Positions 1 through 64,000 of a DNA stretch of 64,000 bases are shown piece by piece. A program made the translations under genes and the position numbers. The notes under the pieces were generated by a model. It had not been told where the DNA came from and made no database searches. It was given only the letters and a program-made list of their open reading frames with translations. Every line of letters starts with the position of its first letter. The stretch's first letter is position 1. The stretch comes from Oikopleura dioica (taxonomy: Eukaryota > Animalia > Chordata), in the NCBI GenBank assembly GCA_907165135.1, contig OU015569.1, positions 12,276,001 to 12,340,000 of the forward strand. The letters are read 5' to 3'.

Positions 1-449
1 CGGTCTGAAGGGTTGACAGCGACCATGCTCCCACGGTCGAAAATTAATGCAAACTTTTCACCCTCCGGGAACTCGAAGAAATCGCCCTGTTTCAATCCAA
101 TATCGAGGCTTTTCGAAGTTGACTGGCGGAAGCCGTTTTCTTCCTTGTTTTCAATGCTGTTTTCTTCGAAAAATTGGTCGATCGCGAGCTGCGAAAATTC
201 AGCCCCGCGGACTTTGCATCCTTTTTCAGCTACCCTAGAAAAAAATTTCTTTTTTCATCCTTTTCGCTGTTTTAAGTCTTACCAAATCATGTCCAAAGTC
301 TTTCCACAAAGCGGGAAGAAAGTGTCGGGCTTTGCATCAGTTGGAAAATACTTCTCCAGTGTTGGATTAACTTCGCTTTTATGCCAACCGGTTCGCTTGT
401 CGACCCATCGTTGATTCCAGTCGTCTAGTTTCATGTCCACGCCCGACAT
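1..449 (-). CDS. TPMT: Thiopurine S-methyltransferase-like, 3' end beyond window (exons 449-283 and 234-<1)
   Basis: Spliced translation MSGVDMKLDDWNQRWVDKRTGWHKSEVNPTLEKY...FFPLCGKTLDMIW|VAEKGCKVRGAEFSQLAIDQFF...GDFFEF...FALIFDRGSMVAVNP shows the typical TPMT motifs; GT-AG intron 282-235. Confidence 0.9.
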
Positions 450-548
450 TTCTCTTTAGTTTTTGACCAGTCTAAGAGTTTTGGCTTCATTACAGTAATG
501 TCGTCTTTTAGTAATTTAAAATTCTAGCAATTTTAATATTAATATTTT

Positions 549-2342
549 TCAACTAAGATTATTCGAGGAATTTCGTATCATTTCCACAGCAATTTTCGAC
601 TGTTGCGCAGAATATTCATTTCTTTTCCAATGCGTCGGATTCCAAGTAATCAGGAATCGTTCGAAATCAGCGACGATAAATGGCCAGAGCCAGCGCCACT
701 CTCGCTCGATCTCGTCCACTTCTGGCTTTCCTTCCATCGCTTTTCGGAAGAATTTGAAGTACTCGTCCACTATTTCGTCGTAGCGCGAAAATTCTTCGTA
801 ACAGGACGTCAGTAAGTAGTACAAATCAGTTGTTCCGACGCCTTTTTCAAAAGAGTGAAAACAAGGAGGATCATTGAAAGACTCCTTATTCTAACTTGGG
901 CTCGGCAACCTGAGTAGAAAATCTGAGTCAGGCTCTGGAAGAGCCAAAATGGAAAGCCGCGTAGCGGCTTTTTTAAAAGGGAAGCCGCAAAGCGTGTTCG
1001 CCAGGAGCTTATAGAAAATTTATATGGTTTATTTGCGAAGCCGCTTTGCGGCTTTGCTTTTAAAAAAGCCGCTACGCGGCTTTTCATTTTAGCTCTTCCA
1101 GGGCCTGACTCAGGTTTTCTACTCAGGTTGCTGAGCCCAGATTCTAACTTTACAAAGCAAAGTTCTAACAGACCTAGTCTAGTTCTTTCAAGTTCTGATA
1201 GTCTCCTTTTCAACCCTTTCCCATGCCACTCCACTGAAAATCAATGCCAGCAACATCCATTCCATCTTCAGAAAAGCAGAAATTCTCCACTTTCCCGTCC
1301 CCATGGATCAGAGTTTTGTGCTTCGCCTCGTGAATGATCCGATCAATTTTTTCTCCCAACTTGATCAGATCCAATTCCTTCTCCTTGCATCGTTCAAACT
1401 CGTCTCTTCGCTTTTCAATGTTCCAATAGGTTGCTTCTTTCCACATTAATTTTTCTGCTTTTTCGCAGCGCCAGAAATCAGCGTGAAAATTCGCCAGCCA
1501 TTTTACCATCGGAATAACTCGCTCAAACGAAAGATTGCAGCGATTTTTGAACCTTGCTGGAAATCCGATCGGATCCAAATCTTCCATCGCCATCACTTTT
1601 CCGCTCTTGATATCTTTGCTGGCGATGTACCGCGGCACTTTGGCAGATAGGGACAAGTTGGCCAGTTCTTCGTAAAAACTTATTTCACGCTTGAATGACA
1701 AGAAACGCGTCTCGTTCGGCATTGGATCATCTTCGGGCTCAGTTTCGTGCGCGAAATTGAAATGCTTCAAAATCACTGTGCTGCCATCTTCTTTTTGGAC
1801 CCGGTAGATTGCGCCGAATCCTGATCTTGGTTGCTCGAGAAATTCATTAATTGGATGGCGGTTTTGATCGGGATAACTGCGGAAACCCTTCTAAAATCTC
1901 TCTGTTTGCAAGAGGTTTCAATGGGTTTTCCGCGGTTATTCATTTAAACCACGCAATGCTATCAAAAACCATCGTAAACCCATCGAAACCCCACATAAAC
2001 CAATCGAAAACCAATGTTTATTGATTTTCGATGTGACCTTTTGATTGGTTTATGGGGGTTTTAATGGGTTTACGGAGATTCGCGCGTCTTTTTGATGGTT
2101 TTTTTTGTAAAAAAAACCCTATAAAACCACATAAAAATCACTTATACTAAAATTCATTCAAAAATAAAGAATAAGAACTTCTCTCTTTGATTAATTTCTA
2201 ATTAATAATTTTAATTTCTATTCAATAAATTCAGTTTCGAGCAATTTCCTTTCCAAAGAAGCTGAATAATCTCCGCGCTCTTGAACTTGCCAATGAGCGC
2301 CTCGATCGCCGCTCGCTCTTCTTCCACCACGCTGCTCTTCAT
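549..2342 (-). CDS. Ecdysteroid-kinase-like (EcKL / choline kinase-APH fold) phosphotransferase, 3 exons (2342-2249, 1820-1215, 841-549)
   Basis: MKSSVVEEE...IIQLLWKG|FGAIYRV, FKREISFY, AMEDL, LANFHA, TLIHGDGKVENFCF, IDFQWSGMGKG|VGTTDLYYLL. Joins are in frame with one GA-AG and one GT-AG intron. Confidence 0.85.
896..1140. mobile_element. Palindromic MITE (CTGGGCTCGG family) inside an intron, 8-bp TSD
   Basis: Near-complete inverted symmetry; ATTCTAAC at 888-895 and 1141-1148. Confidence 0.9.
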
Positions 2343-2638
2343 TCTTCCTGCCGTCTCTAGAAGCGAGGAACGAAAGAGGATAATCTGGAGAACGCTTCGT
2401 CTGGCTGTGGCGCGCTCTTTGATTGGCGCGGAGAAGCTGACCGAGAGAAATGGTGGCCTTAAATTCTCATGGAGAGCAGCTACTCGGCTCAGCTCTCAAG
2501 AAATATCCGTGCTTATGTTACCCAAGGAACGGCCCTAAATTCAAGAGAAAAAAAGAATCGTCGATGACAATTGTGGAAAAATTAAAATTTTGATATTTTT
2601 TTTCTGATTTTTTTTGTGAAGGCCTTTTGGAAGGTTTA

Positions 2639-5305
2639 ATGCTTTTATTTTTCCTCTTCCATGGGGTGCTGGTGGATTTTGCATATTCCAAGATTTCCCA
2701 GCTTTCCCGGTTTGACTCGTTATCCGCCAAGTCCAAGGTGAACAACTGTTTCTCAGCCTAACTGTAATTTGTTCCAGCTAGCGCCGTTCTGGGAAACTTT
2801 CCAAGACGATGGCGAGTTCGACAAATGGATTTCCTTTTCTTCAGAAGAACTTTCTCTCTACAAAGAAAAGGCGCGGGCGATGTTCTACCACGGCTACGAA
2901 AACTACATGTCCCACGCCTTCCCACTCGACGAACTGGACCCGATCGGCTGCGCGGGCCGCGGCCCGGACCTCCAAAAGCCCGAAAACATCAACATCAACG
3001 ACGTGCTCGGCAACTACTCGTTGACGCTGATCGATTCGATGGACACGCTCGCGCTGCTGGGCGACAAAGAGTCTTTCCGAAGCGCGGTCGATTTCGTCGT
3101 CGAGTCCGTCGATTTCAACCAGCCCTACTCGGTGAACGTCTTTGAAGTGACAATTCGCGTGTTGGGCGCCTTGTTGTCCAGCCACTCGTTGATCGTCGAC
3201 CCGGAGCAAATGATTCCAGACCTGCATCCGGAATACAACGGCGGTCTCCTCGGCAAAGCAGTCGACCTGGCCGACCGGATCATTCCTTCTTTCGAAACGA
3301 GCAGCGGCGTCCCCTTGCCGAGGATTAAACTCAACGGCGGACCTGCCCACACTTCCAACAGAACTGATACCACCATCGCTTCAGCGACTAGTCTTATTCT
3401 CGAATTTGGACTGCTCAGGTACTGTTTTATGTGAAAATCAACAGATGTCTCTGAATATCTGAAGATTTATCCAGACGTCTGGAGATATCTAAAGGTGTTT
3501 GGGTGGCTGTTGATGTTAGAAGCCTAAGAATGTCTACAGATGTCTATTGATGTCTATATATGGCTGTACGGAATATTTATGTGGATGTCTTAGAATGTCT
3601 GCTGATGTCTTTAGATGTCTATTGATACTCTTAAGTGTTGTCAGATGTTAATCGAAGTCTCATGATACTAGAGTCATCCCCAGATATTTACAGCCATCTG
3701 TAGACATCTGCGGACATTATTATACATCCATTCCCATCTAAAGACATCTAGAGACATTCTATCTAGTCAAGATGTCTCTAAATTTTTCAAGAAATAAGTA
3801 TTGTTCATTTCAGCAAACTAACTGGCAACGACACTTACCTATCCTTGGCCCGCAACGCTGTCGATGTCATTTGGGGAGTCCGAAACGAAACAACAGGACT
3901 GTGGCCGTCTGGAATTGACTCCCGAACTCTGCTGCCGACGAATAATTTCTCCGGCTTCGGCGCTGGTTTCGATTCTTTTCCCGAATATCTGCTCAAGAGC
4001 TACATTATGTTCGGCTACGAAGTCGAGTTCTCACGCTTCACTGAGCTCATCAGGTAACTTTTTAAGGAAAAGTCGATTTAACGCGTCAAAATTTAGATCC
4101 TATCGAAAGTACGCGCGCCAAGGTCGCCCAAAATGCTTCTCCGGCGACGGGACTGTTCCGTTTTTCACGAACGTGAATTACTCCACCGGCGAAATCGCCA
4201 ACACCTGGCTCGACTCGCTTTCCGCATTCCTTCCCGGACTTCTGACGCTTTCTGGCGATGTCGAGGAAGCCGTCTGCCTTCATTTTCTGTACTTTACGAT
4301 TTGGAGAATGTTCGACGCTTTTCCAGAACGATTTGATTGGAATAAACTTTCGTCGATTGTCCATTTCTATCCGCTGCGGCCTGAGCTTATTGAAAGGTAA
4401 CACATGAAAATTGGATTTATGAATATGGATTGAATGAACAGGGGTTTGAAAAGAACATCGAACATGTAAGTTTTTTTAGTGCTTCTAGATTCTAGAGGTG
4501 AGTTTATGTGGGTTTTCTGTGTTTAGTCGATGTTTAAGACCGTTTTCGATAAGAAAAGATTGATTTTAGATAGTGTTTTAGACGATATTAGCTGGTTTTC
4601 AATAGTTTTAGATGGTTTTAGTTGGTTTTACCTTGGTTTTTTCCTAATCAGGAAGAGTTTTTGAACAACCCATGATTCGATAAACTCGAAAAAGGACCAT
4701 TTTAGCAGCTGATTTCACCTTACCCATTTTCAGCACATATCACCTCTACCGAGTGACAAAGAGCCCGTTTTACCTCCACGTGGGAAAAGAGCTGCTCAAT
4801 TCGATCGAGAGAAACATGAAGACTGAATGCGGCTTCGCGACGCTGCATTCTGTGCTGGACAGAACTCTGGAAGACAGAATGGAATCCTTCTTTCTCGCAG
4901 AAACCGTCAAATATTTATACGTAAGTTCACTTTGATAGTTCGAATGGATGCGAAACCCATAAACCCACATGTGCCATTTCCACATCTCTAGAATCCTTTT
5001 AGCTCCTGTTTGACGCTGAAAATCCGCTCCACAAATCCGAAAAGTGGATTTTCTCGACAGAAGGCCACGTCCTCCCCGTTTTAAAATCGGAAGAAAAAGT
5101 CGGTTCAAAGTGCACTTCTCCCGGCTTGAATCTAACTCGGACTCCAGAAAACACGATTTGCCCAGGCGTTTGCCACCAGTTCACCAGGCAACAAAACCTT
5201 CTACCTCTTCAGCCAAAGGTACAAAATTTACCAAAGCCAGCAAATTACTGTCAATTTAAGTACATCCGTCAAATCGAAGCGGCAATTGGTCTACGGCACC
5301 TTTGA
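2639..5305 (+). CDS. EDEM1: ER degradation-enhancing alpha-mannosidase-like 1 (GH47), 7 exons
   Basis: Signal-like MLLFFLFHG; [64 protein letters not shown]|[35 protein letters not shown]|LLFD, C-terminal [11 protein letters not shown] as in EDEM1; GT-AG introns of 40-395 nt. Confidence 0.93.
3443..3780. repeat. Degenerate AGATGTCT/AGACATCT modular repeat in an EDEM1 intron
   Basis: Many gatgtct units, with agacatc units appearing in the distal half. Confidence 0.75.
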
Positions 5306-5613
5306 ATCAGGGGTGCTCTCTTTCCATGTTTCAATCATTGGCACTGCCTGTATGTGTAAATTACTGTACAGTCTACTCAACAGTCTCAAAGTACGCCAAT
5401 CTACAGTTTAATTATCGACACTGTATATCACCTTTTTCAGCCAATCGGCAATTATGTTCTTGAAATTCAGTTCTGCAATTCTGCTATTTTAATTATTCAA
5501 AATCACAACTAGAATATATCAATTTCGATACAAATTTCAACCTGTCAGTGAGTTCGCTTACCTTTCCTGTGTTGAGACCTGAGTCAGGGTCCTGATTCCT
5601 GTTTTCAGGGTAG

Positions 5614-7446
5614 ATGGACGTAGTTAGCAGACTTGCTGTTGAAACGCCGCATATTCTGGAGAAGATCCTCAATTTCCTCGATGACAAAACGATTGAATCA
5701 ATGTCGGAGATACACGAATGGGACTTCATCGACTACCCCTGGCCATCCCTTTGGCAGAAACGACTGCTGAAGAAAGAAGAGCTGCCTTTGATTATGAAGG
5801 ACGAGTTCGAACGAATCGCTCACAAGCAGATGTGTCTCTCGGACTACGTCGTCGCCAAGAGTATTTGCTCTTATATCAAATTGAAGAAGCCCAAAGGAAG
5901 CGGTTTTTTCATCTTTCTTTTTCTTGCAGTATTCTTTGAAAAATCTGCTAGTAAGACATTTCTACCGAAACGAACTTCCGAAGCTAGTTTACCAAAGTCC
6001 CGACTATCCCGAGCTCGTAGCAGTCAGCGACGATTTTAAACTGTGTCTTTTGGACAGAAGAACGCTAGAAAAGGTCCATCAATGCGAGGAGGCTGAATTC
6101 GTGGATATCGACTTTACGATGAGGATTTTCGAATTTATTATCTCGGCGAAACTTATCGACGAATCTAGGCTAGGTTGTTTCAAACAACAGATGCTTGTTG
6201 ATGTCTTCAGATGTCTAAGAATAGCTCCAATGTCCAAATGTCTACAAATTTCTACTCTGTAGACTACCGCTGTCTAAAAACAACCTTCGAAAAGACGGAT
6301 TCACTTTAAAATCTTCACAATTGAGAATCGCGAAATCAAGAAAATTCCAGATTGCGATTTCTTCCTGCGAAACCATTTTGGCAAGCGGCTGATTATCGAT
6401 GATAGTACAGTAGCGAGCTACAACGGAAACCTCATCTACCTCTTTCCCAACCACTCGATGATCGAGTCGGTCGTCGAACGCGAATCCACAGAACTCAACG
6501 ATCTCTACCAAACGTTCGTTTTCAGCAAAAATGGCGGCGGCCGAGTTTTCTTCGACGAGAAAGTCCGCGTCGATACTGTCCCCTTCTCCTACTGTGTCTT
6601 TGGAAAGTACTGCTTTCTGGAGCACACGAGTCACATGAACCACAATCTCCGAGTTAAAACATCTGCTTTTGAGCTTTCCGACGATGGAAGCGAATGGAAA
6701 CAGCTGGATCTATCCTGTGAGTATTTTTTAAATGTCTGTTGATCAAAGTTGCCAGAAGATGTCTCTCAGATAGTTCTAGATGTCTTAGAATGTTTGTAAA
6801 TGTCTTCAGCTATCTGTTGATATCTAGAAATGTCTGTGGACACTATGAGATCTCGGTAGATGTCAGCGCATGTATCATATTTTCTCTAGACATGCTTTAA
6901 TGTCTTAAGATTTCTTTTACCTTAGAAATGTCGTTTCATGTCCCAAAATGTCTTACCCTTCTTTCAGCTTTCGATGACTACTTCCGCGTGAGTCCAATTT
7001 CGATCGCTCCGCAAATGTACGAAGACGAAAGCGTTCTCTTCCACAGAACCGAGAAGGGAGTAGTCAGCATCGATCTCTTCGATTTCCAGAAGAAGACGAA
7101 AACGACGCTTTTGAAATACAAAGCCGAGGAAGACTTCCGCGTGGCCTACTTGAGCGGGAGATACTTGGTCGCTCACGTCGCCAACTGGTTCTACGTCCCG
7201 CAGAGCAAGCTCAAAATCTGGAGCGTCGACGAGCTCCTCGAGAAAAAACAAAGCCCGAACCACTACAGCCCGCACTACGAAGCACACGTCGCGCACAGCA
7301 TCTTTTCCGAGTGCAGCGTCATCGCCGGCGACACCGGTTTTTTGGTTAGAAATACGGCGCCAATAGATTTGTCTTTCGTCGAGTTCTACGATTTTGTCGG
7401 CCCTGCCCTAGATGTTTCAGCGCTTATCGGAGAAGCTGCTTCATGA
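5614..7446 (+). CDS. F-box-like protein with a divergent C-terminal region (multi-exon; some junctions uncertain)
   Basis: N-terminal PHILEKILNFLDDKTI...W..LWQK is F-box-like; coding-like exons near 5930-6123, 6263-6718 and 6965-7446 separated by repeat-filled introns. Confidence 0.6.
6735..6910. repeat. AGATGTCT modular repeat (intronic)
   Basis: Same motif as 3443-3780. Confidence 0.65.
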
Positions 7447-7609
7447 ATTCAAAAAGAAACCTGTGTTTTATACTATAATGATAATTTAAATGCACCTGTA
7501 ATAGTTCTGTATGTTTTATGTATTGATAATAAATTATTTTACCTAAAAAATTAACTAATACTCGATGATACTGATAGAATAGCTCAAAAGCCATCTTCCT
7601 TCTTCTTCA

Positions 7610-7950
7610 AATGTCTGTGGATGTCTGTTGATGTCTGAAGATGTCTGAAGATGTCTACAGAAAAAGTAGATATCTTCAGATGTCTAAAGAGTTCTGCTGA
7701 CAACTGAAGATGTCTATCCATGTCTATTCAAACCTATAGATGTCTACAGATATTTATAGATGTCGTTAAATGTATATAGATGTTTATAGAAGTCTTAGGA
7801 GGTTTTTAAAATTTTTAGGTACCTATAGGCATCGACAGATGTCTCTTAATCTCATCATATATCTAGTGAAGATGATAGATGTGAAAATATCAGTAAAAAC
7901 ATCTGTAAATATCTCAAAGTGTCAGAAGACGCCAAAAGATCGCCTCAGAT
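7610..7950. repeat. AGATGTCT modular repeat between convergent genes
   Basis: Dense gatgtct units. Confidence 0.7.
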
Positions 7951-8170
7951 GTCTCTATCAGTATCATTTTTGTTTTTCCTTTGGAAGTCAGGAGATGTGT
8001 AATGTATTAACTTGCGTTTATACAGTCGGAATAAATTAGCAATCGTAGCGTGAGACTCGTTACAGGGCCGTGAGTTGGAATATTAATATTATTTGTGAAT
8101 AAAGAAGAGTGCAAAGAGTTGCGAACAGAATTCAGATCCAAACTTTTAGAATCAGCGAAATGCATTTTTA

Positions 8171-11100
8171 TCATCTTTTCGCTCTTCTCAGAGACTGGCT
8201 GATCATCTGGTCGACGTGGAGGCGCGCTGCCGTGCGTTTGTCGCATTCGAATTCCATCGTTTCTTGAGCTTCGTTCCCGCTTGGGATCATGTAAGCCGGT
8301 AGCTTCTCTGTGATCGGTGTCTGGGAAGAATACAGTTAGATATAGCCTTGAATGTCTACAGTTGATATTTCGCGTTATTTAAAGACGTCTGTTGCTGAAA
8401 CTGTGTACTAATGTCGCTTCTTGTCTACAGATGTCCCTGAAATGTATTGAAATGTCTATTCATGTCATGATGGTAAATGTCGTCTGCCGTTATCCAGGAA
8501 CATTTGTGGACATTGAAGAAATTAATCGACATCTTTACTGACAAATAGACATTTCTCTGCATCCTAGGGACATCTGTAGACAATACCGGACATTTCTAGC
8601 AGCAAGAGACATTGAAGTTTACTCTAAACTGTGTTTTACTGTGATTCTTACCTTGTTTGTCGAGAGCTGATGCGGATTGACTGCCGGAGCAAGGTTAATC
8701 CGCGCCTTGTCAGTACACCGCTTGAAACTAAGCACATCTTCGCTCAAATCGTCCGAATTCGTCGACTTGTCCGCTTTGAAGTTTAAACTATCGCAACTTT
8801 TAGCACCAATTTCAGAAACGCGTCTTTACCTGATTTTCGAAACTCTTTTCGAAAGTTGCGAAATGCGCCCTTTCATCGAATTCGATCGCCTCATCTTCGC
8901 CCCGCTTTCGGAGCTTTTCGCCGGAGTCGTGCAATTCGACGACGTTATTGAATTTGCGCTTTGATTGATACTGCCGTTTTGGAAAGAGCTGCTCAGATTT
9001 GAATTCGAAACTGAAAAAGCAAGGTAAAAGTGTGGAACTCGTGGAGAATGGAAACCTTTAGATGCGTGACTGGAATTGAGTGAAATTGAACTTTTCTCGG
9101 AATTTTTGCTATTATCTTCTGTGATGACTTTTATCAAGTTATTCTTCGTTTTCGTCGGCTTTCTCGTACTTTCGCCAGTGTCTAGCTCGTTTAATTTCAT
9201 TGTCGATCTGAAAAGAATTAAAAAAAGATCCACAGATGTCTCCAAATGTCTGTTGACTTTTTCAAATGTCTTTATTGATCTCTTAATGTTTGAAGTAGTC
9301 TTTAGTTCCCTCTAGATGTAAACTGATGTCCAAAGATATTAACAGAAATCTGTAGATGTCTACAAATGTCTACGGATGTGCACAGTTATTTCTAGATGTC
9401 TACAGATGTCTGTAGGCATTTGAAGATGTCCCTAGACATTTGTAGATGTCCCTAGATGACTACTATACTGGTATTACTGTAGATTATCACCTTCTGAATG
9501 ATTTTGGAAGTGTAAGTGATTTGATCTCGTCGGCGAAGTTGTATTCGCATTCGGACTCCGTTCTGTTCGTCATATCGTATTGAGCCGCGTTCAGCTTCTT
9601 CTGCAGCACGGATTGTTTCTTTTTGTTTCTCGGCGAATTGATGATTTCTTGGTTTTGATCGGAAACGAAGCCGGACGACTCCGCCTGCGAGATCTTTCCC
9701 GAGTTGATCGACGAGCCAGCCTGATTCGATTTGCTGAAGGCCGAATGCTCGACTGGTTTGATCGGAACAATCGGCGAAAATTGCGACTGAACGGATTTGA
9801 GAATTTTCAGCAGGGCCGTGTGACCAGCTTTTTCCGCGACGCGCAGTGGCGTTCGTCCGCAATTGTCCGGCTGGTGCGGATCCGCGCCAAGACGGATCAA
9901 CGCCTCGCAAGTCTCGATGTGTCCTTCTTGGGCGGCGACGCAGAGCGGAGTTGCCCCTTGGTGACAGAATTGATCGATCGCGGCTCCTTTGGCGACGAGT
10001 AGCTCGACAACGCTCACGTGATTTTGCCAAGAAGCGTTTTGCATCGCTGTCCTTCCTTCCGCGTCGATCGAGTTCGGATCCGCACCGTGTTCGATCAGCA
10101 TTTTCACGATCGAAGTCATCCCTTGCCAGGCGGCCACGTGGATCGGCCGTCGTCCCTGAAAATTCATTAAGATCTTTAGAAAGAAAAAAACCCTCAATTT
10201 TCTCCATAAAAAACCTGGTGAGCGCATTAGAACGAACTTACCTCCATATCCTGCGATTCAGGATCCGCTCCCTGCCGCAAAATCTCTTTGGCCATTTTTT
10301 CGTTTTGATCCAAGACGCACGAGTACAAAATCGACCTTCCATCTGGATCGATGCTGTCCACGTCCGCCATTGCGTCGACGAGGATGTTGAGTGATTCGAG
10401 TTGATTGTCCAGCGTCGCGAAGCGCAGCGCGCTGAAACCTTCGTAGCTTTGGATGTCTGGGTCTGCTCCCGCGTCGAGCAGCGATTTCATGATTTCCGTG
10501 TGGCCTTCCATCGCCGCGACGATCAGCGGCGTTCGTCCGTCGTTGTCTCGCTGGTCCGGATTCGTTCGGAATTCTAGCAGAGCTTCGCAGCACTTGACGT
10601 GGTTCTCCGCCGCGACCAAGTGCAGCGGCGTCCAGCCGATGTTGTCCGAGTGCGACTCGTCCAGTCCCTTTTCCAAAAACATTTTGACCAAGTTGACGTG
10701 CCCCTGCTGCGCGGCCAGACTGAGAACGGTTCTGCAGTCGCCGTCGAGGAGGCTTAAACTCGCGCCCGCTGCCAACACTCGCTTGACAATACTTTCGTTT
10801 CCAGTAATTACTGCGGACATGAGAACCGAGAGTCCCGAGTTGTCTTGTTTGTCGACGCTGGCTTTTGCGTCGAGCAGGATTTCGACGATGTTTTCGTGAC
10901 ATTCGTAGCAAGCGACGTGGAGCGCGGTTAATCCATCCATGTCGGGTAAATTGACGTCTGCCCCGGCCGCCAGGAGCATTTTGCAGAGCTCTGGCTGGTT
11001 CTGAAGCGCTGCGATCGACAGCGGCGTTCTCGACTCCCGATCGGCCAGGTTCGGATCGCACTTGTTTTCCAAAAGGCAGTTGACGACGTCGACGGTCTGA

Positions 11101-14100
11101 GTGTATGTCGCCGCGAAGAGACAGGATCGTCCTTCGATGTCCACTTCATCGAGCGAGAGTCCCGCCGTCGCTGACATCGTGGCTAGCAGCGAGACGACCT
11201 CGAGCTCACCTTGCCAACAGGCCAGCCGCAGCGCAGAGCGACCTTCAACGTCTTTCGCCTTGAGCAACTTGACGAGCGTTTCTACTTTGAAATTCGTCCT
11301 TGCCCACTCGATTATCTAAACAAAAAGGTTGAAAAATTATTTCCAGAAAACAAATCTCTTGAATATTTCTCTGGGTCATCAAAAAAATGCACCATCAAAT
11401 CCGTAAAAAAACGCTCCAGTCCAGATGATCAATGAGAGATATAAAAATAAAAGGAATAAAATCGATCACCTCAATGTGTCCATGCTGAGCTGCTGATTGA
11501 AAGAAATTTTGCTTGGCTGGGAACTCGCATCGCAGCGGGTCGGCGCCGTTGTTGATCAAATGTTCAACCATTTTCTTGCTTCCGAATTTGCCCGCTGCGA
11601 CCAGCGGCACCAGCGTCGGCTCTGCGTCTTTTTGCGTTCCGTTTGCATCGAAACCTATTAAAAATTTAACCCAGTAAAACCCACATAAAATCTCACCTAA
11701 ATCGAGAAGCTGGACGATCTGGGCCTCCTCTCCACGAGTGGCAAGAGTCGTTAGTCTACAAGGGCTCAAAATCGGACATAAAGACATGTCAATAACCTTC
11801 TCTCCATTTTTGTAGATAAAAACTAGTGAATTGAACTGCTTCAAATCTGGCAAATCTGGCGTGCGTGGCTGTATGTATGTTATGATTTGAGCGTAGTGCA
11901 AATGAGCGAGAGGCGAAGCAGAGAAAGTGAATGAATAATTCAAAGAAAGATACATGGGACTTAGAAAACCCCATTTGACGAGAGAGAGAAGGAGATAGAT
12001 TCAATTTGCAAGTGAATCAAGCCTAAATCGAAATGAGCCGTGCCTGCACTCCGAGTCCTGCAGCGAGTTGCCAGCCAACATGTCCATAAATCTAACGACC
12101 TCGCGCTCTGCCCCCACTGAGACGAGCAGCAAGGTCAACTCTGCTTCCGTGAATTTCGTGTGGCGCACGTGATCCAACAGTTGCTCCGTCAGGCGCTTGT
12201 ATTTCGAATTTCCTGACTCCTGAAAAAACTTATGCTTGTTGAAATCAAGGAAGAGTTTTTCCGTTTCTGGCAGCGCCAGTCTAAACTCGGCAACCTCTGT
12301 AGAAATCCTGAGTCAGGGCTTCACAAGAACTTTGAACTCTTTGTGAACTCTGACTCAGGTTTCTTCAGAGATTGTCGAGCCTTGACTCAGTAATTTTAAT
12401 TGGACTTTTACCTTTACTTCTGAATTTTGCGAGTTTCTCATTTGCGCGCATTGAACTGCATAATAAGTGCTCAGTGCCAAATGTCCCTTGGTGACATCGC
12501 ACAGAAACTTGGAGGTAGAGTACTTGACGTCCTGGCACCAGGCGAGAAAGGAGGAATGAATCGGTATCCAGCCAGAGGCGTCTTTATAAATCAGCGGCTT
12601 CAAAAGGCCCAGTCGTTTTTCCACGTCCGCTTCTTCTGTTGACGGTTTCAACATTTTCGCCGCCTCGGCCAGCGTTTTCGTATTCATTGGGGAGCCAGCT
12701 GCGGCGAGGATTTCCAGCATTGAGCGAACTTTTCCAAAGTCTTTTTTCGCGAAGAGCAGCTGAATCAGCCAAAGCCAGAGGCCACTCAGGGTGCCTGGAA
12801 TGTCTCGAACTTGGCGCAATCCAACTAGACCTGAAGCGATGCCGTCCAAAACGACTTCCAGGTACAGAAAGCAACCGGAAGCTTTAATGTGCAACTGGCT
12901 CAGAAATTCGGCATTGTCTCGATTCACCGCGCTGCGAAGATTCTGGTTGGACTCGAGGCGGCGGAGGATGTACTGTTGCGAGTCTTTGCAAACTGGGTCT
13001 TTGCGAATGTCGTCTAGAGTTACTTTTTGAAGCAGCTTGTCAAGCAGCTTGATCATCTCGCGCGATCTTTTGTGTCCCTTCGCCACTGAGTACACCACCG
13101 AGAGCCAGCTTGGCAAGTTCAAGTTGCTCACAACGCTGAAGATATCTGTCGACAATTCCAGCCCGTCTATCACCAATAAATGTCGCTGGGGAGGAGTTGG
13201 TAGCGCTAGAATCAGTTTTTTAGAGAATTCTCGCTCCGCCCTTAAGTTATTCACATGAAACTTAAGGGGGTCACCAGCTAAAACTATAGGAAAAGTCATA
13301 AGAAATATAACGATAGCTTGATGATGTTCAATTAATGTTAAGTCGTAGATCATTTACGAGACGTTTCTTAAGATCTTTATTGCGAATAAAAATTGCCAGG
13401 GCTCTTTCGTTTTTAATTACTCTGTTGACCTTGAGAATGAGGCTTGTCAACGCTGACAGTCAATAAATCCAAGCGCGACGATATAAGATTATTGATTGAA
13501 TAATCAGAGCTTTGGATTTAAGGGGGTAGCACTCGCTATTTCAAATCTTTTCTCTGCCTTTTTTGAAAGCCGATTTCAAAGAACTAGGGTTAAGGTTTTT
13601 GAAAATAGCATAGTGATGCCCTTATTTCAAATCTTCAAGTATTATGAGATTACCTGCAAGGGCTGAATGCCAGGAATTAGCAATGGATCGAACGTCGCCA
13701 TTGGCGCTGGTTGGCAACTCGCCGAGGGGAGCAAATTTAGTTTTGAGCTGGCTCGAGACGGACTTGAGGAAGACTGAGAGCTTGCGCGTTCTGGGCTGGA
13801 AGGGGCTGACGAAGTGGTGGGCCACGATGGCGGAGGCGATTCTAGAGCGGCAACTGTCGTTCGCAACTGTCTTTCAAATGGACTCGCCACTATTTAATTT
13901 ACTAATTTACAAAGTCGACAACGCCTGTCACTGTCTTCCTCTTTGAAAAGTGACAAATGGAAACTAGCTATACTTTTCGCTTTTGGACTATCTTGACATC
14001 TACCCTTTAGGCTCGCCTGTGTCTGAGCCTGAGTCAGGGGTTTCTCAAAGCTTTTTGCGCATCATAACTCAGGTTTTAACGTAGGGTACAGCCTTAATTC

Positions 14101-14264
14101 GAAGAAAAAAGAGCCCATAACGGTGAGCAAAGCTCGGCCAGAAAAGTAGTCTTTCCTGTGCCAGCATTTCCAGAGAGGAGAAATCCCCTTCTTCCCTTTT
14201 CGCCAGGATCGGCGTTTATGTGCTCTTCGATTCGTGAAAAGAGCCATTCTCGGCAGTGAAATTG
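8171..14264 (-). CDS. ANKRD50: ANKRD50-like P-loop NTPase plus ankyrin-repeat protein (5' exon not located)
   Basis: QFHCREWLFSRIE and Walker A GNAGTGKT at ~14264-14150; LLVIDGLE, GCFLYLEVVLD, SKFLCDVTKGH; many ankyrin repeats at 11267-9800; low-complexity tail through exons 9207-8830, 8789-8653 and 8320-8171. Confidence 0.85.
8350..8610. repeat. AGATGTCT modular repeat (intronic)
   Basis: gatgtc units followed by gacatc/gacatt units. Confidence 0.6.
9230..9455. repeat. AGATGTCT modular repeat (intronic)
   Basis: Dense agatgtct units. Confidence 0.7.
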
Positions 14265-15560
14265 CTTTTATAGTGGCTCAAAAATGCGTGAGAATATTGT
14301 CTTTTCCGTTTTTAGCCGAAATTACTGCCAAGAAAACTAAATGATGACAATTTCAAACACTCTGTTTTTAAATGATTTTTGCATTGTGAGTCGCGACACC
14401 CTTAATTTTTCTTTTAAAAATCATCTTAAATTTTTCATCAAGTACTGAACTTGGGTTGACTGCCTGTGCAGAAAACCTGAGTCAGGGTTAAGAAAGAACT
14501 TTAATGAAAACCCGCTGGTGCTTTCTTAAAAATAAGCCGCATATGCGCTATAGCGGCTTAAATTTTGGGAAAGCCGCGGATTTTTATTAAAGCTCCTGAC
14601 TCAGGTTTTCTGCACAGGTTGCCGAGCCAACTACATTACTAGATGAAGAATTCGAGAGCTTTTTAATAGAAAACTTAAGGGCGTCGCTTTTAATTCGTAA
14701 AAGGATAAAAATATCCAATTTTTTTAACAAAAAAACAAATTTTTCGCCACAAATTCCTTTCTAGCGGCGAGTTCCATCAATTCTTCTGTATTCTGACTTC
14801 TGTTTGTTCAGGCTCTCTCATGTTATTTTCGACAAATAATGTTTTCGGATTTTAATTTTTCGCGTTTTCTTTTTCTTCTTTTCTTTCTCGGCGGCGGTTT
14901 TGACAAGCTGATTCTTCTCAGTTCTCTTTTGAAATGTTCGAATTTTGAAAATTATAAAAAAAGGGCGTGTGGATTTATTGAAAGAAGCTCGATGAAAATG
15001 CTTCCTCGGAGCTTGGTTTAGGGTGATTCATTTACTCAACGGGAGAGAGAGCGCAGAATAGGGCGCCCGCGGCCAGCTCGAGCCCCCGATCAGCTCGATT
15101 TTCGCCAAAAAGACGATCATTTTCGATCATTGACGATTTCTGCTTCGAAATCCGGCTGAAAGAGGGATTGACGCGCCTCGCTTTCCAAGTGTTGCAAGCA
15201 AATAAGGCCAGATTAATCGATACGGACAAGTTGAAGACATTCCAGTCATCCCTTAGTCAACCCCAATGGAATGTGCGCACTTTTTTCATTCTCATCTTCG
15301 CTAAAGGTCTGGAAACTTGCGGTCTGGATTTATTATTTCCCTTCAATGCATAAAGTTATGAAATAAACATGGTTTAATGTAAAAATTTCTTTATTAAAAG
15401 ATAAGACGGAAAAGGTTAGAGTGCAGTGATAAGGTGAAATAGTGATCTCTTTCTCTCGATCTTCTAAAAATAGTGGCTGCCTCTTGGTGATCGGAACCCT
15501 TCCCATTCCTTGTCTAGAAATAAATGTTGAAAATTTCAAAATTTTGATTATTATTTTACC

Positions 15561-16092
15561 TTTCGTTGAGAGATCGTGGAAGGACTTGGTCAGTCGTGTC
15601 ATCGATGATTTTCTCCCAGGTCGCCACAATTCTTGCATGTCGATTGCAGTCTTGAAAAAATAAGATAATTTTTAATATTGTGATGAATTAGTACTTACCG
15701 GCATTTCCTGATCCGTAGACACGATGCAGTCTGGAAGTGGCTGTGTTTCTTTTCTCTTCGCCACAGTTTCCGAAGACAAGCTACGCGGATGTTGCTTAGG
15801 TGGCGTAGAATGCGGCATCACCAATCCGTGAGGATGAGACATTGACGTCGACAAGCGAGGGTAGCCAGGCGGCATCACATTCGGCTGAGCGTAGGAGGTC
15901 GGCATCGCCAGATTTGGCATCGAAGTGAAAGTCGGACAGCCTCGTGTATCGTAGCCAGTGTGAACCATCTGGTGTCCGTGATACCCAGCAGGCTGTACAA
16001 CTTGTGGCTGGCCCACAGGAAAGTACATCTGTGGGTAAGCCGAGTAGCTGAACGGGAGATGGTTCTCATTCTGGCTTCCCTCCCTTCTTTTC
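15561..16092 (-). CDS. Coding exons of an unknown P/Q/M-rich protein (either the 5' part of ANKRD50-like or a separate upstream gene)
   Basis: Open exon ~16092-15699 ending CCG|gtaagt, joined in frame to exon 15651-15561 (TAIDMQELWRPGRKSS...); no recognisable domain. Confidence 0.5.
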
Positions 16093-16212
16093 TAAAAACC
16101 AATAGTTAGTAGACATAGTTGTTACAATAACTTACCTCTTCTTTTGTTTTTTGTTTTCTTTCTCCCTCACTTTATCAAAAATCCATTCATTTTATCAAAC
16201 TTTTTCTCTTAA

Positions 16213-16963
16213 GGCTATAACCTCTCTTTTGGCCTCTCTGGAAAACGGACTTCCCTTGGTCGATTTCAAAAATATAAAAGACAAATATACTTGTTTTCTC
16301 CTAAAAATTCAAAAATGATATCAAAAATACTTTTCTTCCGTAAATTTTTACTCTAGAATCATTCAAAAATCGCCATTCGGTTTTCCAAGAAAACTGGAAG
16401 CTATGAGGTAAAATTAATCCGATAATAATATTAAATAGGGCAAACTCTATGATCCCTATGGAAAAAATATCAAGAAATTGCCTAAATTATGATTATAGTT
16501 CTCTCTTCTTTTAAATCTCTTTTGTTTATAGACGAACGCTTGAGATCCACGCGGCCAATCAGAGCGCGATGAATCGCTTGACTCACACGCTCGCCAACAG
16601 CGCTCTCTTTTGGCCTGGAGGATAGCACTCCGCGCAGCGCGTCCACGCGCATTTTTATCCTCAGGCACTAACATGGCGCTAGAATGAAAAATTGAATAGA
16701 TATCGAAGAATTTTTCCGTAGGGATTGTAGAGAAGGCTTTAATCTATTAATTGATCGAAAAAGTCTACCTCTGTAATGGTAAAATTCTTCGGAAATCCGA
16801 ATGGCGTTTTTTAAATGATTATAAAGCCAAAATTTCAAAAGAAAAAATTTTTGATCGCATTTCTGAAATCTACGATAGATTTTGAGTATATGAGCCTTTT
16901 TAATTTTTGAAATCGACCAAGGGAAGTCCGTTTTCCAGAGAGGCCAAAAGAGACGTTATAGCC
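16213..16963. mobile_element. 751-bp element with ~60-bp TIRs flanked by TTAA (GG...CC termini, Kolobok-like)
   Basis: 16209-16273 is the reverse complement of ~16903-16967 with one mismatch; TTAA on both sides. Confidence 0.75.
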
Positions 16964-17530
16964 TTAATTCTTTTTTCAGTTTGGTTGGACTGGTTGGTCG
17001 CCGACAGGTCTCAAAATTTTTCGAGCCTGCCCCCGTTGATCAACGCGCCAATGAAAATCTTTCTGATTCCGTCGATAAGTTATCGACGATAACCTTTAGA
17101 CCCAAAGGACGAGCCATTTCTTCGAAAGATTTTGGTCAACCGATTTCGCCCTGAAGCACGTTTAACAATCATTTCCGGGGTTAAACATCCCATAAATTCA
17201 AACAACTGCATTTCAAATTACATTCCACTTGGTACCAGTAGCTACGCAGTTATAATATCGAGCAAAACAAAATACGTCGTTAAATAAATTATGCATTTAT
17301 TTCTCCCTCCAGACATTCAGGTTCCAGTGAAGCCAGTGAGTAACAGAATGAATAAAGCGCTCGTCATCGGAGTGAATCTGAGTCAAGCTGAGTATTGAAT
17401 GGCGACACCGCCCAGAGCAGCCTACCGATCGCATAAAAAGAGCTCGCGCTGAAGGATCATCCACCACTTGTTTTCAAACCAACTTTTTCTCGCAAAAGAG
17501 CAATTAACAAATTGATCGAAAAAAATCGCG

Positions 17531-19463
17531 ATGCAAGTAAAAGTGATTCTTCATCGAGGTCCTTCTGAGGAAGTCCTTCCAAGGTAAGAAAAACCGCTTT
17601 CATTTTAAAAATAGAGACACCCTTAATTTTTTAATTTTTGAAAATTTTCGATAGAAAATTCAAAAGTACCTTTTTAGTTGCTAAAATTTTTGATCTAGGA
17701 AGTAAATTTTGTTTTTTCCATATTTTTATTTCCGAAAGAATCGAGAAATGACATTCTCGGGACCAAATCAGGGTGGCGGGCGGCTACGTTCGAAATCCGT
17801 TTTGGGCCGATTTTTCGAACGCCGTTCGAAATTTCCAAAAATCTTTATCATAATATGAGCTGAAATTATTAAAATCGTGTAAGAAAAAGAACTTGGCATC
17901 ATTATGAGAGAGTTAACTTACAAATCAGGCGCGGAGCGCATATGAGCTCATTTTTATAAGCAATTTCAGACATTTTTCGAACGGCGTTCGAAAAATCTCG
18001 AACGGCGTTCGAAATTTCGAACGTAGCCGCCCTACACCCCCAAATCATGACCCCCATGTTTCTAGTGCTTATCTGAAAGCCCGTGATCTGAGGAGTCGAA
18101 TGGTATGTTACACAGGGTCTGAGTCATAGATAATGACGTTATTTTGGTCGAAATAAGGGGCTTATGGGGAAAACCTATGTAGTGCAATAACTTTTTATAG
18201 GACATATAAGATTACGTTGATTTTGGGCTCATTCGAAAGAGGAACTCCAGATCTAGGTCGGGAGCACTAAATCGCGGTTAACCGGCCGGTTTTAAAATTT
18301 TTACCACGTGGTTAACCGGGTGGTTGACCGCGATTTTGCTCTCCCGACCTCGATCTCGAGCTGCTTTTTCTAATGAGCCCAAGATCAATATACTTTTATA
18401 AGCTCATTTAAAAATTAGAGCACTACATAGGTTTTGACCAATGGGGTAGCACTATGACGTCATAGTTGATGACTAACACCCATAACCTATACCATTCGAC
18501 TCCCCAGATCACGGGCTTTAAGATAAGCACAAGAAACATGGGGGTCAGTATTTGGTCCCGAGAATGTCATTTTCATTCATCCACTATCGAAAAAATAAAA
18601 CCCGAAATGATCTAATTTTCTTTTAGAAAGGAGATCCGACGCTTTTTCCTCGAGAAACTGGACTCGTTTCAGCACCTCAAAGACCAAGTGATCATGCTTT
18701 ACGACGATCTGACCGCGGACACGACTCTTCGATTCTTGTGGACTGACGAAGAAGGCGACAACGTCCAGTTCTCCTCCGACAAGGAAATGAAGGAAGCCGT
18801 CAATTTCTTCCAAAACCAACAAGGAGAAAACAAGCTCTTCAAACTGATCGTCCGTTTTCCCCAGCCGCCACCACCACCGGCCGCCCAAAAGGCCGCGCCA
18901 ACCAAGGAGCCCAAGGAAACAACAACGACTGGAAAGACCCGGCGAAGATGGAGAAGAAGATCCAGAAGATCCACGAGCGCCAGTGCAAGAAGAACATGAT
19001 GTCTTCCATTCGTGCTGCGGCTGCGGCGGGGCAACCGCTAGAATCGCTGTTGAACAACTTTCATTCTCATTTCAACCGAATCATGGCGCCTGAAGGAGGC
19101 CGCTCTTCCGCTTCTTCTTCCACGACTGGAGAAGTGATCCCGATCCAACACGCAGACGGAACGGTCACCTGCAACGGCGCTACAGTCACAAGTACAAGCA
19201 CTACAAGCTCAACTACAACAAACGACAAACCAATGACTTCTACTCAAACGAACACTTCAGCGACTCAGAGCGAGAAACAAGCCTCCAATCCAGCTCAAGA
19301 CGACTTCGAAGACGTCAGCGCCGAATTGAAGCAGCAAAAGATGAAAGAAGCGATTGCCAAAATGAACGAGCTCGGCTTCGAGGGCGAATGGGTGGTTGAA
19401 CTTTTGAAGTCGGTCGATGGAGACGTCGTCCGCGCAGTGACCGCGATGAATCCGGACAAGTGA
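17531..19463 (+). CDS. SQSTM1: p62/Sequestosome-1-like (PB1 + LIR-like + UBA); one frameshift near 18,880-18,947
   Basis: MQVKVILH...|KEIRRF...WTDEEGDNVQFSSDKEMKEA (PB1); DDFEDV LIR-like motif; KEAIAKMNELGFEGEWVVELLKSVDGDVVRAV (UBA); intron 17584-18626. Confidence 0.8.
17747..18573. mobile_element. Palindromic MITE in the p62 intron carrying a nested MITE
   Basis: aaatgacattctcgggaccaaat at the left end pairs with atttggtcccgagaatgtcattt at the right end; inner arms are also complementary. Confidence 0.8.
17771..18039. mobile_element. Nested 269-bp MITE (GGGTG...CACCC), 8-bp TSD CCAAATCA
   Basis: TSD at 17763-17770 and 18040-18047; the insertion interrupts the outer element's left arm. Confidence 0.85.
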
Positions 19464-19669
19464 ACTTTCTCCACCTTTCAGAAATACGGCAATGGACACG
19501 AAATGGAATGACTACGATTTTACCCTTTTATTTTACTCTTTTATCTACTCTCTCTTTATTGGAAAAAATGTAATCCGAATAAACAATTCTTTTTCTTTCA
19601 AAAAATCTACAGCCTTTGATACTAAAAAGACACAAGAAAATGAAATGTATTTAAAAAGTTGAATATTTC

Positions 19670-21947
19670 TCAGTGTTTGACAAAAGTGCCATGAAAAGAG
19701 ACCGAAATATCATAATCTTCCGGGAGCCAAATTCTTGCTACTTCTGTCATTTCCACAGGTTCAAGAATAAGCACAAAGGGACGAAGATCAGAGTGTCCTT
19801 CAAAAGCGGACACCAGGGATAATAAAACGCCGTCAGTTTCGGACTCGGCGCCAGGGCGGGAGACAAAGAACGGTTCAGAAGGCGAGTAGCCAGCCTAAGT
19901 TTTTAATCAGGAAAAGACGGCGTTGAAAACTGACCTCTCTCCAGACAAATCTTTTTTGGAAGATATTTGCGAGTGATAGAGCCTGTCTGCCATAATGTTT
20001 CCCATGCCAAGAGACCAAAAGTGATCATATTTGACTCCAGCAAAATCAAAGTTGATCATCGGAAAATCAGTTCCAGCGGCGGTGTACATCGGCCAATCGA
20101 CCATATCTGCCTCGAACAAGACCTAAATTGAGGATAAAACGCGCTCGCTGGGTTTCAACACTTGCATTGGGCTCGACATATTCTTCAGTCTTGGAAAGCA
20201 GGTCATCCGTTGAAAACTCGTATCGGACGGGAATTCCGATTGGAAGCATGCTTTCGTGCACTTCCTGCAGCGCTCGTCCAGTCGAATTGACTGTATCGAG
20301 GTAATACGCTAGAGACAGTTGAAAGGGAACGGCCTTTTGTTTGCTTACCCATCATGAGATCTCCTTTGGGCGTTTCACACGTATCCAGAATGATTTTGTC
20401 GCCGTCTTGGTAAGCTTGAATCATGTGAATCTGCATGAAAGCGTCGCTCGCGAACGTTTTTGGAAACCACTTTAGATTCTTTTTGTCGAAAATTTTGAAG
20501 TATCCGGCTTTTTCTTCGTTGTAAAACATCATGTCCATTGGTGGTTTTCCTTCTTTGCAAGAATCGAGCATTTTTATCGGATCAAGTTCCATGCTAAAGA
20601 AAGCTTCTATGGACAATTTGATTGAGTGGCACGATGCGGCACTAGGCGGCATTAGGCGGCACTAGGCGGTACTAGCCGGCATTAGGCGACAAGATGCGGC
20701 ACTAGGCGGCATTAGGCGGCACTAGGCGGCACTAGGGGCACAAGGCGGCACTAGGCGGCACTAGGCGGCATTAGGCGGCACTAGGCGGTACTAGCCGGCA
20801 TTAGGCGACAAGATGCGGCACTAGGCGGCACTAGGGGCACAAGGCGGAACTAGGCGGCACTAGGCGGCACGATTCCGCACTTGGCGACATTAAGCGGCAC
20901 TAGGCGGCAGCAGTTGATTTACCTTGTAACGGGAAGAACGAGAAAATCAGTCGTCTGGACAAACATGTGAAAATATCTGACGGTGTTGTCTCGTTCATCT
21001 TCATTGAACAAGAAGTCGCCAAACTCGATCGAGGCAAGAAACTCTTCCGGAGTGGCTTGGTAAGAAAACGGATTTTTCGCGTCTCGCATTGCGTTTCTGA
21101 TTTTGAGAGTGCCATAAGCAGCTGAAACTCATGTTTTTATTGTTGACGAAAGCGGTGTTACTTTTTGGGAGGAAAGCGTAGGGCTCGTTGTAGATGCCGA
21201 CGCTCATTGTCCAGAAGTCCCCGTTGGCGTCCAAGGATCCATGAGCTAGGACGGTGACGATGAAGTATCCCTCCGGCTTGACATCGGCCAAGTCTAAAAT
21301 GTGCTTCGTCTCCAGCGTGAATGGATCGATGAGAGTGACCATTCGCGACTCGGTGAAGCCGACCATCCAGCCGTGAATCGGGTAAAGAGAAACGACCGTG
21401 TTGTCCGAAGGAAAGGACTCGTCCAGATGCGAGCAGCGAGCGCGCTGCAGCTCAGCCCCAGAGAGATCCTCGTAGTTCTCCGGCTCCGCCCAGGTTCCCA
21501 TTTCCGTAAAAACTATCTCGCCCTTTTCTTCATTTGCAAGTCGATGAGTCGATTCGATGAATTTGCTCTACAATCGAAGCTTTATTCAAGGAAGGAAGAG
21601 TTAATTTCAGCCAACAGTATTTATTTTTCGAGTCAACTTTTCTAGTATTTTCTGAATAACAGTACCTGATAGAAGACTTCTCCGTTTTCGAATGCTATTT
21701 TCTGGACAATGGCCGACGGATCGAAGATATGCTTGAACCGATCGTCTCCGTACTCGTACTGCCCGGGCCCATTTCTAAACATCGATCCTTCCAGCCAAGT
21801 CGGCACTTCTCCAACTATGTTCTCAAGCTTGACTCGCTCCGGATGCTCCTCCATTGTCCTGAACAGCCCGCCAGCATCTTCAGTGTACGAGACCTGATCA
21901 TCAGCGCGACCGTTGCCGAGAAAAAAACAACACAAAATGCCCAGCAT
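19670..21947 (-). CDS. Carotenoid cleavage oxygenase (BCO/RPE65 family), multi-exon
   Basis: VPTWLEGSMFRNGPG, KHIFD; four iron-ligand His contexts (LAHGSLD, YFHMFVQT, IHMIQAYQD, SFHGTF); PSEPFFVSRPGAESETDGVLLS. Confidence 0.92.
20635..20909. repeat. 10-bp GC-rich minisatellite (GGCGGCACTA)n in an oxygenase intron
   Basis: More than 20 tandem units with a higher-order ~90-bp repetition. Confidence 0.95.
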
Positions 21948-22157
21948 GTTTCTTTTTATGCAAACTCTTAATTGTGAGATCATTTTTTTTCTCCTGCCCT
22001 TTTTCTGCCCGAAATTGCTATTTGCAGAGCCATTTATTTAAGCTATTTTCGGTTCTGAGTTATCCAAAAATGACCTCACTTTTGAACTCACTGTTCTTAT
22101 CCAACTTACAGGCCAAGCTTACATTACAATAAAATTTTAATAAACATCTTCAAGAAT

Positions 22158-24842
22158 TTATTCTTCTCGCTTCTCAAATCGCATCATGGAAAATTTCGGA
22201 AAACGCATTGACAAGTCTTCAGCAATGTCCATATTTCCAGCCGTTCTAGGTAACAAAATATAGACCAAGTAAAAGCATTGTTGCAAATTTTGCTTTATTT
22301 TTGCTGAGCTGAGCTGATCTGAGTAGAAATTTCTCTGAGCTGAGATGAGCTGGCCTTATTTTAATGAAGTTGAGCTGAGCTGAGCGGACCCTCATTAGAG
22401 CTGAGCTGAGCTGAGCTCAATGATAATTGTCTGAGCTGAGGTGAGCTGAGCTGGCCTTTTTAAGGAAGTTGAGCTGAGCTGAGCTTAGTGATAATTGTCC
22501 GAGCTGAGCTGAGCAGATCAGCTCATTTTTAAAACTCACTGAGCTGAGCTGAGCGACTGCCCAGCTCACTCAGTTAGCTCAGCTCACGCAGCTCAGCAAA
22601 TTTGCAACTCTGAGCAAAAGTACAAAGATTTCGAACCTGACAAGTCGATATTCTCGAACAATGTTCGTGGCGAAAATAAACTGCTCTTCGATGGCGATTT
22701 GTTTTCCAATGCAGTTCCTCAGTCCAACAGAAAAGCTGCAAACGCGCATGTCGTGAACGTACTCCCCATTCTTGAGAAAGCGATCGGGAATGAACTTGTC
22801 TGGCTGAGGGAAGTTCGCTGGGTTCGCGAAGACAGCAGCCATCGAGGCTAACAATCATTTTCAGAGAATAAAAAGATAAGGAAAGTTAACCGTAAAGCGT
22901 GGATCCTTTCTCAATCAAAACGCCGTCGACGACCATGTCTTCTGAAGCCTGATGCGGGATGTTTTCAGGAGCAGCTGGATTCAATCGCATGTTTTCGAGC
23001 AGAACGGATCTTGTATATGGGCGAAAAGGGTTCAAAAAAGGTAAAAAATTATATTATATTATATTATATTATATTATATTTTATTATATTATTACTAATT
23101 TAGTTATAATAATCAATCAGGAAAAAGTAAAGTTTTCGAACCCCGATGTCAGTTTTCCTTCTTGATATCATTATCTGTCTCCAGCGAATTCATGATTTCT
23201 CGATGCATTTTGTCTTGCACTTCTGGCCGGTCGGAAAGAACTGCGCACAACCAAGTCAAGGTATTCCTTCAAACATCGACTGACAAGTTCATTTTTTCGT
23301 GAATACTCACGCAAGAGTGTCGCTAGCAGCAGCGTAAATGATAAGAGCAGTTCCAGCGACGACGTCGAAGCCCAGCCGCGGCTCATTTTCCGCCTCAATA
23401 AGGATCATATCTTGAAAATAAATAAACATATAAATGGGCCCCTTTTGTTACCTAAAAATCCCTTGGATTGCTCTTGTCGAGCGTTTCTCTGTGCTTGACG
23501 ACGTTTTCGAAGCAGAACTGATTGAACTTCTTGTGCGCTCCGTAGTACTTGTCCAAGGTCGCTTTCCAGATCATTTGGTAAAGAGGATTTTGTGAAATGA
23601 AAAGAGGCAATTTGCCAGCCGCCGTTTTCTTTAAAAGAACCGGAACGATTGTTTCAAACACAATCTTCATTTGCTCTTCTAGCATCTTGAACACTAAATT
23701 TTCGTCAGGACTCGAGAACTTAAGAATTATCACCTGGATCGTCAAAGTCGAAAGTTGTTCCGAAAGCAAAGCCTGTGACTGGGCTCGGCAACCTGTGTAG
23801 AAAGCCTGAGTCAGGGTCTGAAAGAGCTGAAATGAAAAGCCGCGCTAGAATTTTTGATAGATTGTAATGGTAGTATTTTCATTCTGCGCGGCTTTTCATT
23901 TGAGCTCTTTCAGACCCTGACTCAGGTTTTCTACACAGGTTGCCGAGCCCAGGCCTGTGATGACATTCATAGTGCCATTTACGAAAACCGCTTTGGGGTC
24001 GATGCCTTCTTCCGAGCTTCCTTTTGGCCGAGAATGCGATTCACGGACTCGGAGCTCTGCTCGATTATTTCGATGATTCGGTTCCGCCCGGTGAGTTTTT
24101 TCGTCGTTTCGTACCAAATTGTTCGAAACTTTCTGTGGAAGTCATCGTAAGGCCCATCCGCCAGTCCTGAATTGTATCCCGGGCCATTCTTGATCAGCTG
24201 GTCCTCTGCGCCCAGTATTTCCAGAGCCTGTTTGTCCATCTCGTAGTGTTTGACATTCCTTTCCGTGTCGACTTTTATCTTCGCGTTGTAATCTCGATTC
24301 GAAAGCTCCTTTTGCGCGAACGCTTCCTTCATGAAGTCGAAATCCGTGATCATGTAAAAATTGCTTCAAGGCTTAAATTGGTAGACGTTTGTTATGTCCC
24401 AAAATGTCCCCGAATGTCTTGAATGTCCCCAAATGTCCCGAATGTCCTCAAATGTCCCGAATGTCCCCGAATGTCCCGAATGTAGTAAAAAGTCGGGGAC
24501 ATTCGAAACATTCGGGTACATTCGGGACATTTGAGGACATTCGGAGACATTTTGGACATTCGAGGACATAAGAGGGGCGTTCCCTTAAATTTGTGCTCTT
24601 GGCCGATTTTTGGATAACTACTTGCTATAAGCCATTCCTATAAGTCGAAAAGGGATACAGCTCAGGGCGAAAGATTTTTGGCAAATTTCCCTTTTGAAGG
24701 CTTCGGCGAGGTCTTTCGCGTTTTGAGCTTTTTGCAAGGAGAATGGAAAGCTCGGAATCGGGTGAAATTTGTACTTCAGCCAAATTTGCAGCAGTCGCCC
24801 GAAAACGAGGACCAGCAAAGTCAAAAATAGAAACGAAATCAT
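22158..24842 (-). CDS. Cytochrome P450, CYP2-clan-like, multi-exon
   Basis: N-terminal TM anchor; DPKAVFVNGTMNVITG|FAFGTTFDFDDP; PANFPQPDKFIPDRFL (PERF); heme motif FSVGLRNCIG. Confidence 0.92.
22276..22612. mobile_element. hAT-like MITE with (GAGCT)n arms, 8-bp TSD
   Basis: Ends CATTGTTGCAAATTT / AAATTTGCAACTCTG; flanks AGTAAAAG and AGCAAAAG (1 mismatch). Confidence 0.8.
23779..23952. mobile_element. CTGGGCTCGG-family MITE inserted into a P450 exon; forms intron 23773-23954
   Basis: Perfect TSD GCCTGTGA at 23771-23778 and 23953-23960; long perfect TIRs; removing the element plus one TSD restores NVITGFAFG. Confidence 0.92.
24394..24570. repeat. Foldback of 9-10-bp AATGTCCCG units in P450 intron 1
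   Basis: Forward units 24394-24482, then inverted units (ttcgggacat) 24493-24570. Confidence 0.85.
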
Positions 24843-26384
24843 CTTTGCTCTCTTTGCTGAGGTAACCACTTTGAAAGCAGAACCAGTCAGTTGTTTATTT
24901 TAAGGAGCAAGCGACCACCAAAGAACAAATATTTCATTCGCTTTCTCCGACCTTTACATTCTTTCCCGAACGCTGCTGCGTGAACGTTCGCCAAAGAACA
25001 AACATGCTCTTTTTCTCCAGAATTAACTCGTCCGCTTCGCAAAAAGCAACCAAAGTGCAGGCTCAAACAGAGTTGCCATTTCGCTCCCATCAAAAATTAT
25101 GACTACCGTAGTCTACCGTGACCAAAGATGCTACCGCTTTCAAGCTCGGCTCCGCGACAAAGTTTGATCCCCATCAACCCGTGCTTACTGTCAGAAATTT
25201 AGCGGGAGAAGAGAAATTCGAGAGCGAAATTTCCAGCTGAGTGGAGAAACTCGTGGAGAAGCACGAGGAAAAATGAAGTCGGCGAGGTAGAAATTCGAAG
25301 TCGGAATCGAAGAGGTCATATAAATACGCTGCGATCTTCGCATTCTTGTCCGGAAGTCAAAAAATTGTGAATTTGGTTGTTGAATAAGTTGAACTCTTGA
25401 AAACTAGAATAAGAGAGTAAACCGAAATTAAAGAGAGCTCGGACGAAGATGCTGTTTGACGATATTCCTCGATTTAGGCGGACTTTATCCAAATGCAGAG
25501 TTTATCAAAATGGATAAAGTCAAAATTGGATAATCTCCGCAGATGGATAAAGTCCGCCATTTTTTCTTCTAAAATTTTCTAGAACAAAGGATTTTTTCCA
25601 AAAATGGATAAACGCGATCACTTTTTCATTGATAATTCTTAAATAATGCCTTTCAAATCATATAGAACATTATACTCAACACCCCTCACAGCCTAAGAAA
25701 GTTACATATCGTATCGCTGAAGGCTTCTGCTAAGTCATAAGAACTGATCGAAAAAGCGACCTGGTCGGAAACGAGCACCGAACGGCGAGTTGGAAGTTGT
25801 GTACGCCAATTGTGCCCAGATTCACCGAACAACCCGACCATGGATAATTAAAATAAACCTCTTAAAAATCTTGCCATTCAGGGCGAATCTACTGCAACAG
25901 CAGTTATTTGCTTATGATAGTTAAAAATACATAGTTAATACGAACAACCGTCTCTACGAACCAACTGGTTCCTCCTTCAACAACCCAATCAGCTTTCCTG
26001 GCACCCGTTATTCTGATGACTCGACGGAACTTTATAAAAAATATGTATTCTTTGTTATTTATACACAAAAACGCAAATCTTCAACAAATTAAAGTTTTTA
26101 TAAACCAATAAATCACAAAAGCACTTTTTCAAATGAATAGTCAGTGTCATATTTAAAATATGATATTTTTGTAACTTAGTAGTAAACAAGTCAGTGAAAA
26201 TAGTCAGTAAATATAATACTGAAATTTTTTAAAGTGTGCCAAAGAGAGAGACAGGCAAATTCCTCAAGTAAGATTAAACGGGTTAAATATTCTGTAAGTT
26301 TTTGTTAATGTTTTGCCTTTGAAAATACCCCTGAAGGGTGTAAATATACAGTTTTTAGTAAAAGAAATCAGGTGAAATGAATTG

Positions 26385-26424
26385 ATTGGCAAGCTTTCGG
26401 CATTTCGCCATCATCAGGCCACTG
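26385..26424 (-). ncRNA. Minimal type I hammerhead ribozyme motif (inverted copy)
   Basis: Exact reverse complement of 26614-26653. Confidence 0.7.
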
Positions 26425-26613
26425 AATGGTTCAATAGATACAGAAAAAGTAGGGAGGACTTACGGTGAAACAGGACAAGTCCTGAGTGAGTTAGAAATGG
26501 GGGAAGGGTAACCGGCAAAACGAAGTCTAGAGAATTTTATGAAAAGAGTCTAGAGACTTTTTCACACAAATTGTGCGCAGCTGAGCGCAAGAGAGGGAAC
26601 CCAGCGAAGTGGC

Positions 26614-26653
26614 CAGTGGCCTGATGATGGCGAAATGCCGAAAGCTTGCCAAT
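26614..26653 (+). ncRNA. Minimal type I hammerhead ribozyme motif, Penelope-like-element type
   Basis: UGGC (stem I)-CUGAUGA-U-GGCG/AAA/UGCC (stem II)-GAAA-GC-UU (palindromic stem III AAGCUU)-GCCA (stem I), followed by AATAAA. Confidence 0.75.
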
Positions 26654-26858
26654 AAATTATTACGAAAACAACATTATGAAACGTCAACTTCAATTACGAA
26701 ATGAATTGAGTTCGTGTTTGAAAAATACGTTTATTTTTTCGGGTTCTTCTTCCTATTAAGGCGTTTCAGCGCTCTTTTTCATTACCTCTGTAACGTTCAA
26801 CAGCGTCTAAAATTTGTCCTTCTTCAAACCCCATCTAAATCGCATAATTAAAGAATAA

Positions 26859-29800
26859 TTACTTATTTTTATTGATATTGAAATTTACCGCTTTTGAATT
26901 TTGGATTGCAGTTGCTATCGCAGGCTTGTGACTCAAAGTGATTGAATATGCCTGAGGAAGAAGATGCCATTTTCCTTTCTTCAAGTTGAATTTCTCATGA
27001 ACCAAATTAATGATTTCGTTGTTGGCTCCTTTATAAACGTAATTGCTGCTGGAGAGTTTGAACATCATATTTATATCACTCGCGTAGTATGGCCGGTCGA
27101 GCGGAATTCTGAGTTGATTGCCATGTACCCTACCCTGATGTTTGATGAGAGTATTCTGGAGAACGTATTCGCGGTTTTCGACTCGGTCAAGCACCATTTG
27201 GTGCATTAAAAACTACCGTCATCGTTTTGATACACGCCGGTAACAGTCAGCGGACGGTCTAATTTGAAATTTTCGTGAAGGAGCACTTATCAATGAAAAG
27301 TTCTGGAAAATGAGTGATAATGTAACTTTACCTTGTTTAAAATCGAAATCAGCTTTTGAGTTTTTCCCTTTGTCGATCATCTCCCATCCAGTGGGATGAA
27401 AATAAGTTTTGAACTTGAGTCTTTTGAGAAGCGTTTCGATTTCAGTGTGTTGAAAAGACTGTTCTTCTTCTTTGGGGTTGAGAGTTAATCCGGCCAAGCT
27501 GCGGGGATAAACAATCATTGTGATTGTTGTCAAAACTCTTTCCATCGAGAAAAATATTGCCATTTTATTATCGTCTATACTAGGGTCGGACACAAAAAAT
27601 TTTTGAAAGCCGCAAAAGGGAAATATATATGAATCGAAAGAGCAGAAGCTAGCGATTCGAATGATATATGTCTCGATGCCGTGAGAGTTGGGAATATTTT
27701 TTAAATAATTTTTAAAGTTTCAAAAAACGTGATAATTATACGGGATTCAAGAATTTCAACTTTTGTTCTAGGCGTGCTATGATTACGATCGATAGCTTTT
27801 CTTGAAGCTCAGTAATCACTGAATTCATCGAGGTGATATTTTTGGAACCAGCTGGTCATTCTGGTGGTTCGTCGCGGTTCAAACCTTTGGATGGATTGAG
27901 ATCCGGCAATATGCATATCAAAATGCATATTTTTTGATAAGAAGTAGTTCCAACAGATTTTCAAACAAAACCACTTCGTTGACCGACCGGTTCACAGCGG
28001 TTCAAAACGGTTCACGCTCCGAGTATTCACAAAATATTGAAATATGTATATCAAAATGCTTCTCTACTAAAAAGGAGTTTTTCAAACTGATTTTCGAACA
28101 GAACCACTTGGCTAACCGCCCGGTTCACAGTGGTTCAAAGCGGTTCACGGTCTGAATACCCACAAAATATTGTAATATGTATATCAAAATGCCTATCTAC
28201 TCAAGAGGACTCTAAAACTTACTTTCGAACAGAACCACTTGGCTTACCGCCCGGTTCACAGCGGTTCACGGTCTGAATATTCACAGAATATTGAAAGATG
28301 TATATGAAAATGCTGTTCTACTCAAGAGGAGTCTTTTAAACTGATTAACGAACCAAACCACTTGGCTAACCGCCCGGTTCAGAGCGGTTCAGAGTGGTTC
28401 ACGCTCTTAGTATTCACAAAATGCTGAGATATAAATATCAAAATGTATCTCTAGCTTAAGAAGTCATTTTAACAGATATTCGAACCAAACTACTTGGCTA
28501 AATGACTGGTTCGTCGTGGTTCAAGACAGTTCATCTTCTTTTTACAGTCCCATTCATAAAATTGAGTCTGCGACGGGGCGAAGCCGATCCGAAGGTGAGG
28601 CCAGTCTCGTTTATTCAATTGAGTCGGTGGCGGGGCGAAGCCGACCCGAAGGAGAAGCCAGTCTCGTTTATTCAACTGAGTTTGCGACGGGGCCAAGCCG
28701 ACCCGAAGGGAGGCCAGTCTCGTTTATTCAATTGAGTCCGTGACGGGGCGAAGCCGACCCGAAGGGAGGCCAGTCTTGTTTATTCAATTGAGTCTGTGAC
28801 GGGGCGAAGCCGACCGGAAGGGAGGCCAGTCTCGTTTATTCAATTCAGTTTGCGACGGGGCGAAGCCGACCCGAAGGGAAGCCAGTCTCGTTTATTCAAT
28901 TGAGTTTGCGACGGGGCGAAGCCGATCCGAAGAGGAGGCCAGTCTCGTTTATTCGCAGACTTAATTGAATAAACTGGACTGGCCATTCGGATCGACCTGG
29001 CCCCGTCCCAGACTGAATTAAATAAACGGAACCGGCCTCCCCTTCGGGTCGGCTTGGCCCCGTCGCAAACTCAATTGAATAAACGAGACTGGCCTCCCTT
29101 CGGGTCGGCTTCGCCCCGTCGCAAACTGAATTGAATGAACGAGACTGGCCTCCCTTCGGGTCGGCTTCGCCCTGTCACAGACTCAATTGAATAAACGAGA
29201 CTGGCCTCCCCTTCGAGTCGGCTTCGCCCCGTCGCAGACTCAATTAAATAAACGAGACTTTCCTTCCCTACGGGTTAGGGTTATATTTCAGCATTTTATT
29301 GATACTAAGAGCGTGAACCGCTTTGAACCACTGTGAACCGGGCGGTTAGCCAAGTGTTCGGAAATCAGTTTGAAAGACTCTTTTTAGTAGAGAAGCATTT
29401 TGATATACATATTTCAATATTTTGTGAATACTCGGAGCGTGAACCGTTTTGAACCGCTGTGAACCGGTCGGTCAACGAAGTGGTTTTGTTTGAAAATCTG
29501 TTGGAACTACTTCTTATCAAAAAATATGCATTTTGATATACATATTGCCGGATCTCAATCCATCCAAAGGTTTGGACCGCGACGAACCACCAGAATGACC
29601 AGCTGGTTCCAAAAATATCACCTCGATGAATTCAGTGATTACTTAGCTTCAAGAAAAGCTATCGATCGTAATCATAGCACGCCTAGAACAAAAGTTCAAA
29701 TTCTTGAATTCTCGTATCTGGTAGTTTCAGTCAACTTCGAGGCGCTAGAAAATCTCAGAGGATACCCAGATCATTTATTTTCCCAGTTATGAGAAGAAAA

Positions 29801-32305
29801 CGCTTTGAAAGCTCCAATATAAGCCATTGACCATGTTTCTAGCACCTATAAACCAGAAATAATTCTTGGAGATTCCTTTTAAAAACGTGAAATTTTCCAT
29901 ATTTGTCCTGTTCGGACATAAGAAAAAATTTTTTAAAAATATTCCCAATAGCTATGCATAAAATTTTTATTGAGGATAAAAGCCAAGTGTCTGTTACATA
30001 TAAACACCCATTATTGAGATTGCGGCTATTAGATTTTTTGAGATAAGGCTGTTTTAATATAGCTATTTAAAGAAAAATATGTCACTTGAAAAGTAAAAGG
30101 CGTCGCAACTGTCCTTATTTTTCATTTTTGCCTCTGAAATTTGTCTCGCATATATTTTGAACCCTTTACTGCAAATAACAAAGAGAAAATAGCTCATCAG
30201 CATTCATTATATATTGAATTCGATTTTTTAAAGCTTTTTAGCCAAAAAATAGCCATTTTTAGGGCTTTTAGCCTCTCTAATCCAACGTTCACCACCAATG
30301 GTGCTAAATTTTTGTGGGTGGGGGTTTTTGACCATGCTGAATTCGGTACTGATGAGAAAAAAGGATTTGAGAACTTTTTTCTGTGTCCGACCCTAGTCTA
30401 TACCCAAGTCATTTTGGAGTGCCCATCTGAGAAGAGTACTGACTGAAATTGGGACACAAAGATTCGTGTCTTTTTGGTCGACAATATTCTGCGTCAGATT
30501 TTCAAAGTCTTGGTTCATTTGCTTCGTGTATTGTCCCTTCCAATTCGCCAGGACTTTCGATTTCGTTAGATTTGAATCGAGAGCGAAATCAAATTTTGAG
30601 TTTTTCAAGGAAATGATTTTTGAAACGCTTTTGATTTCTTCGATTGACGGTTTTTTTGAAGAGAGCCATTCCGCCTTGCTAGACTAAAATAATAAGATTA
30701 AAAATATTATACAAGTCAATTCTTCGTTTTTATCAAAAAATTGTACCTTCAGCTCGTTTTCGATTTCTAATCTATCTTCATCCGTTTCCATTGGCATAAA
30801 CAAAAGACTCCACGCGGTTTTCCAGTCACAAAGGGTCCAAATGTGGACTGGAAACTCAGGACTTCCACCACTATTTGCGGTACTGTCCAACTGCTGAATT
30901 TGCGTAAAAGCCGCTGTACCAGCCCCTAAAGAAATTGGAGGGTTATAATGTTTTCATGTTCAGAAAAATAAACTAACCAATGAAACTGGCAAGAACAAAT
31001 TTGTCGCCTCTCCTTCTATAACCCATTTGTCGAAATCTCTCGCTTTTTGATCCTTCGATGATGCCGAAATCTGTCCACACGGGTACAATACCAGAGTTTC
31101 CCTTTTTCAGGAGAACGTTCTCCGGTTTTGCATCAAGATGTTTGATCCCTACGGCTCGCAAATATTCTAATCCCTCCATGACTCCTTTTGCTATTTCTTT
31201 TCTCTCTTCTAATTCCAACTTGTTTCCTCTAAGCAGTGTTCTCAAATCACCATCACACTTCTCCATGACTGTGATCCAGCCAAGACAGTCCTGTTTCTTG
31301 CTATCTTCTTTCAAAAAATCTCAATATTTGAGAAATTTTTTATCACATTTTGATGAAACGGGATCGCACTGTCGTGTCCATCGTGTCGATAAGTCGGCTT
31401 TGCAACTTCGCAATCTGAATTTTTATTTTTCTAGCTTCGAAGTTCAATTATTTAAGGACCCCCGTCAGCGAAAAATGAAAATTTTCAAAAATGCCGTATT
31501 TTTTGTTCTGAATGCGACTGGAAATAAGATTTAGTATAAAATCTTGACCTGAGCAAGTTTTGACCAATAAAACTCGAAAATTTTACCAAAAATTTCAAAC
31601 GTCATTTTTCGACGAAAAGTCGAATTTTCAAACGCGATTTTGAGGGTGTTAGAGTCGAGATAGACCCCAAAAAATCATGCCTCAAAATCGTTTTTTGACC
31701 TGTAGAATCCATTTCCGGGGTCAAAATTTTGAAATTCCGAAAATTGATTTTTCGAGGGGGGTCCTTAAATTACCTGCTGAAAGATGAATTTCAAAATGGA
31801 GCTCATCCGAGTTCTTAATTAATCGCTGAGTATTCGAAGCTGCTGGAAACTCCTCCGTAAAAAGGGCCGGGTCGAAACATTGGACTCGAACGGCGACATC
31901 CAACTTCCCAAAAGTCTCGTTTAAAATTATTGCTTCTCCGCCAGCTGAAATTTTTTTCTTCTCCAATGTTGGATCAAGAATCCATTCTCCCTCTTCTCTT
32001 TTTAACTTAGATCGCTCAAGCTTTTTTCCTCCAAAATCTGGATTTCGCTCAAGAATTTTCTCTTGTAACTTGGTGATAATCCACTTTTCTTTAAAGGAAT
32101 CATGTTTGCCTTCTCCATCGTCAAAAGTAACCTCGTCCCATCGACCACGTGGATACTCTTGAAACTCCATTCTCTCGACGGACAAGATAAGTCTGTCCGA
32201 ATCGTCCCTCGTTGTTTTTCTCTTCAAAAGCATATGAAAACCGTCAAGCCAGTTCTTAATGACTTCTCTCGTCAATTCTTTTGGATGCCCCGTTACTTTT
32301 GTCAT
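26859..32305 (-). CDS. Atypical protein kinase fused to a papain-like peptidase domain; interrupted by a 2.8-kb element and two homopolymer frameshifts (possibly a pseudogene)
   Basis: Kinase motifs ISAGGEAII, VAVRV, HQNVIKN, WITVMEKCDGDL, HLDAKPENVLL, TDFG, GT; then NIVDQKDTNLCVPIS ... MHQMVLDRVENREYVLQNT. Confidence 0.75.
27581..30395. mobile_element. Non-autonomous hAT-like element (2815 bp) with an internal foldback structure
   Basis: TIR TAGGGTCGGACAC / GTGTCCGACCCTA; perfect 8-bp TSD GTCTATAC (27573-27580, 30396-30403); no transposase ORF; ~27770-28080 is inverted at ~29380-29700. Confidence 0.92.
28560..29270. repeat. Two opposed tandem arrays of a 56-57-bp unit (about 7 forward and 5 reverse copies)
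   Basis: Unit GAGTCTGCGACGGGGCGAAGCCGACCCGAAGGGAGGCCAGTCTCGTTTATTCAATT; orientation flips near 28955. Confidence 0.95.
31456..31764. mobile_element. TTAA-flanked MITE (GGACCCCC...GGGGGTCC) in a kinase intron; related copy at ~40937-41245
   Basis: TTAA at 31452-31455 and 31765-31768; internal sequence shared with the 40.9-41.2 kb copy. Confidence 0.8.
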
Positions 32306-33273
32306 TTTCGAAAATTTAAATTTTCTTACAATTTAACTTTTATGAGAGCTAACTCTACTGAATAATGCGTTGCGGAGTTATAGTCGTTTTACCGGGTCAG
32401 ATGAGAATCCGTGCGCTGCGTCGTTAAAAAGTAGTTAAAAAGTCATGGGAAACCTACATAGTATTCATCTGCGAAATATCTAATGATTAACGTCTGCTTC
32501 CTGTCATCAATTCGGATTAGCGTAAAATGAAAATTCTCAATAATAAAACGACATTCCACAAGAACGTGCTACTTGGTCAATTTTGCAACTGGAGCGAATT
32601 GTGTTTATTCTTATAGTTCGTTTCGTTCAATAAAATTCTAGTTCTCAGTTTTAAACTGTTTTAAAATGAAGCCTTTTTTAAAATGAGGCCATATCAGTTT
32701 ATGAACATACCGATTCCGCAAATTATTTTCTGAAGTAATTTATTTCTCACGAAACAAATTTTTGGGCTATTATTTAGCTGTAAAATGGAGGCGCGCAATC
32801 ACTTTGAAGGGACTAGTGCCCGGCGCCGGAGCCACTTTCCGCCCAGAGCAAGAGTTCGAAAAGTCCGCGAAATTTCCTCTCGGCCTTGCGCCCGAGCGCC
32901 CTCACCCGCTTGCAGTCAGTCCGAATGAAATCGCGGTACAAAAGGCAAGTCGCTTTTGATAGCAAGGAAGAGTCAAATCTATGGCCATGATCAATCGAAC
33001 GTTCAGACTCTTCTTCGCTTCCTGAAGAAGCAAAATAGATAACTCCTCGAACGTCACTGTCAAAAACTGGAATACACATCAAAATTAATTACGTCTCGAT
33101 TTATTTTTTGTTTTTGTAAAATGCAGCGCTCCTTCTGTCAGAGAAAAAGTTAAAATTTTGTGAATTGAGCCAAAAATTGTGGAGTTAAAAATTTTGCGAA
33201 TAAATTTGTCATGAAAGAAAAAAGTTCGCGACGTTTCGTCGACATTTTCTATTTTCGCCTTGTTTAGATTCTT

Positions 33274-33881
33274 TTAGATGAGCATATTCTGGTACATCTG
33301 GAAGAGCTGGTCGGGATGCATACTTTGCGCGCGTTTTTCGTGCACCTTAATTCAATTTTACGCTTCTTCAGACTTTTCTCAAAAATTAACAGAGAGACAC
33401 CCTTATTTTCCTTGACAAAAGGAAACTCAAAAATGGACAATTTTAAAAATTTTGTCCAACAGCTTCATTTTTCGCTAAAATGGCCATTTTTATAATCATT
33501 TTTATGAATATAATTGATTTTGAGAAGGGTATACCCTTAATGTTTGTGAAAAAAGAGCAAAACAAAGATTTTCTCAAAAAATGCAAAATTTCAATTTAAC
33601 AACCCAAAAGGCAAGAAATATCTAAAATTTTAGATATATATTTTTAGATATAGGGGGTCCTTAAGAATCTGTTGTCAAATGTAAGATACTGTACCTTGCT
33701 CCGGAAGCCTTGGAACTCAGAGGGTACCTTTTGGAAATAAACCGGTTGTGCCATGTACTCGTCTAAAAGCTCTTCCAGTGGATCGGCTACAGTAACGAAT
33801 TATCAATGGATACAGTAACAATTTACCTTTTGCGAGAAGAGGCATCGCTGCTATGGCCAAGAGGGAAAAGAAATTTCTCAT
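33274..33881 (-). CDS. 72-aa secreted prepropeptide-like protein, 3 exons (33881-33827, 33786-33695, 33345-33274)
   Basis: MRNFFSLLAIAAMPLLAKA-DPLEELLDEYMAQPVYFQKVPSEFQGFRSK|VHEKR-AQSMHPDQLFQMYQNMLI*; canonical GT-AG introns (40 and 349 nt) with matching phases; gene-like codon usage. Confidence 0.7.
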
Positions 33882-34214
33882 CAAAAATGTGAAAAAATTT
33901 TATCTTTTTTAAAAAGTGAGATTCGCAAAAGTTGTCCAGCTTAAGTATTGCCGCATAAATAATTAATTCGGTTGAGCAACAGTAAGCTGCCCACCGGATG
34001 GCGTCCGTTGTCGTCCGCTAAAAATAAATAAAAACTAAGAGTAAGCGATCGCCGCCGATTTTTATTGATAATTGGGAGAAATGGAATGGATTCTCAAAAG
34101 AAAATTAAGATTTTATTCCCATCGAGGAGTTAATTTAAATGACTAAATTTTATTACAAGTTTTTTATTAAAAATTTAACGTAGAAACCCCTTAATTTTTC
34201 GCTTCTGATCAATC

Positions 34215-34620
34215 ATATTCAAGAATCTGATTCCTTTTGGTCTCTTCCCAAAATTAAGATGATGACACCCTTAATTCCGAGAAATATTGAATAATTGTCA
34301 AAAGAAAATTAAGATTTTATCTCCATTTAGGAATTAATTTAAATAACTGAATTTTATTTCAATTTTTTTTTATTAAAAATTTAATGTAGAAACCCCCTTA
34401 ATTTTCAAAAAGGAACTGAGGCGGAAATTTAAGGGGTTTCTACATTAAATTTTTAATAAAAATTGAAATAAAATTCAGTTATTTAAATTAATTCCTAAAT
34501 GGAGATAAAATCTTAATTTTCTTTTGACAATTACTCAATATTTTTCGAAATTAAGGGTGTCATCATCTTAATTTCTTGGTAAGAGACTAAAAGGAATTGG
34601 ATTCTTCGATATGATTTCCA
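34215..34620. repeat. AT-rich ~400-bp foldback palindrome
   Basis: Arms complementary around a centre near 34415; partial duplicate at 34095-34200. Confidence 0.8.
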
Positions 34621-35038
34621 AAGAATCAGAAGTCGTCAAAATTCGCAAAAAATGATAAAAAAGGGGCGTTCGTGTGCATATGTCGTGGCGTCTGCCAATT
34701 TAAAAATTTCGCGGCAATTTTATTTTTGGTTTTTGTTGGTATCTTCGAGTACATCGGTAGCTACGTCTGAGCTTAGCTGAGAATTTCGCCCGAGCGAGTG
34801 GCACTTGCTGGAGCGATAGGCAGAGTGCGGCGAATATTTTTACTCTGCGCGCATCGCCGTAAATGCCACTTTTAACCAAGAAAAATTATGAAAAGCTGCT
34901 TCCCGCTCCGTAAAAAAGCGATAACGCGACGTAGCCCTGCTTTTTAACTGCCTCTTATCGGGTTTAATAAAAACACTGCTTTTTATATAACGCAGTTTAA
35001 ATTTATTTCAGAAATAAGAAAGAGAGCTTATTATGAGC

Positions 35039-35280
35039 CTGGGCTCGGCAACCTGAGTAGAAAACCTGAGTCAGGGTCTGAAAGATCAAAAATGAAAAGC
35101 CGCGTACCGGCTTTTTAAAGAACGAAGCCGCGAAGCGCCTTCGCAAAATTATTATTCATTCTTATTTTTAGCTTCTTGCGAAGCCGCTTCGCGGCTTCAT
35201 TTTAAAAAAGCCGCTTCGCGGCTTTGCATTTTATCTTTTAGACCCTGACTCAGGTTTTCTACTCAGGTTGCCGAGCCAAG
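35039..35280. mobile_element. CTGGGCTCGG-family MITE, 8-bp TSD with 1 mismatch
   Basis: Flanks TTATGAGC and TTTTGAGC. Confidence 0.85.
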
Positions 35281-35328
35281 TTTTGAGCTGAGCAAGTTGA
35301 AAACTCAGCTCAGCATTTGCGACCTTGC

Positions 35329-36485
35329 TCAGCTCAAAAATATCACAGCTGTAGAAGCTAAACTAGTCTTCCCACCAGGAATCGTTTTCGTCAAAATTCC
35401 AGTCCGAGAGAAAGATGCTCTCGCCCCCGAAGTATCAAGAAAATCCAAGTCTCCGAGCGATTCCTTCATCAATTCTATCTCCGTTGGCTCCAACGTCATT
35501 TCCGTTGTTCTCGTTCTTGTTCTCGTCGTTGTTGTCGTAGTCGTCTGAGTTGTTTCAGAAAAGCTCCCGAACTCTTGGATTTCCATCAAAGCCGATTCAT
35601 CATTTTCAATCGTTTCAAAGCTCGAATCATTGAAAACTTCAACCGCTTTTTGTGTTGAAGATTCAGTCGTCGATTCTTGGCAATCTAAAGGAATGGTCAA
35701 AAAGTCATCCTGTTTTTGTCACATACAGTCAAGTCGAAAATTCCAGCCGAATCCTTCGAACATCTCATCACTCTGAAATTGCACTGTTGCTTCGCGAAAA
35801 CGAATCGTCTCCAAATCTTCAGCCGTGTCTCCACAAAGCTCCCATCTCCCAGCCTCTAAAGTAGCATCTACAGTATTTAATCAAAAATAGGCCAGATGCG
35901 ATAAAACGGCACTTGACGCGGAAAAAGGCGATTTTCAACGTCTGTTTTGGTCTTATTTCTGTTCTCATTTCTACCTGTTTGAATGACTAGCCTGTCAAAA
36001 GCACAAGTTCCATCTTTAGAAGCTTCTTCAACGTCCAAAGAAAGCAGTTCTAGTTCGTGAAAGCAAGAATCGTCTGAAGGAAAAGACGATTTCAAATGCC
36101 AACTGCAGTTTAAATTTGCTGGATACGGCTCGTTCTGAAACAGATCTTCACTCAGACCCTGACTCAGGTTTTGGACCCTGACCCAGGTTTTGGACCCTGA
36201 CTCAGGTTTCAGACCCTGACTCAGGTTTTGGACCCTGACTCAGGTTTCAGACCCTGACTCAGGTTTTGGACCCTGACTCAGGTTTTTCACACAGTGTGCC
36301 TATCACTGTGTTATACAGACCTCAAACCATCCCGGAGATGAAAAATTACTGGAAAAAGTGGGGGCATCTCCGCAGATCGAATTAAAGTCCTCCTTTGTTG
36401 GCTGAAATTTACTGTTCTTTCATTTCGCAAAAGAAGTAATTTCTCACCAGAGCTTTTGAGATTGCAGCGACAAAAATAAGATCAT
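35329..36485 (-). CDS. Secreted or GPI-type single-CUB-domain protein with a Thr-rich stalk
   Basis: ICGDAPTFSSNFSSPGWFE|NEPYPANLNCSWHL...DVEE...CAFDRLVI...ELCG...VQFQSDEMFEGFGWNF (CUB); TTTTTTRTRT stalk; hydrophobic C-terminus; the signal peptide MILFFVAAISKAL needs +1 base in the A5 run at 36472-36476. Confidence 0.75.
36153..36285. repeat. Seven tandem 18-19-bp units GACCCTGACTCAGGTTT derived from the MITE subterminal motif
   Basis: Direct reading of the sequence; lies inside a CUB gene intron. Confidence 0.9.
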
Positions 36486-37982
36486 TGTTTTCGAAAGTTT
36501 TCGAAAGTGCGTTTTAAAAGCGCGTTTTGAGCTGCTCGCTTATCCTTATAAACGTCCTAAATAGGTCAGGGCTTATTTTGTCCTCAGTCTCAAAAAACAA
36601 AAATACAAAATCCTTAATCGCTGCTGTCTAATTCGCATCATCAGAAGACTCATCAATCATCACTCAATCCTTCAATCGAGCACCTACAGAATCTAGCTTA
36701 ATCTACAGTACTAGATTCTCCAGTTTTTCAAACAAATAACAATTACAGTCGATTACAGAAAAGAGAGGGAGAGAGGGCGACTCATTAATAGAAAGGATGA
36801 AGTGTTTAGTTTTTTTGGGCAGAAGTTCAACAAAGTAGGATGCTCAACGCGAATCAAAGTTTAATACCCAACAAGAAAAATACTGTATTCGGGCTATCGA
36901 CAGTCAGACGACTCAATACCAAATCGAACGGTAATAACACCTTTTCTATAGTCGTTTATTTCCAACTGTCGATTCGATTTAATCTCTTTCTTTGAAGATA
37001 TTTGGTGCAAATAGGAGTTCTGAAAGTATAAGAATATTTTGAGAAAGACATGATGCTTGGTTTTCTTTTTTGATGATAAGTGGAAAAAAAGTAAAACAGC
37101 GATTGGTAAAAGAAAGAAAATAGAACATGTCATGGGGCGGTCGGCTGCGACGAATGAAGTCCTATCGCGGCTTTCTATCTGCTGGTGATCGAGAGGGCCC
37201 ACTTCACAAAAACGACCCTTCGATCATTATTACGCAACAGAACTCGACTGCTGCCACGGTATCTCGCGAGCACCGATCTTCTTGCAAAGATGAATCAAAG
37301 AAAGCGGTTTAGATTTTCGCGCTGGTAAAGGTTGGATTCTTGAGGACCGAGATTACGGCGTCGGTAAATGAACGGGGCGACCTCTCCAGCTGCTGCGACT
37401 TCGGAGTAAATACCAATTTCGCCGCGGCTTTCCTCGTTCAAATGTCACTGCACCAGATTACCCTCTCCACCAAAAAATAAAAAATAAAGCAGATACAGTT
37501 TCTTGTATTACAGAAAAAAGAGGAGCGTTAGAGTCTCACTGTCTGACTGTAAATTCTTTTTTTGAAAAGCCGCTCTGCGGCTTCTTTTATAAAAAGCCGC
37601 TATCCGGCTTTTCATCCATCTTCCTTCAGCTCCTGACTCAGGTTTTGTTGACAGCCTAGCCCAGCTCAGAATTATCAGAATAAAAAGGAACGAAACATGC
37701 AAGTTCTTTTTAACTAAAAAAACTGGACTTTGCTAAGTTGCTTGTTGAACAAATTGGAGTTGTCAGGATGCGCTGTCCAGTGCTATCTCCTCTTCAGCTG
37801 CGAATCGTATCTTCTGGAGCGTTTCCAATTTCCTCTTTTCTCACTCCGAAAATCTCCTCCCTTATCGCTCTTATCATCTATTTTTCCAACAGCGATAATT
37901 TCCAACTCACAATTCACAATTCGCAATAAATTCTAATCTCTATTCTTCATTCTTCAATTTATCTAAAAGACAACCTTGCTAG

Positions 37983-38166
37983 CTGAGCTCGGAAACCTGT
38001 GTAGAAAACCTGAGTCAGGATTTGAAGTATTTCAAATGAAAAGCCACGTAGCGGCTTTTATAAAAACGAAGCCGCAAAGCGGCTTCGCCAGAATTCGAAG
38101 ATTCTTTGAAAAAAATAATTTTGCGAAACCCTGACTCAGGTTCTCTACACAGGTTGCCGAGTCCAG
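37983..38166. mobile_element. CTGGGCTCGG-family MITE, 8-bp TSD CTTGCTAG
   Basis: TSD at 37975-37982 and 38167-38174. Confidence 0.88.
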
Positions 38167-39615
38167 CTTGCTAGGCTTAGGGTTACGGTACAACAGGTTA
38201 ATTACTGTTTATCAAGTAGCTTTAATAGTAGCAGTAATTGAAGCAAACTAAAAAGAAAAAAAAAGGTTGTATTTTTGAAATAAACTGGTTCACCGTTCAA
38301 ATTAGCAATTAATTTTGTTGAAAAAGTCGATTTGTATATTTTCGCGAAAATAACGAAAAATTCATCTTTAGATAAATTTATCTTCCTCTGACGAAGCTTC
38401 TGAGTATTTTTAGCCGCCGAAGCGTACTTTTTCTGTTTCGCGAAAATGCTCTTTTTCTGTTTCTTCTGAATCTCCAATTTTGAAAGTCAATCAAAGCTGG
38501 AAAATTCAAAGGAATAGTTACTCAGTTAATCAAATCTGACGAAATATAAATTAACCAAAAATAAAAACATTTCTAGCTTCCGCCCAAGCGTTGTTAGAGC
38601 CCTGTGTTCACAACAGCAATAAATCGAGGAGTACCGACAGAAACAGGGAACACGTTACTGCTAGCTTCGGCAACCTGTGTAGAAAATCAGAGTATGGCCC
38701 ATTCAAGAAAGCTGATTTTAGAAAAGTTTTTAAGAAATTGGAGTGATAATAGGGAGGTGTCACGAATCGACAAAAATCCGACAAATTTTGCGTGGGCGGC
38801 TTTTCGGCTGCTGATTGGCCTATAAGCAGAATCAAGGATTTTGATTGGTTGAAAATTTCCACGTAAAATTTGTCGGGATTTTTTTGTCGGTTCCTGACAA
38901 CCCCCGTGATAATTTGGATTAGCCGCTCCGCGGCTTTGGTTTTAAAGCCGCTTCGCGGCTTTTCATTGAAGATCTCTAGCCCTGACTCAGGATCTCTACA
39001 TAAGTTTTGGTGCAACACGTGGAGGCTGAAAATGAGGGGCTATTTAGACACATCCGCAACAGAATAGTTTTGCGCATTCTATCGCTCTCGAACTGGCACC
39101 TGGCGAAATATTAAAGTTGAACCAAAAGAAGCCCATTTGCGGCAGCTTTCGCCACCGCCACCTCATGTTCCACCAGCAGTTATAGATCCGATCTAGCCAC
39201 CCTTAAACTCAACCAAACGCCACACTCGAAAATACTTTCACGTTTTCATTCAGCAAAAATTTAGGGTATCACTTGCTAAATTTAAAATTTAAAATATTTA
39301 TTTTTTTTCAAATCCAAATTCAAGAAATTTTTCTTTATCAAATTTTCGTAAAATAAAAAATGCAGTTTTTCGAATATATGCAGAGGCGAATTCGGAATAG
39401 GCGAATATGCCGTCATCTAACCAGGCGAAAGAAGTTCCGGCTGGAGACCACGAAAGTGGCACCTCCGTGCGTGTAGAGCACCGCCGAGTCGTCTCTAAAG
39501 CCGGAGCCCGTTCCAGCAAACTGCTCCTTTTTTCATTCCAAAGTTTACCAACTCCACCAATTCCACGTTTTAGACCAACCAAGCCAATTCCAGTACAAAT
39601 CTCTAAACTTAGCAA

Positions 39616-39880
39616 CTGGGCTCGGCAACCTGTGTAGAAAACCTGAGTCAGGGTCTGAAAGAACTGAAATGAAAAGCCGCGCAGCGGCTTTTTCAAACCA
39701 GCCGCGAAGCGGCTTCGCTAATATCACCATTAAAATCTATTGCCAGAATTTTTGATAGATTGTAATGGTGATATTAGCGAAGCCGCTTCGCAGCTTGGTT
39801 TAGGAAAAAAGCTGCGCGGCTTTTCATTTCAGTTCTTTCAGACCCTGATTCAGGTTTTCTACACAGGCTGCCAAGCCTAG
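39616..39880. mobile_element. CTGGGCTCGG-family MITE flanked by a 15-bp direct repeat
   Basis: CTCTAAACTTAGCAA at 39601-39615 and 39881-39895. Confidence 0.88.
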
Positions 39881-41443
39881 CTCTAAACTTAGCAAAGTGA
39901 CACCCTTATTTCTTTAATCAAATTGATCAAAAAAAGCTCTAGAAGGAAAATGTAGGCGCTCTAAAAAGCGCTTGTCTTAAAAATTTCTATTTGAAAGTCG
40001 GAGTTTTTTTTTGTATGTCGAAATGCTCTGTCTCTGCGGTGTCTCGGTGGCTAGCCGATTAGAACTTGTCCGAGTAGCGAGTGCCGGAGTCTGATCAACC
40101 AAACACGCAGCTTAGCGCATGTGTCCTTTATGTCACCAGCTCGCATGTATAGTAGACTTACGCGAATTCCGACCATCGGGCCTTTTCTTTCTATTTTTTT
40201 GTGGAAAAAAGTGGGTTGAATGTTTGTTACATCAGTCGAGTTTTTGAACGGAGGAACATGTTAGATGTATTTTGGGAAGCAAGTTGCGCACCTAATTCGT
40301 CGTGTCTCGCCATTTTTCAAAACACAATTTAGCAACTTTACTCGATAAATGATTAAGAAAGCGCTAGCTGGAGATAATAAATTCTAATTGGATCGAATTT
40401 CGGCTCGATCTTCTTCGAAATAAGTGCTATCTCGGCGGCCTATCGCAAGTGCAATCGAAGAGGGCTTACGTCTATCATCCTCTCTTTTGACGACCTCGCC
40501 CACGTGATCGCAAACTTTAGAAAGACGCACAAAAGGGGGAAGTTTCAGAAGTTTGGTTTTCGAATTTTTAATTTTGGAATTATGCTAATATCGGTTTTAT
40601 TAAGCTCCAAAAAGCGAATAGTAGCTGTCAGGCGAAAAAAGAAGGGAGACGGAAAAGAGGGAATAATTGAAATCGCTGTGGTCGAAATAGCTATTTTCTC
40701 GTTTGAATAGCTCGCCCCAGCGAAAATAAACGTTCAAATCAGAAAATTAGAATCTTCGCCGCCGCTTCCGGAAAAACGAAAAACTTAAACGATGTTTGAA
40801 CGAGACGCCCTGGCGTTTATTTTCACGCTGAGTCGAACCTCTAACTTTAGATAATTTTTTAACATTATCGATATTCAAGCTGAGCCAAAGACAAAAAGTT
40901 CCTTTCATAATTTATATCAATATGATGTCATTTATTAAGGACACCCCCGTCAGCTTTTTCCTTCGAAAAACTGAATTTTTAAAAGACCATATTTTTGGTT
41001 TTAAATGCGTCCGCTGGTTAAACTTGATTCAAAAACTCGAAAAGAGGAATATTTGACAAAAAAAAAATCAATTTTGTCAAAATAAGGGCAAATTCGTCAA
41101 TTTTCGTCGAAAAGTCCAATTTTCAAATGCTTCAATTTAAAAATGAAGCCTCAAAATCGTTTTTTGACTCGTAGAATCCACTTCCGGGGTCAAAATTTTA
41201 AAATTCCGAAATTTGATTTTTCGAAAAAAGCTGACGGGGTCAGGTAATAAAAATTAGTATTTCTCCGAAACACTTACATTCTATGCTTATTAGTTGGCCT
41301 AAAAGTCGTTAACTTATAGTAAAATTACGACCGATGAATATGCGTTATCTTCTCCTGCTGGTAAATCATTTCGTAAATATTTGAACTACCCTTTGCTTGA
41401 TTCAAAAGCTAACTAAAGTATTTTTTTCTATTTGGTCTGAAAA

Positions 41444-43846
41444 ATGACCGATAGAAAGAAGCATGCAAGGCTCATAATAGTGAATCCGGGAGGTAAAAAA
41501 GAGAATGCTTACAAAGATCCGGAAAACGACGAGAACTACGCGAGGACATTGGTAAATTTCACACTTTCGAGGAGGACTATCACACTTTTTCAACAAGAAA
41601 ACAAACAAAATTAGGCAAGAAATTAAACTAGGTTTTCTTTGAAAAAGCGTGGTTCTTCCAATGATTGTAAATAACAATCAATCTTTAAGAACAAAATAGG
41701 TCAACTTCTTAAACTTGAAGCAGAAGATGACGATAAAGGATATCATTACATTATTACTCAAAGCAAATTTTCCGAGGCAAAAGATGAAATGGAAAAAATA
41801 TACAAAAGCATAAAGGAGGAATGTAATAATGAAGACGATCTGACTTTGATCGCGGTTGTTCTGGCTGGTTTCTTAATATTTATTAAAGATTGAAAATGAA
41901 TGACCAAAAGTTCTATTTATCAGAAGAAGTCAACCTATTCACTCAAGAAACCTTTGATAGAAAGACGGTTTTTATAGTCGTGATGGGGACGCTATTCAAT
42001 TCGATGAAGGACCGCGACTTATTGAAGCGTTTTTCCGACCAATTTACCAGGATCCAGATCGAATTAATCTTCGCCGCATTAGACTATGCGTTATGAGCTT
42101 TCATTCAAGGTTTTTCTAACTTATAGGTTAAGCGCAATAAAAAAATTTTTAGAATATTTTCTCAAGCAGACGAAAAATTACGTAGAAGTGTCGAAGATGA
42201 AGAAAATCCTAGAAACCACATTTTTTCAAAAGCGTGGGATAATGGTCTTTGCTATGAACATCTTGTTTCTGGGAAGCTCAATACCATGAAAATATTCTAT
42301 TGTCGGAGAGAAGAAACGTTTAGTTTTGATGAAGAACGAATTGAAATTTTCGCAGACTTTATAAAACAGATGAGCTCGAGCAAAAATGAAAGATCGATCG
42401 AAAAAATACTGTTAAAAGGATTTTGATATGAAATTTGACATACAAAACTTTATAAAAGTAATCAATGTTTTATATCGAGAAAGACTTTTTTTCTTTGACG
42501 CACTCGTTGGTTGATGATGTTTTTGTGTTGAAACCAAAACCGCTCGATGGAAAACCCCTTTTTGCATCAATGGTTGTCGAAGTCGACAATGATCTGGATG
42601 AAGATCCATCAGTAACAACAATTACAAAGGACGAAGAAAATTTTTCCGCGGCAATCAATCATTTCTTCAAAGATCCTGAAATTATGACAATTCGAAAAGA
42701 AAACATTCTTAAACCATGCAAGAACTGGAAGAAGCGGTTTAATGCTGTTATGGAACAAGATGCGAAAAATTATTTCCAGAGAATAAAAAACAAAATGATA
42801 GAAAAAAACCCCTCTGCTGTCATCATTTATTTAGATAGTCACGGCTACTTCGATGAAGGTGGAAAGTATATGAAGCTCTCAAAAATAAGTGACAGGAAAA
42901 ATGAGGAAGACAAAGTTTGCATTGAAACACTTCTGAAAATTCTTGACGAAGACGATGATGATGAAAAAACTGAAACTCTAAGAAGTATACCGAAGATTGT
43001 CATCAATGACTGTTGCTATGTCAAGGAAGGGAGGAAAAATCCAAGAACTCAAGATATACTCATTCCGGAAATTCACGATCCTCAGCGGAAAGCAGCTGGA
43101 GGAGCGCGAAAATGTCCAAATCCAACAAATAACGAATCGACACCCAAAGATAAGATGCTCAAGCAGAAAATGAATACTATTATCTTTCATCCATCAACAG
43201 AGCAAGATTTTGCTTACGGCTGCTCAATGCTTAATGGTAAATATCAATTCTTTTTAACCAACTCAAGAATAGAATCGAAGTTTATGATATCTTTTTGACG
43301 TAATCATCTTTTTTTTCCAATACGCTTATATATTTTTAGCGATAATATCCTGTTGGAATGAAAATTTTAAGTCTACAACTGTCGACATCATGGACTTAGC
43401 CTTCCGTTAAGGGTGGATAATATTAGCAGCGACCTTTTTAAATTCGATAATTCGAATTTTGATTCTTTAAAACATTTGTCGTTTTCTCTTATAAAAATAA
43501 TCAAAAAAAAAAATTATAAGCTATTTACCAATGTTCCGGGTTTCATGAAGAAAAGGGAAGCTAAAAGTTATAAAACATTGTCAGTGGCATCGGCGGTGCC
43601 ACGCGTTTGCCGATGGGTTAGCTTGCTGAAATTATCCCTTTAAAAGCGTCGTTCATCATTTCTCTCTGAAAGATAATGTTGGCGAATGGATAATTGTTTC
43701 AGAAGAGGATCAAAGCAAATACAGATATGTGGAGAAGTTCGTAGACAACTATGGACGAGTTACTTGGAAGAAATTTGTGACCGTCCCTTACATGTGCGAG
43801 ATAGACATTGATCTCTGGCAAAATTTCTCTCTATCACGTAAAGAAG
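41444..43846 (+). CDS. Caspase-fold (clan CD, C14-like) protein with two tandem domains; 3' end uncertain
   Basis: Domain 1: KHARLIIVN...DENYARTL, LIAVVLAG, RKTVFIVVMG (no catalytic His/Cys). Domain 2 (ORF 42465-43298): AVIIYLDSHG and IPKIVINDCC. AT-rich, multi-exon. Confidence 0.6.
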
Positions 43847-45078
43847 GTAAGTTTATGAAGCTTTCTCAAATTAATGAATATTTGCTCTATACACATAATT
43901 ATCTGGAGTCATCATTCCCAAGATTTTCAAAAAATAAGAGTCAAAATAAAGATTGCAAATAGTTTACAAAAAACTTGAGCAATTTTTTAGCCAACGAACT
44001 ATTCGACATTGCAGAATTTAATAAATACTGTAAATGGTGTAACAAGAATCAAGCAAATATGTCATATTCAGGTGAGAATGCAAGTTCATACTTATGATTC
44101 ATAGTGATATTTTTTTGAATTTCTACAAAGTAATCATATTTTTAAGAGTGGCAGAATCTTCAAAAAATCAAACACTGAATCAAAACATGCAAATTTGAAA
44201 TTTCTGAAAATCAAAATAAATAACTAACCTGACAATTGCTGTTATTTAATAAGCAGGATTTATTCAGATTTACATTTTAATCTTGGTCCTTTTTTTTCAA
44301 AGAACAATTCCTCTTGAAATATTCCGGTTTTCAGAAATTCACATAAATGTTATGAATAGTGGCACGCTGCTTTGGTAAACAGGGCTGTCGTCTTTTGCAT
44401 GTTGCGTTTTCTTTGAGAAATTCGAGTGGAGGGATGATCTTCTCCAGAGGATGAGCAACAGTTGCTGCAACACTGCGCCGCCCTAAGACTCCACTTTTTC
44501 CAGTTCAAAAATAATAAACGAAAATATATTTTCAAATACAACTCTTATCCAACTTCGATCCCCGTTTTGATTACCGGTTAGTTAAAAATAAAGCGTAGTG
44601 ACACCCCTATTTTTTTCATCAAAACAAATGTGGACCCTGAAATATTCAAAAATAAAATAATTTGATGAAATAAATTAAGGGTGTCACCATGCTTATTTCG
44701 TAATTAACTAGCTACTTTTCATTTATGGAAAGCGTTGATTTTTGAACGGTTCATTTTCCAGCGCTGAGGGATTTTTTTTTCGTTTCGATGGCAATCGCTA
44801 TTTTTAAAGTACCAAACTGGAGCACTCTCTCGACCGTGTGGTCTGGCCCTTATCACAATAACGTGCCATCTAAATCCCAGCTTTTGAAAAACTAAAACGA
44901 ACGTTAAATACGCTTCATTCAGTTTTTTTTTTAATCAGACGGACTTATTTCGTCACCACACTTTATCGCTCTCTCGGTCCTTATCGACTTTTGGCGATAA
45001 ATATTTTCTAATTGAGCACTCTTTTTTTCAAAGATCTGGATCTACTGTTTTTGCTTGTAGAGTGTAATTCTAGATTTA

Positions 45079-45780
45079 CTCCCATAAAAAGCCGCTATAT
45101 ATGGCCTTACAGCCTGTGTAGAAAACCTGACTCAGGGTCTGAAAAACCCGCTCATCAGACCCTGACTCAGGTTTTCTACACCAGCAGAGCCCAATATATA
45201 GCGTGATTTTATGGGAGTAAGGCTCTGCATCCTGCGTAAAAACCTGAGTCAGGGTCTCATGAGCGGATTTTTAGACCCTGAGTCAGGTTTTCTACACAGG
45301 ATGCAGAGCCTTACTCCCATAAAATGACGCTATATATTGGGCTCTACAGCCTGTGTAGAAAACCTGACTCAGGTTCTGAAAAACCGGTGAAAGAGCCTGA
45401 CTCAGGCTTTCTACACAGGATGCAGAGCCCAATATTTAGCGTGATTTTATGGGAGTAAGGCTCTGCATCCTGCGTAAAAACCTGAGTCAGGGTCTCATGA
45501 GCGGATTTTTAGACCCTGAGTCAGGTTTTCTACACAGGATGCAGAGCCTTACTCCCATAAAATGACGCTATATATTGGGCTCTACAGCCTGTGTAGAAAA
45601 CCTGACTCAGGTTCTGAAAAACCGGTGAAAGAGCCTGACTCAGGCTTTCTACACAGGATGCAGAGCCCAATGTTTAGCGTGATTTTATGGGAGTAAGGCT
45701 CTGCATCCTGTGTAAAAACCTGAGTCAGGGTCTGATGAGCGGGTTTTCAGACCCTGAGTCAGGATTTATACACAGGTTCC
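45079..45780. repeat. About three copies of a 237-bp tandem unit built from short MITE-like hairpins and an alternately inverted spacer
   Basis: acagcctgtgtagaaaacctgactcagg recurs at about 45109, 45346 and 45583; spacer ttactcccataaaa / ttttatgggagtaa alternates in orientation. Confidence 0.9.
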
Positions 45781-46637
45781 TGAGCACAGGCAAGATTTCT
45801 TGAGGTGAAAAACATGAGTTAAAAACTCGGGAAAATTGCCAAAAGAAGTTTGTCAGATTTGGCGGATGTTTCATTCAGAGTTGGCATAAATCTGCCTTCG
45901 AAAAATAAATGTGGCTCGATGTTATGTTTATGTGGGTGATAATTTGTTTGCTCCGGCGCTGTCACTTGGCGGTGCTAAACCCCTTTTCGCGCCCATCACA
46001 GCGGCTCTCCTCTTTGAACGACTTTGGCCCGTCGCTCAGACGCCATAATCGCCCCTTTCTCAGAAAAATTAGCAAAAGCAGATTCATGTGTGAAGTAACA
46101 GCGCGTTTTTCCATTTTGCGCCGCAAATATTTGCCAATTTTATAAAATAAACAGCAATCAAAGCAATCAACCTTCTTCTCAGTCCAAGTCGAAATTTCCA
46201 GCGTCAACCTTGTGGAATACAATTTTAACACAGAAGAATACGAAGAGCGCAAATGAGTGAGATGCAAATGAGTGATTGTGAATCTGGCGGCTGGCGTCCG
46301 GATTTGGTGTCATTGTGTGGATTCACGTAGTTTCCGAAAGGGCTCTCCGCGATGTGGCGGGCACTCTCTCGAACGGCGCATCAATCAACCATCTCTCCAT
46401 TATCATCAAGCACCGCTCGGTGCTCACCCACCAATTAACTCAGAGTGCCCAGCTTGTTTATCCCCGTCCTCGCAGAGAGCCTGCACGTTCATCAAACACT
46501 ATTCAACCACGTTGCCAACACTTCACGAATCTTTTAGCTAAATACTCGATACTAAAACTTATGCATATTTCTTCTTCAAAATATAAAATAAGGGTATCGC
46601 GTCGTAATTCATTTTCAGCCTAAAGTTCAATACTAAG

Positions 46638-46964
46638 CTGGACATCCTTTGTTGAAAACCTGAGTCAGGTTTTGAAAGGCTCAAATGAAAAGCCGCGCAG
46701 CTACTTTTCTAAACGAAGCCGCAAAGCGGCTTCGCCAGTATTTAAAAAATTCAAAAGGTAATGTTTCGAAGCCGCTTCGCGGCTTCGTTTAAAAGCCGCT
46801 GTGCGGCTTTTCATTTGCGCTCAGAGCCTAACATTACCTTTCGAATCTTTTTAATACTGGCGAAGCCGCTTTGCGGCTTCGTTTAGAAAAACCGCTACGC
46901 GGCTTTTCATTTAGGCTCTTCAGAAAACCTGAGTCAGGTTTTCTACACAGGTTGCCGAGCTCAG
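46638..46964. mobile_element. Compound, degenerate CTGGGCTCGG-family MITE
   Basis: Family motifs with a duplicated right arm; no TSD found. Confidence 0.7.
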
Positions 46965-47890
46965 GACCAAGAACTCGTGATAACAAGTTTATTACTTTTG
47001 AAAGTTCATTTTAGTTTGAATGTGATGATATTCTTTTCTTTGAAGGAAAGAAATCTTCTCAGATTCAGTTCAAAAGAAATGATATTTTTGAATTTTTCAT
47101 TTCAGTGTTTTGTGTTTACGAAATTAGGGAGTTAAGGCGTTTGCGGTTCCTCCGGATTGTTGATTTGTTTGGATTTGCTTTTTTAATTTCTGTGTTTTTA
47201 TATTTTCTGGCAAACGTGAAAGATGCCAGTCGCCGCTGCCGGAATTGGATTACTGCTCGAATGCCTAAGACTTCCCCAGCCGAGCCCTTCATCCACTTTT
47301 TCAGCGCTTCCGCGCCCAGTAAACACCAAAGCCGAAAACGAATTCAAGAAAAGAAAACCCTTGTTTTTGTCGTTTTTTGGGGCTGAATATAAATTAATTC
47401 TAAGGTCGGCAACCTGTGTTGAAAACCTGACTCAGATTTTCTGAACAGCTTCATTTACTTCTTTAGATCCTGTCTTAGGTTTTCTACTCAGCTTGCCGAG
47501 ACCAGTCTTGGTCATTTGAAGGAGAGAATAAAATTGATGACCCGTGGCAGCGATAATTTTCCATTTACGATTATTGTTGAGAATCGAAATTATCATTTTT
47601 CGATTTTTTCGACAAAAATATAAAATGACTTCTTGAGCTCTTATTTTCCTTAGTGTTTCGCCGCATTCTCTGGAGAAGACGATACCGGAACGGGCGATGA
47701 TGATTCAAATAAGAGAAAATGAATGATTTACAAAATGAAAACAATTAAATCGAATGTGTTTAGAAATATGATCGCTCGCTATCTCAAAAATCAATAAAAA
47801 ATAAACAATCAGTTTTTGTCAATCCCGCTTGGTTTTTCTTAAAATGGCTTTATTTATGTTTGCATATACAATTTTGAAAAGGAGTTCGAG

Positions 47891-48180
47891 CAGGGTTGCA
47901 AATTTTCTGGGCTGAGTGAGCTGAGCAGGCGCTCAGCTCAGTGCTTTTCGAAAGTGATCTGTTCTGCTCAGCTCAAGTATTTGAGGACAAGGCTAGCTTA
48001 GCCCTGCTCAGATTGCACTCATATACTAGTAAAAATACAGTGGAAAACTGCTCAGCTCAGCTCAACCAGCTCAGCTCTAAAAGGGTCTGCTCAGCTCAAA
48101 TCTATTAAAAATGTCTGCTCAAAAAAGGACAGCTAAGGTCCGCTCAGATCTGTAGAAATAAATCAAAATTTGCAACTCTG
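47891..48180. mobile_element. hAT-like (GAGCT)n MITE, second copy
   Basis: CAGGGTTGCAAATTT ... AAATTTGCAACTCTG; decayed TSD AGTTCGAG / AATTTGAG. Confidence 0.75.
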
Positions 48181-49048
48181 AATTTGAGGCAACAAATCGA
48201 CTTTTATAGGCTTTAAATTATACCGGCTTTTGGAAAGTATTTATGATCATTTGAAGTTGAAAATAAAATTGATGACCCGTTGCAGCGATAACTTTCCATT
48301 TACGAGCACCGACTCTGGCCCAGATTGAAAGAAGAATTGATTTGTTTTCGTTTTTTCAAGAGAATTTCGCTTTTTTATATTTTATAAAATGACTCTCGAG
48401 AATCAACGTCGATTGGTCTTTGGTTGACTTCTTGAATAAATTGAGAAGAATAAAGAAGACTGCGTCGATTTACAAAATGAAAACTAGTGGTAGTTCTTTT
48501 CTGTAATACCCATTCTGAATTTGAGCAATTTGAGCGACTGCAACCAAAAATTAACTCAAAAAAATTATTTAAATCGAAATCTCTTTTTGCATATCCTGAA
48601 ATTTCAATTTATGAAAGGTAGATTTTCTTCAAAAATTTACTGTTGGATTTTTTCTTTTCTAAAAAAGTGAGCTGCAGGCTTTGTCGGCAGCGGGGCTGGT
48701 GATTCTAGTACAAATAGTTTGGTTTCCTTTCGCCCTTAAGAAAAAGAAGCTCGCTTTGGAAAAGTCGTCCTTCTTCGGAGGAGTCTTATTTTATCGTGTT
48801 GTGAATATACTCAATCCCTCCGCGCGCGATCCCTCTTCAATTTCCGTATTTCGTCGATTTTCGGCATTATCTTCGCCACAAAACAAAACGAGCCTTTTTC
48901 TTTTTCCTTTTTTAGTCTTTATTTTTCGTTTAGAAATTTCAAAAGTTCATTTTTTTTTGTCTTTCTTTCTAAAAAAAGTGGTTGAAATCGAAGTTGAGAA
49001 GCAAAATCGACTCTTCAAAAAAAAAATTCAATATAATGACACCCTTAT

Positions 49049-49420
49049 TTCATTTCGACTCTCGAAAATCGAGAAGCCGCTTGCGGCTTCGAGCTCGAAG
49101 AAATAAAGAAAGATCCCCGACTGGGCTCTGAAATTTGTGTAGAAAACTCAGGGACTAAAAGATCTCAAATGAAAAGCCGCGTAGCGGCTTTTTCGAAAAC
49201 GAAGCCGCCTTGCTAGAATTCGAAAATTGATTTCGCGAACCCGCTTTGCGAAAATTTTCGAAAAAGCCGCTACGCGGCTTTTCATTCGAGATCTTTTAGT
49301 CCCTGACTCAGGTTTTCTACACAAATTTCAGAGCCCAGTCGGGGAACTTTTTTTTTTCGAGCTCGAAGCCGCAAGCGGCTTCTCAATTTTCGAGAGTTGA
49401 ATTGAAAAGTTAAGGGTGTC
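49049..49420. repeat. Nested palindrome: MITE core 49122-49338 with inverted rather than direct flanks
   Basis: ccccga-CTGGG...CCCAG-tcgggg; outer arms gacaccctta...gaagccgcttgcggcttc are also inverted. Confidence 0.8.
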
Positions 49421-50819
49421 AATATATTAAATTTATATTTGTGAAAAAGTCTGAAATAAACGTGCGTCTCTCTGGAAGAAGTCAATTTATGCGCTGGGCC
49501 TGATCAGTAGCGGTGCAAATATTTGGCGCTTTAAAATTACCGGGTTAAGGGTGTCTGCCCTAATTAGCAGCGTTATTCAATATAAACCGTTTCAAACAAA
49601 CTGGCGTTGTGTGTTTGGCCGTTTCCGAGTGTTGGAATTGTGCGGTGCCGCCGTAATTGGCCGAAATTCCGCTCTAAGAGGATCGAGGAAATATTTCGCA
49701 TTCCGATTGTGAAGTTAGATTAGACAAAATCACGTGACTCCAGCGCCGATTTCAGCCGATCTTTCTGATTCCGAAAGACTTCCTCCTCCTTTTTCCATTT
49801 CTTGTTTAGCAAAAACGTACACAGGTTACGAAAGAAAGCAAGGATCAACGCTCGATCGACGTTTTTTATCGCAGTCTCGAATCTACGCCGCGTCCCTTAT
49901 CAATAAACATCCCTAATGAGAAGTGCTTCAATTTGCTTCCCTTTTTCCCTAATCGTTGTTTTCAATTTTTCATCCATAAACAAGGAATTTTTCCTTTTTT
50001 TCTAAAAGAAAAGCTCCCAAACTATTTATCTTAAAGTATTAAGGGGTATTCTAAAGCTAAATTTTCAATCTGTCTTTTTTATCAAACTAGCATATTGATA
50101 CCCTTATTTAACCATTCCGAAATCTGCCAAAAAAACAAATAAAGCCTATCTTATTGTAATAAAAATAGGTTTCGAAGATACTTTTTGAATCGATGATGAC
50201 ACCCTTAAAATTTCAACTTATCGAAGCGACACCCTTAGCAAGTGAACGAGCGTGCTTGTTCTTTCTTGCCCTCAACCAACCATCGAACTACCCGACGAGC
50301 GAAAAATACTTCGAAAATCTTAAGGGTATCACCCCGAAATCACTGTTTGAAAAAATATTCCCACTTGACGGAAGGGTCCTTAAGTCGACTAGAATAACTT
50401 GCCAGTAAGTTCAATTTCCGAGTTATTCAAAGGACCGTCCCTTATTATTAAAAAATTAATGTATTATTAAGAATTATTTACTATTATTGAGAAAAAAATG
50501 AAAGAGTTAGTTTATTTTTGGTATTTTTTATTTACAGATTTCAACAATTTGAGGGTCGCTGAAAAAGCTTTGAATGAACAGGCAAAAATAATAAAAAGTT
50601 ACTTTTGCAGAATTTTTTTTTTTCGATTTCAATTTTTATTTTGATCTTGAAGAAAAGAGATCTGAGCACTCTCTTTTTGAGAAGCTCGTTTTTAACCGAT
50701 CGTCTGTTTTTGGAAGACGATTTGGAAAAAATTGATCAGCAAGTGGTAGCTTTTGGTTCGTTTAAGGGTCGCTTCTTGTCGCTCTTTTTTGTACAGTTAT
50801 GGGCGGAGATACAGTAATT

Positions 50820-53800
50820 TTAGACTTCGCAGACGTCGCCGGGCGTGTAGCTGTCGCGGGTGACGTAGCTCTGGTTCGTCGACTGTTCGGAGCCCGTGTG
50901 GTAGATGAAATCCAAGTCGCTGGAAAGCTGCGGCACGAGAGTCGCCTGCTGGCCGGCCCAGTAGCCTGGCGGGGAGAACTGTTCGGCCCGGAAGCGTAGT
51001 GGTGAGAAGAGGGAATCAACTTGACGTCTTGGGTGGCGTAGTTGCCAGCGACGCGGGTGATGTCGACGGGGGAGGTGCCGGAGATGAAGACCATTTTGTC
51101 GTTGGTTGAATTTCGGTTTCTGAAAAAAGGAGGGTTAATAATTATGTTTTAGAAATTTTTAGATTTTTTTGAAAAATTTTTAGAAAATTTTTGTAGAATT
51201 TTTTTAGGAATTTTTTTAGGAATTTAAAAAAAAAATTTTTTAAGAATAATTTTTAAAATTATTTTTAGAAATTATCAAAACTTATTCTTTGATAGCTTTC
51301 GGCTTCAAATTCGGAATACAATAATTTAGCCTCGCAGAAGTTTTTCTCACCTGAGACATCTGAAGATGAAGAAACTGGAGACAACGATGAGCATGACGAA
51401 GGCAGCTCCGATGGCGATTCCGATGATGAGCGCGGAGTTGTTTTCGATTTCTTCGATTTCCTCGGCGAGTGGTCCTTCTAAAGAAAAACTGTTATTTCGA
51501 GCTCTTTTTTTGAAAAATAAAAATTTCAAATTTATTATTTTTTTCTCGAGCCTCGAGCCTTTCCAGCTGCGTTTTTTATTATTTTTTGAACTCTTCTGAG
51601 TTTAATCTTTTAATCAATTAAAAAAGAGAAGGTTAATTGACCGAAAATCGCGTCAGAGCGAAAAAGCCATGAAATTCGCGACTCGCCAATTGTACTTTTT
51701 TAAACCCAAAACAGGGACTTGGCTAAATTAAATTTAAAAATGTCACAACGTATATCCCCGAAAAGGGGGTAATCAAATAGAACTCACCTTCTCCGCGGCT
51801 TCCGCTCGTCAGTTTTCCGTTGCTCGGCCCGTTTTCTTCCAGCAAAAAGTCCTCGGCTAAAATCAATGTTAAAAAATTCTCAAATTTCTCAAAAAATTTT
51901 CAAATTCGAAAAAATCCAAAAATTCAAAAAATTAAAAAAATTCAAAAATTTCAAAAATTTCTCAAAAAATTCTCAAATTTCGCGATTTCGAATTATCGTG
52001 CTCTAGATCCTTAATCCAAGAGCTAAGAAAAAGAAGGGTTGAGGATTTCCGCCTGAAATCCGTCTTCTTGCATGAGAAGCGCTAGAATTCACGCTTGAAT
52101 CGCCAATTTCAAAAATTGAGACGGCGGCTTGTTTTTGTATTTTTATCTTTGACAGTGTCGAAAAGACTCGGAATTTTTTAATTAGAGACTTGTGCGAAAT
52201 TCCAGCTTGAAGTTTCAATTCGTTTCAATTTCTAAATTAAAGAAAACAAATTTCAAAAGAGAAGGAAAAAACGCGTGTTATATAATTTCGCCGCGCTGTA
52301 ATTAAAAATCACTCAAAAAGAAAAAGGGAAAAATTAAGGGTGTCACTCACCTTCAACTGCGATGGCGAGTTTCATGTTGTGACTCGAGCAGCCACCGCCT
52401 TGTCTTTTGTCCATTCCGCTTTCGATTCCGTCGCCAGTTGCTGAACAGTTTAGTTAGTAAAGAAATACAGTAAGAATTACAATTAACTGTAAATAAAGAA
52501 TTTCTACAGATAAGCGTTTGGCCCATCTTTTAATGAAAGAAATTAAGGGTGTCGCTATCATAATTTTCCGAGAAAAAATGGCTTGAATTTTGAGTCGAAA
52601 TTCTGTTTATTTAACTTACTATCAGAACTGAACCAAAAAATGGAAATGCATTTTTGGATGTAATGACCAATAAGATTGCTGAATTTGGCCTACCGGCCAA
52701 TCAAAACCCTGATCCAGAAATTCACTTCCATTTATTGGTTCTGCCTTACCATCATTTTCGGGTAATCAAAATTTAACTTACAGATATAATAATAAGTCTC
52801 GCCGGGAAGAAATTCGAGTCCATAGGGCGACGGGTTAAGTTCTTGAAACAAGACAGTGTATTTCTTCTCCTTGGTCGGTTGATCGCAGCTGATGAGTCGT
52901 TTTCCTTGGGAGGAATCGCAGTTTCTAAAAATATTGATTTAAAAATTGAGCAAATTATTAAATTAAAACTTCGAAAAAGCTTATCATCTTTGACCCTTCG
53001 CAAATAAACCGTGAGAATAGGGCTTAACCCTTTTTCCTCCGCGCGCGCTAAGGAGTTAACTCCCTTAAGTGCCGTTTGAGCCGCGAAAAGTCCGATGATA
53101 AGGGGCTTTTGCTGCCAAAAAGACAAAAAGGGAGTGCACAGAAAAATCCCGAAAAATGCGGAAATTGCTGAAACTAATTTTATAACAATATCAAATTCAG
53201 CGGCGCAAATTTTCAAATTTGGCCCCGATCAATCTCAATTTTAAAGCTGCGCTCTGATCATCATCGCGCTTTTTTATCAAAAGAAGCTCATTTTTAACGT
53301 TTTCCACTTACTCGAATGCCTCCTTTGAAACTTCGTAGATCTTGTGAAACATCTTCCCATCGTGGGTTAACCCATCGCCGTGGCGAGGGCAAATCAGGTC
53401 CATTTTGTCGCCAATTCGGACGGTGATCTTGTGAAACGGTTCTGTCTCGAATCTAATAATAAAAAATTAATAAAAAATCTTTAAAAAATAATTTTCAAAT
53501 TTTCAAAATTTTCAATTTTCAAATTTTAAAATTTAACCCTGCAAGAGCATGTAACCTGCTGATAACTGCATGTTGCGTGAAACTTTTATGTTCTAGCGGT
53601 TCTTAATTTTCGCGATTTTCCCGATTTTCGCGCTAGAAAATTCTAATTCTAGCTTTTTAATAATTAATTTGAAAATTGAGGGGCCCCCTTCTGCTCCTCG
53701 AAAATTTCAAGGGCCCAAATTTTAAGGGACTGTGAAATAATGGCGGCCAAGGGCGAGTTAAGGGGCCAGCTGGAATATTGAAATATTGGCAAGTTCGATA

Positions 53801-55037
53801 TTTCAAGTTTCCAGCTGCTCGGGTCCAGATTTTTAACATTCCCAAGAGACAGAGGGTCAACTATACATTTTTAATACTGGTTTATATTTCATTCATTTTA
53901 AGGCGCTCACTGTCCAATTAGTGGGTCTGGCCGAGTAATTGACCTTTCCAGCCTCAATTTTTTCACTCAAGTTCACAAGCAACTCCAGCTGAAATATCGC
54001 TCGAGCGAAAATATCAAATTTGACCAGCGCGGAAAATATCCCTTTTTTTCCCGGAAAAAGGTCACGTGGCCGCGCGAGTCGCGACAGATAAGAGCATTGA
54101 ACACTTGTTTTATGTAAATTCAAAAAGAGGAAGAAAAAACCAAGGATAAATGTTTTTAATAAATATTTAGTTTTAATTGATAAAAGCTGAAACTTTCTTT
54201 TGGCAAAATAAAATAAGGGTGTCACTACCTTATCAATTTTGATAGATTTTTTGATTTCTAAAAAGCGTAATTGAAATCCCCGGAGCGGAAAAGAAGCCCT
54301 TGAGAATTTGATAATTCTGAGATTCTACTTCTCGCAACGTATCAATTAAAAAAGGGTTGAGAGCAAAAACGTGTGCAGCGGATTTTTCGATTTCAAAATG
54401 CAAAAATTCGGGTCTCCGTCCGTGTTTCTCCCCATTCCAGCGCAATGTTGGAAATTTCAAAAGAAAGCTCCTCCCTTTTTCTTTCCCTGGGGGCTGGGCT
54501 CGGCAACCTGTGTAGGAAACCTGAGTCAGGGTCTGAAAGATCTTTAATGAAAAGCCGCGTAGCGGCTTTTAAGAACGAAGCCGCAAAGCGGCTTTGCCAA
54601 CTTATCATTTCAATAAGTTGCAAAATCCGCGGCTTTTCATTAAAGATCTTTCGGACCCTGACTCAGGTTTTCTACACAGGTTGCCGAGCCCAGGGGCGGG
54701 GAGTTAGTTTATGATCGTTCTATTTTTTGGCGCCGATTCAAAAAAGAAGTGTATACTACTTATATTTTTAACTAAAGATTGGCATCATCAATTTATATAC
54801 ATTCGTTTATACGATACATTTGTTTTGGCTACAAAACAACTGTCGCGACTTCTGGGCGCCTTAAGTTTTTTTTCTTTATTTGTTGTAGTTTTTGCTCCGC
54901 TACTTTTCACTGCTTTCTTCAAATCGGAAATCGCAGTGCTTTCGATTAATCAAGTGCCTCTCCGAAAAATTGGAAAGTGTGCTCGCTCCTTTTGTTGAAA
55001 AAAGCGCAAACACAATAATTAGCAGCTCGAGTGCCAT
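50820..55037 (-). CDS. Ephrin-B-like transmembrane ligand; first exon tentative; frameshift in the last exon
   Basis: TLRWN, ITVRIGDKMDLICP, CDQPTKEKKYTVLFQELNPSPYGLEFLPGETYYYIS, GGGCSSHNMKL, TM LIIGIAIGAAFVMLIVVSSFFIF, tail ending DVCEV*. Confidence 0.85.
54494..54693. mobile_element. CTGGGCTCGG-family MITE inside the ephrin gene, no clear TSD
   Basis: Perfect terminal arms; G-rich flanks do not match over 8 bp. Confidence 0.85.
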
Positions 55038-56759
55038 TGAGCGGGCTGTTGCTACAGTTGGGCACACAGGGCCTTTCGCCAAATGGCGGTCCTTGTGTGA
55101 GCAGGGAGCGGCCCCTTCATTTTTAAGGGCTTCCGGATTTAAATCCCAGCCTTTGATCAAAAATGGCCATTTCGGAAATTCAAAATTCGAGATTCTGAAG
55201 TTTGAAGTTTTAAAAAATTGCTAATCCGATTTAAAATTCGCCCGTGTCTTTTTTCGCGAAATTTGTATATTGGGGAGTTTAGCTAAAAGGGTGGGGGCTC
55301 AGATGTGATGCGAAAAATTGACGCCTGTCTCCATAATCCACTTGGTTACGTAGCTGCCTGTAGCCCGAGCAGAAGCTGGCACCTCCTTAACCTAACTCAA
55401 CCCAATCAAAAACAGCTGGGAGGAGCGCTAAGGGGGTAGACATCAGTAATTCAATTTTTTCTTCAGATAAAAATTGATCATTGATGTCTACCCCTTAATC
55501 AAAAATAAGGGGTAGACACCGATATCCGAATTTTCACGATTATTGGTGTCTACCCCTTAATTTTTACCAAGTCTAAAACAGTTGTCTTTTCTTATTTTTT
55601 CTCACTCTTTGAAGTTGACAAATCAGTTCATTAAGGCTTAACCGGGCGTGGATGGCATTTTTTTAGCGAGAAACACGCGGGTTAGAACGCGGGACAAGTC
55701 ACCAAGCCCTGTTTATTCAAGAGTGTTTCTCATTCTCTAAAGACACCAATTAAGCCAACAGATAATGGTGCTGCATATAACCAGCTTAAGCCAAAAAAAA
55801 ATGCGTAACTAACTCAAGAGCCTTCTTTTTTTCCGCAAAAGGAAAATCATTAAGGGTATCCATCTGGGGATGGCGACCTGTGTAGAAGCCTGAGTCAGGG
55901 TCCTGAAAGAGCTTTAATAAAAAAATGATAAATTAAAGCTCTTTAAGGACCCTGACTCAGGTTTGCTACTTATACCGCCCATCCCTGTGTTGACCTGTGT
56001 CGAAAACCTGTGTTGAAAACCTGAGTCAGGGTCCTGAAAGAGCTTTAATAAAGCTTAAAGCAATTTAAAGCTCTTTCAGAACCCTGAGTCAGGTTTCCGC
56101 CCTTCCCATTTATGCATCCATAAATGTAGCGTGTCCTCAAGTCTCCTCAAGTCAGTTGGTGATTTCTCCCTTTGTTGGGGTCAACATTAACTTCTCCGGA
56201 AGCGGAAGAGCGCCACGAGAACCACAAGACAGAAGAAGAAAAAAAAGCCGTGTCGTTGGTTCCGTTTTCGCTGCATGTTAATTTCCAAATGAATGATGCG
56301 CGTAATACTACTTCCAGCTACAAGGCCGAAAAACAAGCGGCGGAGACGCGCCCAAAATATTCTTGAGTCGCCTTTTTTCATTTTTATTGTTGATTTTAGC
56401 GTTTTTGAATCTGGATTTTTTAAAATAGAAGTTTGAATTCGCGCTTGAGTGATTCTCCGAACGCTCTTTTTCTCGAGCTGGAATACGCTCCACTGCTTCT
56501 ATGAGGACCCTTTTCTCTCTCTCTCTCTTTCTATTTTCTGTCGTTAAGGGTATCACAGCGTTAACGCGATTAATTCCAGAACACAGTTTTTTTACGTTAT
56601 CGAAGATAGGGTACTAAAATCTGGGCTCGGCAACCTGTGTAGAAAGCCTGAGTCAGGGTCTCAAAGAGCTGAAATTAAAAGCCGCAAAGCGGCTTTTTTT
56701 TAAAAACGAAGCCGCGAAGCGGCTTTGCGAATATTACCATTACAATCTTTAAAAAATTC

Positions 56760-58030
56760 TCGTAATTTTTCTGACTCAAAATAACGGGAAAAAGAGCAGA
56801 GGATACCCTTAATATCTATTTATTATCGATATTAAGGGTATCTAAGGCTATTCTAAAAATTACGACAAAAAAGTAGTGGATACCCTTAATATCAATTATG
56901 AAAAAAATATTAAGGGTATCCACTTCTTTTTATCCAAATTTTTAGAGTAGCATATTTATTTCTTCATTAGTTTGACTGGCTCTTTTCCAACCCTTTTTTA
57001 ACCCTTTTGAAGCGGCCTAAAATTATCGCCTCGGCGAGATATATATAAAAAAAGCGGGCATACTTTCTTTTCGCGCCAAGTTCGCGAAAGAATCCTGTTT
57101 ACCGCCAAATATCGGCGCCCGCTTTTGATGATATCTCGGTGAGAAATAATCGATTCTTTAATTATTCGATTCTAGCGTTCTTTATTTTCCCTCACGTTTT
57201 TTCAAATTGGAATTTTTTCGCGAATTGTTTGCATGTTTTTTGGTTTTTAAACTCTTGTGTCAGAGTTTTTTGCTCTGCGGCTTTGTTTAATTTTCTTATT
57301 TTCCTGTTTAATTTAATTATCAAATTATTTACTTTTTTTTCAATATCGAATTTTGGAAAAAAGCGTTTCTAAAAAAGAAAGTTTTTTTTTTGTTTCCCGC
57401 GGGGAGATCCTTAAGAAGCAGCGGGGGGTCCTTAAGCGATCTTCTTAATGCGAATTACAGGGGGTCACCTCCTTAACAGATGCTTTCGCCTCGGGGCTGT
57501 GTCGAATTAAAAATTGAGAGTTGCGCCAAGTTGGGGGCAAAAAGACGCCGCCATCTGCGGTACTTGAGGTTCCCCCCTTAAAGTAGAAAAGGAGCAGTAA
57601 ACGTTTGTTGAAAGAAAAAACTTCTAAAAACTTGGGCGATACTGGCCAAATACTTCCAGCCATATTTCCAGCCCTGCGCAAATAAACGCATAAAAGCTAG
57701 ATTTTAACGCGCGCAAATACTTGACGATTCGAGCAGCACCTGAACGCGGCCCTTCTCTAGAATTATTCATTACTGTAACTGAAACTGTGTAGAAAAGGGC
57801 CTGAGTCAGGGTCTGAAAAATCTGTGCATTATCGATAAAAAATAGTTATTAAGGGTATACAAAAATTTGGACAAAAGAAGTGGATACCCTTAATAATTTT
57901 TCATAATTGATATTAAGGGTATCCACTCCTTTTTGTCGTAATTTTTAGAATAGCCTTAGATACCCTTAATATCGACTATAAATAGATATTAAGGGTATCC
58001 ACTGCTCTTTTGTCGTTATTTTGAGTCAGA
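56760..58030. repeat. ~180-bp inverted repeats (56760-56945 and ~57845-58030) made of TAAGGGTATC/GATACCCTTA modules around ~900 bp of unique DNA
   Basis: Direct complementarity of the arms. Confidence 0.8.
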
Positions 58031-60805
58031 AAAATAACGAATTGAGAGCCTTATTATGCATTTTTTCATATAACCAAAATGATAATAGATAATTGAATAA
58101 TTGATAATTGAATATTAAAGTTGCCCAAATTTACGGCGAGCGTTTTTCCCGAAAATACAGCTGGAAACTATTTTATTTTTAGTTTATGGCTGGTTTATGG
58201 ATGGGCGGCCCTTAAAGATCTTCCACGCGGGGAGCAGCGTTTAATTTGGGCTCGCTTGGGCAAGTTTTATCGGAAATGAGAGGATTTTTATTGGAGGCGA
58301 ATTGACACATTCAGAAGCGGGCTTAGCCGGGATCCGAAAAGGGGATGATTTATTTTTCATCCTTTTTTATTATTTTTATTTTGGACATGACAGAAACAGC
58401 AAAAAAGGCTTGTGCCTTTTCAAACATTTCAACGCTGGCGGACACGAATAGCTGTCGAATCTGTCCAACGCGTAAATATTTGAAAAAGCAAATTTTCCGC
58501 AGCCCAGAAAGAAATCAACGCGAATAACAAGAAAACGCTGAGCATAAATTTTACACTCCTGGGAGAATAGTTTTTGCTATCAATTTTGATAAATAATTAG
58601 CAGCTTAACTACTAAGCACCTGTTTTAATTTTGCTTTTAAGGACGTTACACCCTTAATTTCGCTTTTGAAATAAAGAAATTAAGGGTGTCGACTCGATTT
58701 ATTTCCAATTTTTAAGCTTTTTATATGCTAAAGCAAATTTTTTCTAAATTGAAAATTAAAGAAGGAGATACCCTTAATTTCATTTTTTAAATGATGAAAT
58801 TAAGGGTATCGACTCGATTTATTCCAAATTTTCAAGCTTTTTTATGGTAAAGCATATTTTTCTTATAAAAATTGAAAATTTAAGACGGAGATACCCTTAA
58901 TTTCAATCAGACTAATTTTTAAATAACAAGCTGCTGCAAAGAAATTCCTGCTTTTAAGGGGTAGAAACAGCTTTCTCGATTTTGGACTGCAGCTACGTAA
59001 AAGAAAGTATAAGATTTATTTACGTTCACGGAATTTCCTCATAAATGTTCCTAGAAAAGGGTTGAGCTTCACAAAAATGTGAATGAAATTTGTTTAACTA
59101 TCAGGGGACTCGAGATATACGTGTTTGAAAATTTGCGAAAATCGAGAATTTCGGAGAGATGAGCTGCTTCTGAGCCCGCTTACTCAAAAATTTGATGACT
59201 AAAACAAATTTCGAGAGAGATGTTCCTAGATCTAAAAGGTATCTGTCTAAACCTGAAGAAAAAATTTGAAAATGTAAGATTCTCTTGTCTGAAGCGACGG
59301 TCAAAAATCGCCTTTTTCGGAAAAAGCTGTTTCTACCCCCTTAAACTATTTTTCGAATTGAAAAAATATTTTAAATAATTTTTTAATTTTAAAAATATTG
59401 CTTTTTGTTTAATTTTTTTGTTAATTTACCTTTGATCAGTAACCGTCCAGTATAATGGATCCAAAGTGGACCCCATTACAAGGGAGATTAAAGTCGCCTT
59501 CAGCATTTTTTTCGTTTTTTTCTTTTATAAAAGTTCTTCTTTAAAAATCTCTAGTGACTTCTGTTTTTTCAAAAAAAAGTTTCTCCAAATTTTTCTTTCT
59601 TTTTTTGGCTTTGAAAGTTTTTATCTGTTTTTCGGAAATCTCGATTTCAAAAATTCAAATTGAAAAAGTCTTTGTTCGTAAAATAGATTATTTTTCTCAG
59701 GATCGTATCAGCCCTGGTCCAGGCTCCGCGGCGGAGGGGGTGCTAGCGGTGTGCTCCCGCGCGAGGGCGCTCGAGAGCCACTGCTGAGCGCGAATTTGGT
59801 GCTCCGGCGAGCTGGCGCTCCGGAGCTAAAACAGAGAGAGCGAGAGTCTGACTCTCCCGCCCGCCCGCCGAGCTCCGATCATCAACCCTTTTCTCTAATC
59901 CATCCGATCATGCTAATTAGATCAACTTAAAAGTTTTAAAACATTAACTCGATAATCTTCAAATCTGCTTCAAAAATTAAATTCATTCTTTTGCACTTTC
60001 GATAAGAAAAAGTAACAAGAAAAAGCTCGCTTCAAAATTAAGGGTGTCATCTTCCAAACTTTTTCTTTTTATTTCGCGTCACAAAATCGCCAATTTCGTA
60101 GATTTCACAATTAACAAGTTGATACCCTTATTTTTACAAAGAAAATATTGGGCCCTATATCGGCCTGTATATCCTTAATTTCCATTAATTGAGGTAATTT
60201 TTTATTAATTTAGTTGTAATTTATGAATGTGCCTACATCTCTATCAAGTTTATTAAGGGTGTCTCATCCCAAAATCGGCAATCCCGATTTTTTCAAAGAA
60301 ACACGTGACCTTGAGTTTTTCAGGTACCTCTAGTGTGTTAAACAGACTTTTCCCCAACCATGAAATCGTTGTGCTGATATTAAGGAGGTATCATGACCTA
60401 GGAGTAGTCGGCTACAGTCAGAGATCAGTGCGATTTTCCGCCGCCTCCTGGATTCGGAATCCCGAACTCAAGTCCTCCCGCCGCGTCGATTTTCCGCCTC
60501 CATTGTTAGCTCCATAAAACACTCTCGTTTTAAATAGGTTAAAACTTTAAAAAGAAGCAGCGAGATCCCTGATTAGAAATTCTGAGCTTGTTTCCTTTGA
60601 AAAGATTCCCCGTTCAAGTTATTATTCAGAGCAGGGGCAACTTGCATTTCTTAATTTTTAACAAATGTTGTTTTAAAACGCCAGAACAAGTAGTTTCGAT
60701 ATCCGCTCCTCCCTCCTTAATAATACCGCAATTCTGAGTTGTTCCAAGTGGCGAAGGCAATTTGCTTCAGTGTTAAGGGTATTCTCTAATTTAAATAAAA
60801 TTTTC

Positions 60806-61095
60806 TTAGTGACACCCTTATTGTCTGGATCCAGTTTGGGTAGAACAATAAGGGTTTCACTGCCTTGAATCAAATAGTCTCGCAAAAACTCATCACTTTT
60901 TCGATGATACTTATCTTAGTGACACCCTTATTTATTTCTATATATTTATATAATATAAATTAAATATGGGCGTCACTGAGATAAGTATCATCGAAAAGTG
61001 ATGATTTTTTGCGAGACTATTTGATTTAAGGCAGTGAAACCCTTATTGTTCTACCCAAATTGGATCCAGACAATAAGGGTGTCACTAAGATAAGT
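60806..61095. repeat. ~290-bp palindromic element with GACACCCTTA modules
   Basis: cttagtgacacccttattgtctggatcc pairs with ggatccagacaataagggtgtcactaag. Confidence 0.8.
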
Positions 61096-61695
61096 ATCAT
61101 CGAAAAATAATGATTTAAGGAAGTGAAACCCTTATTTTTCTACCCAAACTAGCGTTAAGATCCTTGCATAGTGCCTTCTTTTTATTTTGACAAAGACAAT
61201 AAGGGTGTCACGATCCTATTTCTCGGAGAAAGTCGACTAAGGTCTGCCCCTCTTGATTTGGCTTGAGCGTGTAATGGAAGTACTTAAGCGGCGATTGATG
61301 AATCAACAATATTTCGAGCTGGCAATATGGGCGCCCCATATGGCCCTTGAGGCGCGTGTGTACCCTTAGGCGCCCCTTGATTGATGCTGATTAGAGTGGA
61401 GACTGGTACTTGGAAGCAGTGGCTACAGCAGCATCTGCTGTTCCCCGCGCCAGTTGCTAATTTCCTTCACACTTCCTCACAATCGCCAAAAACACAACTC
61501 GCGATAAGAAAAGAAAACCCATCACACCCTTAAACAATCGCCCTTGCTCTTTTTAACCAGGATTTACGGGCACACACTTTTCCGTGTTTTCTTGTTGATC
61601 AAAAAACGCCGAAAATTAAGCGTGCTGAAAGATAACTAACTGCGAAAATCGCAAATCAATCAAGAAAGCTAAAAAGTTGTTGTTTAAAATTTTAA

Positions 61696-61980
61696 CCCAT
61701 CTTCGCGGGAGGGGCCAAAAATGGACCATTTTTGTTATTTTAGCTCAAACAAAAAACTTTTCATTTTCAACCAAATTATTTCTTTGCCAAAGTTGAGAAG
61801 CCGCTTGCGGCTTCGATCAAAATGAATAAGAGCCGCGCTAATCGCGGCTTAAATATTTTTCTCGAAGCCGCGAGCGGCTTCTCATCTTTGGCAAAGAAAT
61901 AATTTGGTTGAAAATGAAAAGTTTTGTTTGAGCTAAAATAACAAAAATAGTCCATTTTTAGCCCCTCCCGCGGCAATGGG
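61696..61980. mobile_element. piggyBac-like MITE (TTAA-CCC...GGG-TTAA), 285 bp
   Basis: TTAA at 61692-61695 and 61981-61984; long near-perfect TIRs. Confidence 0.82.
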
Positions 61981-63125
61981 TTAAAATTTGAAATAACTGT
62001 TCTTCGTAAATAAAAAAATAGATTTTCCTCTTCTTTAATTTGATCCTGCTTTGATGAGATAAATGAAAGTAATTACGCTTTGGGCTGGGCTCCTTCCAAA
62101 ATTTTCCAAAGCGGGCTTATTTCATCAAATTACGAATAATTCGGAGCGAGCCCAAACACCGCCATTGCTACACTTTTACATTCGGAATTTAGACGAGGTA
62201 ACTCGATTTTTACACTCAATCTGGTTTTCCAAAAAGTCGCGCAATTTTAATTAAAAAAGAGCGCTTTAGAATTTTCAGCCCAGTTTGTTCGATTATTTAT
62301 TTTTGTCATTATTTATTATTAAATTTTTACGTAGACCAAATTATGACGATTTAGTTTCTGATAGGGATCTTATTACGATTTAAAATTGAAACGGTAAAAT
62401 TCAAATGCGAGTTTGCTTAGACTCATTTATGGTGTTTGTCTCTTTTTCTAGAGAAAATTTGTCAAAATCGATACTCTCTTTTAAGCCTAAGCCAGATTAA
62501 GGGGGTGTACTAGGCTCATCAATTTGTAAAAAAACCTGAGTCAGAGTCCATTTTACCTATTAAGGACCCTGACTCAGGTTTTTAATTGCCGAGCCTAGGC
62601 TACCCCCTTAATTTGGCTCAGGCCTGAAAAAGAGTATCAACTTTGTCAAATTTTCCTGAGTCAGGGTCCTAAATGGGGAAATGGACCCTGACTCAGGTTT
62701 TCTACATAGGTTTCTGATCCCAGAAAACCCTCTGTCTAGGTTAATCTGGCTGTATAAAGCGCAAATTCTAGAGCCAGAAAAGAGGAACTGAACTCAAACA
62801 TTCGAAAATGATCTTGTTGAAGCTCGCCGCGGTGCTTTTTACTTTTGTGGTGGTTGTTTTATTTTTTCGGTTTTTGGGAAATGGCGAATGCGGTCGCTGG
62901 GAATTGACTCTGCTGCTGATCCGGTTGTGGATTAGCACTAGAGCAGAAACATTTCTGCTTGTTAAATGTATCTCCCACGCGATTATTAGGTCACAGCGGA
63001 GGTAATCACCCTCTTTCCGGATTTCCCAAATCATATAATGCCGAATTATTGGAAAGAGGAGATCTAACCCGGTCAAACTTTGATTGCAAAATATCTATCT
63101 GAGGAGAACTTTTCTCATGACGAAT

Positions 63126-63400
63126 TTTAAGGGGTAGAGTCTGAAAAGGGGCAACATGGAAAAAAACCCTATCTTGGCCCGTAGGGCCAAGCTAAGACCA
63201 TCTAGAATCTATTCTCTAGAATCAAGAATCTATTTTCTAGAATCCAGAATCTAGAGTCAAGAATCTAGAGTCTAGAATCTAGGGTCGATTCTAGATTCTA
63301 GAGGGTTTTAGCTTGGCCCTACGGGCCAAGATAGGGTTTTTCCATGTTGCCTTTTCAGATATACCGTATATCATATACGGTATATCATATACCCCTTAAA
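63126..63400. repeat. Palindromic element with a (TCTAGA)-rich centre
   Basis: ggcaacatggaaaaaaaccctatcttggcccgtagggccaagcta and its reverse complement. Confidence 0.8.
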
Positions 63401-63945
63401 TTTCGGGTTAGAAAAATCCTCCTCGAAAGTCGGAAAAATCTCATTCCTTTTCATTCCTATCCCCTTAATTGCGAAAAGAACCGTCTAATAAGCGTTGTTA
63501 AGTGAAATGCAATACAGTAATGAATACGACAGTAATATGGCAAGCGGGGGCAGGGGTGGACAAGAAAAGTCGTCCATCAGCTGTCCATCGCGGGTAGCGA
63601 TCATTAAGGATACACACACGGGCTCATTATTATTCACCCGGAGCGCTCTGCATAATAATGTTTTTCTTTTCGCCATGTGGACAAGGCGTGAATTCGAAAT
63701 CTACCGCAGCGAGGTCTGTTTATGAACCCGCCAGAATACACAACGATCTTTAATTATTCCCAAACGCAAAGGCGACAGAAATTCGCAGCATTCCATTTTC
63801 AGAAGAGACCACCCATTAGTCCCAGCTACTAACTGAGCTGGCAAAAGGAGTGATACCCTTATTTGAAATTTCGAGTTTGTTTTAATAAGGGTGTCCCTCA
63901 TTTGCCAGCTCAGTTGCTATTAGTAACTAACTAATAAGCTACGAT

Positions 63946-64000
63946 GCTGGGCTCAATAACCTGTGTAGAAAACCTGAGTCAGGGTCTTGAAATCTATTTT
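63946..64000. mobile_element. Left end of another CTGGG-family MITE, truncated by the window edge
   Basis: ctgggctcaataacctgtgtagaaaacctgagtcagggtc. Confidence 0.7.

What the first reader, a model, noticed from the sequence alone, without database searches (positions are those of the whole stretch)
26859..32305. Protein kinase fused to a papain-like cysteine peptidase domain
Seen: after a complete kinase-like domain the spliced ORF continues into NIVDQKDTNLCVPIS (Gln six residues before Cys, Cys codon 30456-30458) and later HQMVLDRVENREYVLQNT (His and Asn 16 residues apart). Known: papain has Q19/C25 and H159/N175, the same spacings. The kinase is atypical: the beta-3 Lys is Arg (VAVR) and the Gly loop is SAGGEA, while HLDAKPEN and DFG are intact. 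I know of no characterised animal protein with this architecture. Inference: a lineage-specific signalling or defence module in which kinase state gates a protease, deubiquitinase or transglutaminase-like activity.
Basis: partly seen in the sequence, partly recalled or inferred. Interest (0 to 1): 0.82.

Follow-up and report, generated by a model that had tools for sequence, protein, structure and literature searches.

The report
Broken kinase–cysteine peptidase fusion gene
This is a damaged copy of a gene from a large, unstudied family found only in larvacean tunicates (Oikopleura), in which one protein joins an unusual kinase domain to a papain-type cysteine peptidase domain; the family is real and interesting, but this copy is split by a transposon and has two frameshifts.

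Summary
They are not chance. Over 50 Oikopleura dioica gene models and many marine-metagenome ORFs share the layout: N-terminal domain, divergent kinase, linker, C-terminal domain. Gln, Cys, His and Asn are kept in 88-98% of members. The kinase Asp/Lys/Asn/DFG residues are invariant, and the beta-3 Arg is kept in 43 of 44.

The window copy is not a clean spliced ORF:
- The 2.8-kb "intron" is a non-autonomous hAT-like transposon inside exon 4. It has an 8-bp target duplication, and a 90%-identical relative has the empty site.
- There are two 1-nt frameshifts in T-runs.
- No RNA reads were found.

This copy is probably a pseudogene, though assembly error is not excluded. The idea that the kinase gates the peptidase is untested. 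The scan noted this family at two other places in the same genome.

The parts
31774..32305 (-). Exon 1. ATG at 32305. Encodes the N-terminal domain and the start of the kinase N-lobe (SAGGEA at 31931-31948, VAVR at 31886-31897). The donor is cag|gtaatt.
   Evidence: 39-44% identical to the O. dioica paralogues.
31415..31773 (-). Intron 1 (359 nt). Most of it is a MITE at about 31450-31770, with terminal inverted repeats ATTTAAGGACCCCC.
30978..31414 (-). Exon 2, the kinase core (IPFHQNVI..., hinge GWITVMEK, HLDAKPEN at 31117-31140, DFG at 31063-31071). A 1-nt frameshift lies in the T6 run at 31313-31318.
   Evidence: Pfam Pkinase E 7e-11, 42.4 bits against a cut-off of 31.7. Frames. O. dioica L002 reads NIEIFLKTDKKMQDCLGW without a break.
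30747..30925 (-). Exon 3, the kinase C-lobe (GTAAFTQ..., CDWKTAWSL). It is flanked by introns of 52 nt and 63 nt.
30396..30683 (-). Exon 4, 5' part. Holds the linker (DSNLTKS) and the start of the peptidase domain, with the Gln codon at 30474-30476 and the Cys codon at 30456-30458. It ends in the first copy of the target-site duplication (30396-30403).
   Evidence: QKxSNLCVP is nearly invariant in the family.
27581..30395 (.). Non-autonomous hAT-like transposon (2815 bp) inserted in exon 4. Terminal inverted repeats are TAGGGTCGGACACA. The 8-bp target-site duplication GTCTATAC lies at 27573-27580 and 30396-30403. Inside are 56-bp and 133-bp tandem repeats and a 330-nt inverted repeat.
   Evidence: The empty site is seen in L005, which is 90% identical in DNA on both flanks.
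27332..27580 (-). Exon 4, 3' part. Holds the helical half of the peptidase domain, including the invariant YPRSLAGL(T/N)LNP loop and GWEMI.
27286..27331 (-). Intron 4 (46 nt, gtaaag...gataag).
   Evidence: The intron is at the same position in the spliced L003 gene.
26859..27285 (-). Exon 5, the beta-sheet half of the peptidase domain. His codon at 27201-27203, Asn codon at 27153-27155, WHLLPQAYS, stop TAA at 26859-26861. A 1-nt frameshift lies in the T5 run at 27208-27212.

Best explanation
The locus is one member of a large gene family that all searches found only in appendicularians (Oikopleura dioica and marine-plankton metagenomes).

Shown for the family: members encode proteins of about 700 aa with four parts.
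(i) A folded N-terminal domain of about 125 aa.
(ii) A very divergent eukaryotic protein-kinase fold. The catalytic-loop Asp/Lys/Asn and the DFG Asp are invariant. The beta-3 Lys is always Arg, the Gly loop is SEGGEA, and the N-lobe is remodelled.
(iii) A linker of about 60 aa carrying a conserved LDDxNLTKS motif.
(iv) A papain-like (clan CA) cysteine-peptidase domain of about 240 aa. The Cys sits at the N-terminus of a helix, with Gln six residues before it and His and Asn on adjacent strands.

Shown for the window copy: it is disrupted by a 2.8-kb non-autonomous hAT-like transposon in exon 4 and by two single-base frameshifts in T-runs. No RNA reads were laid on it.

Inferred:
- Both active sites are under purifying selection, so intact members are probably bifunctional enzymes. 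The nucleotide-binding kinase-like module and the thiol peptidase would act as one rigid unit (full-length pTM 0.84). About 60% that the peptidase is catalytically active. About 50% that the kinase-like domain transfers phosphate rather than only binding nucleotide.
- The size of the family, its clustering on contigs, its fast evolution and its decay into pseudogenes suggest a defence or genetic-conflict role rather than housekeeping (about 30%).
- The window copy itself is most likely a recent pseudogene (about 65%).
For: Homologues. Exon 6 against 1.84 billion representative proteins gave 51 hits. All named ones are O. dioica; the rest are unnamed ORFs from ENA assemblies. P0018 gave 40 hits and P0079 gave 53, all O. 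dioica or metagenome. Six full-length models carry every motif. All window exons lie in the same order on three O. dioica loci. L003 splices to an intact 712-aa ORF with 4 GT-AG introns. P0128 is a single ORF running from the kinase loop to the peptidase Cys.

Conservation. Gln 52/54, Cys 51/52, His 45/49, Asn 42/45. Kinase Asp 48/48, Lys 48/48, Asn 48/48, DFG-Asp 47/47, beta-3 Arg 43/44.

Damage. L005 shows the empty site and the intact frame. No reads were laid in three bulk RNA runs. dN/dS against L005 is 0.73.
Against: No enzymatic, expression or cleavage data exist for any member.

The geometry of the catalytic residues could not be measured, because no tool returns model coordinates. The Gln lies in a low-confidence stretch of both models.

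Arg at the beta-3 position and the missing alpha-C helix are typical of pseudokinases.

The RNA test had no positive control for the organism in those runs. Both frameshifts are in homopolymers and could be assembly errors. Nothing closer than 82% amino-acid identity was available to check this.
Confidence: 0.75

Rival explanations
1. The window copy is still functional. The two homopolymer frameshifts are assembly errors. The transposon is removed as an intron, using the GT and AG that its own duplicated target site GTATAG(AC) supplies. That would cost only two codons, giving ...NDL|DDNK...
For: Both frameshifts are single-base deficits in T5 and T6 runs. The duplication places G|GTATAG at the 5' junction and GTATAG|AC at the 3' junction. 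Splicing there is in frame. An earlier scan note (s1-330360, unchecked) reports a MITE turned into an intron in the same window. Apart from these three lesions the exons are open.
Against: No RNA reads at all were laid on the gene in three bulk runs. dN/dS is 0.73 against the nearest relative. Three independent lesions in one gene is the usual look of a pseudogene. The donor GTATAG is weak.
Confidence: 0.2
2. The C-terminal domain has the papain fold but is not a protease of ordinary substrates. It could remove ubiquitin-like modifiers (as UfSP, ATG4 and ZUFSP do), act as an acyl or amide transferase (as BtrH and phytochelatin synthase do), or only cut its own linker.
For: The structural neighbours include UfSP, ATG4A, ZUFSP, viral tegument deubiquitinases, BtrH_N and phytochelatin synthase as well as C1 and C39. 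The protein has no signal peptide or pro-region and looks cytoplasmic. A conserved LDDxNLTKS/NLTKN pair lies in the disordered linker just before the domain.
Confidence: 0.35
3. The kinase-like domain is a pseudokinase. It would be a nucleotide-binding or purely structural scaffold that positions or allosterically controls the peptidase, with no phosphotransfer.
For: The beta-3 Lys is Arg in 43 of 44 members. The Gly loop is SEGGEA rather than GxGxxG. The model has strands where the alpha-C helix should be. Pfam recognises only the hinge-to-DFG segment. From general knowledge, mammalian KSR also carries Arg at this position and is treated as a pseudokinase.
Against: The catalytic Asp, Lys and Asn and the DFG Asp are invariant in 47-48 of 47-48 sequences. 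That is unusual for a dead kinase.
Confidence: 0.4
4. The Gln/Cys and His/Asn spacings are a chance resemblance, and the C-terminal region is not a papain-like domain.
For: No Pfam or PDB sequence hit for the region.
Against: The residues are conserved in roughly 45-55 homologues. All of the top 50 structural matches out of 48,161 chains are papain-like.
Confidence: 0.02

Closest known systems
Peptidase families C39 and C39_2 (bacteriocin-processing domains of ABC transporters: ComA, PCAT1; Pfam PF03412, PF13529)
   Different: No hmmscan hit to PF03412 or PF13529. About 100 residues larger, with an extra helical half that carries the invariant YPRSxAGLNLNP loop. Fused to a kinase rather than an ABC transporter. 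Animal rather than bacterial.
Peptidase family C1 (papain, cathepsins, ervatamin, xylellain; Pfam PF00112)
   Different: 8-16% identity and no PF00112 hit. No signal peptide, pro-region or NSW motif seen. Apparently cytoplasmic, and part of a multidomain protein.
EDR1/CTR1-type Raf-like kinases, with the papain-like EDR1 domain (Pfam PF14381)
   Same: A papain-superfamily domain and a protein-kinase domain in one polypeptide (PMC10318531).
   Different: The domain order is reversed (the EDR1 domain is N-terminal). It belongs to a different branch of the superfamily, near C71/C93 and the transglutaminases. It is found in plants and protists. No PF14381 hit here.
Pseudokinases and low-activity kinases that lack the beta-3 Lys (for example mammalian KSR, which has Arg there; from general knowledge)
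   Same: Arg replaces the VAIK Lys, while the catalytic loop and DFG are kept.
   Different: No sequence relationship beyond the kinase fold. The structural neighbours are spread over GSK3, CDK, MAPK, CaMKII and MAP3K at 12-17% identity.
Non-autonomous hAT-superfamily transposons
   Same: An 8-bp target-site duplication, short terminal inverted repeats beginning TAGGG, and no transposase ORF.
   Different: The family was not identified. The interior is made of 56-bp and 133-bp tandem repeats in inverted arrays.

Membership tests
Clan CA (papain-like) cysteine peptidase fold | Two-lobed alpha + beta fold that superposes on papain-like structures | tested here: met
Clan CA (papain-like) cysteine peptidase fold | Nucleophile Cys at the N-terminus of the central helix, with the residue order Gln, Cys, His, Asn/Asp | tested here: met
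   Cys68 starts helix 68-85. His207 lies in strand 203-215, and Asn223 comes just after the next strand. Conservation is Gln 52/54, Cys 51/52, His 45/49, Asn 42/45.
Clan CA (papain-like) cysteine peptidase fold | Cys, His and Asn side chains within catalytic distance of each other | not testable with these tools
   No tool returns model coordinates. The Gln lies in a stretch with pLDDT under 50.
Clan CA (papain-like) cysteine peptidase fold | Thiol-dependent hydrolytic activity | not testable with these tools
   Needs recombinant protein and activity-based probes.
Peptidase C1 (PF00112) | Sequence match to the family profile | tested here: not met
   No hit in hmmscan of the window pieces or of seven homologues at E up to 1-10. 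The family profile found no PDB sequence match.
Peptidase C39 / C39_2 (PF03412, PF13529) | Sequence match to the family profile, and association with an ABC transporter | tested here: not met
   No hmmscan hit. The domain is fused to a kinase instead. The similarity is structural only.
Eukaryotic protein kinase superfamily | Pfam Pkinase match above the gathering score, and a kinase fold | tested here: met
   Window exon 2 scores 42.4 bits against a cut-off of 31.7. P0079 scores 43.2 bits. Only profile positions 75-160 of 263 are matched. The full-length model hits kinases at E about 1e-7 with probability 1.0.
Eukaryotic protein kinase superfamily | Catalytic-loop Asp, Lys and Asn (HxDxKxxN) and the DFG Asp | tested here: met
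   HLDAKPEN and DFG are in the window. They are invariant in 47-48 of 47-48 homologues.
Eukaryotic protein kinase superfamily | Beta-3 Lys (VAIK) and a GxGxxG loop | tested here: not met
   Arg in 43 of 44 members (VAVR in the window). The loop is S-E/A-G-G-E-A.
Eukaryotic protein kinase superfamily | Alpha-C helix with the Glu that pairs with the beta-3 Lys | tested here: inconclusive
   The secondary-structure assignment on the confident full-length model shows strands and only a 3-residue helix between beta-3 (149-157) and beta-4 (205-213). This rests on a prediction only.
hAT-superfamily transposon | 8-bp target-site duplication, terminal inverted repeats of the YARNG type, and an empty site in a relative | tested here: met
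   GTCTATAC is present twice and the inverted repeats are TAGGGTCGGACACA. L005 joins both flanks with one copy of the site.
hAT-superfamily transposon | Encodes a hAT transposase | tested here: not met
   Only short repeat-derived ORFs lie inside, so if it is hAT it is non-autonomous. The ORFs were not searched against transposase profiles.
EDR1-domain kinases (PF14381) | N-terminal EDR1 domain followed by a Raf-like kinase | tested here: not met
   No PF14381 hit. The domain order is the opposite.

The most novel reading that the evidence does not exclude
Intact members of this family form an innate-defence or genetic-conflict system invented by appendicularians. In each protein a nucleotide-dependent, remodelled kinase module would sense a signal and switch on a covalently attached papain-like peptidase, perhaps through the conserved LDDxNLTKS linker or the invariant YPRSxAGLNLNP loop. 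The peptidase would then cut host or invader proteins. Constant gene duplication, divergence and loss, as in this transposon-hit copy, would reflect an arms race.
Probability: 0.15. Interest if true: 0.8.

Novelty: new variant of a known kind. Interest (0 to 1): 0.55.

Why it matters
Both domains belong to well-known superfamilies. Their fusion, with both catalytic centres conserved, has not been described in an animal, and the peptidase domain matches no curated family.

The family is one of the larger lineage-specific expansions in Oikopleura: more than 50 gene models, many of them truncated or missed in the public annotation. Oikopleura is a model chordate with a stripped-down genome, so such an expansion is a good candidate for lineage-specific biology such as defence, conflict or reproduction.

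It also offers a natural test case for two questions: how a kinase with Arg in place of the beta-3 Lys and a remodelled N-lobe works, and whether it controls a neighbouring protease.

For annotation, the window copy shows that a large "intron" can be a transposon sitting in an exon. It also shows that the duplicated target site can mimic splice signals.

Tried and rejected
- RNA evidence. Three bulk oligo-dT runs and one single-cell run of the same species label were laid on 26700-32400. Only 6 partial reads at 90-95% identity matched, with no splice joints.
- Sequence searches of the C-terminal pieces against Pfam and PDB, and of the family profile against PDB, found nothing useful. The weak DUF6937 hit (E 0.03-0.14) is below its threshold and was dropped.
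- Rfam on 25000-34000 found nothing.
- tblastn found no paralogue in the window.
- Exact look-ups of the window's own ORFs in public assemblies found nothing. A last protein search found nothing closer than 82% identity. Assembly error and real frameshift could therefore not be separated.
- My first exon 2 start (31307 or 31319) was wrong and was corrected to 31414 after comparison with the O. dioica loci.
- My first guess of a nematode, from the 46-nt introns, was dropped once the homologues turned out to be Oikopleura.
- I began checking the neighbouring P450 gene for homopolymer frameshifts, as a gauge of assembly quality, and abandoned it as inconclusive.


Full report
**What is in the window.** The gene lies on the minus strand from 32305 (ATG) to 26859 (TAA).
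- SAGGEA at 31931-31948 and VAVR at 31886-31897
- HLDAKPEN at 31117-31140 and DFG at 31063-31071
- Gln codon 30474-30476 and Cys codon 30456-30458
- His codon 27201-27203 and Asn codon 27153-27155, 16 residues apart

The short introns (52, 63 and 46 nt) first suggested a nematode. The homologues later showed that the genome is a larvacean tunicate's.

**The gene model is not a clean spliced ORF.**

First, the 2.8-kb "intron" between the Cys motif and the rest of the C-terminal domain is a transposon inserted in exon 4.
- On the plus strand it occupies 27581-30395.
- It starts and ends with the inverted repeat TAGGGTCGGACACA. This repeat occurs exactly twice in the window, against about zero expected by chance.
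- It is flanked by an 8-bp direct duplication, GTCTATAC, at 27573-27580 and 30396-30403.
- Its interior is made of 56-bp and 133-bp tandem repeats and a 330-nt, 99% inverted repeat. It has no long ORF.
- An 8-bp duplication and a TAGGG terminus fit a non-autonomous hAT element.
- With the element and one copy of the duplication removed, the exon reads ...LQNDLGIDDNKMAIFF... in frame.
- A marine-metagenome contig, L005, is 90% identical in DNA to both flanks (window 31017-30397 and 27580-26799). It has the empty site and an uninterrupted exon.
- The O. dioica paralogues are also continuous here.

Second, the His motif is out of frame with the preceding ...RPLTVTGVYQNDDGSF. The T5 run at 27208-27212 is one base short. 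L005, P0001 and P0052 read YQNDDGSFLMHQM without a break.

It encodes DCEVAKPTYRHDGHDSAIPFHQNVIKNFSNIEIF. A second one-base deficit, in the T6 run at 31313-31318, separates this from LKEDSKKQDCLGWITVMEK. O. dioica locus L002 reads NIEIFLKTDKKMQDCLGW continuously.

Intron 1 (359 nt) is mostly a MITE, at 31450-31770, with terminal repeats ATTTAAGGACCCCC.

**Expression.** Three bulk oligo-dT RNA runs and one single-cell run carrying the same species label gave only six partial, 90-95% matches and no splice joints. There was no positive control, so this is weak evidence of silence.

**Selection.** Against L005, dN/dS over 371 codons is 0.73 with dS 0.097. That means weak constraint.

**A real and large family.**
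- The last exon, searched against 1.84 billion representative proteins, found 51 relatives. Those I looked up are O. dioica proteins or unnamed ORFs from ENA assemblies.
- P0018, a single 338-aa ORF covering the whole C-terminal domain, found 40 relatives. P0079 found 53. All are from O. dioica or metagenomes.
- Six O. dioica models of 692-707 aa carry every kinase and peptidase motif.
- P0128 is one uninterrupted 398-aa ORF running from HHDLKPEN and DFG to QKDSQLCVP and YPRS. The two domains therefore share a reading frame.
- All window exons lie in the same order on three O. dioica loci.
- One of these loci, L003 on chromosome 1 of the Okinawa assembly, splices through four GT-AG introns into an intact 712-aa ORF. 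The public annotation gives it only a 174-aa fragment.
- Several paralogues share contigs.
- The scan's own notes list two more sightings of this family elsewhere in the same genome. I did not check them.

**The C-terminal domain is papain-like.**
- In a 74-sequence alignment, Gln, Cys, His and Asn are kept in 31/34, 33/34, 52/59 and 59/64 sequences. In the 76-sequence full-length alignment the counts are 52/54, 51/52, 45/49 and 42/45.
- An AlphaFold model of P0057:155-451 has pLDDT 80.5 and pTM 0.73. The Cys sits at the first residue of helix 68-85, the His lies in a strand, and the Asn comes just after the next strand.
- Foldseek alone was weak.
- Papain 1ppn residues 18-212 align with model residues 61-295. 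That places the Cys on C25 and the Gln on Q19.
- An independent search of 48,161 representative chains, made without Foldseek, returned papain-like folds for all 50 top rows.
- The ESM Atlas and AFDB neighbours are the C39, C39_2 and C1 families.
- No Pfam or PDB sequence profile recognises the domain. It is a new family within clan CA, not a member of C1 or C39.
- I could not measure the geometry of the catalytic residues, because no tool returns model coordinates. The Gln lies in a low-confidence stretch.

**The kinase part.**
- Pfam Pkinase is matched above its threshold, but only over profile positions 75-160 of 263.
- The full-length model of P0097 has pLDDT 83.3 and pTM 0.84, which suggests a rigid multi-domain body. 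Its kinase part hits many kinase families at E about 1e-7 and 12-17% identity, with no clear nearest family.
- Across the family the catalytic-loop Asp, Lys and Asn and the DFG Asp are invariant. The beta-3 position is Arg in 43 of 44 sequences, and the Gly loop is SEGGEA.
- The model shows no ordinary alpha-C helix.
- The domain is therefore either an unusual active kinase or a nucleotide-binding pseudokinase. Invariance of the catalytic loop favours some chemistry. The Arg and the remodelled N-lobe argue the other way.

**How it probably works (inference).** Both active sites are conserved, so intact members are probably bifunctional. A nucleotide-dependent kinase-like module would be rigidly coupled to a thiol peptidase. 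Two features could link them:
- a conserved LDDxNLTKS/NLTKN motif in the disordered linker;
- an invariant but poorly modelled YPRSxAGLNLNP loop, which could be a regulatory, docking or self-cleavage site.

The family's size, its restriction to one lineage, its fast evolution and its decay suggest a defence or conflict role, but that is speculation.

**Comparison with what is known.**
- The nearest structures are C39 and C1 peptidases.
- The nearest architectural precedent is the plant and protist EDR1 domain, a papain-like domain fused to a Raf-like kinase (PMC10318531). Its domain order is reversed and it belongs to another branch of the superfamily.
- Five literature searches found nothing on this Oikopleura family.
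- The proteins are in UniProt and NCBI only as unnamed predictions.

**Verdict.**
The motifs are real and meaningful, but the ORF is broken.
- The architectural interpretation is supported. The mechanism is untested.
- The window copy is most likely a recent pseudogene (about 65%).
- The alternative (about 20%) is that the frameshifts are assembly errors and the transposon is spliced out through the GT...AG supplied by its own target-site duplication.
- The family deserves attention. This copy does not.

Noticed in passing
window 31450-31770: A MITE of about 320 bp with terminal inverted repeats ATTTAAGGACCCCC fills most of intron 1. Without it the intron would be about 40-46 nt. The same terminus occurs at 33653, 40935 (one mismatch) and 57424.
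   Followed up: partly
window 27573-27580 and 30396-30403: On the coding strand the duplicated target site is GTATAGAC. It begins with GT and contains AG, so the transposon insertion creates a possible donor and acceptor. Using them would splice out the element in frame, at a cost of two codons. No RNA evidence is available.
   Followed up: partly
window 27745-29709: The transposon interior is built from a 330-nt, 99% inverted repeat (27745-28074 and 29380-29709), 133-bp tandem repeats (27908-28501), and two opposed arrays of a 56-bp repeat (28560-28954 and 28953-29275). It would form a very large hairpin.
   Followed up: no
L003:4236-6621 (O. dioica OKI2018_I69 chr1, OU015566.1): An apparently intact 712-aa member of the family, with four GT-AG introns, is annotated only as a 174-aa C-terminal fragment. 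L002 and L004 are similarly under-annotated. The public O. dioica annotation therefore seems to truncate or miss many members of the family.
   Followed up: partly
L004:6001-6992 (O. dioica FN653188.1; P0005 = E4XUR1): The last exon (the beta-sheet half of the peptidase domain) is duplicated in tandem. In the second copy the His motif is changed, FHQM to FYKM.
   Followed up: no
window 30433-30464: Three reads of RNA run X5 match only about 31 nt over the Cys motif, with unrelated sequence on both sides. They may be transcripts of an expressed paralogue.
   Followed up: no
window 22580-24365 (minus strand): P450 gene exons are visible, including the heme-binding FSVGLRNCIGK at about 22700. The stretch where the I-helix should lie (23174-23404) did not look like P450 in any open frame, so this gene may also be damaged, or my exon reading is wrong.
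   Followed up: no
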